A stretch of 64,000 bases of DNA from the human T2T-CHM13v2.0 reference genome, Homo sapiens. Position 1 is the first letter of the stretch, and every line of letters starts with the position of its first letter. Made by a program: the position numbers and the translations under genes. Under the pieces are notes generated by a model. The model was not told where the DNA came from. It saw nothing but the letters and a program-made list of their open reading frames with translations, and did no database searches. Of the stretch, positions 1 through 64,000 are shown one piece after another. The stretch covers positions 42,592,001 through 42,656,000 of the forward strand of contig CP068257.2 of NCBI GenBank assembly GCA_009914755.4, read 5' to 3'.

Positions 1-132
<132 letters not shown>

Positions 133-513
133 TCAGGTTTGTGCTGCGGTGCCTCGTCCTTATTCCTGGCTCTTCCAGAGGCTGGTGGCTCTTAGGGCTC
201 AGCAGGGCTGCTGCCTGGGACAGGGAGACCAGGGGACCCAGGAAGCCCTGGCTCAGAGGAACTGCATTCTGCCCGCAACAAAGACGGAGTCAAACAAGAA
301 CTCCGGAGTTTGCAGAAGTGTTTCCCTTTAAGGAAACGCTTCTATCCTGTGCAGCAACCTAGGTTTAGGGTCCAACTGTCTCCAAAGGACCACTTGAGAA
401 GCAAGAAGGAGCCTGGTGAGGCTGCTCCCAGTGCCCTGCGGCCAGCAGTCCACACAGCCGGAGAGCCCATCTCTGAGCTGGGCGCCCCATGGCAAAGCAC
501 CCCCTGAACTTAC

Positions 514-554
514 CAGCTCGAAGGCTGCTGAAGAGCAGGAAGAGCAGTCCAGGA
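514..554 (-). CDS. ICOSLG: ICOSLG coding exon 2 (signal peptide: SPGLLFLLFSSLRA + split codons)
   Basis: Minus-strand translation gives S-PGLLFLLFSSLRA-(G). Acceptor is ttttttccag|T and donor is G|gtaagt. The phase joins exon 1 (AG+T=Ser) and continues into D (G+AT) in the next exon, which lies outside the window. Confidence 0.75.
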
Positions 555-2868
555 CTGGAAAAAACAACCAGAAAGGCAGGTGAGGCGGGGCCACCAGGGA
601 GTTACCTGTATCTTCCAAACAGGAACAGGCTGGTTCCCATGAGCAGGAGGTAGTTAGGCCCATCACAGAAATGTGAAGGCAGAGCCAGGAGCCTGCCTGC
701 CTCTGTTCTCCATGGGAATTCGGGGTCCGGGGCCAGGACCACCACCCTCCTGCCCAGCACAGCAAGTCCGAGGGGCTGGCAGCCTCTCACCACTCTCTAG
801 CTCTCGCGGTAACAAATCCCCAGAAACACAGTGATGCTGGCGTGAGGATGAAGGGGAGCGAGGGACGCCAGTGAGGCTGGTCTAGCCTTCCTGGGGACAG
901 ATGCCAAGAAGTTGTAGGAAATCAGAAAAAAAAAAAAAAAAAAAGCTTTCAGGGCACATATAGTAGGAGTGTCACTTAAAATGCTGGGGAGACGGAGAAC
1001 ATCAGGCGTGCCCGTGACAGGGTCAGGTGAGTGACGGGACAGCCCTGTGCGGAACGCGGATCATTTTGAAACCAAACCTGAGCTCCTCCTGTTTCAGATC
1101 CTGCTGCAGCTGGTGCCCCTGCCTCGGGCAGCAAATTCCCCTCGTGACTCCAATGCCCCTGCCATCTTGGGTCTGGGAGCCTTTGCACCCTGCACGCCAC
1201 AGGCTCGCCACCTCCTCCCGCCAGCCCCCAGGATGCCTTCCCCACGTGGGGGCCCTTAGTGGCCGGGACCACTTTGGTAGCAGTGCTTACCCCAGCCCCC
1301 CAAACCATCAGTTTCTGGGGCCAGCTCCCCATGAAGCAAGAGCCCCAGGAGCAGGGACATCTCCCTCTCTGATGTCCCTGCACCTCCAAGGTCTGGGAGA
1401 CGCTCATCCCTCTTCTCTGTGGCCTCTGCCTGGGAAAGCTTGGGGGCTTTGTAAGTCAAAGGTTGGTCTTGTGGGAACCTCCCAGTGGGCTGTCCCTGAG
1501 CCCTGGAGCCACAGAAACCCCTGCCCCACCCACGATGGCTGTCATCTGAGTCTGCATGGAGGTGTGTCTGTGCCAAGTGAGCACACATGCACCAAGGCGG
1601 CCCCTGGCCACCAGGGGCTCTTGAAGTCTGCAGGCGGCCCTTCCTCTCTCTCCCACTCCCCCTGTTGGGGCCACCATTCTGGCTGGCAAGATGGCTGTGA
1701 TGGCCTCCAGCAGGCCCCCTGCCTCCACCCTTAGCCCCTTCAAGCATTTCCCCAGAGCCACCATCTAAACGACAGCTGTGAGAACTCCTCTGTGCCCCCA
1801 TTTGTCTCCCACAGTGCCCATATTCATCACCAGCCCACAAGGCCCCTCCTGTCTATGGAGGCCTCCTCAGGACATCTGGGGGCTTCCTGGGCCAGGGTGG
1901 GGGGTGCCTGCTCCAGGCTGTTTCTGGCTTGTCCCCTCCCTGGGTGCTGCCTAAGCAGCGGCCTCTGTGTCCTTTCCTTGGACCCTCAGCACCCCTGCAT
2001 CTAACCTACCCCCACCCCGAGCTTGCCTCAAGACCCAGCATGGACAGGGCCGCCTACCTGAAGGTGTGGGTGGCGGAGGGCTAAGACATTTGGGAGGGCT
2101 ATGACATTCCGGGACCTTTAAATTCTTTCTCTCTAGGGCAGGATCATAACTGCATACACTTCTAATGGGGAGGGGACCTGGGGAGTGTGACTCCGGTGTG
2201 GCCCAGCTCTGAGCTGTGCGGGAGGCATCCCTGGGGTCAGGGGCCTCACAGGTTCACCCAGGGGAGCACAGGCTGCGGACCCTACAACGTGGGTTGCGAA
2301 GAGTATATTTTGGATATTTTCGCAAAAATCCAGGAGGAAGCTGTCACTCCTGGTTCAGGCAGCCCCGCCTTCCCCAGTGTGGATCGGCTGCCGGGCTGCG
2401 GGGAATCCCACGTGTGTGGGGGAGGGCGTGTCCGCAGACCGTGGGCACCAGCTGGCCTTGGAGAGCGCTCGGCCGGTCACCTCCCTCCTTCTCCCTTCTT
2501 CTAGGAAATCAGCAGTGCCAGGGAGTGGAAGGGGCAGCGCCCGTGCCCCGGCGTGCAGGGTGCGCCCGCCTTCCCTCCCTCCTTCCAGCGTTCGCGGTCC
2601 TCCTTCCCTGGCAGGGACCCCGCCCCCGAGCCCGCCCCCGCACGGCTGTGCGTCCTGCCATGGGTCCCGGTGCCAGGCCCCGCCGCCCACTGCCGTCCAC
2701 GCCCCGCCGGCCGCCCCGGCGCCTCCGCCGCCCGCTCCTCGGACCCGCACTGCCAGCCCGGCACCTCCAGGCGAGCCCCGCAGGCCCCGCGTCCGAGCCG
2801 AGCTGGGGACGCGCGGGCCGAGCCACCCCGCCCCTGACCGCGGCGCCTCCGCTCCTTCCCCGGCTCAC

Positions 2869-2882
2869 CTGCCCAGCCGCAT
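2869..2882 (-). CDS. ICOSLG: ICOSLG exon 1 coding part (ATG CGG CTG GGC AG = MRLG + split Ser codon); the 5'UTR lies immediately upstream at higher coordinates
   Basis: The minus-strand ORF ends ...SARTMRLGR*. ATG CGG CTG GGC AG is followed by the donor gtgagc. It joins the exon at 514-554 to give MRLGSPGLLFLLFSSLRA, the ICOSLG N-terminus. Confidence 0.75.
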
Positions 2883-2886
2883 GGTG

Positions 2887-3000
2887 CGGGCGGAGACCTC
2901 GGGCCGCGGAGACCTCGGGGCGCGGAGACCTCGGGGCGCGGAGAACTTGGGCCGCGGGAGACCTCGGAGAGGAGCAACCTCGGGGCGCGGGAGATCGGCT
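2887..3000. repeat. 16-bp tandem repeat (~7 units; unit GCGGAGACCTCGGGGC on plus, CCGAGGTCTCCGCGCC on the ICOSLG sense strand) directly abutting the ICOSLG ATG
   Basis: Direct reading: gcgggcggagacctcgg / gccgcggagacctcgg / ggcgcggagacctcgg / ggcgcggagaacttgg / gccgcgggagacctcgg / agaggagcaacctcgg / ggcgcgggagatcgg. Confidence 0.8.
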
Positions 3001-4199
3001 CTAACTGCGCTCCCGCAGCGCCCGAGGCTCTGAGCGCCCAGCGCGCGGTGTGCTGGAGGCAGCCGTGTCCCCGCCCCGTCCCCGCCCCGCCCCCGGCCTG
3101 GCTCCTCTGGCGACCGAGACCGCCCCGGGACAGGAGGCGGGGCGCTGCGCGGCGGCTCCGGAAAGTTCGGCTCTGCCCAGGCGTGTGCCCGTCGGCCGGA
3201 GGCGGGACAGAGGCAGGTCGGCCTGTCCGCCTGGACGCGGACCTGGGCGCCGTAGGTGCCCTGGGAAGCGCAGGGGTGGGGGGTACCCGGCAGGAAGGTG
3301 GCCAGGGGTGCTGCGGGTGCCGGCGCAGCGAGGGAGGGCACCGTGGGAGGCAAGGGCCGTTCCCCGCGCCGCGCACAATGCGCCGGTCCTGCGGCCCTCC
3401 CCGAGCAGGAGTCCGGGGACCCAGGCCCCAAGGCTGGGAGAGCGCCAGGCCCCTGGCCGGCTGCGCTCCGATGATCTCCAGGACTTAAGGCGAGTGAGCT
3501 CAGCGACTGCTGAGGAATGAATGACTGAATGAACGCATGCATGAATGGAAGGAGGGAGGGAAAGTGGGCGGGCTCTACCCTCTGGGCCAGCCCCAGCCCG
3601 CCCCCACCTAGCCTTGCTCCCCTAGCCTTCTAGGGGTGTGAAGGGCGCTGGCGCAGCCTCTTTGCTTAACACTGGCTCTGAGGATCCCCCGCCGAGAAAC
3701 CGAGGCAGGCTTGCGGCTCTGGGCTCGTCAGCCTTGGCAGTGGCGTCTGGCCTGGAGTCTGGGGCAGCTGGTTTGGGAAAGGCTGCACCACGCAACCGAG
3801 GGTGGGACCCAGAGTCCCTGCTCCTTCCCCACCGCACCCAGCCCACCCCGCCCTCCCTCCCTGATCCCTGCAAGCCAGGTGAGGCCCAGGGGGGACGTGA
3901 CTCCCTTTCTGCAGAGGCACCTCCGGAAGGGCCTGGGTGAGGCTGCTAGACAGGGCAGCGGGGCACCCTCCTCCCGGAGCCCCCGCCTCTGGGCTGAGGC
4001 TCGGATCCCCACCGCCTCCTGCGCATGGAGGAGGCGAGAAGCGCAGGGAGACGGGGGCCCCAGACGGCACCCCGCAGGCTGCCATTCCTTCAACCAAGAT
4101 GTAGAGAACGCCGTGGACAAAAGCTTTAAAAAAATTCTGAAACCTCTGCCCGTGGGAAGTCAACATTTTTGCGGAGCAGAGAGCCCAGGCACAAAATAA

Positions 4200-5350
4200 G
4201 AAGGCGGAAGAGACGGGCTGGGGGGATAGGGGGGACGGCGGCGGGGAAGGGCAGGGAGGGCGGCGGCGAAGGCGCAGGAAGCCCTGAAGCCGGGCGGCTT
4301 CCCCCTCCCAGGCCACGCTGAGAGACGGGGGTTGGGGGGATTTAAAATCGCGCGCCTGGCAGGGGCGGGGCGGGGGCCACCTGCCCTCCGGCGGGAAGAG
4401 CTGGGCAGGGCCCGCGGAGTGCAGGGCGGAGGCACTGGCGGTCCGCACCCGGGTGAGGTGAGGCGCGTAACCGCATCTGAGCCGGACTCTTTAGGACGAG
4501 TCCCGTCCCTGGAGTCAGAAAACCCGGTCCAGCGCCAGCGTGGACGTGCGCTTCCCGGGACACGCCCAGGGACGCCGGCTAGGACCGGCGAGGCTGGAGG
4601 GGTGGCGATGTTGGGGGCTGAGGTTCCTCGCCCCGGGGCGGGCGGCTGCTGGTAAGGGACCGCATGGCCCCGCAGGTGAGGAGGGCGCAGGTGAGGAGGG
4701 CGCAGGTGAGCCGGGCGGGCTGCGGGCAGCGCCACCTCCTCCCGGAGGCCCTCCCTGATTGACCGGCCGGGAACCGCGCGCCTCTGGGCCTGCGGCTGAG
4801 GTCCGGGGCTGCGCCGCGCCGATGAGCTGACGCCGGGCCGAGCGCTCCACCCCCAGGGCCGGGCGCACCTGAATCCCCTCCACCCGCGGGACTGCGGAGA
4901 GGGGGACGGCCCCCGGATACCGCGTGGGGGCTTTGGGAGGATGGGGAATGGGTCCTGGGGGAGCAGAGCCTCCCAAATTAAGGCCTCCCAAGAGCGCGGC
5001 CGGTCATCCGCGGCGGCGAAGGGAAGGTGCCCTGTCGGTGCGTCCGGACCCCGCAGCCCCCCAGTGCCGCCCGGGGGCGGTGGGAGAGGGGCCGACACCG
5101 CAGGGCCCGCCGTGCTGTGGCCGAGGGGGCAGGTCCAGGCTCTGCTTCCCGGGCAGACGCGGGAGACCCCAGCAAGCCAAGTGCTGCGGGCAGCGCCCCC
5201 CCCCGCCGAGAGAGGGGACGCCGCGTGGAGGCCACAGCCAGGCAGGGGCAGGAAGGCAGCTGGGCCAGAAGGGGACACTGAGGCAGGCCGAGGCGGCCGC
5301 GGGGGAGGGTGCCAGGACCAGCCCAGGAACCTCGGAGACCACGGTAAGCG
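4200..5350. promoter_or_regulatory. Second CpG island 1.3-2.5 kb upstream of the ICOSLG ATG with no gene I can assign
   Basis: GC- and CpG-dense (ggcggcggggaagggcagggagggcggcggcgaaggcgcagg...). It contains a 16-bp x3 repeat (gcaggtgaggagggcg) at about 4665-4715. Confidence 0.4.
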
Positions 5351-6729
5351 GTGGCTGGTTCAGATCCCAACTCCGGAGCTGTGTGACCCCAGAAAGTTCC
5401 TTAGCCCCTTGGTGCCTGCATCCCCTGACGTGTGACATATACATGAATGGGGCTGTTGTAAGTGAACGCACACAGCACACCGGCACATGTGTCACAACAC
5501 TTAGATGGGTTTAGATGAAGAAACAGGGAAACCTTTGGGAAGTTTCCTGTAGTCAAAGGAAGGTTTTCGTTTTCCCCCTCAACCGTGACTGTTTCTTGGG
5601 CCGGCAGGATAGGCTTTTGTTCTAGGGGTGTGGAGAGAGGGCCCCTTGGCAGCGTCCAGGGCCAACTGGGAACCAAGCAGGAATCGTATTTGTGCAGCCT
5701 GGAGTTCGAGGCTCTGGGTGCGAGTCGTAGTGCTTAAGCAGGAAGCAGCTGCCTGATGCCCCTAGCCCCAGGCCGCCCTGCTCTGCCGTTTCGAGGGCGT
5801 GGGGGTCTTCTGATCTCCACCTTGATGCACCTCCAGGCCCGGGTCCTTTTGGGGTCTGGCACAGCAACCTGCGTTTGACAGCATGGGCGTCCGCTGATGC
5901 TGAGAGCTCAACTTCTGGTCCAAGGAAGATCTTTTCTCTTCGGGGAACAGTCATACATTGTTTAACGAAAAGGATACATTCCTTCTGAGAAATGCGTCCT
6001 TAGGTGATTTTGTCCTTGTGTGAACACAGAGTGCACACACTGGCCCTGGTGGCACAGCCTGCTACACGCCGAGGCTGTGTGTCACAGCCTGCTGCTCCAG
6101 GGCCACGAGCCTACGCGGCAGGTGACGGTGCTGAATAGCGTAGGCAGCTGTGACTCACTGGTATTTGTGTATCTAAAGCCATCTAAACATAGAACAGGTG
6201 CAGTAAAAATACCGCGCTGTGATATGGGAGCACTGTGGCATTGCTTGTTGACCGAAGGTTATGTGGTGCACGACTGTATGTTCGTTTCCTGTGGGCGCTG
6301 GAACTAACGACCTCACGCTTGCTGGCTCAAAACAACAGCAGTCTATTCTCTCTCAGCCCTGGAGAGCGGAAGCCTGCCTGGTGGAGGCGCTAGGGGAGTA
6401 TCCTACCTGCCTCTCCCAGCTCTGGGTGGCCCAGACATCCCTGTGCTTAGCTCCAGCAGCCGCCTCAGTGGCCATGTGGCTTCTCTGTGTGGTCAAGCCT
6501 CACTTTGCCCCTCTCTTATGAGGACCTTTGGGATGACACGTAGAACCCACCTGGATGATCCAGGGAGGCCTTCCACCTCAATTTAATCCCGTCAGCAAAG
6601 TCCTTCCTTTGCCACATGAGGTAACATTCACAGGATCCGGGAATGGGGACATGGGCATCCTTTGGAGGGTGGTTCAGCTGAGCATGGGATCATGATACAG
6701 GTCCTGTGTATAAAATTCAAATACTTGGC

Positions 6730-7040
<311 letters not shown>

Positions 7041-7778
7041 ATAGAGAATCTCAAGGTGGTGTGGACAGTTCTGAGTGTTGGGGAGAGAACAAAAGAAGGA
7101 AAGTGCATTTTGGGTGGCAGAAAGCCCCTAACAGAGCCTTGGGCCCCTGCTTTGAAGCAGCCCTCACAGAAACTGACCACGAGTTATGTTGGGCCCATGA
7201 CACTGGTTCCCTGGGTGGACACAGCCTGAGCCCAGCCCGCCCTGTCTGGAGCTCTCACCACCCTGCCTGGCCCGTGCCCATGGGCTCACAATGGCTTCAA
7301 CCCCATTTATGTGTCAGCTCAAGCAGGCCTCCCCAGAGGGCTCATTTGCACTTGGATGCCCTCACCTGTGCTCCCTCTGTGGCTTCAGGAACCCCGGGGT
7401 CATTACAGAGCTTGCTAAATTCATCCCTGGACGTGAGATGTGTGTCGTAAGCATCCAGGACTGTCCCAAGATGGGAGAGGCGTTCAGTCATGTTCACTCA
7501 AGTGAAGTCTTCTATTCTACTTCCAGATACACCTTTTTAACCTTCAAAGGGTCCAATTTTAACCTTTCTTCCACAAAGCATTTTACGTACCACTAATAGT
7601 CCCAGTGCAGACCCCAAAGTTCCCCTGTAAGATTCATTTCCTGTGATTCGAGCACAGCCTGAGGCAGAGCTTTCTGCTGGGTTTATCCTCACTGAGACTC
7701 AGACTGCAGAGGGCCAGGAGGAGCCCTGCTTTTTGCAAGCAATACCACCTGGGGTAGGACCCACAAGTGACATCCTTT

Positions 7779-7945
7779 GTGCGTGGATCTGGCCTTGGCC
7801 TCCGCACCGTCTGTTCAGCAAGTCCCTCCTTTGCCTGCCAAGGCTGAGGTCCTGTACTTTTGTGTGTGGATCTGGCCTTGGCCTCCGCACCGTCTGTTCA
7901 GCAGGTCCCTCCTTTGTCTGCCAAGGCTGAGGTCCTGTACTTTTG
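7779..7945. repeat. Tandem duplication of a ~84-bp unit (gtggatctggccttggcctccgcaccgtctgttcagca…ctgaggtcctgtacttttg)
   Basis: Two near-identical copies separated by ~3 bp, read directly from the sequence. Confidence 0.8.
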
Positions 7946-8457
7946 CAAAGGTCCAGGCTGTTTGGTGCAGCTACAATCAGGGTGCGTGGTTTCTCTATGA
8001 ACGCAAACAGCGGTCTCAAGGGGAAGGCCCCGGCAGAAAGTGCATCATGCGGGACACGGTGCAGGCGCTCCGAAGACGCCTCCTGCTCACTTCTGGCCTC
8101 CACCCCCTGCCCTGCAGGGTGACAGATGGCTGTGCCTACACATAAAACACCAGACGTGACCAATAACTATCTTATAATAAATATACTCGAACTTCTCAAC
8201 TAGAACACAGAAATGCTTTCAGGAAGTACATCGCGCACCACCACGTGTGGTCCTGTGTGCAGCGGCGTGGGCCTCGCCCCGTCCCATGAGCCAGCGTGAT
8301 GGGGGAGAGACCCTGAGTCTCCAGAACCCAACGGAACGTGGGTCTGCAGTGACGACGGAGACGCAAAAAAACAAGAATCCGAAGAGGAAAGAGACAACGT
8401 GAGGAAAGTTGCCTTTGTTCTAGGAAAAGTCTTTTTCTTCACAGTATAGTGACTCAT

Positions 8458-8623
8458 TTATAAAGAGGAAGTGAGTTCTGTTGAAAAATACTTGAAATAT
8501 TCTCTTAGGGGGAGAAAGCAGTTCTTCACCAGCTTGGTGGGCCACTTGGCCGCGAGCTTCGAGCTCTGCTTGTTCTGGGCCAGCAGGGACAATTCTTCTT
8601 CCGAAACCAGAGCCCAGTGCCTG
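8458..8623 (-). CDS. DNMT3L: DNMT3L last coding exon incl. stop (…SRHWALVSEEELSLLAQNKQSSKLAAKWPTKLVKNCFLPLREYFKYFSTELTSSL*)
   Basis: ORF 8458..8670(-) contains this C-terminus. The tandem acceptor is ctctcagcag|CAGG and the stop is at 8458-8460. Confidence 0.9.
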
Positions 8624-10439
8624 CTGCTGAGAGGAGGGGAGGGAAGGTTGTGAGCAAGCGCAGCGCCCACTGGGTGGCCCCGGAGATGGGGCTGGGAAGG
8701 AATCGCTGCGAGGGGGCGAGGGGAACAGCCTGCCTCTCAGTTGTCCCAGGTGCCTAAGACCCCCCCCCGGAACCCCCGCCTGATTCTGGGAGTTTTTCTT
8801 ATGGAGGTGGAGTGAGCAACAGGGGACCAGATGACTCCCTTGCCTCCCGCCTCCCCCGGCCGGGGGCTGGTCCCCTGGGAAGCAGGCTGGGGGTCACTCC
8901 GTGTGAACAGCGAGCTCCAGGGCCATCGCTAGAGGATGTCACCATCCCTGGGCAGCACCCCCGCAGAGGAAAGGACAGGACTCTGGGCAAAAGTTGGCCA
9001 AACCCTCGCAGAGTCAGCGAGCATTCCCAGGGAATTCTATCACAAAGGCCGTCCCCTGGGTTCCTGGGGCTGCCTGTGCCGGGAGCCCCAGCCCTGGGTG
9101 CAGGAGGGCAGGTGGTGAGAGGAAAGGTCCCCTGCCAGCCTGCTGTGAGGAGCCCTTGAGGAAGACGGGCTTTGCAGACTTGGCACCAACACCCCCTCTC
9201 CTGCTCCCAGCCACCCCACTGGAGGCCAGGAACATTTCTCAGTTTATTTTGGGGTGAAGACTGCGAGTGAAGTGCCAGATACAGTGTCCCCCTCCTCCTC
9301 CTCCTCCTCAGGCACCCTCCCTAGGGCAGTGGGGACTGTCCTTAACCATCCTGGGGGTGATGGTGGCTACCTCTGCAAAAGGATTTCTCCTTTCAGTGAG
9401 TGGGTGTCTCTCATGTCACTGTTGAGACACCCAGGAGCCTGGGAGGGAAACCTGTGGGAAGGAACTGCCAGCCTCCTTCTGGGAACCAGGTGACCCCAGG
9501 ATCACGGCTCAGGTGGATCCAGCCCTCGAAACCCTGTGAGGAGCTCTGTGGAGCCTCGCTCAGAAAGGGGGGCTGGGAAGAAGCAGCTGCCAGCCCACAG
9601 CCCAAGCCTGCAGGGGCCACAAGTGTGGCCACTGGAGCAGAGGGAGGTGCCTTTTGTGGAGCAGCAACCCTGGGTCTGGCTGCACCTGCCACTTAAGAAC
9701 CCTGATGGGGCGCTGTTCTCACTGCTGTGTGGACGCATAGAGCCTCCGGGGGCCAAGGAGCCTCTGGGGCCAGGCAGCAGGTGAGGCATGGCCTGTAATG
9801 CACACAGGTGTTGCTGGGTCTGCCCCCACCTTCACCCCCGCTCACCCAGCCCCACAGAGCCTGGCATGGCCTCCCAGGAAGTGACATGGCGGGGAACAGG
9901 CTTAGGGTTAGGGGGAGGCTGTGCGAAGGCTGGCATGCAGGTGAGAGGGCTTCTGAAGAGAAAGCATGCTGGAAAAGTGCTTCGGCTCAGCCCCACCCAA
10001 ACTCAAATCCAGGGGAAGCCAGGCCAGCAAGACCTGCAGGTGCCATGCCTTGGCAGGTGCCAGGCAACAGGATCGTGCCTCGGTGGTGACGTGGGAGATG
10101 CTGGAACCGGGGAGGTGAGAGGGAGTAAGTTTCCAGAACTCACTCTCAGGCAGGAGGAGATCATGACTCAGCTGAGCCAGAAAGCGCTCGTTCCACACGA
10201 ATGCACGTATGAGCGAGGCACGCCAGGCGAGTGTGGGAGTGAGGGGATGGATGGGCGGTTGGCTGGAGGTCGTGAGGTCTGGGCCGCCTGGAAAGGCTGT
10301 TGAGGGGCGGGGGCAGCTGGGAGAGGCTGTGGGGGCAGCAGAAGGGGGTGCTTAGCCGCAGAGAGGGCACGTGGGGAAAGGCCATGTGTTCAAGGCCCCA
10401 AAAGGTGGGGAGGGCAGCCCAGGAGTGCACCGCAGGGGG

Positions 10440-10740
10440 TGCAAGCGTGTGGGTGGGTGAGACTGATGCGTGTGTGCCTGTGTGATTGTGAGCACATGTG
10501 AACGTGTGGATGCAGGTGGTAGTCGTGAGTGTGCTTGTGTGAGCATGTGACTGAGGGAGCATGTGGGTGTGTGGATGAGCGTGACTGTGGGGATGACTGT
10601 GTGTGCATGCATGAGCACACAGGTGTGTGGATGAGCGTGACCGTGGGAATGACTGTGTGTGTGTGCATACATGAGCACACAGGCGTATGGATGAGCGTGC
10701 AAGTGAGTCATGTGAGTGTGGCTGAGTGTGAGCACACATG
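10440..10740. repeat. GT/CA-rich imperfect minisatellite (CATGTG / GTGTGTG units, ~55-bp higher-order unit) in the last DNMT3L intron
   Basis: Repeated units of the form gcatgagcacacaggtgtgtggatgagcgtgac…. It generates His/Thr/Cys-rich ORFs on both strands. Confidence 0.75.
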
Positions 10741-11085
10741 AGCTTGTGGGTGTGCAAGGGAGGTGGGGAGGCCACACGGAATGAAAGCCTGGGGGCTGCA
10801 GCCGATTCAGGGCCAGGCCGCCATGGCGCATATGGGTGTCCAGGGGCTGGACCCCGAGAAGCTGAGAGCCAGTGCTGGAGAAGCTCCCCAAGGGGAAAGG
10901 GGCATCCTCAGGCTTCGGTGTCTTCAGGGTCTCAGGGTGGCCCCGAAGGCCGACCGCAGTCCCACTGGGGCGCAGAGGCTGCTCTGGGCTTGGCTCTGCT
11001 AGACAGACCCCATTTCCTCAGTGAACCCCGCTTCTGGGTCCATGTTCCCCTTGACCCTGAACGCTTTCAGCTGCCCAGGAAATAC

Positions 11086-11171
11086 CTCCTTATGGCTGGG
11101 ATGTTGCTCCACACGCGGACAGCATTCTGCAAGGATCCGCCGTGGACATCTGGGATGGTGACTGGCTCCAT
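11086..11171 (-). CDS. DNMT3L: DNMT3L coding exon 10 (MEPVTIPDVHGGSLQNAVRVWSNIPAIR + AG)
   Basis: ORF 11067..11378(-) contains MEPVTIPDVHGGSLQNAVRVWSNIPAIR. Acceptor is cag|ATG and donor is AG|gtattt. Confidence 0.88.
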
Positions 11172-12419
11172 CTGGGGGCGGGAGGGTCGGCCGTGGGTCA
11201 GGGGACCTGGACGGTAAGCGCCCCCCACAGGCCCACTGGCCTCAGCCGCCAATGGCCCTGAGTGGTCAATGGACTTTCTAGCCCGACTGTGTTCCCTACG
11301 TCCTTTTTTCTTATGAATCACCTTTGGAGAAAAATGCTGATGAATTATTTTAAACTGACAGAACAGACTCTGTGGCAATAAGATATCAAATTACAAACAG
11401 GACCTCAGGCCGCGCCAGGCAAGGGTCGAGCCGAGCCGCGTGCCCTACACTGAGAGGACGGACTCTGCCCTCACGCCACAGCTGCTGCTTTTTCTGCAGC
11501 GGCTAAACACGCACTGGCCCCGCGATGAGGATGAGCAAGGTTCAAATGACTGCAGCTCATCCACCTGCAGATGCCAACTGACCACGTTCCACAGCCATGA
11601 CCACAGCTCTGACTGGGCAGGAGACTGACTTCAGGAACCTCCTCCTGATAAGGGACCCCGACCACAGACTGGCTCCGGCCGGTTTACAGAGGTTGTGCGC
11701 TTGAGGGCCTGTGTCCTGAGAAGACCTCTGAGGTTTAGGGCCTCATTGCGACACACTGACATGATAAGACTCCACCCCAGAGTGAACAGAGGTCGTAAGT
11801 TCCACAGATTTTGTTCAGTACGCACGCAGCAGGACCCCCTTCATGAATATTCACCGCTCCTCCATAACCTGCCGCACAGGTTTAGCCAACCCGGTCAGCA
11901 CGGAGCTCCTGCCCCAGCCACCCCTCCCCTTCGAAGTGCCTCCTCCTGGCTCCTCTGGTCTTGGTGGAGGCCCCGTGCTTCCCAGCCTGGGGGACGGGAC
12001 CTTGCAGGCTGTGCCCCTTTACAGAAACAAAGTCTCCTGTTCTAAAAGCACAGACTTTGTGATTTTCAGCTCATGGCGTTTGCTCCCCTTCTGAATAGCT
12101 GGATTTGCATTCCAGCCACTCCACGAGATTCCAGCACCAAAGGAACCTCAACGCCACCTGGACCCCCAGCAAAGGCTCTGGCCCACAGGTGCTGCCCACT
12201 CGGTGGGTCGGGCCCCCGCTGGCTGTGGCCCCTCCATGGAACCTGAGAGCATGAGGAAATTCCCCCTCCTGAGCCTCACGCCTGTCTCCTGTGGCTGAGG
12301 TGTGGCCGTCCCTCCCCAACCCTGGAAGTGTCTGGAACACCCGGCCCATCAGCCCCAGAGGGGACCCATCCGCTGAGTCCAAAAGTGGCTGCTCTGACAA
12401 TCAGGATTCAGACGTGTGA

Positions 12420-12600
12420 AGAAAAGGCTGTATGTGTGTGGTGTGAGTATGTGTGCACGTAGTGTGCCTGTGTGTGTGTGGCAAGTGTGTCCCTGTGTGT
12501 GGTGCATGTGTACAGTGACTGTGCACTGCAGTGTGTGTGCACCTGTGTGTGTGGTGTGATGTGCGTGTGTGTGGGTGGAGACTGAGGGGGCAGGGGCAGG
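12420..12600. repeat. GT-rich imperfect repeat (gtgtgtg / tgtgcac units) in the DNMT3L intron
   Basis: Low-complexity TG-rich sequence read directly. Confidence 0.7.
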
Positions 12601-12869
12601 AGGTGAGCCCCCGAGGCCGTGTTCTGTGAGCACAGGAGTGGTGCGAGGTGGGACTGCCCTCCCATGCTGTCCTTGAAGGGGCTTTGTGTCCCAGGCCGCA
12701 GTCCCTGCCCGGACTGCACAGCAGCTCTCCTGGGCCCTGTACACACCTGGAAACCAGGGGCCGCAAGGAGCCAGGCCCGGAGCCTGGGGTGTAGACTGAG
12801 CTCCACCAGAAAAGCCCCTCCCTCACGTGGGCAGGGGTCAGAGGGCGGCCCACGCAGCCCTGCACGCAC

Positions 12870-13009
12870 CTCCAGGAAGCGAGATGCGACGTCCAGGTCT
12901 TCCTTGTTCAGCACCAGATTGTCCACGAACATCCAGAAGAAGGGCCTGGGGCTGCCTGGCTTGGGCCGTGCGTACTGCAGGAGCCGGTGGAACTGGAACA
13001 GGTACCAGC
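12870..13009 (-). CDS. DNMT3L: DNMT3L coding exon 9 (…WYLFQFHRLLQYARPKPGSPRPFFWMFVDNLVLNKEDLDVASRFLE)
   Basis: ORF 12408..13082(-). Acceptor is ctccag|GC and donor is GAG|gtgcgt. Confidence 0.88.
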
Positions 13010-13682
13010 CTGGAGTGGGGTGAGGGGGCAGGGCTGAGGGGGGGCCGGGGGGGCTGGTCATGGGGACGCTGTTCAGGTGCATCTGGGCAGGGGCCTAAGG
13101 AAACTGGGGCTTGAGAGAAGGGCTGAGGGGGTCGAGGGGACGCACCGGCCTGGGTCTGAGGGATCCCCCTGCCCCTGTCCCTCCAGCAGCAATGAAGCCC
13201 TGCCCAGTGCTGGGGCCACAGAGGTGCATGGACCCCTCCTCCCCCAGGCAGGCCTAGAGTGGGGAAGAGACAGACAGGCAACCCCGAGGGAGGAGCTGAC
13301 GCAGAGCGCGTGCCGCGGCACAAATACCGCCTTTTAGAGGAAGCTCCAGAGGACACGTGAGCTGCAGTGATGTGGGCACGCTGGGGGCTGCATGGGGTCA
13401 GCGGGAGGCTTGGGGGCACAGGGAAGCCTGCAGTGATGGGGACTCTTACTCTGTTGCTCTCTTACTCTGATGAGGGGTGCATGGGTGTGGAGCTAGCTCA
13501 GAACTCATCCAGTCGGACACACTGAATGCGTGCAACTTACTGTATGTCAGTGGTGCCTCGATAAAGCTGTTTTTGAAAAATGCTGACAATTTGCAGTTTC
13601 TGCCCTGGCATGGAGGTGTGAGGAGAGAGGAGAGGAGACAGGGGTGGTGGGGACAGGCTGCCAGAACTGAAGCATCACTCAC

Positions 13683-13758
13683 TGGGAGGACGGTCACAGG
13701 TGTGGCCCAGGGGAGGTGTGGCGCCGTACACAAGATCGAAGGGTCCCCACTCCTCCAC
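13683..13758 (-). CDS. DNMT3L: DNMT3L coding exon 8 (VEEWGPFDLVYGATPPLGHTCDRPP + A)
   Basis: Manual minus-strand translation. Acceptor is ctgcag|GTGGAG and donor is A|gtgagt. Confidence 0.85.
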
Positions 13759-14343
13759 CTGCAGGACAGAGGGGAGTGGGCACTGAGAGGCAGCAGCAGT
13801 GGGCAAGGTCGCGTGCGGCAGCACGAGATGACCCCAGGGCAGACCCTGCTCAGCTCGCAGGGCCCACAGGCCAGGGCAAGCTGAGGAGTGGAGCCCACTA
13901 GGGCAGAGCCATCCACAGCCACCACCAGCCTCAGGGGCTGCCTGCCTGGAGCCCAGAGGAGAAAGCTCCGGGTCTGAGGTGAAGACTCTGTGCCATGCAT
14001 TTGGGGACTGAATTCTGCCTTTATTTTTTCTTGCTCAAATTCCTTTCTAAGGAGCGTAGGGGAATCACGCCTTACAAACCACAAAAGCTTGTGGAATGGG
14101 TGTTTTTGACCTGGTATATTGTGACTCTGCCATGGCACCACATGACAGACAGCAGACCTCCTTATTTTAACTCAAGCATTCCTTTCTACTGACTCCCAGT
14201 TTTTAGGCAAAGCTCAACTCTTTCAACCAACTGCCAACTAAAGAATCCCTAAACCCACCTATAACCTGTAAGCTTCAAGATATCTCGCCTTTTGGGGCTG
14301 ATCCAATGCACATCTTCTATGTATTGATTTATTGATTGATTGA

Positions 14344-15064
<721 letters not shown>

Positions 15065-15495
15065 TCACTCTTATTGGCTCAGAATAAACCTATTTAAAAA
15101 CTTTGGCAGAATTTGGTTTTTCTGTCTGTCCTCACATTGCCCTTAGAGAACCAGTCCTGGGAGGCCCAACATGCAGACTACCTAGGGAAGTAACTGTCAT
15201 CTGTGAACACAGCAGGTGCCGTCCGCAGCCCTCCAGGAGCTAACAGCAAGGGCAGAGCCTTCCCTGCTGAACAGAAACAGCCCCCACAGAGTAGCTCCCT
15301 GGGGACCACAGAGTAGGTCCCCACAGGCTATTCCATGGCCGAGCTGGAAGAAGACAAAACACAGCCACCCAACAATCTTGCCTGAACACATGCCCTTCAG
15401 TCACAAAAAGTGACCAAGGGGAGGCTGTGAGCAACACTGGCTTCATTAACAGTGATGGCCCTCACTCTGTCATTCTTATTAAATAAAAATTAACA

Positions 15496-15825
<330 letters not shown>

Positions 15826-16505
15826 TCAGAACCCCGTCTCCTGATAGCACCAGTCAACAATGGACTCCACTTCCCTGGACCCCCTCAAATCACATAACAG
15901 CCCGAATCCCATTAGCCCCAAACTCCTCATGCCTCCGGGGCATCATTTTGTGTCCTTCCACGATGTAGCAAGTGGATAAACCTAACTGTTGATGGCAGGT
16001 GCAACCTGAGGGTCTCCGAGTGCCGAAAAGGCATGGTGGGGTGGGGACAGCGGAGGTGAGGGGGGGCTGCTGGTCCCAGGCCGGGAGCCCCCAAAAGACC
16101 TGTACACAGGTGGCTGCTCATGCTTCTCTCACAGTGGCATGGGAAGGCACCAAGGCAGCGGGGAATCTGGCCTACAGGGGGAACGCACGACTGGAGCTGT
16201 GTCACCTCCTTCCAGCAGCGGGAGGATGCTTTCAAACAGTGACCAGTTGTCCAGGTCAAGGCTCGGCCTCCTCATTTTAGAGGGTGGAGTGGGGATTCAG
16301 CCCCTCCTTGCCGGACAGCGCCCCATCACAGGCAGTGGAATTTGGCTACTTAGATTTCAAGATGTTGGACAAGATGTTTGCCCAACTGCCCTGCTCTGAG
16401 CTCTGGGCTCTGGGCTCTGGGCAATGCTGGGACCACCAAAACGTGCTGCTCAGCCCTCCGCTGCGGGGCATCACAGTGGTGGCTGGGCCGGCGGGGTTGG
16501 GCTGA

Positions 16506-17221
<716 letters not shown>

Positions 17222-17298
17222 TAAGGATGGAGGTTTTTGTCTCACAACAAGCTAAACAAGCAAACATTGCCAAGTATTGATTTAAGAATGTCAAGCAC

Positions 17299-17577
17299 GG
17301 CCGGGCACAGACGCTCAAGCCTGTAATTCCAGCATTTTGGGAGTCCAAGGCGGATGGATCACCTGAGGTCAGGAGTTCAAGACCAGCCTGGCCAACATGG
17401 TGAAACCCTGTCTCTACTAAAAACACAAAAATTAGCTGGGCGTGGTGGTGAGCACCTGTAATCCCAGCTGCTCGGGAGGCTGAGGCAGGAGAATTGGTTG
17501 AACCCGGGGGGCAGAGGTGCAGCGAGCCGAGATCAAGCCTGGGCAACAGAGCGAGACTCCGCCTCAAAAAAAAAAAG
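17299..17577 (+). mobile_element. Alu
   Basis: ggccgggcacag…gcctcaaaaaaaaaaa. Confidence 0.85.
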
Positions 17578-18126
17578 GATGTCAAGGACTGTATTACAGC
17601 ACCAGGCATTTCTGGGATGCGATGTCACCTCTGGCTAGGAAATCCACAGAGCAGTGGAGTCCACTCCACTCTGCAGCTGGTGTGAGCTGCAGAGCCCTGG
17701 AACGGCCCTGGAGGAGGCCCTGGCTTTCTCAGCCCCTCCTGGGCAGCAAGACCTTGGACAGGCTGTGCAGGCGCTGCGGGATCAGGCTCCTGATCGGCTG
17801 CATGGGGCAGATATGTGCTCCCGCATGAGGCCGCTCTGAGACACTTGTGGGCCTTAGTGGGTGTCCCAGCGGGACACATCCCTAACGGCCAGAGGAGAGG
17901 GAGTGTCTTCATGGATTTGGCTGTGCCTGCGGGGCCCAGAAGACAAGTGCCATTTCCAAAGGCCCCAGTGCAGGGTTAGCATGGGCCCAGGGTGGGGAAG
18001 GGTACAGGACATCAGCAGTTGGCCGGTCTAGGGGAGGGGGTGGGGAGTCCCGGGGGGTGGCCTGAGGGGCAGTCAGGTGTTTAGAGGCATCTTTCCATGT
18101 GTGTCTTTGGGACATCACTGACTCAC

Positions 18127-18214
18127 CTTTCTTGATGTCTTCAAAAAGGGACAGCACCCGGACTGGCTGTCTCCTCCACACAGGCACGGTTTCGAACATC
18201 TCAAGGGGATTCTC
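18127..18214 (-). CDS. DNMT3L: DNMT3L coding exon 6 (ENPLEMFETVPVWRRQPVRVLSLFEDIKK + G)
   Basis: ORF 17909..18199(-) contains MFETVPVWRRQPVRVLSLFEDIKK. Acceptor is aaatag|GAG and donor is G|gtgagt. Confidence 0.85.
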
Positions 18215-18480
18215 CTATTTATTAAAAAACCAAAACAGGACATTGTGCCGGCTACTTGGCTACAGAGCCCTTGAGTTACAATGAAAATTCTTCCCTGGAT
18301 GAACACTCACTCGAGACTCACCGGAGACACACATAAGACACACCTGCTGAGGCTGACTGGGCCTGTCCTGACCAGCACTGCCCCCCCAGGAAGGCCAACT
18401 CCACCCCCTGCTCCAGCCTCAGTCTCCCGCTCTGACCTGTCTCCAGCCGAGAGACAGTAGGTGTGGAGGGGTTTGCTGAT

Positions 18481-18712
18481 TTTTTTTTTTTTTTTTTTTT
18501 TGAGATGGAGTCTTGCTCTGTCACCCAGGCTGGAGTGCAATGGTGCAATCTTGGCTCACTGCAACTTTCCGCCTCCCGGGTTCAAGCGATTCTCCTGCTT
18601 CACCCTCCCGAGTAGCTGGGATCACAGGCACCCGCCACCACGCCCGGCTAATTTTTGTATTTTTAGTAGAGACAGTTTCACCATATTGGCCAGGCTGGTC
18701 TTGCTCATCCTG
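18481..18712 (-). mobile_element. Alu (3'-truncated)
   Basis: A (T)31 run then Alu antisense consensus. Confidence 0.8.
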
Positions 18713-19018
18713 GCAGCTTCCAGAACCTCGGAGAAGAGAGCCCCAAGGCCAGAGATGCCGGGGAGAGGTGAGCCTCGGGGCAGGTGAGGCCTGTGGTTTT
18801 CCCTGACCCTGCCAACCTGATGGGCTAGGCGGGCAGCCAGCTCCAGCCTCACATGCTCCCTGTTAAAGGGCCAACCCCCAAGGCCCAAAACTCGGGGGCC
18901 TCGGCTTTCAGAGTGCTAGGCTCTGTTCCTATAAAATACCTTCCCATCTGACCCTTTCCTTCGAATTGGAGCAGGCTGAAGCTTGCTAGGCAGGGAGAGA
19001 TGACTTCGTTCAACCTTA

Positions 19019-19459
<441 letters not shown>

Positions 19460-19460
19460 A

Positions 19461-19823
<363 letters not shown>

Positions 19824-20582
19824 TCACAGCTCAGGAGGCCAGAGGTTTTGAAGTGAAGGTGTGCCGGCAGGCGTGCCTCCCTCAGAAGGCGCCAGGCAAG
19901 GACGTGCCAGGCCTCTCCCCCAGCTCCTGGGGCTGCTGGCACCCATGGCTGGTGGACACCTCACTCCAGTCTCTGCCTCCATCATCATGTGACTGTCTTC
20001 TCCGTCTCCATTTCCCAAATCTCTTACAGTGACACTAGTCGCTGCATTGAGGGCCCACCCTAAATCTGGAATGATCTCATCTCGTGATCCTTAACTAAAT
20101 TACATCTGCAAAAACCCTGTTTCCAAATAAGATCACATTCACAGGTAAGGGATGGAGACTTGGATGTCCCTCTCAGAGGGACAAAATTCCACCTTCTCTG
20201 CCTTTGTCTGAGGTTCCTGCCGGCCCCCCTGGCTCCTCGGCTGGACTCCCAAAACGGCCCACACCTGGCCAGCAGAAGCCCAGGCACTTGCTCCTGAGGA
20301 CTGGACTTTGAGACGTGCCAGCCACCCTCTCCCGGCCCCTCTCCCATCTGCTACCAGGGCCTCGTTCCTAGGCTTGGAAGCAACAAAACTGCCAAAGCAG
20401 TTTACCCAAAGCCACCATCGAGTGGAAGCCACTATCGGAGAGGAACCCAGGAAAGAGTGTTTGCTCCCGAGGCTGCAGCCGTGGTGCCCGTCGGCGCGCC
20501 TGCATTCTGCAGCGGGAACCGAGGGAAGGCCGTAAGTCAGGGCCTGCTGCTGCCGGGTGCTGCCCCTCCACGGGCTCCTTAC

Positions 20583-20754
20583 CGACTCTCGGTCGTAGAA
20601 GGCCTTGAGCTGGCTGCGCCACTTCCTCCGACGCTGCAGCAGCCCGCTTCGGGAGGACGGCAGGCACAGGTAGCACACCCAGTTGCTCATGGCGTGCACC
20701 TTCCCCGAGGTCCCGGGGCCGACCAGGCTATCCACACACTCGAAGCAGTAGCAT
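20583..20754 (-). CDS. DNMT3L: DNMT3L coding exon 5 (ADD domain: A + CYCFECVDSLVGPGTSGKVHAMSNWVCYLCLPSSRSGLLQRRRKWRSQLKAFYDRES)
   Basis: ORF 20139..20798(-). Acceptor is ccttag|A and donor is TCG|gtaagg. Confidence 0.88.
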
Positions 20755-21496
20755 CTAAGGCCAGACAGAAAACCACAGCAGCGGACATGACAGCCCACCT
20801 CTCCTGAGGATGGCAGAGGTGGGCCTGATTGAGCCTTGTTTTGGAGGGAAAAGTCACGCTGGAGCTCCCTTTGGGAAGACCAGGTGGTGGACTGGGAAGA
20901 GGGAGACGGTCCTTCCTAGAGACGCAGAGTGACAGGAGCCGAGCCAGGTGCAGAAGACAGGGAGGTGGATTCACAGGCAATGACAGATCCAAGGAACCCC
21001 CTAAGCCACCTGTCTGCCCCCAAACTCGAGCCTGCAGAAACAGCGTAGGGACTCCCAGCAAAACCAAATGTAGCAACAGCAGCTGGGGGAGAGAACTTGA
21101 GGAGTGGGGAGCTGTAAATACGAGGATGGCCCAGAAGGACCGAGGAGAGGAGCCCACGGAGGGAGCCGAGGCGAGGGAGTAACGACTGAGGGGTGAGCAT
21201 ACCCCTTGTCACCCCGGTCATGACTGGCAGCCTGGGGTGTGGGGTTTCCATCGCTCCCCTGCACAGCGATGTGGCAATATCAACACCGAAAAGAAAAATC
21301 ACAATCGCCAACCGTAGACACCCGCCTCCCATAGCTCAGGGCTCTATGCCAAATGACGCATTGGAGACAGAAATCAGAAGCTCTCAGGGAAATCATCCAT
21401 TTGGGAAGAAAATCCACCCACACTCCAGAATGAGTAGCTGAAAGGATGGGTGTGTCCTCAGCCCCTTCACCCCCCTGGGCAGGCCCCTCGCCTCAC

Positions 21497-21609
21497 CGGG
21501 TGCAATCAGGGTTTCCGCAGATGAGCAGCGTCTCTCCGGAGCAGCAGATGGAGCAGTAGGATTGGTACCCGTCATCGTCGTACAGGAAGAGGGCATCCAG
21601 GAACTTGTC
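21497..21609 (-). CDS. DNMT3L: DNMT3L coding exon 4 (DKFLDALFLYDDDGYQSYCSICCSGETLLICGNPDCT + CG)
   Basis: Manual translation; it is frame-shifted relative to ORF 21393..21644(-). Acceptor is ccaag|GAC and donor is CG|gtgagg. Confidence 0.85.
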
Positions 21610-21691
21610 CTTGGAAGGAGCAAAGCAAGGCTGGCTTGTGTCATCCCTGCTCTGAGGCCATGAGGGAGTCACCCCCAGCCTCCCTGCCTAC

Positions 21692-21771
21692 CTTACATGG
21701 GGCGCAGATCCCTCCCTCAAACAGAGGGTGCTGTGTGTGAACCTGGAGACTTCCGCAGCAGATGCAGATGT
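21692..21771 (-). CDS. DNMT3L: DNMT3L coding exon 3 (AC + [26 protein letters not shown])
   Basis: Manual translation. Acceptor is cctttag|AC and donor is AAG|gtaggc. Confidence 0.82.
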
Positions 21772-21962
21772 CTAAAGGAAACATTCAAAGCACACTGTGT
21801 TTTCCCAGTGCTGTCAAATACAGCAGACGATTAGGAATAAATTTAGCCAAACAAATATGAGACTTATACACTGAAAACTGCAAAGTATTGTTGGAAGATG
21901 TTAAGGAAGATGGAACAAAATGGAAAGATATCCCATGTTCATGGATCAGAAGATTTAACATT

Positions 21963-22130
21963 GGCTGGGTGTGGTGGCTCATGCCTGTAATTCCAGCACT
22001 TTAGGAGGCTGAGCAGGAGAATCACTTGAACCTGGTAGACAGAGGTTGCTATGAGCCAAGATCATGCCTCTGCACTCCAGCCTGGGGGACAGAGTGAGAG
22101 TGTGTCTCAAAAAAAAAAAAAAAAAAAAAA
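21963..22130 (+). mobile_element. Alu (internally deleted)
   Basis: Left and right arm ends present with a poly-A tail. Confidence 0.75.
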
Positions 22131-22470
22131 AGAAGAAGACTTAATATTGTTAAAATAGCATGAGTCCCCAAATGGAGCTGCAGAGCCCTCTCAAAATCCC
22201 AGCTGGCTTTTGGGCAGGAGTTGACAGGCTGATCCTAAATTCATACGGAAATGCAAAGGATCCAGAAAAGGCAAACCCACGTTGAGAGAAAGTCGAGGAG
22301 TGGTTGCCTAGAGTTAAAAGAAGGGAAGCAAGAAGGGGGAATTTGGAGTGACTGTTACTAGACATGGGTTTTCTTTTCAGGGTGATGAAAACCTTCTAAA
22401 ATTAGATGGTGATGATGGTTGCTGACTCTGTAAATAAACTAAAATACATTAAACTATATGCTTTAAATGA

Positions 22471-22812
<342 letters not shown>

Positions 22813-22854
22813 CCGTCTCTTTTGTCTGGTGTGGGCCAGTATGCAAACACTCAC

Positions 22855-22899
22855 CTTCTATATTTCGCTGGTTAGCCTTGACTTCATATGCAATAAGAT
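22855..22899 (-). CDS. DNMT3L: DNMT3L coding exon 2 (AT + LIAYEVKANQRNIE + G)
   Basis: Manual translation. Acceptor is tttccag|AT and donor is G|gtgagt. Confidence 0.82.
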
Positions 22900-23213
22900 C
22901 TGGAAAGGAAGATAAGAAGTAGCCCCTTTCTTCTTCCTCTGATCTCTTAATTTAAATTCGGCCAGGAAGTGAGCATCACAATTCGTTTTCCAAAGTCACA
23001 GGAGCCTGAGGTCCCCTGCCATCCCGCCCTCACACCTTATCTTGGTGTGTTAAACGCCCATACCTGGGGGAAGACTGTGGGTGGGGAACCTCCTGCCCCA
23101 GCCCGGGTGCCTGAATAATGCATGAATACTCCAGAAGCCTGGAACTCCAGACCTCATCCAGGCCTGGGATCAGCATCCTAAGTGACTGGTCCAATAAGCA
23201 GATGAGCCCTCAC

Positions 23214-23319
23214 CTCTGCCTGTCCCGGGTGAAACGGAGCTTGAGAGCTCACTGGATCCCACCAAAATCACGTCCATGCTGGGCTCGGCCTCTGGGTCCA
23301 GGGCTGGGATGGCCGCCAT
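23214..23319 (-). CDS. DNMT3L: DNMT3L first coding exon (MAAIPALDPEAEPSMDVILVGSSELSSSVSPGTGR + G); a non-coding exon 1 is expected further upstream but was not located
   Basis: The ATG sits in a ccccATGG Kozak context at 23319-23317 (minus). The donor is G|gtgagg. A possible acceptor, acag|CATCCCCATGG, lies just 5' of the ATG. Confidence 0.85.
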
Positions 23320-23999
23320 GGGGATGCTGTGTCAGGACACACGGACACAGATGTGAGAAAGCCGTCAGCCCCTGCTCAGATCCCTGATGCACCCCAGCAC
23401 GGGAAGCAGCTTGCTGAGCAGACCTTGACTAGTTCAGGCCACCTGAACCCCCGCGGTGACACCCACCTGCCCAACCCAGGGATGAGGGGCAGGACAGCCA
23501 AGGCCAGTGCCAGCCCTGAGAGGGGCTCAAGGGTCCCCTGAGGCGTGCCCCCCACCTGCCTGGCCCTGTTACAACATGGAAGATGGGGCAAAAAGGGGAG
23601 GGCAGGGCCCTCATGAGGACCTGGGGCCAATGGCCGCTGCAGCCCCTGCTTTCCTCTGGGCCCAGCCTTCGACCCCTCAGGGACTCCCATGCCCCAGCCT
23701 CCTACAGTGTCCCTCAGGCCCAGCAGGGACCCCTGGGGATGGTCTTGGCCAGCCGCACCCTTGAAGGCAGCATGGTCAGGGAGTAGGAAAGAGACTCACA
23801 GGGCTGCTGCCACGGCTCCGGGTACAGCCAGCTGGTGGGTTCAAGGTTCCAGTGGTCCGGGGCTTCCAGGCTCAGGGTCCCCGGGGAGGACTGGGCCATG
23901 GAACGAGGGACGGCGCAGGCAAAGAATGAGCTGGAAGGATCCAGGCCCACCTGGGACAGCGGGTGGCCAGAGGTCACCAGGCTATGGGGGCAAAGAATC

Positions 24000-25340
24000 T
24001 GGGCGTGTCCCGCGGGGGCGGGGAGGGGCGGGGGCGGGGCAGCCCTTCAGTGCCGGTTTGCAGTGGGAGGGGCGAGGAGCTGCGGGGGGTCACTTGGGGT
24101 GGGGAGCTAGGAAGCTGGGGGACGGGCAGGGAAAGGGAACCCTCAGGTGGGGAGGGTTAAGAGCTCAGTGGGGCTGGGGGATTGGGGTTCAGAGGATGGG
24201 GCCCTCAGGGTGGAGTGAGGGGTGGGGTTTGGGGACCTCAGTGGGGAGTGGGGTTCAGGGGAGGGGTGGAGATGGGAGGACTGGGGATGGGGCAGATGAG
24301 GGGGGTTTCAGTAGAGGGGGGCCCTTGGGGTGGGGTGGGGGATAGGGGTGGCTGTGGGGTAGGGGCAGGGCGCTCAGAGGTGGGGTTTAGGAAGGTCATA
24401 GGGGTGGGCTTCAGGGCAAGGGTGAAGAAAGGGATGAGGGTGGAGGGTGGAGGGGTGGAGGGGTGGAGGGTGGAGGGTGGAGGGTGGAGGTAGGGCAGGG
24501 CGGGGGGTTAGGTGGAGTTGGCCCCCTGGGTGGAGATGGGTGAGGATTAGTGGAGGTGGCCCTCAGGGCAGGGTGGGTGGGTGGAGGGCGGGGCTTAGGG
24601 AGATCTGTTGGGGGATTAGGGAGTGGGGGTGGGGGTGGATGCTGAGTTGGAGATGGGGGCCTTCAGGGGAGGTGGTCCTTTGGCGGGATGGGGGTGATGA
24701 TAGGGTGAGGGTGGGCACTCCGGGGCAGGGCTCAGTGGCGGGGGTCGGGGCTCAGGGCAAGGGTAGAGACGGGGTGAAAGTAGGAATGGGGGTGTGAGGC
24801 CGAGGATGGGGGTTTCAGGGGAGGTGGCCTTTAGGGCAGGATAGGGGTGAGAATGGGGTGGGGATGGGCCTCAGGGATCTCAGGGTCGGTTGGGATGGGA
24901 GTGGGGGTGGGGGTAGATGGTGAGGAGGAGATGGGGGTGTTCAGGGGAGGTGGTCCTCTGGCGGGATAGAGGGAGGGGCGTTCAGGAGCCGGGCTTGGGA
25001 GCTCAGTCTGGAGCCCCAGGTTTGGGGGGCAGCTGTGGGGGAGAGAAGGAAACAGGGAAGGCCCTGGAGGATGGGGTAAGGGGTGTTGGGTGGGGAATGT
25101 CAGGGCAGGTGGGGGGTTGGGGAGCTGGGAGGGGTAGGTTCAGGGTGGGGGTGGAACGTGGAAGCAGGGAAGGGAGCAGGAAGGTGGGGTGGGCAGAGGG
25201 GCAGTGTGGGAGGTGCGGGGTGGGTTGGGAAGGGGGACTTTGTTGGAGGGAGGTTAGGGGCTTCAGAGCAGGGGGCGGAGGACCGCCGGGCAGGGCTGGA
25301 GCCACAGGACAATTGTGCTGGTCGAAAGTGGGAGAAGACC
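24000..25340. repeat. G-rich (plus strand) minisatellite / higher-order repeat, ~1.3 kb, 0.7-2 kb upstream of the DNMT3L ATG
   Basis: Recurrent GGGGTGGAGG, (GGTGGAGG)n (e.g. 24440-24490) and ~100-200-bp higher-order units of the form gggggtttcaggggaggtggcc… / gggtgagggtgggc…. No Alu or L1 similarity. Confidence 0.8.
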
Positions 25341-25895
25341 CTTGCGGGAGGTAACCCCCCTGAAGTGTGGGCTGGGCCTGGTGACTTCCTTCTGCAAGTA
25401 CTGCATGAGGGGTGACCACACAGGGGCAGCCTGATGACCCCTTGGCCCCTGGCCCAGGCCAGCGTCTCGGGGAGGATTCGCCTGGGTGGGTGCCCCGCAC
25501 CGGGGCTTTCTCCCCCCACCCACAGCCCAGCCTCTCCAGGAGTGAACTGGGTCGGAGCAGAGGCGGCCCAGTGCCTGAGCCCTCCTCACTGGGGCAGTCA
25601 GGCCGCCCAGCGGGAGAGTCTGAGAAACAGCGGGGCAGGGGGCGGGGGGACCCTGAGGCACTGCGACAATGAAGTGTCACATGGGATCCCGGGACAGAGA
25701 GGGGCGGTAGGGAGTGGGAAATCTGAATAAAATGTGGCTCCTTGGCTCTAAGTTGGTGTGTCTGCAGGTTTGTTCATGTAACCACAGTGTCCATGGGGGC
25801 CTGAGGGCTGGGTGGGGGTTGCGGCAGTTCTGGACTAGCGCCTCAAGGTTTGTATAACTTTAAAGCTGTTCTAACATAGTTACTTTTTTTAATGA

Positions 25896-26503
<608 letters not shown>

Positions 26504-26504
26504 C

Positions 26505-26647
26505 TGTTTTTCTTTTTCTTTTTCTTTTTTTTTTGAGACAGAGTCTCGCTCTGTTGCCAGGCTGGAGTGCAATGACGTGATCTTGGATCACCGCAACCTC
26601 AGCCTCCCAAGTAGCTGTGATTACAGGCATGCACCACCATACTCGGC

Positions 26648-26648
<1 letters not shown>
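26505..26648 (-). mobile_element. Alu (partial)
   Basis: Left half only. Confidence 0.75.
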
Positions 26649-26678
<30 letters not shown>

Positions 26679-26948
26679 GAGGAGTCTCCCTCTATTGCCC
26701 AGGCTGGAGTGCAGTGGTGCCATCTCTGCTCACTGCAACCTCCAGCTCCCCGGTTCAAGAGAATCCTCAGCTTCCTGAGTATCTGGGGTTACAGGCGTGC
26801 ACCACCACGCATGGCTAATTTTTGTATTTTTAGTAGAGACAAGGTTTCACCATATTGGCCAGGCTGGTCTCAAACTCCTGATCTCGTGATCTGCCCACCT
26901 TGGTCTCCCGAAGTGCTGGAATTACAGGCGTGAGCCACCGCGCCCGGG
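26649..26948 (-). mobile_element. Alu with (GTTTT)n head
   Basis: Alu antisense consensus. Confidence 0.85.
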
Positions 26949-26952
26949 CTGC

Positions 26953-27092
26953 CAGGCTAATTTTTTGTATTTTTAGTAGAGATGGGGTTTCACCACGTTA
27001 GCCAGTATGGTCTCGATCTCCTGACCTTGTGATCTGCCCGCCTCAGCCTCCCAAAGTGCTGGGATTACAGGCGTGAGCCACTGCGCCCAGCC
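26953..27092 (-). mobile_element. Alu (partial)
   Basis: Right half (…gcctcccaaagtgctgggattacaggcgtgagccactgcgcccagcc). Confidence 0.75.
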
Positions 27093-27094
27093 TA

Positions 27095-27527
<433 letters not shown>

Positions 27528-27612
27528 CTGGCTAATTTTTGTATTTTTAGTGGAGACGGGGTTCACTATGTTGGCCAGTCTGGTCTCGAACTCCTGACCT
27601 CAAGTTATCCTG
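27528..27612 (-). mobile_element. Alu fragment
   Basis: …ggctaatttttgtatttttagtggagacggggttcac…. Confidence 0.7.
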
Positions 27613-27621
27613 GAAGGGCAG

Positions 27622-27636
27622 TTTTCTTTTTTCTTT

Positions 27637-27668
<32 letters not shown>

Positions 27669-27948
27669 TGAGATAGAGTCTCGCTCTGTGGCCCAGGCTG
27701 GAGTACAGTAGCAATTTCAGCTCACTGCAACCTCCGCCTCCCGGGTTCAAGCAACTCTCTTGCCTCAGCCTCCCTAGTATCTGGGATTACAGGTGCATGC
27801 CACCACACCCAGCATTTTTTGTATTTTTAGTAGAGACGGGGTTTCACCCTGTTGGCCAGGCTGGTCTCGACCTCCTGACCTCAGGTAACCCGCCTGCCTC
27901 GGCCTCCCAAGGTGCTGGGATTACAGGTGTGAGCCACTGCGCCCGGCT
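27622..27948 (-). mobile_element. Alu
   Basis: Poly-T/CT head then Alu antisense consensus. Confidence 0.85.
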
Positions 27949-28529
27949 TCCGGAAGGGCAGTTTTCTAACTTCACACCCCAGAACCTCCTGCAGTAAAGG
28001 AAGGTTCTGTCCAGGGCGGGTGCCCTGGCGTAGGCCACAGGACAGGAAGCCCCTCGCATCCATCAGAGCCCCCAGTCCCCGTGCACCCCACTGCTGCTCA
28101 GCAGAGACCAGAGCGGTCTCAGCAGGAGAGAGGCCCGGTGCTCTACAGATGGGCCCCAGAAAAGCTGGCCTCTCATGGGGAGCTCTCTGGGAGCTCAGTC
28201 CCTGAGGCCACCACTGGCATCGGCCCCTGTGATATACCCACCAGCATGCGGACCACAGGTGCTGGTCACTGGGGGACCTCTGGCCTCACTCTCCATGCCC
28301 CAGAAAGCCCCAAGGACGCAAACGTGGCAGGGTGGGCCTTAAAGCTCCCCAAGCAGGGCTACGGGGGCTGGTGGAGCACAGTCCCCGCTGTGTGGCTGCC
28401 CCTTCCTGGCACTCATGGATGCATCTGGAGTCTTCCTTCTGCATGAGCTCCCATGTCCTCTCCAGCCTGGAAGCCACCCGTGTGCTGGCTTGATGGGGTG
28501 ACCCACAGCTCACTACACATTGATTTCTC

Positions 28530-28797
28530 TTTTTTTTTTTTTTGAGACGGAGTCTCACTCTATCACCCAGGCTGGAGTGCAGTGGCGCATCTCCACTCAC
28601 TGCAAGCTTACGACATTCTCCCAAGTAGCTGGGACTACAGGCGCCCGCCACCACGCCTGGATAATTTTTTTGTATTTTTAGTAGAGACGGGGTTTCACCG
28701 TGTTAGCCAGTATGGTCTCGATCTCCTGACCTCGTGATCCACCCGCCTCGGCCTCCCAAAGTGCTGGGATTACAAGCGTGAGCCACTAAGCCCAGCC
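28530..28797 (-). mobile_element. Alu
   Basis: Alu antisense consensus. Confidence 0.85.
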
Positions 28798-30677
28798 TAC
28801 ACGATGATTTCTGATGCTGTTGACCCTAGGGGTCTGGAAAGGCCCCTGTGACTCAACCTGGCCTTGGCCTGGGCCCAGCTGGACCCGGGGTGGCCACATA
28901 CAGCCAGGGCCATGAGGGTCAGGAAGAAAGGACAGGATGGCAGCCTCCACTGTGGAAGCCCCAGGAGCCTGGGGGTGGTCACTGAAGCCTCACCCAGACC
29001 TGATGGCCAATGCACTGGACCCCAGCAGGGGCTGCCGCTTCTCCCACCCTCCAGAAGGCACTGTCATGAGTGTGCTTGGGAACAGGGTGCATAGTCAGAT
29101 TGTTTGGGACACACTGTCTGCCCCTCACCTGCTTGGAGGGTTGTGATTTACATCCCTGCGTGAAGTTTCTGAGAAGCACATAGGACAGACACCCTTAATC
29201 AATGGAAGCCCCCATCTCTTCCAAAGCTGCTTCTGCAGAGAGCCTTCCCTTGATGGTGCATTTATAAATGGCACGGGAAACTTTCAGAAAACACCCATGT
29301 GGGAAATCGCACTCCAGAAGTGGGAAGACCGTGCAAACCATCTTCTCTCCAGGAGCCCGTGATAGTGCGAGGACTGGCGCCGATGGCCCGCTGGGGGCTG
29401 GGGAGCCCCGGGGACCCCATACCGTGTGCCCTCTGCCCTCCAGCCCATGGTGCGGAAGACACTGTCTCACCTCTGCTTGATCAATCTATAGACAGCAGGA
29501 GCCAAAGCCCAGCATCTGGAGACACACTCATGTCCTTGGGCCTCTGAGGGGCAGACTGAGGTGGTGATCACGGCAGGCGAAGGGGACGTGGTGACCCCTC
29601 CACATTCAGTGGCCACATCGAGTCACAGCTGTAGTGGGGTGGGGGGTGATACGTTTTGTGTTTGTGGAGTGAATGAACGAATGAGCAAACATTCATTTTT
29701 CTCCTGAAGACAAAGTGCCGCTGGAGTTAGAGGTGGCGTGAGCTCTTGCGTCTCCTGATCTAGAGAGGACTGCAAGGCGCCCCAGGGCCCATGGGTCCCC
29801 AGACTGCTCTCCAGCGCCACACCCAGGCCTGCGGCTCTCTCAACCTTGGATGAAGCTGATGCTTTAATATTGAGAAAGACAAGCCTGGGAGTGGGCCCAG
29901 CGCCCACAGTGAGGTCCTGGTTCTCTCCTGCAGACGTCAGCAGCCTCACAGAGCAGGCCTCAGACAAGGCTGTTCGGGACAATAATAAAACGAGTGAAAA
30001 AATAAGGCCACTTCCAAATCGTGGCTCCCACAAAAACAAGGTCCCGGGGCCACCCACAAAAATGACCGAATATCCCCCTCTCCTGGCTGAAAGGGGTGCG
30101 TGAAGCCTCTTCCCGGGCCATAGTTGGGGTTCACTGAGGCTCCCCATTGAAGAACCACAGCGCTCCTAGCCGAGCCCGGTCCAGAGCTGCCACGGTGAAC
30201 ACGGTCAGATAGTCAGGGACACGCTGTGGTCACAGTTGGCACCTTTGTATTAGAGTCTGAGAATCCCGAAATACTACATCTGCTTCACCCGTTAAATTAT
30301 CCACCATTTCCCCCAAACCTACTAAGTAAAGGAAATTTCCTTTATGGTACATTTATAAAAGCCATGTACGAAATTGTGTTCTGGAAAACACGAGTTTTAT
30401 GATGTTCGCATATGTCACATACTTTCATAGCTCAATATTCAAAAGCTGCAAAGTGGGAACAGTGAAATGGTGCTGGATTGTGCAGCCCCCAATGCTACTG
30501 AACTATGACATGAAATCTCTGGCAAAGCTTAAGTCTCTCTTCTCTGTTCCTTTCATTTTCTTTGTAACCCTTGCTTGTTTTTTTCTTATTAATTTGAAAG
30601 CCTCTTTATATATTAAAGATATTGACTCATATAATCCTCGTATACATAAGTCACAAATATTTTCTTCAGCTTGTTAA

Positions 30678-31048
<371 letters not shown>

Positions 31049-31576
31049 CCTGTCTACGAGTCTTTTTTTAGATTTCCATTCTTCCTAACATATTTAAAAA
31101 GTTCCTCTTCACCCCAAGATGGTATAAGCATGCACCTTTATTTTCTTTGGATATTTTATTTCATTTTTTCCATTTCATCATTTCATGTCTTCATTTAAGT
31201 CATTTTATGTATTAATTCTAATTGGAATAATTTTAGTGTTTGCCATGGCTTTTGCGAATTACTATCCAGTTCTCTCAAGATCACTTTTGAATACGCCCTC
31301 CATTCCCTGATGCATTCAAAACCGTGTGTCAATCACCTGCCTCTCTGAGTGCCTGGGTCTCAGGCTTTGCATTTCTCTCCAGGGGTGTGTCAGTTTCTGC
31401 CTTGGAGCTCCTGCCACGCTGGCTGTAGCTTTATACCATGTTTAAACACCCCGCGCCGTGTGACAGTCTTCAGAAGTGTCTTGTCTCGTGTTCACTCACC
31501 TTCCACAAGAACATTAAATCAAGTTCTTTGAAAAATCCCATTGGTAATTTGATTGGAATGAATGGTATTAGATTTA

Positions 31577-31930
<354 letters not shown>

Positions 31931-31940
31931 TTAAATCCAG

Positions 31941-32177
31941 GCACACACAGGGGCTCACACCTGTAATCCCAGTGCTTTAGGAGGCTGAGCTGAAGGATTT
32001 CTTGAGGCCAAGAGTTGGAGACCAGCTTGGGCAACATAGCAAGACCCCATCTCTACCCAAAATGAGGTGGGAGGATCACTGAGTCTAGGAGTTCGAGGCT
32101 GCAGTGAGCCGTGGTCTCACCACTGCACTCCAGCCTGGGTGACAGAGTGAGACCTTGCCAAAAAAAAAAAAAAAAAG
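31941..32177 (+). mobile_element. Alu (older, divergent)
   Basis: Diverged Alu with poly-A. Confidence 0.75.
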
Positions 32178-32195
32178 TTAAATCTAGGAACATGA

Positions 32196-32823
<628 letters not shown>

Positions 32824-32860
32824 CTCTTTCCTCTTTTTAAAAAATGTTGAGTACTTACAG

Positions 32861-33144
32861 CAGGGTGCAGTGGCTCACGCCTATAATCCCAGCACCTGGG
32901 TGGGCAGATACTCGGGCCCAGGAGTTAGAGACCAGCTTAACCAACATGGCAAAACCCTGTCTCCACTAAAAATACAAAAATTAGCCGGGCATGGTGACAC
33001 ATGCTTGTAATCCCAGCTACTCGTGTGGTGAGGCATGAGAATTGTTTGAACCTGGGAGGCAAAGGTTGCAGTGAGCTGAGATCGCACCACTGCACTCCAG
33101 CCTGTAGGACAGAGCAAGACTCTGTCTCAAAAAAAAAAAAAAAA
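32861..33144 (+). mobile_element. Alu
   Basis: Alu consensus with poly-A. Confidence 0.85.
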
Positions 33145-33218
33145 GTGAGTATTCACTGGTATTGTGAATATTTTTCCATTATATTTTATTTCCCTTTTCT
33201 TTCTTTTCTTTTCTTCTC

Positions 33219-33506
33219 TTTTTTTTTTTTTTGAGACGGAGTCTTGCTCTGTCGCCCAGGCTGGAAGTGCAATGACACGGTCTTGGCTCACTGCAACCTC
33301 CGCCTCCTGGGTTCCAGCGATTCTCCTGCCTCAGCCTCCTGAGTAGCTGGGATTACAGGCACCTGCCACCATGCCCGGCTAATTTTTGTAATTTTAGTAG
33401 AGACGGGGTTTCACCATGTTGGCCAGGCTGGTCTCGAACTCCTGACCTCAGATGATCTGCCCGCTTCAGCCTCCCAAAGTGCTGGGATCACAGGTGTGAG
33501 TCACTG
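33219..33506 (-). mobile_element. Alu
   Basis: Alu antisense consensus. Confidence 0.85.
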
Positions 33507-35865
33507 TGCCCGGCCTAGTTCCTATTTTAACATCAGAATGAATCTATGCATGTGTCTACAACTGAAGCCACGCTTATGCTTACAGATTAAACAGTGGCAC
33601 GCTGGACCCCACGCAGTCTGAGCCCTCGGTCCCGGCTTCCCGTTACTGGCTGGCCCATTATCTGCGGAGAGGGACGCCCGGTCTCTCACCTGCCCCCACT
33701 GAGGGACATTTGGGTAGTTTCCGTTCTTTTGTCCTCCCTCTTAATCTCAGGGGACTCCCTTCCAGCCCCGAACCAGGCCACATTCTCCTCTATTCTCTGT
33801 GCCTCAGCAGGCCAGGAACAGGTGGGGACATGGGTGTGGAAGGGACGTCCCCAGAGCACCCTGGCCTCAGTGCCCGCTTCCATGGCCTGCAGTGGCTCAG
33901 AAACAGCACACCAGAGACCCGGAAGGGCTGAGGAATGGCTGGAGTCTGCCTGGGGGCTCAGGGCCAGGGCTGAGGATGCCGGAATGGGGGTGCCTGCAGA
34001 GGCCCTCTGACCTGGAGACTCCCTGTGTGTTTTCTGCACACGTTACTATCACTCAAGGGTTGGCACCTTTCCCCAGCACTAACCCATCAGCACATCTGGG
34101 GCCTGCTCCCCTTGTCTCTGGCCGGGTGGAGAGGCTGAGGGAGCCATGTTGTTTCTCTTGTCCATGCAGTGGGTGTGTCCAGACCTGCTCCAGGGCAGGC
34201 CCTGGGCAGACGCTGGGAGAAAGCCAGCCAAGTCTCTGGGAAAAGTGGACCCACCAGGCAGGGCTGCGGCCCCGAGGCCAAGTGGGCTAGGGCGGGTTCT
34301 TTGGGAACCTGGGATAGCCAGGGGACCCTGCAGAGATACAGGGGTGAGGCCAGAAGGCAGGCCTGCTGGGCAGAGGGAGGGTTCCTCCATGGCAGGGAAC
34401 AGGGACTGGCTGCCCGGCAAAAGGCCAGCAATGAGGGGCTGGGAAGTCAAGCTGCGCTGGGGTCTGGAGGAAGAGCAGGTGCTGGGCTGGGCCAGGAGGG
34501 GACCAAGGGTGCGGTGCCTTCCTTTCTGGTGCCAAGGGCCATGGGCGGCTGCCAGCGTAGAAGGCTCCTGGGGCCCCTCTGAGCACAGGCTTCTCCTCGG
34601 TGTGGGGGGCTCTTCCTGCCCAGGGTCGGGGGCTCTTCCTGCCCAGGGTGAGCCTGTAAGCCAGCACAGCCGTGAGCACCTGAGTCGACAGCAGAGGGGC
34701 AGGGCCCCAGGTGAGGACTGTCACAATGGGGCCAGGGTGAGGATGCGCCTCGGCACAGGTGGCCGTGTGCGGGTCCAGACGACAGGCTCCCCCGGGCCTC
34801 CAGCTGAGGACACCCCACTTACCCACCTCCCTCTGTCAGGGCCACCGTCTGACTCTGGATTCAGGGTTGGCCGATGCGTTCTGGATCCTTTCCTTGTCCT
34901 TCACCTCTGCACTGCCTCATGGGGACAGACCCTGTGGGAAGCTCCCATCAGCACGCAACGCCCTGTGGTGGTTTCTTCCATTCCTTTCGTTCTGGGCTTT
35001 CTGACTATGGTGGAGCCGGCTGTGTTTGCTGCTTGTTTTTAACCCCTTCGGTAACAAGAGCTCCGACTACAAACCCCAGTGCTGATGGGGCCCATGCCAG
35101 GGGTGGGGGTGCCAGAGGGCTGTTCCCTGGTGCCACGCTGCCAACCCCTTGGTGCTGATGGAAGGCCCAGCAGGGGAGAGCCACCTACCCTGGCAGGGAG
35201 CAGGTGGGCAGAGGGAAGATGTGGAGGGTGGAAGGGAGGGGGCTCTGTTCTAGGAAGTCCTTGGAGACCCCTGTGGGGCACCTTGGGCTCCCTCCGAGTG
35301 GTGCAATGTGAGCAGTACCTGGAGCCCATCCAAAGGTGGTGTCCACACCCACCAGCACCTCCGCCGGGCAGGCTGGCAGACGCCTGAGCTCAACCTCGGT
35401 CCTGGGTGTGGGCGAGTTTCTGCAGGTTATGGGGGGCCTCTGAGGGGAGCCAAGAAGGGGTTCCCCCCACCAAAAGCCTTGAGGGGTTCAAGTGGCCCCA
35501 AGGACACAGCTCTAGAAATCAACAGGGTGACCCCAAGTTTCCTATAGAAATGCCAAGGACTTCTAAGAGCAGAAGCAAGGGGATCGCTGTGTGGCCAGAC
35601 TCCAAAGACGTGGTTGTGTAGAGCCACGGTCACTAAGACCACAGGGCCCAGGTGAACCAATGGACACACGGACCGTGGAAGGGGGAAGATGCAGAAACAG
35701 ACCTCATGCCTATGGACAGCTGGCCTTCGACCAAGGAGCAGAGACCATTCAATGGAGAAAGGGGTATTTCCAGTGCCAGGGCAACTGGACACGCACCTGC
35801 AAAAGGATAAACCTCAGCTCCTGCCTACTTCACACCATACACAGAAGTCAATTTGAGGCCAGGCG

Positions 35866-36150
<285 letters not shown>

Positions 36151-36319
36151 AGTAAATGATGAAGTTTCCAGAACTTTTAGAATATAAGAGAATATCTGTG
36201 TGAACTGGGGTAGCCCAGTTCACTAGCCATGAAAGAGAAATTGATGCACTGTGCTTTCTCGGAATGAAAAGCTTCTGCTCATTGTAGCAGAGGCAAAACA
36301 TTTTTCTTGAGCCTCATAA

Positions 36320-36630
<311 letters not shown>

Positions 36631-37231
36631 TAAATTCTTAGTTGGAATAGACCCTGTGACAAAAACCAGATTTTAACAAGAGAAACAAACAGAAGTTTAT
36701 GAACGTGCATATTTCACGGAAGAACCTACAGAATGAGTCGTTCTCCAAGAGGTGACTTTGAATTCCAGCTTATGTAGCATCTTCAACCAAGGACAGTACA
36801 TTTTTGGAGAAGTGACAAGGCAGAGGAGGACTTTGAGTCCCCAGGGCTGGCAGCTTGTGGGAAGGCAGAGAAGGGCAGATGGAGGTGAGTTGGGGAAGCT
36901 TGCTTGTGTAGATGGTGTTAGGCCGTTCTTGCTTCCCTCTAGAGAGATACCTGAGGCTGGGTAATTTATAAAGAAGAGAGATTTCATTGGCTCCCAGTTC
37001 TGCAGGCTGTACAAGCATGGCGCCAGCATCTGCTCAGCTTTTGGGGAGGCCTTGGGAAACTTACGATCACGGTGGATGGCAAAGTGGGAACAGGCACTTC
37101 CCATGGTGACAGTGGGAGCAAGAGAGAGGGGGAGGTGTCACATGCTTTACACAAGCAGATAGCACGAGACCTCACTTATCACCAAAGCAATGGTGCCAAG
37201 CCATTCATGAGGGATCAGGCCCCATGATCCG

Positions 37232-37450
37232 ATCACCTGCTACCCTGCCCCACCTGCCCCACCTGCCCCACCTCCAATGCTGGGAATCACATAACCACCT
37301 GCTACCCTGCCCCATCTGCCCCACCTCCAACGCCAGGAATCATATAATCCCTGCTACCCTGCCCCACCTGCCCCACCTGCCCCACCTCCAACGCTGGAAA
37401 TCACAGAATCACCTGCTATCCTGCCCCACCTCCAACGCTGGGAATCACAT
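37232..37450. repeat. ~66-bp tandem repeat x3.5 (ctgccccacctgccccacctccaa(c/t)gctgggaatcaca(t/g)aa(c/t)cacctgctaccctgcccca)
   Basis: Read directly. It produces the ORF MIRSPATLPHLPHLPHL…. Confidence 0.75.
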
Positions 37451-38277
37451 TTCAGTGTGAGATTTGGAGAGGACAAACATCCAAACCATATCATAGATTC
37501 TTCTAGTATCATCTTTAGGCCAATAAGAATCCAGTTGTTGTCAGTGATTAACCTTTGTTCCTGGCAGAGAGGGGAGGTGGGATATATTTTGTCATCATAA
37601 AAAGGAAAAAGTCACAGGATCAGATTGATTGATGCAGAAAAAGCATTTGACAAAATTCAATATCCATTCACAATAAGAACTCTCAGAGAAATAGAAATAA
37701 TGGGAGCTTTCCTCAACTTGATAGAGAACATCTACAAAAAACATGCAACTAATGCAAAAGACTGGATGCTTTCCCCCTAAGATCAGAAATGAAGCAAGGA
37801 TGTCCACTCTCATGACTGTGATTCAACTTAGTGCTGGAAGTTTTAGCCAGTGCAATAAGGCAAGACCAGGAAATATAGGCATATAGGTTGGAAAGCAAGG
37901 AATCAAACTGTCCCTATTTAGAGAAAACATAATTGTCTTTGAAAAAAAAAACCCAAAGATTTAACAAAAACCACTCCTAGAATTAAGGAAATGAGTTCAG
38001 CGAGGTTGTAGGATACAAGATGAACATGCAAAAACATTAGAATTTCTATATATCAACAATAAACATGTAGACACCAAAATAAAAACCACAAAACCATTCA
38101 CACTTGCTCAACATAAAACACGTACAGGACTTTCATGCTGAAACTATGAGACACTGTTTTTTTAAAAAAATCAATGAAGGTTTCACAAAATAGAGAGGCA
38201 TACGATGTTCATGGATCAGAAAATTCGCATCATAAAGATGTCAAGTTTCCCCAAGCTGATATATAGGTTAAATATAA

Positions 38278-38592
<315 letters not shown>

Positions 38593-38647
38593 CAGAATCC
38601 TAGCAAGATTTTTTTAATAGATAGAAACAAAATTACTCTAAAATTTA

Positions 38648-39019
<372 letters not shown>

Positions 39020-39425
39020 TTACTAGGTCTCAAGATTTATTATATAGCTACAGTAATCAAGACTGTGTGATATTGGTAAACAGACACATAGACCAATGGA
39101 ACAAAGCAGAGAACCCAGAAATAGATCCATACGAATATGCCCAACTGCTTTTTAATTAATTAATTTGTATTATAAATTCACATAACATGAAAGTTACCAT
39201 TTTAACCATTTGAAAGTTGAAAATTCTGTGGCAATTAGTACATCATGATATTGTACAACAGTCATCACTGTCTTAGTTCCAGAACTTTTTCATCCACTCT
39301 TAGGTGGAAACCCCATACTCATTAAACAGTCACTCCTAATTTCCCCTTCTCTCCAGCCCCTGGAAACCACCAATCTGTTTTCTGTCCCTACAGATCTGCC
39401 TATTCTGTGTATGTCATATAAATGA

Positions 39426-39771
<346 letters not shown>

Positions 39772-40048
39772 ACAGCACAGCATTTTTGAGGTTCATCCAC
39801 ATTGCAGCAGGCATCAGTACTTTATTCCTATTTACAGCTGAATGATATTCCATCATATGGCTATACCACATTCTATGTATCCATTCTTCTGTTGATGGAC
39901 TTTTGGGTTGTTTCTACCCTTTGGCTGTTGTAAGTGGTGCTGCTATGAACATTGGTGTACAAGCTTTGGCTTGAATACCTGCTTTCATTTCTTTTTGGTG
40001 TATCCCCAGAAGTGAAATTGCTAGATCATATAGTAATTCTATATTTAA

Positions 40049-40432
<384 letters not shown>

Positions 40433-40765
40433 GGGGATTCCAATTTTTCTACATTCTCACCAACACGTGTTATTTTCTGTTCTTTGATAATAGCCATCCT
40501 AGCTGGGGTAAAGTGGTATCTCATTTGATTTTAATTGGCATTTCCCTAACGATTGATGATGTTGAGCGTCTTTTCATGTGCTTGTTGGCCATTTGCCTAT
40601 CTTCTTTGGAGAAATGTCTATTTTAGTCCTTTGCCCAGTTTTTAATTGGATTGTCTAAGAGTTCTCCATATGTTCTGGATATTAGACCGTTATCAGATAT
40701 GTGATTTTTCAAATGTTCACTGGGGGGATTTTTCGCTCTCCTGACAGTGTCCTTTACTGTATAAA

Positions 40766-41127
<362 letters not shown>

Positions 41128-41274
41128 TAATTTTGATGAAGTCCGGTTTATTTATCTGATGTTTTTGCCATTATATCTAAGAAAATACTAACAAATCCAT
41201 GTCATGAAGATTTCTCTCAATGTGTTCTTCTAAGAGTTCTGTAGGTTTTGCTTTTCTATGTAGGTCTTGGATCC

Positions 41275-41620
41275 ATTTGATTTACTGCCCAACTAATTTT
41301 TGACAAAGATATAAAATAAATTTAATGGAAGAAAGACAACCTTTCAACAAATTGGACACCCATGGAGTAGGGGCAAAGAGCCTCCGCCTAGGTCTCACAT
41401 CTTCTGTAAATATTAACTTGGAAGGGATCACAAAGATTTAAATGTAAACGTAAAATTATAAAACATTCAGAAAAAAACGTAGGAGAAAATCTTCAGGATC
41501 TAGGGCTGGGCAAAGAATTCTTAGACTTGACTCCAAAAGCACAAGAATAGAAATGTAAAAGGAAAAATTGAGAAATTGGACTTCTTCCAAATTGAAGGCC
41601 GGCCTTGTAACTGAAGCATA
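41275..41620 (+). mobile_element. Continuation of the plus-oriented L1 after the nested insertion
   Basis: …cccaactaatttttgacaaagat…atggaagaaagacaacctttcaacaaattgg… is collinear with the L1 sense sequence downstream of the 39180 break. Confidence 0.6.
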
Positions 41621-42141
41621 TGGTCCTGCTACACCCAACACTGGGCTGGTGGGTTAACTGGATGGAAAAATATGTTTATCCAAGTATGGCCTGAGGTCTC
41701 CAAGGGCCATTCTGTGCCCTGCTGCAGTCAGCACCTGCTGTCATCCCCTCCTCCTAATTTTAGGCTTCCTGCTATTTGCAGTCCCTGGAGGATGGGCTGT
41801 TGACTCTGGGATCAAAACAGAAAAGCAGGTGAGCCCCATGGCGGGCTGTGCAGCTCCGGATGGGTGTCCTGCCCAACGCCAGAGCACTGCATTCTCCAGG
41901 GCATTTGACTTAGTGTCCCGGTGAGTTCATGGCCTGCTGCTGACCGCGCACCGACCCCCAAAGTCACTCTTTGCACCTGTAGGAGCTTTGGTCCGTTCAG
42001 CATGACCAGACTGGAGAGGGAGGAGACAGGCAGGGTGGGCAGAGAAACCGGAGTGACTCAGTGACTCAGAAAGTGGGACGCTCAGCGTGAGAGGTGTATC
42101 AGTCTGTGCTGCTGTAATAAAATCCTTAGAGTGGGCAATTA

Positions 42142-42435
<294 letters not shown>

Positions 42436-42504
42436 CTAGATGGCACCTTCTACATGTCCTCACATGGAGGAATGGACACAGGGGCTGCCTCAGGCCCCCC
42501 TCCT

Positions 42505-42790
42505 TTTTTTTGAGACAGAGTCTTTCTCTATCGCCCCAGCTGGAGTACAGTGGCGTGATCTCGGCTCACTGCAACCTCCACCTCCCGGGTCAAGTGATTC
42601 TCCTGCCTCAGCCTCCCGAGTAGCTGGGATTACAGGTGCGCACCACTCCTGGCTAATTTTTGTATTTTTACTAAAGATGGGGTTTCTCCATGTTGGCCAG
42701 GCTGGTCTTGAACTCCTGACCTCAGGTGATCTGCCCACCTTGGCCTCCCAAAGTGCTGGGCTTACAGGTGTGAGCCACTGTGCCCAGCCA
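42505..42790 (-). mobile_element. Alu
   Basis: Alu antisense consensus. Confidence 0.85.
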
Positions 42791-43076
42791 TTAGGCCCCT
42801 TTTATACAGGCAGTAATCCGTTCCTGAGGGCAGAGTCCTTTCGACCTAATGACCTCCCAAAGGTCCCACCACCTACTACTATCACCTTGGGAGTGAAGCT
42901 ATAACATAAGAATGCTGGGGGGAGAACAACATTCAGCTAATAGCTGGTGGGCTGCGGAGGGGGCAGAGGGCAGAGCTCTGTTCTCCCAGGGCCTGTCCAC
43001 CGAGAGGGCCCCGGCCCACCAGCTGGGCCTTTTGGTAAGATCGCAAGGCAGATGGTCAATTCTGCAAAAAAGAAGC

Positions 43077-43389
<313 letters not shown>

Positions 43390-44594
43390 CTAGTTCACTG
43401 AGAAAAGTGACGCCGTCTGGACACATACCCACAGTGGGACGCAGTGGAGAGGCCAGACCAGGGAAACTGAGGCCCAACCAGTGGGGCAGGTTTGAGGCAA
43501 GAGTAGTAGGAGGGGAGGGGGCAGGGGGTCCCCCCTCCAATGCCCTTGGCTGAGCACGGGTTCTTCTGAGCTCACCGGTGCTCGGAGCTGCCTCCCTGAC
43601 TTGGACAACCATGTGGAATGGCCATCCCGCCCTCAACAAGTAGAGGCAACTTCCTCTCTACAGTGAGGAAATTGAGGCCCAGTGAGGAAGCCTGTGGCCA
43701 GGAGGGTGCTAGGGGTCCTCACAAAGTGTCCTGAGGGGACCCACCCCTCCCTTGATGCCAGACCACCTGGCCAGGCTGCAGGAGCAGGGCCCAGGGCCTC
43801 CAGGAGCCAAGGCCTGGCCAGGGCTCCATGTTCCCCGAGGCCTTTCTGACTCAGGCTCCTGGCCTCTGGGAGCCTGGCCCTTCCAGGGAGCCACAGGGGA
43901 TGGAACCTCCATCTGGAGCAGGGGAGAAGGCACGGAGTCCAGGCTTGTTTGAGGGGCCAAGGCTGAGCCCCCTCCAGCCCCTTCCCTGCTCTGCCATTAG
44001 GACCTGGCTCCTCCCAACTTCTATACACATCACATGGGCCGCGTCCCCCCACTTTGCAGGCTGAGAACATCTGACGTGACCTGGGCACCTGAGGGGCACC
44101 AGGCACAGCAGGAGCATGGACCTGGAGAACCTCTGTTCTTCCGTGCATCAAGGTCCGAGTCGTGGTTCTGCCCCTTAGCAGCTGCGTGACTCTGGCCAAG
44201 CTCCTCCCGGCAACAGGCCTCAGTTTCCATATCTGTGGATGGCACTAATCACGATGATGACCTGAGGAGACCGTTCTGCTGATGGAGTGAGCAGAATCAC
44301 AAAGCTCTCAGGGCCTAGCCCGGGGCATGGCAGGTCCGCAGGCGTCCAAGGGCACAGCACAGATGTGGGAGAAAGGGCTGCGGGGCCCTCCCGCTCCAGC
44401 CGAGGACACGGGGCTCAGGGATGGAGCCCAATACTGTCCCAGAGCTCTGCTGCCCAGGTGCCTCTTGGGGAAACTGAGGCTCAGTCCCACAAAGGCATCA
44501 GTCCCACTGAAGACAGGGCCGAATCCCCAGCCCCTCACCCCCCTCCAGGGGTCTGTGCCACCTCCAGGGAGCCGTGGCGGCTCCATGTCACCTG

Positions 44595-44655
44595 CGGGCA
44601 AGGGGCTGGTGTGGAAAGCCCCACGGCATGGTGGAAAGTCCGAAATTCTACAGGG
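44595..44655. promoter_or_regulatory. AIRE: AIRE upstream enhancer (CNS1) core: two tandem NF-kB motifs, GGAAAGCCCC (~44613-44622) and GGAAAGTCC(G) (~44633-44642), spaced 20 bp
   Basis: Read directly: gtgtGGAAAGCCCCacggcatggtGGAAAGTCCgaaatt. Their reverse complements are GGGGCTTTCC and CGGACTTTCC. Position is about 3.4 kb upstream of the AIRE ATG. Confidence 0.7.
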
Positions 44656-47600
44656 GCCTCTTTGTTAAACCTCCATGCAAGAGGCTGGGTGACGCCTGCC
44701 CACAGGGGTCAGGCCCCAGCCCAATGACACAGGTGACCCGCAAAGACTGCAGGTCTTTTTTAAAAAGTGAAGTGCAGACTTGGATCTCGCTTTGCAGTTT
44801 TTAATTCCCCTTTAACCATCTCTGGGCTAAGGCATCCATTGACTCACTTAACCATCTGGGGAGGGAAAAGCCACCGGGTTGCAGGGGGTGACTTTGGGGC
44901 AGGATGGCCTCTGAAGGGGTGGGTTGCCCCTCCACACCTGTGGGTGTTTCTCGTTAGGTAGAACGAGAGACTTGGAAAAGAAAGAGACACAGACAAAGTA
45001 TAGAGAAAGAAATTGGGGGACCAGGGGACCGGCGCTCAGCATACGGAGGACCCCCGCTGGCCTCTGAGTTCCCTTAGTATTTATTGATCATTTTTGGGTG
45101 TTTCTCGGAGAGGGGGATGTGGCAGGATCATAGGATAATAGTGGAGAGAAGGTCAGCAGGTAAGCACGTGAACAAAGGTCTCTGCATCATAAACAAGGTA
45201 AAGAATTAAGTGCTGTGCTTTAGATATGTATACACATAAACATCTCAATGCCTTAAGGAGCAGTATTGCTGCCTGCTTGTCCCACCTCCAGCCCTAAGGC
45301 AGTTTCCCCCTATCTCAGTAGATGGAATATACAATCGGGTTTTATACCGAGACATTCCATTGCCCAGGGACGAGCAGGAGACAGATGCCTTCCTCTTGTC
45401 TCAACTGCAACGAGGCGTTCCTTCCACTTTTACTAATCCTCCTCAGCACAGACCCTTTACGGTGTCGGGCTGGGGGACGGTCAGGTCTTTCCCTTCCCAG
45501 GAGGCCATATCTCAGACTATCACATGGGGAGAAACCTTGGACAATACCTGGCTTTCCTAGGCAGGGGTCCCTGCGGCCTTCCGCAGTGTTTTGTGTCCCT
45601 GGGTACTTAAGATTAGGGAGTGGTGATGACTCTTAACGAGCATGCTGCCTTCAAGCATTTGTTTAATAAAGCACACCCTGCACAGCCCTTAATCCATTTA
45701 ACCCTGAGTTGACACAGCACATGTCTCAGGGAGCACAGGGTTGGGGGTAGGGTTACAGATTAAAATGGAGTCTCTTATGTCTACTTTCTATGCAGACACA
45801 TTAACAATCTGATCTCTCTTTCTTTTCCCCACCGCCTCAAAGGAGAGGAAAGCCAAGTTGCTGGGAGCAACGGTTACTGGTCATCCCAAAGCTGTGTGCG
45901 CTGGTTCCCTGGCACCCCAGGGGCTTTTATGCATGAACTGTGCAGCCAGTGGGCCCAAGGGTTGCCATTGAACTTGATGTTAGTGAGCTCTCCCTTCGTG
46001 AGACCCCTGCCCATGGATGAGCAAGGAGAATGGGGGTGTTTCAGGAGCAGACAGGGATCCTGTGCAAAGCTGGGCTTCTGTGCAACTTTCGCTTGCAGTT
46101 ATTTAAATATTTTTGCTGTAAATACAGAACTGCAGGGGAGAGGGCAGGAAACCCAGCGAGCAGCAGCCCGGCCTGGCTGGGGACAGGATGTGTCTGTTGG
46201 AGCGGGGACCGGCAAGGCAGGCATGCAGGCAGGGGGCTTCCCTCTCGGGGTCTTCGGAAGGCGCAGTGCAGGGAGTGAGAGACGCCCAGGCCTGGGCAGC
46301 GAGAGGGCCCTGCTCCCCGCTCAAGGCTCCCAGGACATTCCACACAGGAGCCAGCCTGTTCCAACCCTGCACTGCCTGATACTCCACAGCCACCACTGAG
46401 ATGGACCCCCTCCCCCTCAGCTCCCCATGACGTCCCCAGCACCTGACCCCAGGCTGACCACCTCGGCCACCACCTCTGGCCCCACCTTCCTCCCCAGGTT
46501 TGTTCCCAAACACCCCTAGAGTCTTTTCCGGAGCAATCTCAGACGTGCAGAACGCTCAGGGGGACCCTGGGCCTGAAGGCGGTAGGAGAAACCGAGACCG
46601 ACCCCTGGTCTAGAGGAGAGGTGTCTGCCGCTCTCCATCCTGGACTCTGGCTGCCCAAAAGCAAACGGCACGCCTGCCCACGTGGGAATCTTGGTGGCGT
46701 CTCTCACTGCATCAGTTAGCCCCCAGCCCAGTGCTGCCTGGATTCAGGCTTCCTGGTACCTTCGTCCACCCTTCAGCCCTAATCCATGCTGGCCAGGTCA
46801 TCTCGTTCTCTGGCTCGGTGGGAACACTCGTGCCCAGAGACCTCTCGTGGTTCTCTGCAGCCTGCACACAGGGCCTGCTTCCCTGGCTTGACCGCACAGA
46901 CAAGGGGACTGTTACCAAGGCCTCCCACTGAGGCCACCCCCCCTCCAGGCCATGCCTGCGGGGCCACCACAGCCTCAGCATCATTGCAGGCCCCAGGCCT
47001 CTGCACCTGGTCTTGTTTTACTGGGGGCACTGTCCCCACTCACGTCCACCTGGGACCCTCGGCTCCTGTCCACTGCAGCTCCCCTCCCGGACACCTTCCC
47101 AGATGCCCCCGGAAGCTCCTGTCCAGGCCACAGCATCCCTCAGCCTCTGTCACTGGTCCTAGGAAGACCCTTTGGGAGCTCTCACTCAGGGCCACACTCA
47201 GGACCCCCGTTGTGGGGCTGGCCGCCTTCCTTCTAAAGCACCTGGAGGAAGGAAGGAGGGGGTCAATGCGAGCCTCAATCCCCAGGCGAGTGTGCCCCTT
47301 TTAAAGATGAGGGAACCGAGGCTCAGAGAAGGAAAGGACTTGCCTGGCGTCACACAGCTAGCCTAAGATGGTGAGGTCAGGAGCTCCCTGGCAACACCCA
47401 GGCTGCCGTACCGTCTCCTGCATCAGACTGAGCCTCCATCGGGCTCCTCCCACAGCCCCAGGCGGGCCCCTGAGTAGGGGCTCTCAGCTTGTGTGGAGGT
47501 CCCCCAGGAACACCACCCCGATCCAGCCTCCATGGAGGCTCTTGCCGGCCACTGGGAGGGGCCGGTGCACCCTGGGCAGCCCCTGCCAGGGCCCTGAGAC

Positions 47601-47844
47601 CCGAGCCTCCCCGCCGAGGGCACCTGTCTCGGCTTTGCCCCATTCGAGCAGGGCCCTCGCCGAGGCAGGACAGGGCCACATTCGGAAGTGAGAGTTCTCT
47701 GAGTCCCGCACAGAGCGAGTCTCTGTCCCCAGCCCCCAAGGCAGCTGCCCTGGTGGGTGAGTCAGGCCAGGCCCGGAGACTTCCCGAGAGCGAGGGAGGG
47801 ACAGCAGCGCCTCCATCACAGGGAAGTGTCCCTGCGGGAGGCCC

Positions 47845-47935
47845 TGGCCCTGATTGGGCGCCGGGGCGGAGCGGCCTTTGCTCTTTGCGTGGTCGCGGGG
47901 GTATAACAGCGGCGCGCGTGGCTCGCAGACCGGGG
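47845..47935 (+). promoter_or_regulatory. AIRE: AIRE core promoter: inverted CCAAT (ATTGG ~47853), GC box (GGGGCGG ~47862) and TATA-like gggTATAAcag (~47902), ~160 bp upstream of the ATG
   Basis: Read directly: ctgattgggcgccggggcggagcgg…gggggtataacagcggcg. Confidence 0.6.
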
Positions 47936-48062
47936 AGACGGGCGGGCGCACAGCCGGCGCGGAGGCCCCACAGCCCCGCCGGGACCCGAGGCCAAGCGAG
48001 GGGCTGCCAGTGTCCCGGGACCCACCGCGTCCGCCCCAGCCCCGGGTCCCCGCGCCCACCCC

Positions 48063-48194
48063 ATGGCGACGGACGCGGCGCTACGCCGGCTTCTGAGGCT
48101 GCACCGCACGGAGATCGCGGTGGCCGTGGACAGCGCCTTCCCACTGCTGCACGCGCTGGCTGACCACGACGTGGTCCCCGAGGACAAGTTTCAG
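48063..48194 (+). CDS. AIRE: AIRE exon 1 coding ([52 protein letters not shown]-terminus, LXXLL motif)
   Basis: ATG at 48063 in a ccccATGG context. Donor is CAG|gtgggc. Confidence 0.93.
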
Positions 48195-48357
48195 GTGGGC
48201 TCCCCGCCCGCCCCCCGCTGCCCCCAGGCCCTGTGAGCCAGGGATAGTCCCCGGGGAAGTTCCAGGAGGACCCCGCCCCTCCAGATCCCCAAGCCCCTCC
48301 AGCCTTCCCCAACTCCCTCCCCACAAGGAGCCAGGGGCGTCCCTGATGACAAGTTAG

Positions 48358-48876
<519 letters not shown>

Positions 48877-49026
48877 TGAGGAGCCCGTGGGTGATGTTCC
48901 AGGACCGTCTTGGATCCTAAGAGGCAAAGGGGCCAGGCCTCACCTGTCTGGCCAAGGTGTCCAGTTCTGGGGCCCACCCTACCCCTGGAGAAAACCCTGA
49001 GGTTGGGACCCTGCTCCTGCCCCTGA

Positions 49027-49332
<306 letters not shown>

Positions 49333-49535
49333 TAGACCCACACACTGGACCAGCCTCTCAGCTCCCTCCTGCCTGAAGGCTGAGCTCCCCGGAGCTGGTG
49401 AAGTAGGCGGGCGGGTCTCATTTCCCTTTTACTGATGAGAAACCAGAGCCCGGCAAAGGGACTACCCAGCACTGGACCGCCCCCTCCACGCCCTCCCACC
49501 GCGGGCCCCTGCCCACCGGCACTCACCCCCACTGA

Positions 49536-49727
<192 letters not shown>

Positions 49728-50400
49728 TGAGACCCTGTCCTAGGGGCTGGGGACGTGCTGGCCTGGTGTGTCATTCCAAGGGCCTAAGCTGCACCACCAG
49801 ACCCAGGAAGGGGACACCTTGGGTCTAAGCATGATCTTGCCAGTCGCCCCTGCCCCCACTGCACCCTGGTTCTGGGACCCCCTTCTCAGGCACCTTCTCT
49901 GCCCGTCCACTCCCTATCCTTCAGGACCAGCCTAGACATAGCTTCCTCCAGAAAATCATCCCTGGCCCCCAGCTGCATGCAGGCTGAACCCTTCCTGTCC
50001 CCTTCTCCTTCCTTCCCAGGGCACTGGACTCCAGAGACCCCCTATCTCCCTGAGGGCAGAGCCTAGGAACTCTGTGTCCCTCCCGGCACAATACAGGGCC
50101 CATGTCATGGGGGGGTGGGTCTGGTCATTGGTCATGCCTTCCTATCCATTGTGCCAGCTCTGCTGACACTGCCACCCCCCAGCACACGCACACTTGGGTG
50201 CACACACGAACACACACATTCTCATGTCTCTGCACTTACCTGTGGGCTGTCTGCACATGGCAGGGCTGGGTCCCCTCCTTGGCCTGCCCTGGCTGGAAGG
50301 AAAGGGCTCTGCAGCCCAGTGCTGCCTGCTTCTGGCATAGAGTATGTGCTTGGGAACAGTCTTCCCCACGGGTGACCCCAATGGGTGTTCCCTTTCCCAG

Positions 50401-50514
50401 GGATTCAGACCATGTCAGCTTCAGTCCAGAGAGCTGTGGCCATGTCCTCCGGGGACGTCCCGGGAGCCCGAGGGGCCGTGGAGGGGATCCTCATCCAGCA
50501 GGTGTTTGAGTCAG
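50401..50514 (+). CDS. AIRE: AIRE exon 5 ([38 protein letters not shown]; start of SAND domain)
   Basis: ORF 50385..50633(+). Acceptor is tcccag|GG and donor is G|gtagac. Confidence 0.92.
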
Positions 50515-51684
50515 GTAGACGCTGTGGCGGGGAGATGGGGCTGATGGGGAGACCCAGGCTCCAAGATGGAAGGAGGACCACGCCCCTTTGCATCCTGGTG
50601 GTCCCACAGCAGACCGGACTGTTGCTCAGGTAGCCAGAGTTTCTGCCTGTGGTTCTGCTGACTTTGGAGGAGGAGGGTGAGCACTGAAGTCTCCCTGTCG
50701 GGGGACCTTCTGCAAGGCCAGCGGTCCAGGCCCACATCCCCACCCGGGATGTACAGCACTCCCCAGTCACCTCCATCCATGTGCATGGGCCCTCCTGGGC
50801 CATGGGGTTGCATCCTTAGAAAGTTCTGCCTGTGCTGCTGAGACCCTCCAGGGTATCGGCATTCTTCAACCAGGACAGCCTGTAGCATAGCGTCCTTGCC
50901 CCCCATACCCTGGCCAGCCTGCAGCATCCTCGCCCGCCATTCCCTGGCCAGCCGCTGACCCCATGCAATCACCAGTGCCATCTGACCAGGGCACAGCAGG
51001 GCCGCTGGTGGCAGACCCACCGTGCCATCGGGGCATTCCATCTCAAGTCCCTGACACGGTGTCTCCTCGGTGCTGGACATGGGCTGGGAACACCAAGCAC
51101 AGCCAGGGCCCTGGTCTTGCACCTCTGGATGGTCCCAAGGCCCACTGTGTTACTTCCTAAGGCTGTTGGTTAAATTGGCACAAACTGGGAGGCTTGAAAT
51201 GACAGAAATGCCAACATCGAGGTGTCTCGGGGCCACACTCCCTCTGGAGGCTCCAGGGAAGAATCCTTCCTTGTGTCTCCCAGCTGCTGGTCATTATGGG
51301 GGTACCCCTGTGCTCCTTGTTCCTGGGCTCAGGACCCACCGCTCCAGCCTCTGCTTCTGTGGTCTCACAGCTGTCTCCCACGTGTCCTCTTTATAAGGAC
51401 ACCAGTCATTGAACTTATGGTCCAGTGTGACCTCATCTTAACTAATCACATCTACAAAGACCCTGATTTCAAGTAAGGTCACACTCTGAGGTTCTGGGTG
51501 GACGTGAACTTCGGGGGACGCTGTTGAACACCCTGGTGTAGATCCAGGACAATCCCCGGGCCCCAGACTCGACTGGGGTGGGGGCGGGCTGGAGGAATGC
51601 AGGCTGTGGGAACTCCACCTGTCTCTGCTAGACCCCACCCTGGGGCCTACACGACTGCCAAGGCAGGTCCTGCTGGGCGGGTGA

Positions 51685-51867
<183 letters not shown>

Positions 51868-52025
51868 TGACCTTCCCTGGGGAGCCTGGCTCTTGATGCC
51901 CCCCGCCCCAGGAACAGCGTTGCCTCTGGGGGAGTGGCTCTGCTGGGGGCTGGGGGCTGCTGCCGAGAGACGCCTGGTGCCACAGCCATGTGCACCCTCG
52001 CTGCTGAGGCTGCCCCCATTGCTGA

Positions 52026-52133
<108 letters not shown>

Positions 52134-52490
52134 TAGACCACAGGAGAGGCCCCTGTCTGCCCTTGCTCCCCTCGGGTGGGTCCTGCTGCCTCTGCCTTTA
52201 CCTGGGCACTCAGGGATGAGCACCGGGGCCTGAGCCCCTACCCACAGGGTACAGCTCTTTTTCTTTAATAGACAGTATTTTTTTCCTGATAATACGCAAT
52301 GGTAATAGTTTAAATGAGTCAGAGAAAGTGAGGTCTTCTCAGGCTCTTAAGAGCATGGCGTTTGGTCCAGGCTGTACCCGCTGCTCTCAGCTGGGCCCGT
52401 GGGTGGGCCGGGCGCCCCTGCTATAGCCAGGAGGTCAAGGATCCACTGGGAATGCCATGCTCATCTTTCGTCCCCAGCATGGTTTCTTAA

Positions 52491-53267
<777 letters not shown>

Positions 53268-54357
53268 TGAGCCTGCACCTCTGCCAGCGCAACCAGGCCA
53301 CCCCGGTTCACGGCCGCCTCCACCCACTGACCCTGAAGGGAAGCCACCCCAAGCCTCTCCCATCCAAGATGGAAAGGGGTTCTGAGTCAGGTCACTGGGC
53401 CGTGGGGCCGGGGCCTGGGGTTTTCCCACCCTGCCACCTGCCTCCCGGTCTGGCCACACCTGCTGCCCAGCCTGGACAGCTGGGCCCCTGAGGGCAGCAA
53501 AGCAGAACAGAGGCCCAGGGCGAAGATGCCACCCTGTCCAAGCTCATCCCAGGCTGCAGCCCACGCCCCCATGGGTAGCCGGCCCCCACCCCCAAGCCCC
53601 ACCCCAGAGTCCCACTCCAGACAGGGCTGGGGAGCACAGAGGCCACAGAGCTGTGCCCCCCAGGGCAGGTGGGAGTTTGTCCACCAATGCACAGGACGCC
53701 GGGCTTAGTGGGGGCGGGAGGCCTCCTCTGCGTTCACATCCCGGTGCTCCTTCCCCACGGCCCACCGAGCCCTGCCCCCATTCCAACCCCACAGGACGTG
53801 GCAGTCTGTGGGAGGAAGAGCTCTGGGTGCAGTGGGGACCCACGTTCAGGCGAGGCTCTGCCCCAGCCCCTGAGTGGCCGTCATCAGGCCCCCTCTCAGC
53901 CTTGTGCCTCATCACTAGAATAAGGGGCACAGTGGGGGTCATTGCTCGGCTCCTGAAGCCGTTCCTCCTTGCCGTCTCTTTCTGCCCTTGATCACCTCCC
54001 CATTCTGCTGGGTGCCATTCCCCTTAACAGGTGGGTCAGTTTAGGGAGGCCCCCGGCAGGGCCCAGCCCTGAGAGGCAGGCAAAGCCACCAGGGCTCGCA
54101 GGTGTTGGGGATTCCTGGGGTTCATCAGAGAGCACGCCAAGGGGACCCTGATCACGCTGGCCAGGGCCACCCCACGAAGGGTAAATGTCCCCCTGCTGGG
54201 CTCTCCCTTCCTGTGTCTCTGCCCATCTCTCTGCTGTGCCTCGGTTCCCCCTCTGTGAAAAGACATGGTCGGAGCCCTGGAGCTCCACCCGTGGGTTTGG
54301 GGATCTGTCACCCGCTGTCTTGTTCTGCATGTCTCTGACTGGTGGACACACGAGCAG

Positions 54358-54457
54358 TGGGACCTGGAGGTGCTCCAGCTGCCTGCAGGCAACAGTCCAG
54401 GAGGTGCAGCCCCGGGCAGAGGAGCCCCGGCCCCAGGAGCCACCCGTGGAGACCCCG
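54358..54457 (+). CDS. AIRE: AIRE exon 9 (T + [33 protein letters not shown])
   Basis: ORF 54185..54988(+). Acceptor is gagcag|T and donor is CCG|gtatgg. Confidence 0.92.
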
Positions 54458-54545
54458 GTATGGCCACGCCCCCTCCTAGCCGGGCCACCCCTCCTGTCCA
54501 CATGGCCACGCCCCCTCCTAGGCTGGGCCACCCCCTCCTGTCCGT
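54458..54545. repeat. ~37-bp tandem duplication beginning in the AIRE exon 9 donor (gtatggccacgccccctcctagccgggccacccctcctgtccaca / tggccacgccccctcctaggctgggccaccccctcctgtccg)
   Basis: Two direct copies read in sequence. The first copy contains the GT donor. Confidence 0.8.
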
Positions 54546-54988
54546 CTGTCCCCTGGAGTCCTGTGGGACAGGACTGCCCCAGCCATAGCACTATGTCCCC
54601 CATGCCCAAGCCCGGTCCTTGTGGTCTCCTGCAGTGGAGTCCCCATCATGGTTCCTGTGGGCCTAAACCCAGCTCTCCTGGCTGCGGGTCCACCCCGGGG
54701 GGCACTATGAGCATTGATAACGGCCCCGGAAGATGTGTTCCTTGTTCTGCTGCTGTGAGGGTAGTAGGTCTACTGTGCACAGACCCAGTGTTCCCTCTGA
54801 CAGCCCTGAGGGCCAGGGGGCCCCCCGTGTGTAGACGGGGGAGGAGGGAGGACCACAGAGCCAGGAAGTGCCACAGCCTTTCCCACTCAGTGTGGACGCC
54901 TTCCACCATGCCAGCCCTCCGCCCCCACCATGCCAGGCCTCTGCCCCCACCCTGCTGCCCTGGGTTTCAGGGTCCCAGCAGTCACTGA

Positions 54989-55291
<303 letters not shown>

Positions 55292-55712
55292 TGAATTCAC
55301 CTGAAACAGGAGGAGAGGGAGGCCAGGCGAGAAAGGCTCCGGGAGGCACAGGGCCTGGGGCTGTGGGGGGAGCGTGGGGGGCTGCGGGGGGAAGGGGACG
55401 CTCCTAGACCTCCACTCCAGCTCCTGGCCCTGGGCATTACTGCTCCCCCCACAAGGCAGGACAATGAAGGGGGGGATGTCCCAGCACACGTGGGAGCCCT
55501 CCCCTCCCTGCCTCAATTCCCTTCCCTGCACCCCTGTGGGCACCGCCTTTCAGGAGACTCCCGCACTCAGCCCCAAAGGAGGCCAGGCCCGCCAAGCAGG
55601 AGAGAGGTGCGGGCGCCAGGCTTGCAGGCAGCAGCCTGAGGGTGCTTGGGTCGCCCCTGCCTCCTGGGGATGGGACTGGTCCCGCTGTCCTGCAGCCTGC
55701 GTGGCACCGTGA

Positions 55713-55967
<255 letters not shown>

Positions 55968-55974
55968 TGAGTGA

Positions 55975-56748
<774 letters not shown>

Positions 56749-58414
56749 TAAATATAGTTAAAAAGGAAGCTCCCCCCGAGGGTTGGTGGCTGACGTCACG
56801 GTTGGCTGTGTGGCCGCCTCACAGCATGAGCCTGAGAGTCCTGCCAGGGCTCCCTGGTGGGGTGAAGGGAGAGCGGGAGCGCCCGGCCTGCAGGAGCAAA
56901 CCCCCACCCTGTCTGACCCCTCCAGGTTGTCTCACCCCCAGCCCTCCCTGGGGCCAGGATCCACCCCACTGTGTGGCCAGAGCCCTCTCAGAGAGGCAAA
57001 GTGACCCCGGGTCCAGCCAGTAGCTCTTCCTGTCCTCCTGCTCCGGGGTCAGAGAGGACCTGGGTGGCGCGGAGACCCCTGACTGCTGGGGCGGCTGGGC
57101 TTGCCCTGGAGCTGGGTGTGGGGGAGGCCCGAGTCGCTGCTGCAGGAGCCTCCGGGGGGGTGGCCTCTTGCCCTGACCGTCCCCAGCAGAGGCCTCCTGA
57201 GCACATCCTGGCCACCGAGGAGCCTTTAGGGATCCTGGGGTGATGACACGTCCCACCTGCTCCACTGGCCCATGCTCTTTCCCAGCTGTGCCTCCGCCCC
57301 GTATACACCGTGTGGGTGACAGGCCACCCCGGCGTGGTACTCCCCAGGAGGGTGACAGCCTACCCCAGCGTGGTACTCCCCGGGCAGGTGACAGGCTTCC
57401 CCGGCATGCAGGCTCTGGCCTGGCATGGCACAAGCCTCAGACCCAGCCCTGCCCTTGGGGCTTTTGTGGAACAGTGGCGTGGCCCACAGCTGTCACTGTC
57501 CCCTTCCTTCTAGAAGCCTCCCTCCTCACACCACCCATCTGGAGTCAGGAGCCCAGCCGGGCATATACGCAGATGCCCCTCCCTAACCCCAGGCAGCTTT
57601 CCTGCAACTGCTCCCGCAGCGGGTACCTCGTCATTAACCTCCTGGGTTCTGTCTCTGAACAGCAGAGACCTCTTTCTTGTCATCGTGATGTGAAATGTAA
57701 CGCCATGTCAGAGGAAAAGTTCTGGCTGGCCTTGGCCTCCCCCCTCAGCCTGCCCCCTTCCTCCAGGGTGGTTGGACGTGGCCCCAGACCCCATCCTGAG
57801 CAGCTCTCCCACCCCCTGGGAGCATCCTTAGGACCGGGGAGCATCCAGGGGCTTTCCCCTCCAGACCGGGCAGCCCCTCCCTCAGCCATGCAGGGCTGCC
57901 GGGCCTCGCAGCGCCAGTGTTCACCCGAGTGGAGGAGCTGGGATGTGGCTGTTTGGGGCCACAAATGGGGAATTCCACAGGGTTCAATGTAATATGGTCT
58001 CCTCTCTGCTGGGGGTGCCTGCCTGGGGACCTTCTCCCACTCTGGTCGCTCACCTATAGTGTGGGCTGGCCCTGGTGGTGCTTGTCGGGGGCGGGGGTGG
58101 CATGGACCAGGCACTTTCCTCTCTGGGCCTCAGACTTCCCCTCTCAGAGTGGGACTCCTTGCTGGTTCCCTGAGCTCCCTCGTTTTCCCCAGGAGGCCAC
58201 ACAGTGTGGAGGCTGTCTGGGGGCCGTGGGCAGCTGGCCGTGGGCAGGACCCTGGGGAGGCAGCCCCAGCCCCATCATGCCCACGCAGCCCTGTGCCCCC
58301 ACCCCCAGTGGAGCTGGGTGTAAGAATTCCCATCTCAGTGTGGGGGAAACACCCCCGCGGCCCCTAGGCCCTGCGGCCTCTGTACCCCCACCAGGGCTGT
58401 GGGAGTTGGGCTGA

Positions 58415-58663
<249 letters not shown>

Positions 58664-59416
58664 TGAGCACCTGGCACCCCCCACAGGAGCCCCCCTAGCC
58701 CCCTTGCAGGAGCCCCCCCCGGCCCCTCCCCCTGCGGGAGCCCAGTGCTGCTGAGCGCCCCCAGCCCCTCCCCAACAAGAGCCCCCACACGGCCCCTCCC
58801 CTGAGGGCCTGCACCCTGGCAGGCAGAGGCTCGAGCACCAGGCTCAAGATCCACTTTCCCAGGGAGGGTGGGGCGTGGGAGTGGGGGGGGGGTCCCAGAC
58901 CCCGTCCCTCTAAGATTTGCTTGCCCCTCCCAACTCAGGCCTCTCTACGCTAAGATGGGCAGGTAGAATCTGTGGGGAAAATGTGACTTTTAAGGGCTCT
59001 GTCTGTTTTTGCCAAGAGGATAAGCTCCTTCAGCCTCCACGGGTTCTCCTCAGTGTCTGATGTGGCACCCGGGGGTCCCAGCTGACCATGGGGCAGGGGT
59101 TCTGCCCTGTGCAGTGGCCGTGCCCCACACACCCTGACCGTGCAGGTGTCTGCAGAGCCCCAGGGCCTGAGAGTGGGCCAGGGGGCCCAGCGCTGGGTAA
59201 TGGAGCTGCCCCTCTGGATGGGGTCCCCGGGTATAGCTGGAGAAATGAGCGACGGGCTCACAGCCTCTCCCGGGTGGCGGTCTTATTCTGCTGGCATCGT
59301 GGGGCCCGTGGCCCCATCCTGTGGGAGCATCAGGCTCCTGAGCAGAATAAGTAGCTGGCCCCGACCCCCCCACCCTGAAGGAGCCACCCGAGGAGGCAGA
59401 ACTGCCATGAACTGCC

Positions 59417-59608
59417 ATGGGGATGTGCCCTGGGCTTATAGGATGTGGTGAAGTACACAGGACAGGGTCCTCGGTCTGGCCTGTGCCATGGGGACCTTGG
59501 GCCTCAGTTTCCCCACCTTTGATGGAATACGGTGAAGTGCACAGGACAGGGTCCTCCCCAGACTGGCCTGTGCCATGGGGCCTCGGGCCTCAGTTTCCCC
59601 ACCTTTGA
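59417..59608. repeat. ~95-bp tandem duplication in AIRE intron 13, ~100 bp upstream of the last-exon acceptor
   Basis: Two copies of the form ggtgaagt(a/g)cacaggacagggtcctc…ctggcctgtgccatgggg…ctcagtttccccacctttga. Confidence 0.8.
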
Positions 59609-59711
59609 CTTAGAGGGAAGGTTGGATGGTGACTTCTTGTAACGATGGCCATGATTCTGTGGCTGCGGCGGGGGCGCACCTGGAGGTTCTCACCGTCACT
59701 CTGTCCCGCAG

Positions 59712-59783
59712 CACACCTTCGATGGCATCCTGCAGTGGGCCATCCAGAGCATGGCCCGTCCGGCGGCCCCCTTCCCCTCCTGA
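59712..59783 (+). CDS. AIRE: AIRE exon 14 coding part incl. stop ([23 protein letters not shown])
   Basis: Acceptor is tcccgcag|CAC. TGA at 59781-59783. Confidence 0.92.
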
Positions 59784-59958
59784 CCCCAGATGGCCGGGAC
59801 ATGCAGCTCTGATGAGAGAGTGCTGAGAAGGACACCTCCTTCCTCAGTCCTGGAAGCCGGCCGGCTGGGATCAAGAAGGGGACAGCGCCACCTCTTGTCA
59901 GTGCTCGGCTGTAAACAGCTCTGTGTTTCTGGGGACACCAGCCATCATGTGCCTGGAA

Positions 59959-59964
59959 ATTAAA
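59959..59964 (+). other. AIRE: Candidate AIRE polyadenylation signal ATTAAA (~180 nt after the stop)
   Basis: Read as gcctggaaATTAAAccctgcc. The true 3' end was not verified, so a longer 3'UTR is possible. Confidence 0.4.
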
Positions 59965-59982
59965 CCCTGCCCCACTTCTCTA

Positions 59983-60218
<236 letters not shown>

Positions 60219-60224
60219 ACATAA

Positions 60225-60837
60225 ATTTATCATCTCGACCACTTTTCAGTTCAGTGGCATTCACATCTCATGTAACCATTGCCACCACCATCTGCAGAGC
60301 TGTTCCAGCTTCCTGAATGGAAACTCTGGCCCCATGAAACACTCACTCCCCATTCCCCTCCCAACCCCTGGCACCCTCCACTCTACTTTCTGTCTCTATG
60401 ACTTCTCCAGGGACCTCATGGAAGTGGAATCACACAGTATCTGTCCTTTTGTGTCTGTCTTATTTTACTCAGCATGGTGGCCCCAAGGTTCATCCATGTT
60501 GTAGCATGTGCCGAAATCTGCTTCCTTTTTTAAGGCTGAGTAATATTCCAGCACATGGATGGACTGCATTGTGTTCATCTATGCTTTCCTCAGCAGACAC
60601 CTGGGTGCTTCCACCTTTTGGCTGTTGTGAGTAATGCTGCTATGAATATGTGTGTGCAAATATCTGTGTGAGTCTTTGAGTAAAATCGCTGGATCACATG
60701 GTAATTATATTTTTAATTTTTTGAAGAACTGCCATCCTGTTTTCCACAGCAGCTACACCATTTCACATCCCCACCAACACTGCATGAGGGTTCCAGCCTC
60801 CCCATATCCTTGAAACAATTACTATTTTCTGCATTTT

Positions 60838-60850
<13 letters not shown>
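60225..60850 (-). mobile_element. L1 3'-end fragment (antisense) between AIRE and PFKL
   Basis: Carries the same L1 antisense 3'-region motifs (cacttttcagttcagtggcattcacatc…, ggctgagtaatattccagcacatggatgg…, atggtaattatatttttaattttttgaagaactgcca…). Confidence 0.6.
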
Positions 60851-61170
<320 letters not shown>

Positions 61171-61247
61171 TGTGTTTTTCTTTTATAGTAGCCATCCTAA
61201 TGGGTATGAGGTGGTACCTCATTGTGGCTAAACCATGTACGTTTAAG

Positions 61248-61251
<4 letters not shown>

Positions 61252-61288
<37 letters not shown>
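61252..61288. repeat. (CA)n microsatellite, ~18 units
   Basis: Read as acacacacacacac…. Confidence 0.9.
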
Positions 61289-61289
<1 letters not shown>

Positions 61290-61649
61290 ATGAAGCTGTA
61301 AGAAAAGGGAGAGAATAATGACCCAAAATGTCAGCACAAGGATGCCTCAGGGGTAGACACAGGTGTCTTCTTAGCGCCTTTTAGCCCACGCATATGTGCT
61401 TGCGCAGTCTCTCGGTGTGTTTTCTAACATTTCACAATTAAATAAGGAGTAGTTGATATTCACAGCCACCATTTCCACCGTATATGTAGAGAAAAATGCT
61501 CAAATCCTAGCGATCAGCCCGCTGAGCTTTCACAAACCGAACACACCGTGCGGTCACGAGGCGGCTCTCCCGAACACCGGCTCTGCACCCCCAGGGCCCG
61601 GGGAACCAAGACTTCCCCAAGGGCCCAGCAAAAGTGAGGGAGGAGGGGA

Positions 61650-62850
61650 GGAAAGGAGGGAGAGGGAGGGAGGAGTGCTGGCTGCTTTCCGCCAGCGCCT
61701 CGTTTGGGTTTCGCTCTGCTGAGGCCTGAAGGCGCCCTGAGGGCCCCTGGGGGGCAGGGAGGGGCGGTGGCTGCGGCCGACAGCAAGGAACCTCCGGAGA
61801 AGCGAAGCCGGGCCAGACGTGCCACCGGGGCCTCGGCGCTGGCGAAGGGGCGCGTGCGGCCGCACTGGGGCCAGCCCCGCCCTGGTCCCCGGCCACATCC
61901 TCGAGACCACCGGGGTGGAGGGGGGGGTCTCACTGCTCAGGGCCCGCGTGACATTGCACAGGTTTAGAAACGCACAGCGGGAAGGTGGCCCCGGCGGGCC
62001 GAGGGCGCAGGATCCCTGCTCCGTCCAGGGTCCGTCCTGCGAGGAGGCGCCGGGGGCGGGCCCGGGGCGGGGCGGGCGGAAGGCGCGCGCGGGGCGGGGC
62101 GGGGACGGCGACGCGGCGCAGGCGGCGGGAGTGCGAGCTGGGCCCGTGTTTCGGCCGCCGCCATGGCCGCGGTGGACCTGGAGAAGCTGCGGGCGTCGGG
62201 CGCGGGCAAGGCCATCGGCGTCCTGACCAGCGGCGGCGACGCGCAAGGTGGGCGGGGGTCCCGGCCGCGTCGCGGCGCAGGGGGTGGAGGGCGCCTCCGC
62301 CCTGGCCTCTCCGGAGCGCCCGCCGAGCCCCGGGACCCGGGTCTCGGGCCGGCCCGGCCTCCCGCCCCGGCCTCCCGCCCCGGCCTCCTGCCCCGGGTCT
62401 GTCCCCCGCTCTTCCCCGGCGCGGTCTCCGGCCTACGTGCGGCCGGCCACGTTCTCGGCCTCCGCCTGGGTCTTGGCGCCGCCCGCGCCCTGCCCCGGGG
62501 GTGTGTCCGACTCTGGGCCGCGGGGCAGGACCTCCCGAGGAGTCCCCGAGGCCACGCGAGCGGAGGGCGCCGGTCCCGCCACCCCCAGAGCCTGGCCCTT
62601 CCTGGTTCTGAAGCGACCCGGGGACCCGGTGCCTCCCGAGGGCCGGCGCCAGGCTGCGGGCTTCCGGGACCTCCTCCCGGCTGGGCGGGGGCGGACTCAC
62701 TCCCGGACCGCGCCTCCTCCTCGGGGCCCTCGCGGCCGCCTTCCTTGTGGGTCTAGCTGGGGAAGAGGGCGGTGGGGAGATGGGCTGCCCGGGGCATTGA
62801 GCAAAGCCCAGTTGTCACCCTTTTCGCAGGGGTACTGGGGAGGCCTCAGG
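61650..62850 (+). promoter_or_regulatory. PFKL: PFKL CpG-island promoter with multiple Sp1/GC boxes (ggggcggggc x3 at ~62060-62110)
   Basis: High GC and CpG density. GC boxes lie just upstream of the PFKL ATG at 62163. Confidence 0.6.
62163..62247 (+). CDS. PFKL: PFKL exon 1 coding part (MAAVDLEKLRASGAGKAIGVLTSGGDAQ + G); the rest of the gene is beyond the window
   Basis: ORF 62163..62756(+) begins MAAVDLEKLRASGAGKAIGVLTSGGDAQG, the N-terminus of liver-type phosphofructokinase. Donor is CAAG|gtgggc. Confidence 0.85.
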
Positions 62851-63569
62851 TGGTGGGGACTGGGACTTGGCAGAGCTGGGTGGGGGTCCGGCCTGAGGGC
62901 GTGGTGTCCTCGCACGCTCCCTCCCGGAGGCCTGGTCCTGCCCACTGCCGGCCTCCAGTGTCTCTGGCCTGACATGTCCAGTGTGGCACCTGTGGCACAG
63001 GACGCCACCTACCCTACCCCTCAGGAGGAGAGAGGAGAGGATTTAGGAGACCAGAAGTGAGGTGCTGGGTTGGGAAGGGGCCCAGCCAGCACCCCAAGGC
63101 TGTGCAGCGGGGTCTGGTCTGTCTTTTAGAGTTCAGAAAATGGTTGAGAAAATGCGGACACACACCCCCACCCAGCTTCAGGCACCTGACCCTCCTTTTC
63201 CCTATCTGGAAGCCAGGAAGAGGCGAGAAGGAAGCCGGCCTTGAGTGGGACCAAGCCAGGGAGGCAGGAGTGGCTCGTGGGTGTCACTGTCTGAACCCCG
63301 GCCTGCAGAGGGGGCTCCTTCAGACCTGGCTGAGCCAGGCCTGTGGTGGCTGCCCACCCGCCCTTTTCACAGCTGTGGCAAGAGCGGGAGCTGCTGCTTG
63401 TTGCCGGCTACTGGCAGTGTCCTGGAGCCAGTGTGGCTCCACAAGTCCTGTCCTGTGTGGCTCTGGGTCACGCCTTTCCTGTGGGCCAGGGGTCCGTGTT
63501 GTCGAGAGGGGAGGGCGTTGTTCAAGGATGTCTTTTTGCACAATAACCTGTGCAAAGGTAGCTAGAAGA

Positions 63570-63625
63570 CTTGAAGCAGGCCGGGTGCGGTGGCTCACAC
63601 CTGTAATTCCAGCACTTTGGGTGGC
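63570..63625 (+). mobile_element. Alu 5' fragment
   Basis: ggccgggtgcggtggctcacacctgtaattccagcactttgggtggc. Confidence 0.7.
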
Positions 63626-64000
63626 CTGGTGGGTTGTGGGCCCAGGTGGGAGAGGAGGCCCGTGGCCTTGGAGGGTGAACTCGGGAAGCTCCATCCCATG
63701 AGATTAGACAAGAAAGGCCCCGAGTCTGGAGGGCAGACAGGTTGCTGTGGGGCCAGCCCGCCTGCCCACCAGGGAGGCGCTTTCTTGGTGAGGCTGGTGA
63801 AGCCCCAAAGCCCACCTGTGGTTCCCTGAAACACAGAGGGTCCCCAACCAGCTTCCTTGTTTGCAAAGTGGGAGCATCAGCAGTGGAGGGTTGGGAAAGT
63901 TGAGAGCCTGGGGTGGCACGTGCCCCCCCCACCCCCTGCCACCCCATGCACAGACTAAACAGAGAAGGGGGGCTCGCTGGAGGTTGCTGAAGGGCCAGCC

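What the first reader, a model, noticed from the sequence alone, without database searches (positions are those of the whole stretch)
44595..44655. Tandem NF-kB motifs 3.4 kb upstream of AIRE (the known AIRE CNS1 enhancer core)
Two kB-type decamers in the same orientation, GGAAAGCCCC (reverse complement GGGGCTTTCC, a perfect GGGRNWYYCC match) and GGAAAGTCCG (reverse complement CGGACTTTCC, 9 of 10 of the classic Ig-kappa site), sit 20 bp apart (two helical turns). They lie in a non-repetitive stretch about 3.4 kb upstream of the AIRE ATG. A conserved noncoding element about 3 kb upstream of AIRE with paired NF-kB sites has been described as necessary for AIRE expression in medullary thymic epithelial cells, via RANK and non-canonical NF-kB signalling. 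The motifs seen here fit that element in position and content.
Basis: partly seen in the sequence, partly recalled or inferred. Interest (0 to 1): 0.6.

Follow-up and report, generated by a model that had tools for sequence, protein, structure and literature searches.

The report
Human AIRE CNS1 NF-kB enhancer core
The two NF-kB motifs are real and are the human copy of CNS1, a published enhancer that mice need in order to switch on the immune-tolerance gene AIRE, so this is a correct rediscovery and not a new finding.

Summary
GGAAAGCCCC (44613-44622) and GGAAAGTCCG (44633-44642) lie 20 bp apart, 3450 bp upstream of an ATG that opens a 14-exon gene. That gene encodes human AIRE, as I recall its sequence, at 545 of 545 residues.

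The motif pair alone is not beyond chance: 2 loosely defined pairs were found against about 5 expected. Two other results carry the case.
- **Match to the published element.** The mouse ACNS1 gel-shift probe (LaFlam 2015, PMC4647269) has its best match in the whole window exactly here.
- **Conservation.** Across ten other placental AIRE loci, this is the only stretch in the 12 kb upstream of AIRE that at least 5 of 8 non-primate species align to.

Site 1 keeps a perfect GGGRNWYYCC match in 10 of 11 placentals and changes only at degenerate positions. The site 2 core, GGAAAG(T/C)CC, is invariant in 13 of 13 species.

Three refinements:
- Spacing ranges from 18 to 21 bp, or 16 bp in Pteropus counting its degenerate site 1. 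"Two helical turns" is therefore not a conserved constraint.
- About 30 nt 3' of site 2 is equally conserved and unexplained.
- Site 2 plus that flank is detectable upstream of AIRE in a wombat and a turtle, beyond the placental range stated by LaFlam.

NF-kB binding and enhancer activity of the human sequence were not testable here.

The parts
44613..44622 (-). kB site 1. The + strand reads GGAAAGCCCC; the - strand reads GGGGCTTTCC, a 10/10 match to GGGRNWYYCC.
   Evidence: The match is 10/10 in 10 of 11 placentals, with substitutions only at degenerate consensus positions (GGGGCTTTCC, GGGGTTTTCC, GGGGGTTTCC, GGGGCTTCCC, GGGAGTTTCC). It corresponds to the GGGGGTTTCC site mutated in the LaFlam mut2 probe.
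44623..44632 (.). Spacer between the two kB sites (ACGGCATGGT). Its length varies between species.
   Evidence: Start-to-start spacing is 18 bp (Bos, Panthera, Equus), 19 bp (Mus, Loxodonta, Dasypus), 20 bp (human, Macaca, Otolemur, Lepus) and 21 bp (wombat). Identity to human across the other placentals is 0.63, the lowest within the core.
44633..44642 (-). kB site 2. The + strand reads GGAAAGTCCG; the - strand reads CGGACTTTCC, a 9/10 match.
   Evidence: GGAAAG(T/C)CC is invariant in 13 of 13 species, including wombat and turtle. The consensus 5' G is absent in every species. It corresponds to the TGGACTTTCC site mutated in the LaFlam mut1 probe.
44643..44672 (.). Conserved 3' flank of site 2 (AAATTCTACAGGGGCCTCTTTGTTAAACCT). 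No factor has been assigned.
   Evidence: Identity to human across 10 other placentals is 0.74, against 0.76 for site 1 and 0.49 for the 5' flank. Parts of it are recognisable in wombat and turtle.
44589..44702 (.). CNS1 core conserved block, the human ortholog of mouse ACNS1.
   Evidence: At least 4 of 8 non-primate species align over 44589-44702. Over 44594-44699 at least 5 of 8 align, and that is the only such stretch in the 12 kb upstream of the ATG. All 8 align at 44630-44664.
44750..44787 (.). Second, weaker conserved block. It holds an IRF-like AAAAAGTGAAGTG at 44762-44774.
   Evidence: At least 4 of 8 non-primate species align. LaFlam mention three PhastCons elements at ACNS1. The motif label is my own reading and was not tested.
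48063..48194 (+). Coding part of AIRE exon 1 ([11 protein letters not shown]...), the gene this enhancer controls.
   Evidence: The 14 exon blocks from 48063 to 59780 encode all 545 of 545 residues of human AIRE as I recalled it.

Best explanation
This is the core of the human ortholog of AIRE CNS1 (ACNS1), a distal enhancer about 3.4 kb upstream of AIRE. Its two kB sites are bound by Rel/NF-kB dimers, which accumulate in the nucleus after RANK or CD40 signalling in medullary thymic epithelial cells. Each site adds to transcriptional activation of the AIRE promoter.

**Shown here:** the motifs, their position, their orthology to the mouse element, and purifying selection that follows the kB consensus.

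**Shown in the literature, for mouse:**
- p52 binding by gel shift.
- RelB+p52-dependent reporter activity, with roughly additive contributions from the two sites.
- Loss of Aire expression and autoimmunity after a 269-bp deletion.

**Inferred:** that the human sequence behaves in the same way.

**Also inferred:** the equally conserved 30 nt next to site 2 probably binds a further factor, which might help give the cell-type specificity that NF-kB alone cannot supply.
For: - **Motifs and distance:**
- **Match to the mouse probe:** the mouse EMSA probe GTCACGGAAACCCCCACGTGTGATGGAAAGTCCAAAATT has its best match in the window at 44613-44647.
- **One pair per locus:** the paired pattern occurs exactly once in each of 8 orthologous loci of about 30 kb, always upstream of AIRE. 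Lepus has a variant form.
- **Conservation peak:** this is the only upstream stretch aligned by at least 5 of 8 non-primate species.
- **Selection follows the consensus:** site 1 varies only where the kB consensus is degenerate, and site 2 is invariant.
- **Literature:** p52 EMSA, RelB+p52 reporter, additive site mutations, deletion phenotype and H3K27ac in mTECs (PMC4647269). Aire+ lymph-node cells are absent in CNS1-/- mice (PMC6504225). CNS1 is accessible in Aire-expressing cells (bioRxiv 2021.11.05.467513). AIRE ChIP signal is present at CNS1 (PMC8421262).
Against: - No binding, accessibility or reporter data for the human sequence could be examined here.
- Motif statistics alone do not exceed chance.
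- Site 2 is not a full consensus match in any species.
- Pteropus lacks a recognisable site 1 (7/10), so both sites may not be indispensable in every lineage.
- Spacing is not fixed, which argues against a strict phasing mechanism.
- NF-kB is active in many cells that do not express AIRE, so these sites cannot explain specificity. LaFlam make this point themselves.
Confidence: 0.9

Rival explanations
1. The element is the CNS1 enhancer, but its main drivers are canonical dimers (RelA or c-Rel with p50), not the non-canonical RelB:p52 route named by the first reader. Alternatively, both routes converge on it.
For: Reviews state that both non-canonical and canonical NF-kB signalling downstream of RANK are needed, and that binding is mediated by CNS1 (PMC11774315; PMC11537476). 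Site 1 is a generic full heterodimer site. Site 2 (NGGACTTTCC) lacks the 5' G of the five-base p50/p52-type half-site in all 13 species. From established structural knowledge of kB half-sites, that would suit Rel-subunit contacts. This last step is inference.
Against: The direct experiments I could read used p52 (EMSA) and RelB+p52 (reporter) and were positive. Nfkb2 and RelB are genetically required for Aire+ mTECs. Sequence alone cannot separate dimer preferences.
Confidence: 0.35
2. The conserved block works mainly through factors other than NF-kB, with the kB match secondary. Candidates are NFAT or another protein that reads GGAAA, or whatever binds the conserved 3' flank.
For: Both sites hold GGAAA, the NFAT core (my own knowledge). 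The 30 nt 3' of site 2 is as conserved as site 1. That flank, with site 2 but without an intact site 1, is what persists in wombat and turtle. LaFlam state that additional factors are needed and may bind at ACNS1.
Against: Substitutions in site 1 follow the kB consensus exactly across 10 placentals, which a GGAAA-only reader would not require. Mutating three bases in the GGG half of either site (GGG to CTC, or TGG to CTC) abolished competition in EMSA and lowered the RelB+p52 reporter.
Confidence: 0.08
3. The two motifs co-occur by chance in G+C-rich DNA and have no function.
For: Consensus matches and loose pairs are no more frequent than expected.
Against: The pair sits at the orthologous place in ten further placental loci. 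It is the peak of conservation in 12 kb of upstream sequence. It matches a functionally tested mouse element.
Confidence: 0.01

Closest known systems
Mouse Aire CNS1 / ACNS1 enhancer (LaFlam et al. 2015, J Exp Med, PMC4647269; Haljasorg et al. 2015, Eur J Immunol, not held in the library)
   Same: - The genomic setting matches. The element lies upstream of AIRE, on the side where the mouse locus carries a divergently oriented gene with a DNMT3-type ADD domain.
- It has two same-orientation kB sites. Site 2 shares 9 of 10 bases with mouse, and site 1 differs by one base at a degenerate position.
- The neighbouring AAATT flank is also conserved.
- In both species it is the sole strongly conserved non-coding block upstream of the gene.
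   Different: - Spacing is 20 bp in human and 19 bp in mouse.
- Distance to the ATG is 3450 bp in human and about 3180 bp in Mus caroli.
- The human distance is inflated by a lineage-specific insert of about 920 bp at 44912-45832 and an Alu-like insert at 43075-43373.
- All functional tests were done on the mouse sequence.
Classic Ig-kappa intronic enhancer kB site, GGGACTTTCC
   Same: Site 2 reads CGGACTTTCC on the minus strand, which matches 9 of 10 bases.
   Different: The first G, part of the five-base half-site contacted by p50/p52-type subunits, is missing in every one of the 13 species examined. Site 2 is therefore a conserved imperfect site and not a decayed perfect one.
Other enhancers with paired kB sites (for example the tandem kB sites of the HIV-1 LTR; recalled from memory, not tested)
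   Same: Two same-orientation kB decamers lie close together, and their contributions are additive.
   Different: The HIV-1 sites are almost adjacent. Here the centres are 18-21 bp apart with variable spacing, and the pair sits in a distal enhancer, not at a promoter.

Membership tests
AIRE CNS1 (ACNS1) enhancer | Lies a few kb upstream of the AIRE start codon, in the intergenic DNA 5' of AIRE. | tested here: met
   Site 1 is 3450 bp upstream of the ATG at 48063. In other species the distance is about 0.7 to 4.8 kb.
AIRE CNS1 (ACNS1) enhancer | Sequence orthology to the published mouse ACNS1 core (the EMSA probe). | tested here: met
   The best local alignment of the probe over both strands of the window is at 44613-44647. 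The Mus caroli locus L001 carries the probe sequence at 6823, and it aligns with the window in A1.
AIRE CNS1 (ACNS1) enhancer | Two kB sites conserved across placental mammals. | tested here: met
   Both sites are present in 10 of 11 placentals from seven orders. Site 2 is present in 11 of 11. Pteropus site 1 is degenerate.
AIRE CNS1 (ACNS1) enhancer | Stands out as the conserved non-coding sequence of the upstream interval. | tested here: met
   It is the only stretch of the 12 kb upstream of the ATG aligned by at least 5 of 8 non-primate species.
AIRE CNS1 (ACNS1) enhancer | Binds NF-kB subunits and activates a reporter in response to RelB+p52. | not testable with these tools
   Shown for the mouse sequence only (PMC4647269).
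AIRE CNS1 (ACNS1) enhancer | Required for AIRE expression in mTECs and in extrathymic Aire-expressing cells. | not testable with these tools
   Mouse deletions abolish Aire+ mTECs and Aire+ lymph-node cells. I found no human deletion or variant data in the held library.
AIRE CNS1 (ACNS1) enhancer | Active-enhancer chromatin (H3K27ac, accessibility) in AIRE-expressing cells. | not testable with these tools
   Reported for mouse. No human tracks were available here.
Consensus kB site GGGRNWYYCC | A 10 of 10 match to the consensus. | tested here: met
   This row is for site 1, GGGGCTTTCC on the minus strand at 44613-44622.
Consensus kB site GGGRNWYYCC | A 10 of 10 match to the consensus (site 2). 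| tested here: not met
   CGGACTTTCC is a 9/10 match. The first G is T, C or A in all 13 species. Mutating this site in the mouse probe still abolished competition for p52. It therefore works like a kB site without being a strict consensus match.

The most novel reading that the evidence does not exclude
The oldest part of CNS1 may not be the kB pair. It may be site 2 plus its 3' flank (GGAAAGTCCA-TAAATTC...CTCTT.GTTAA), and this part predates placental mammals.

**Evidence.**
- A profile built from placentals only has its top hit 4.8 kb upstream of AIRE in a wombat (E = 2e-4) and 2.4 kb upstream in a turtle (E = 1.8e-3). Both hits are on the AIRE strand.
- The wombat and turtle share an exact 18-mer there.
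- The reciprocal search finds only CNS1 positions.

**Implications, if true.** NF-kB control of AIRE through this site would go back to the amniote ancestor. The second site would have been added or perfected in the line to placentals. The conserved flank would mark the binding site of a still unnamed co-factor, possibly one of the 'additional factors' that LaFlam et al. call an open question.

**Caveats.** Only one marsupial and one reptile were sampled. I could not read Haljasorg 2015 to see whether conservation beyond placentals was already noted.
Probability: 0.5. Interest if true: 0.4.

Novelty: already known. Interest (0 to 1): 0.15.

Why it matters
AIRE drives the display of tissue antigens in the thymus, and its loss causes the autoimmune syndrome APS-1. 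CNS1 is the one distal element shown to be indispensable for Aire expression in mice. Pinning down its human coordinates and its base-level constraint helps in reading non-coding variants in patients who have an APS-1-like disease without AIRE coding mutations. The constraint is uneven: site 2 is invariant, site 1 is constrained to the consensus, and there is a conserved unexplained flank. For the genome scan itself, this is a correct recognition of a published element and adds little that is new. The modest additions are the variable spacing, the conserved flank and the hint of conservation beyond placentals.

Tried and rejected
- **Motif enrichment as evidence: rejected.** Single consensus matches (34 found, 36.9 expected) and loosely defined pairs (2 found, 5.05 expected) are at or below chance. 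The rare tight pattern was defined after the fact.
- **Strict helical phasing: rejected.** Spacing is 18-21 bp across species.
- **A protein-coding explanation: not pursued.** Mechanical ORFs cross the region, as expected in G+C-rich DNA. Conservation is confined to about 110 bp and contains indels of 1-3 bp.
- **Repeat origin, human.** 44400-44900 has no second copy in the window.
- **Repeat origin, turtle.** The turtle gene model is fused to a retroelement. Its long ORFs end about 1.5 kb before the CNS1-like hit, and no long direct repeats flank the hit. A transposon origin of the turtle match is therefore not indicated, though it is not fully excluded.
- **Naming the factor for the 3' flank and the second block.** SOX/TCF-like CTTTGTT, homeodomain-like TAAT and IRF-like AAGTGA readings were considered. 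None is conserved consistently enough, and no motif library was available. A review places Irf4, Irf8, Tbx21 and Tcf7 at the Aire start site, not at CNS1.
- **Haljasorg 2015.** The paper could not be read because it is not held.
- **Human CNS1 variants.** A review of human alternative NF-kB pathway defects contains no mention of CNS1.
- **Metagenome scan for further vertebrate orthologs: not run.** An 18-mer would give tens of chance hits, and host contigs there are too short to verify linkage to AIRE.

Full report
**What is in the sequence.** Window 44610-44648 reads tgtGGAAAGCCCCacggcatggtGGAAAGTCCGaaattc.
- Site 1 is 44613-44622. Its reverse complement, GGGGCTTTCC, matches GGGRNWYYCC at all ten positions.
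- Site 2 is 44633-44642. Its reverse complement, CGGACTTTCC, matches nine of ten, and also nine of ten of the Ig-kappa site GGGACTTTCC.
- The two sites have the same orientation, and their starts are 20 bp apart.

An ORF beginning [44 protein letters not shown] starts at 48063. Fourteen exon blocks between 48063 and 59780 encode every one of the 545 residues of human AIRE as I recalled it. The protein sequence came from my memory; the match is a tool result. Site 1 is therefore 3450 bp upstream of the AIRE ATG.

**Is it more than chance?** On motif counts alone it is not.
- The window holds 34 consensus kB matches, against 36.9 expected from shuffles.
- I counted pairs made of one strict site and one site with at most one mismatch, in the same orientation and 12-30 bp apart. 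The window has 2, and first-order Markov simulations give 5.05 on average.
- A tighter pattern that uses the shared GGAAA..CC of both sites is rare, with 1 found against 0.02 expected. I wrote that pattern after seeing the sites, so it carries little weight.

The case has to rest on other evidence.

**Match to the published element.** LaFlam et al. 2015 (PMC4647269) describe Aire CNS1 (ACNS1) as the sole mVista-identified conserved non-coding sequence overlapping PhastCons elements, about 3 kb upstream of mouse Aire, with two conserved kB sites. Their Methods print the gel-shift probe, 5'-GTCACGGAAACCCCCACGTGTGATGGAAAGTCCAAAATT-3'. I aligned this probe locally against both strands of the whole window. 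The best match falls at 44613-44647, which is the two motifs plus the AAATT that follows. The next best hit, on the other strand, is a 14-nt fragment.

**Orthologous loci.** A search with AIRE protein returned named orthologs. I fetched their genomic loci with 10 kb of upstream DNA:
- Mus caroli
- Loxodonta africana
- Bos mutus
- Dasypus novemcinctus
- Panthera leo
- Equus quagga
- Pteropus
- Lepus europaeus
- Macaca thibetana
- Otolemur garnettii

In the mouse locus, the gene upstream on the opposite strand carries a DNMT3-type ADD domain. In the Pteropus and Macaca loci the gene called downstream carries a phosphofructokinase (PFK) domain. This is the expected neighbourhood.

Results for the kB pair:
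- Human 44300-45000 finds one blastn hit upstream of AIRE in every locus, and each hit covers part or all of the kB pair.
- The paired pattern occurs exactly once in each of eight loci, always at that place.
- Lepus has the pair with site 1 as GGGAAGCCCC, which is still a perfect consensus match.
- Pteropus keeps site 2 (GGAAAGCCCG), but its site 1 position reads GGAACGGCCG, a 7 of 10 match.

**Conservation profile.** I compared the 12 kb upstream of the human ATG with the upstream DNA of all ten species. At least five of the eight non-primate species align only at 44594-44699, at least seven only at 44613-44667, and all eight only at 44630-44664. The kB pair is therefore the summit of the only strongly conserved non-coding block in the interval, as LaFlam reported for mouse. 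A second, weaker block lies at 44750-44787.

**Pattern of constraint.** Alignments A1 (11 placentals) and A2 (13 species), with the per-species table, show the following.
- **Site 1** is a 10/10 consensus match in ten of eleven placentals, although its sequence differs: GGGGCTTTCC, GGGGTTTTCC, GGGGGTTTCC, GGGGCTTCCC and GGGAGTTTCC. All changes fall at positions where the consensus is degenerate. That is the signature of selection for kB binding and not for some other reading of the sequence.
- **Site 2** is invariant at GGAAAG(T/C)CC in all thirteen species. Its first consensus position is never G (it is T, C or A). It is therefore a conserved imperfect site, not a decayed one.
- **The spacer** is the least conserved part, with 0.63 identity to human. 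Its length changes, so the start-to-start distance is 18 bp in cow, lion and zebra, 19 bp in mouse, elephant and armadillo, 20 bp in primates and hare, and 21 bp in wombat.
- **The 30 nt 3' of site 2** (44643-44672) has 0.74 identity to human. That is as high as site 1 (0.76) and well above the 5' flank (0.49). kB binding does not account for it.

**How it most likely works.** The mechanism comes from the literature on the mouse element.
- p52-containing nuclear extract shifts the probe. The shift is competed by wild-type probe but not by mutant probe.
- ACNS1 placed before a minimal promoter activates a reporter only when RelB and p52 are co-expressed. Each site contributes about equally and additively.
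- Deleting 269 bp removes all Aire+ mTECs, lowers Aire-dependent antigen transcripts and causes spontaneous autoimmunity. An adjacent deletion that spares the conserved core has no effect.
- Aire+ lymph-node cells are also lost in CNS1-/- mice.
- The region is accessible in Aire-expressing cells and carries AIRE ChIP signal.
- Reviews describe both canonical and non-canonical NF-kB signalling downstream of RANK as converging on CNS1.

I infer that the human sequence does the same, given base-level conservation of both sites. LaFlam stress that NF-kB cannot explain cell-type specificity, and that further factors may bind at ACNS1 or elsewhere. The conserved 3' flank is a candidate place for such a factor. 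That is my inference and is untested.

**Beyond placentals.** LaFlam state conservation 'across placental mammals'. I fetched the AIRE loci of a wombat (L011) and a turtle, Emydura macquarii (L012), after identifying their proteins.
- An nhmmer profile built only from the eleven placental sequences has its top hit in the wombat at 5236-5280 (E = 2e-4), 4.8 kb upstream of the ATG. Its top hit in the turtle is at 20005-20050 (E = 1.8e-3), 2.4 kb upstream. Both are on the AIRE strand, and the next best hit has E = 0.35.
- Both hits contain GGAAAGTCCA. The wombat and turtle share the exact 18-mer TGGAAAGTCCATAAATTC.
- In the reciprocal search, the turtle segment queried against 447 kb of all loci finds only CNS1 positions.
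- At the site 1 position the wombat has AAAAAACCCC (8 of 10). The turtle has nothing recognisable there, although a GGAAAGTTTC lies 33 bp upstream of site 2.
- The turtle gene model is fused to a retroelement. Its long ORFs end about 1.5 kb before the hit, and no long direct repeats flank it.

This suggests that site 2 and its flank are older than the pair. It rests on one marsupial and one reptile. I could not read Haljasorg et al. 2015 to see whether this was already noted. A library search found no paper linking CNS1 with marsupials or birds.

**Surroundings.**
- Human 44912-45832 has no counterpart in macaque. The label is therefore unverified.
- An Alu-like insert at 43075-43373 is also absent at that position in macaque.
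- The ~920-bp insert at 44912-45832, which lies between CNS1 and the ATG, accounts for almost all of the difference between the human distance from CNS1 to the ATG (3450 bp) and the macaque distance (2508 bp).
- The distance ranges from about 0.7 kb (hare, flying fox) to 4.8 kb (wombat).

**Verdict.** These are the two kB sites of the human ortholog of the published AIRE CNS1 enhancer, so the element is already known.

Refinements:
- Motif statistics alone would not have justified the call.
- The 20-bp phasing is not conserved.
- Site 2 is the invariant element.
- A conserved flank remains unexplained.
- A site 2 core may extend to marsupials and reptiles.

Binding, accessibility and necessity of the human sequence could not be tested with these tools.

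Noticed in passing
window 44912-45832 (minus strand): An insert of about 920 bp is absent from the orthologous macaque locus. This looks like a solo LTR only about 270 bp on the AIRE side of the kB pair, between the enhancer and the promoter. The label rests on memory because no repeat library was available.
   Followed up: partly
window 43075-43373: An Alu-like insertion is absent at this position in macaque. It matches three other places in the macaque locus L009 at 89-91% identity.
   Followed up: partly
window 44750-44787: A second conserved block lies about 130 bp 3' of site 2, with consensus AAAAAGTGAAGTGnAGACTTTGATCTT. It contains an IRF-like AAGTGA repeat at 44762-44774. The TCF/LEF-like CTTTGAT found in horse and elephant reads CTTGGAT in human and macaque. 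The motif labels are my own reading and were not tested.
   Followed up: partly
window 44643-44672: The 30 nt 3' of kB site 2 is as conserved as site 1 across placentals and is partly recognisable in wombat and turtle. No factor has been assigned.
   Followed up: partly
L007 9240-9275 (Pteropus) and L008 9285-9325 (Lepus): In the flying fox, site 1 is degenerate (GGAACGGCCG, 7/10) and only site 2 is kept. In both the flying fox and the hare, CNS1 lies only about 0.75 kb from the AIRE ATG, against 1.9-3.5 kb in the other placentals. Each rests on a single assembly and was not checked further.
   Followed up: no
L011 9045-9054 (Vombatus): A lone GGAAAGCCCC, identical to human site 1, lies about 1 kb upstream of the wombat AIRE ATG, away from the CNS1-like core at 5232-5280. 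It may be chance.
   Followed up: no
L012 10001-22400 (Emydura): The annotated turtle AIRE gene model (780 aa) is fused to reverse-transcriptase and RNase H domains from a retroelement lying upstream of the true AIRE exon 1, which starts at about 22405. This is probably an annotation artefact.
   Followed up: partly
one search hit list: The best database representative for the human AIRE query was the Pongo pygmaeus protein, at 96% identity. No 100% human entry was listed, presumably because the human sequence is folded into that 90% identity cluster.
   Followed up: no
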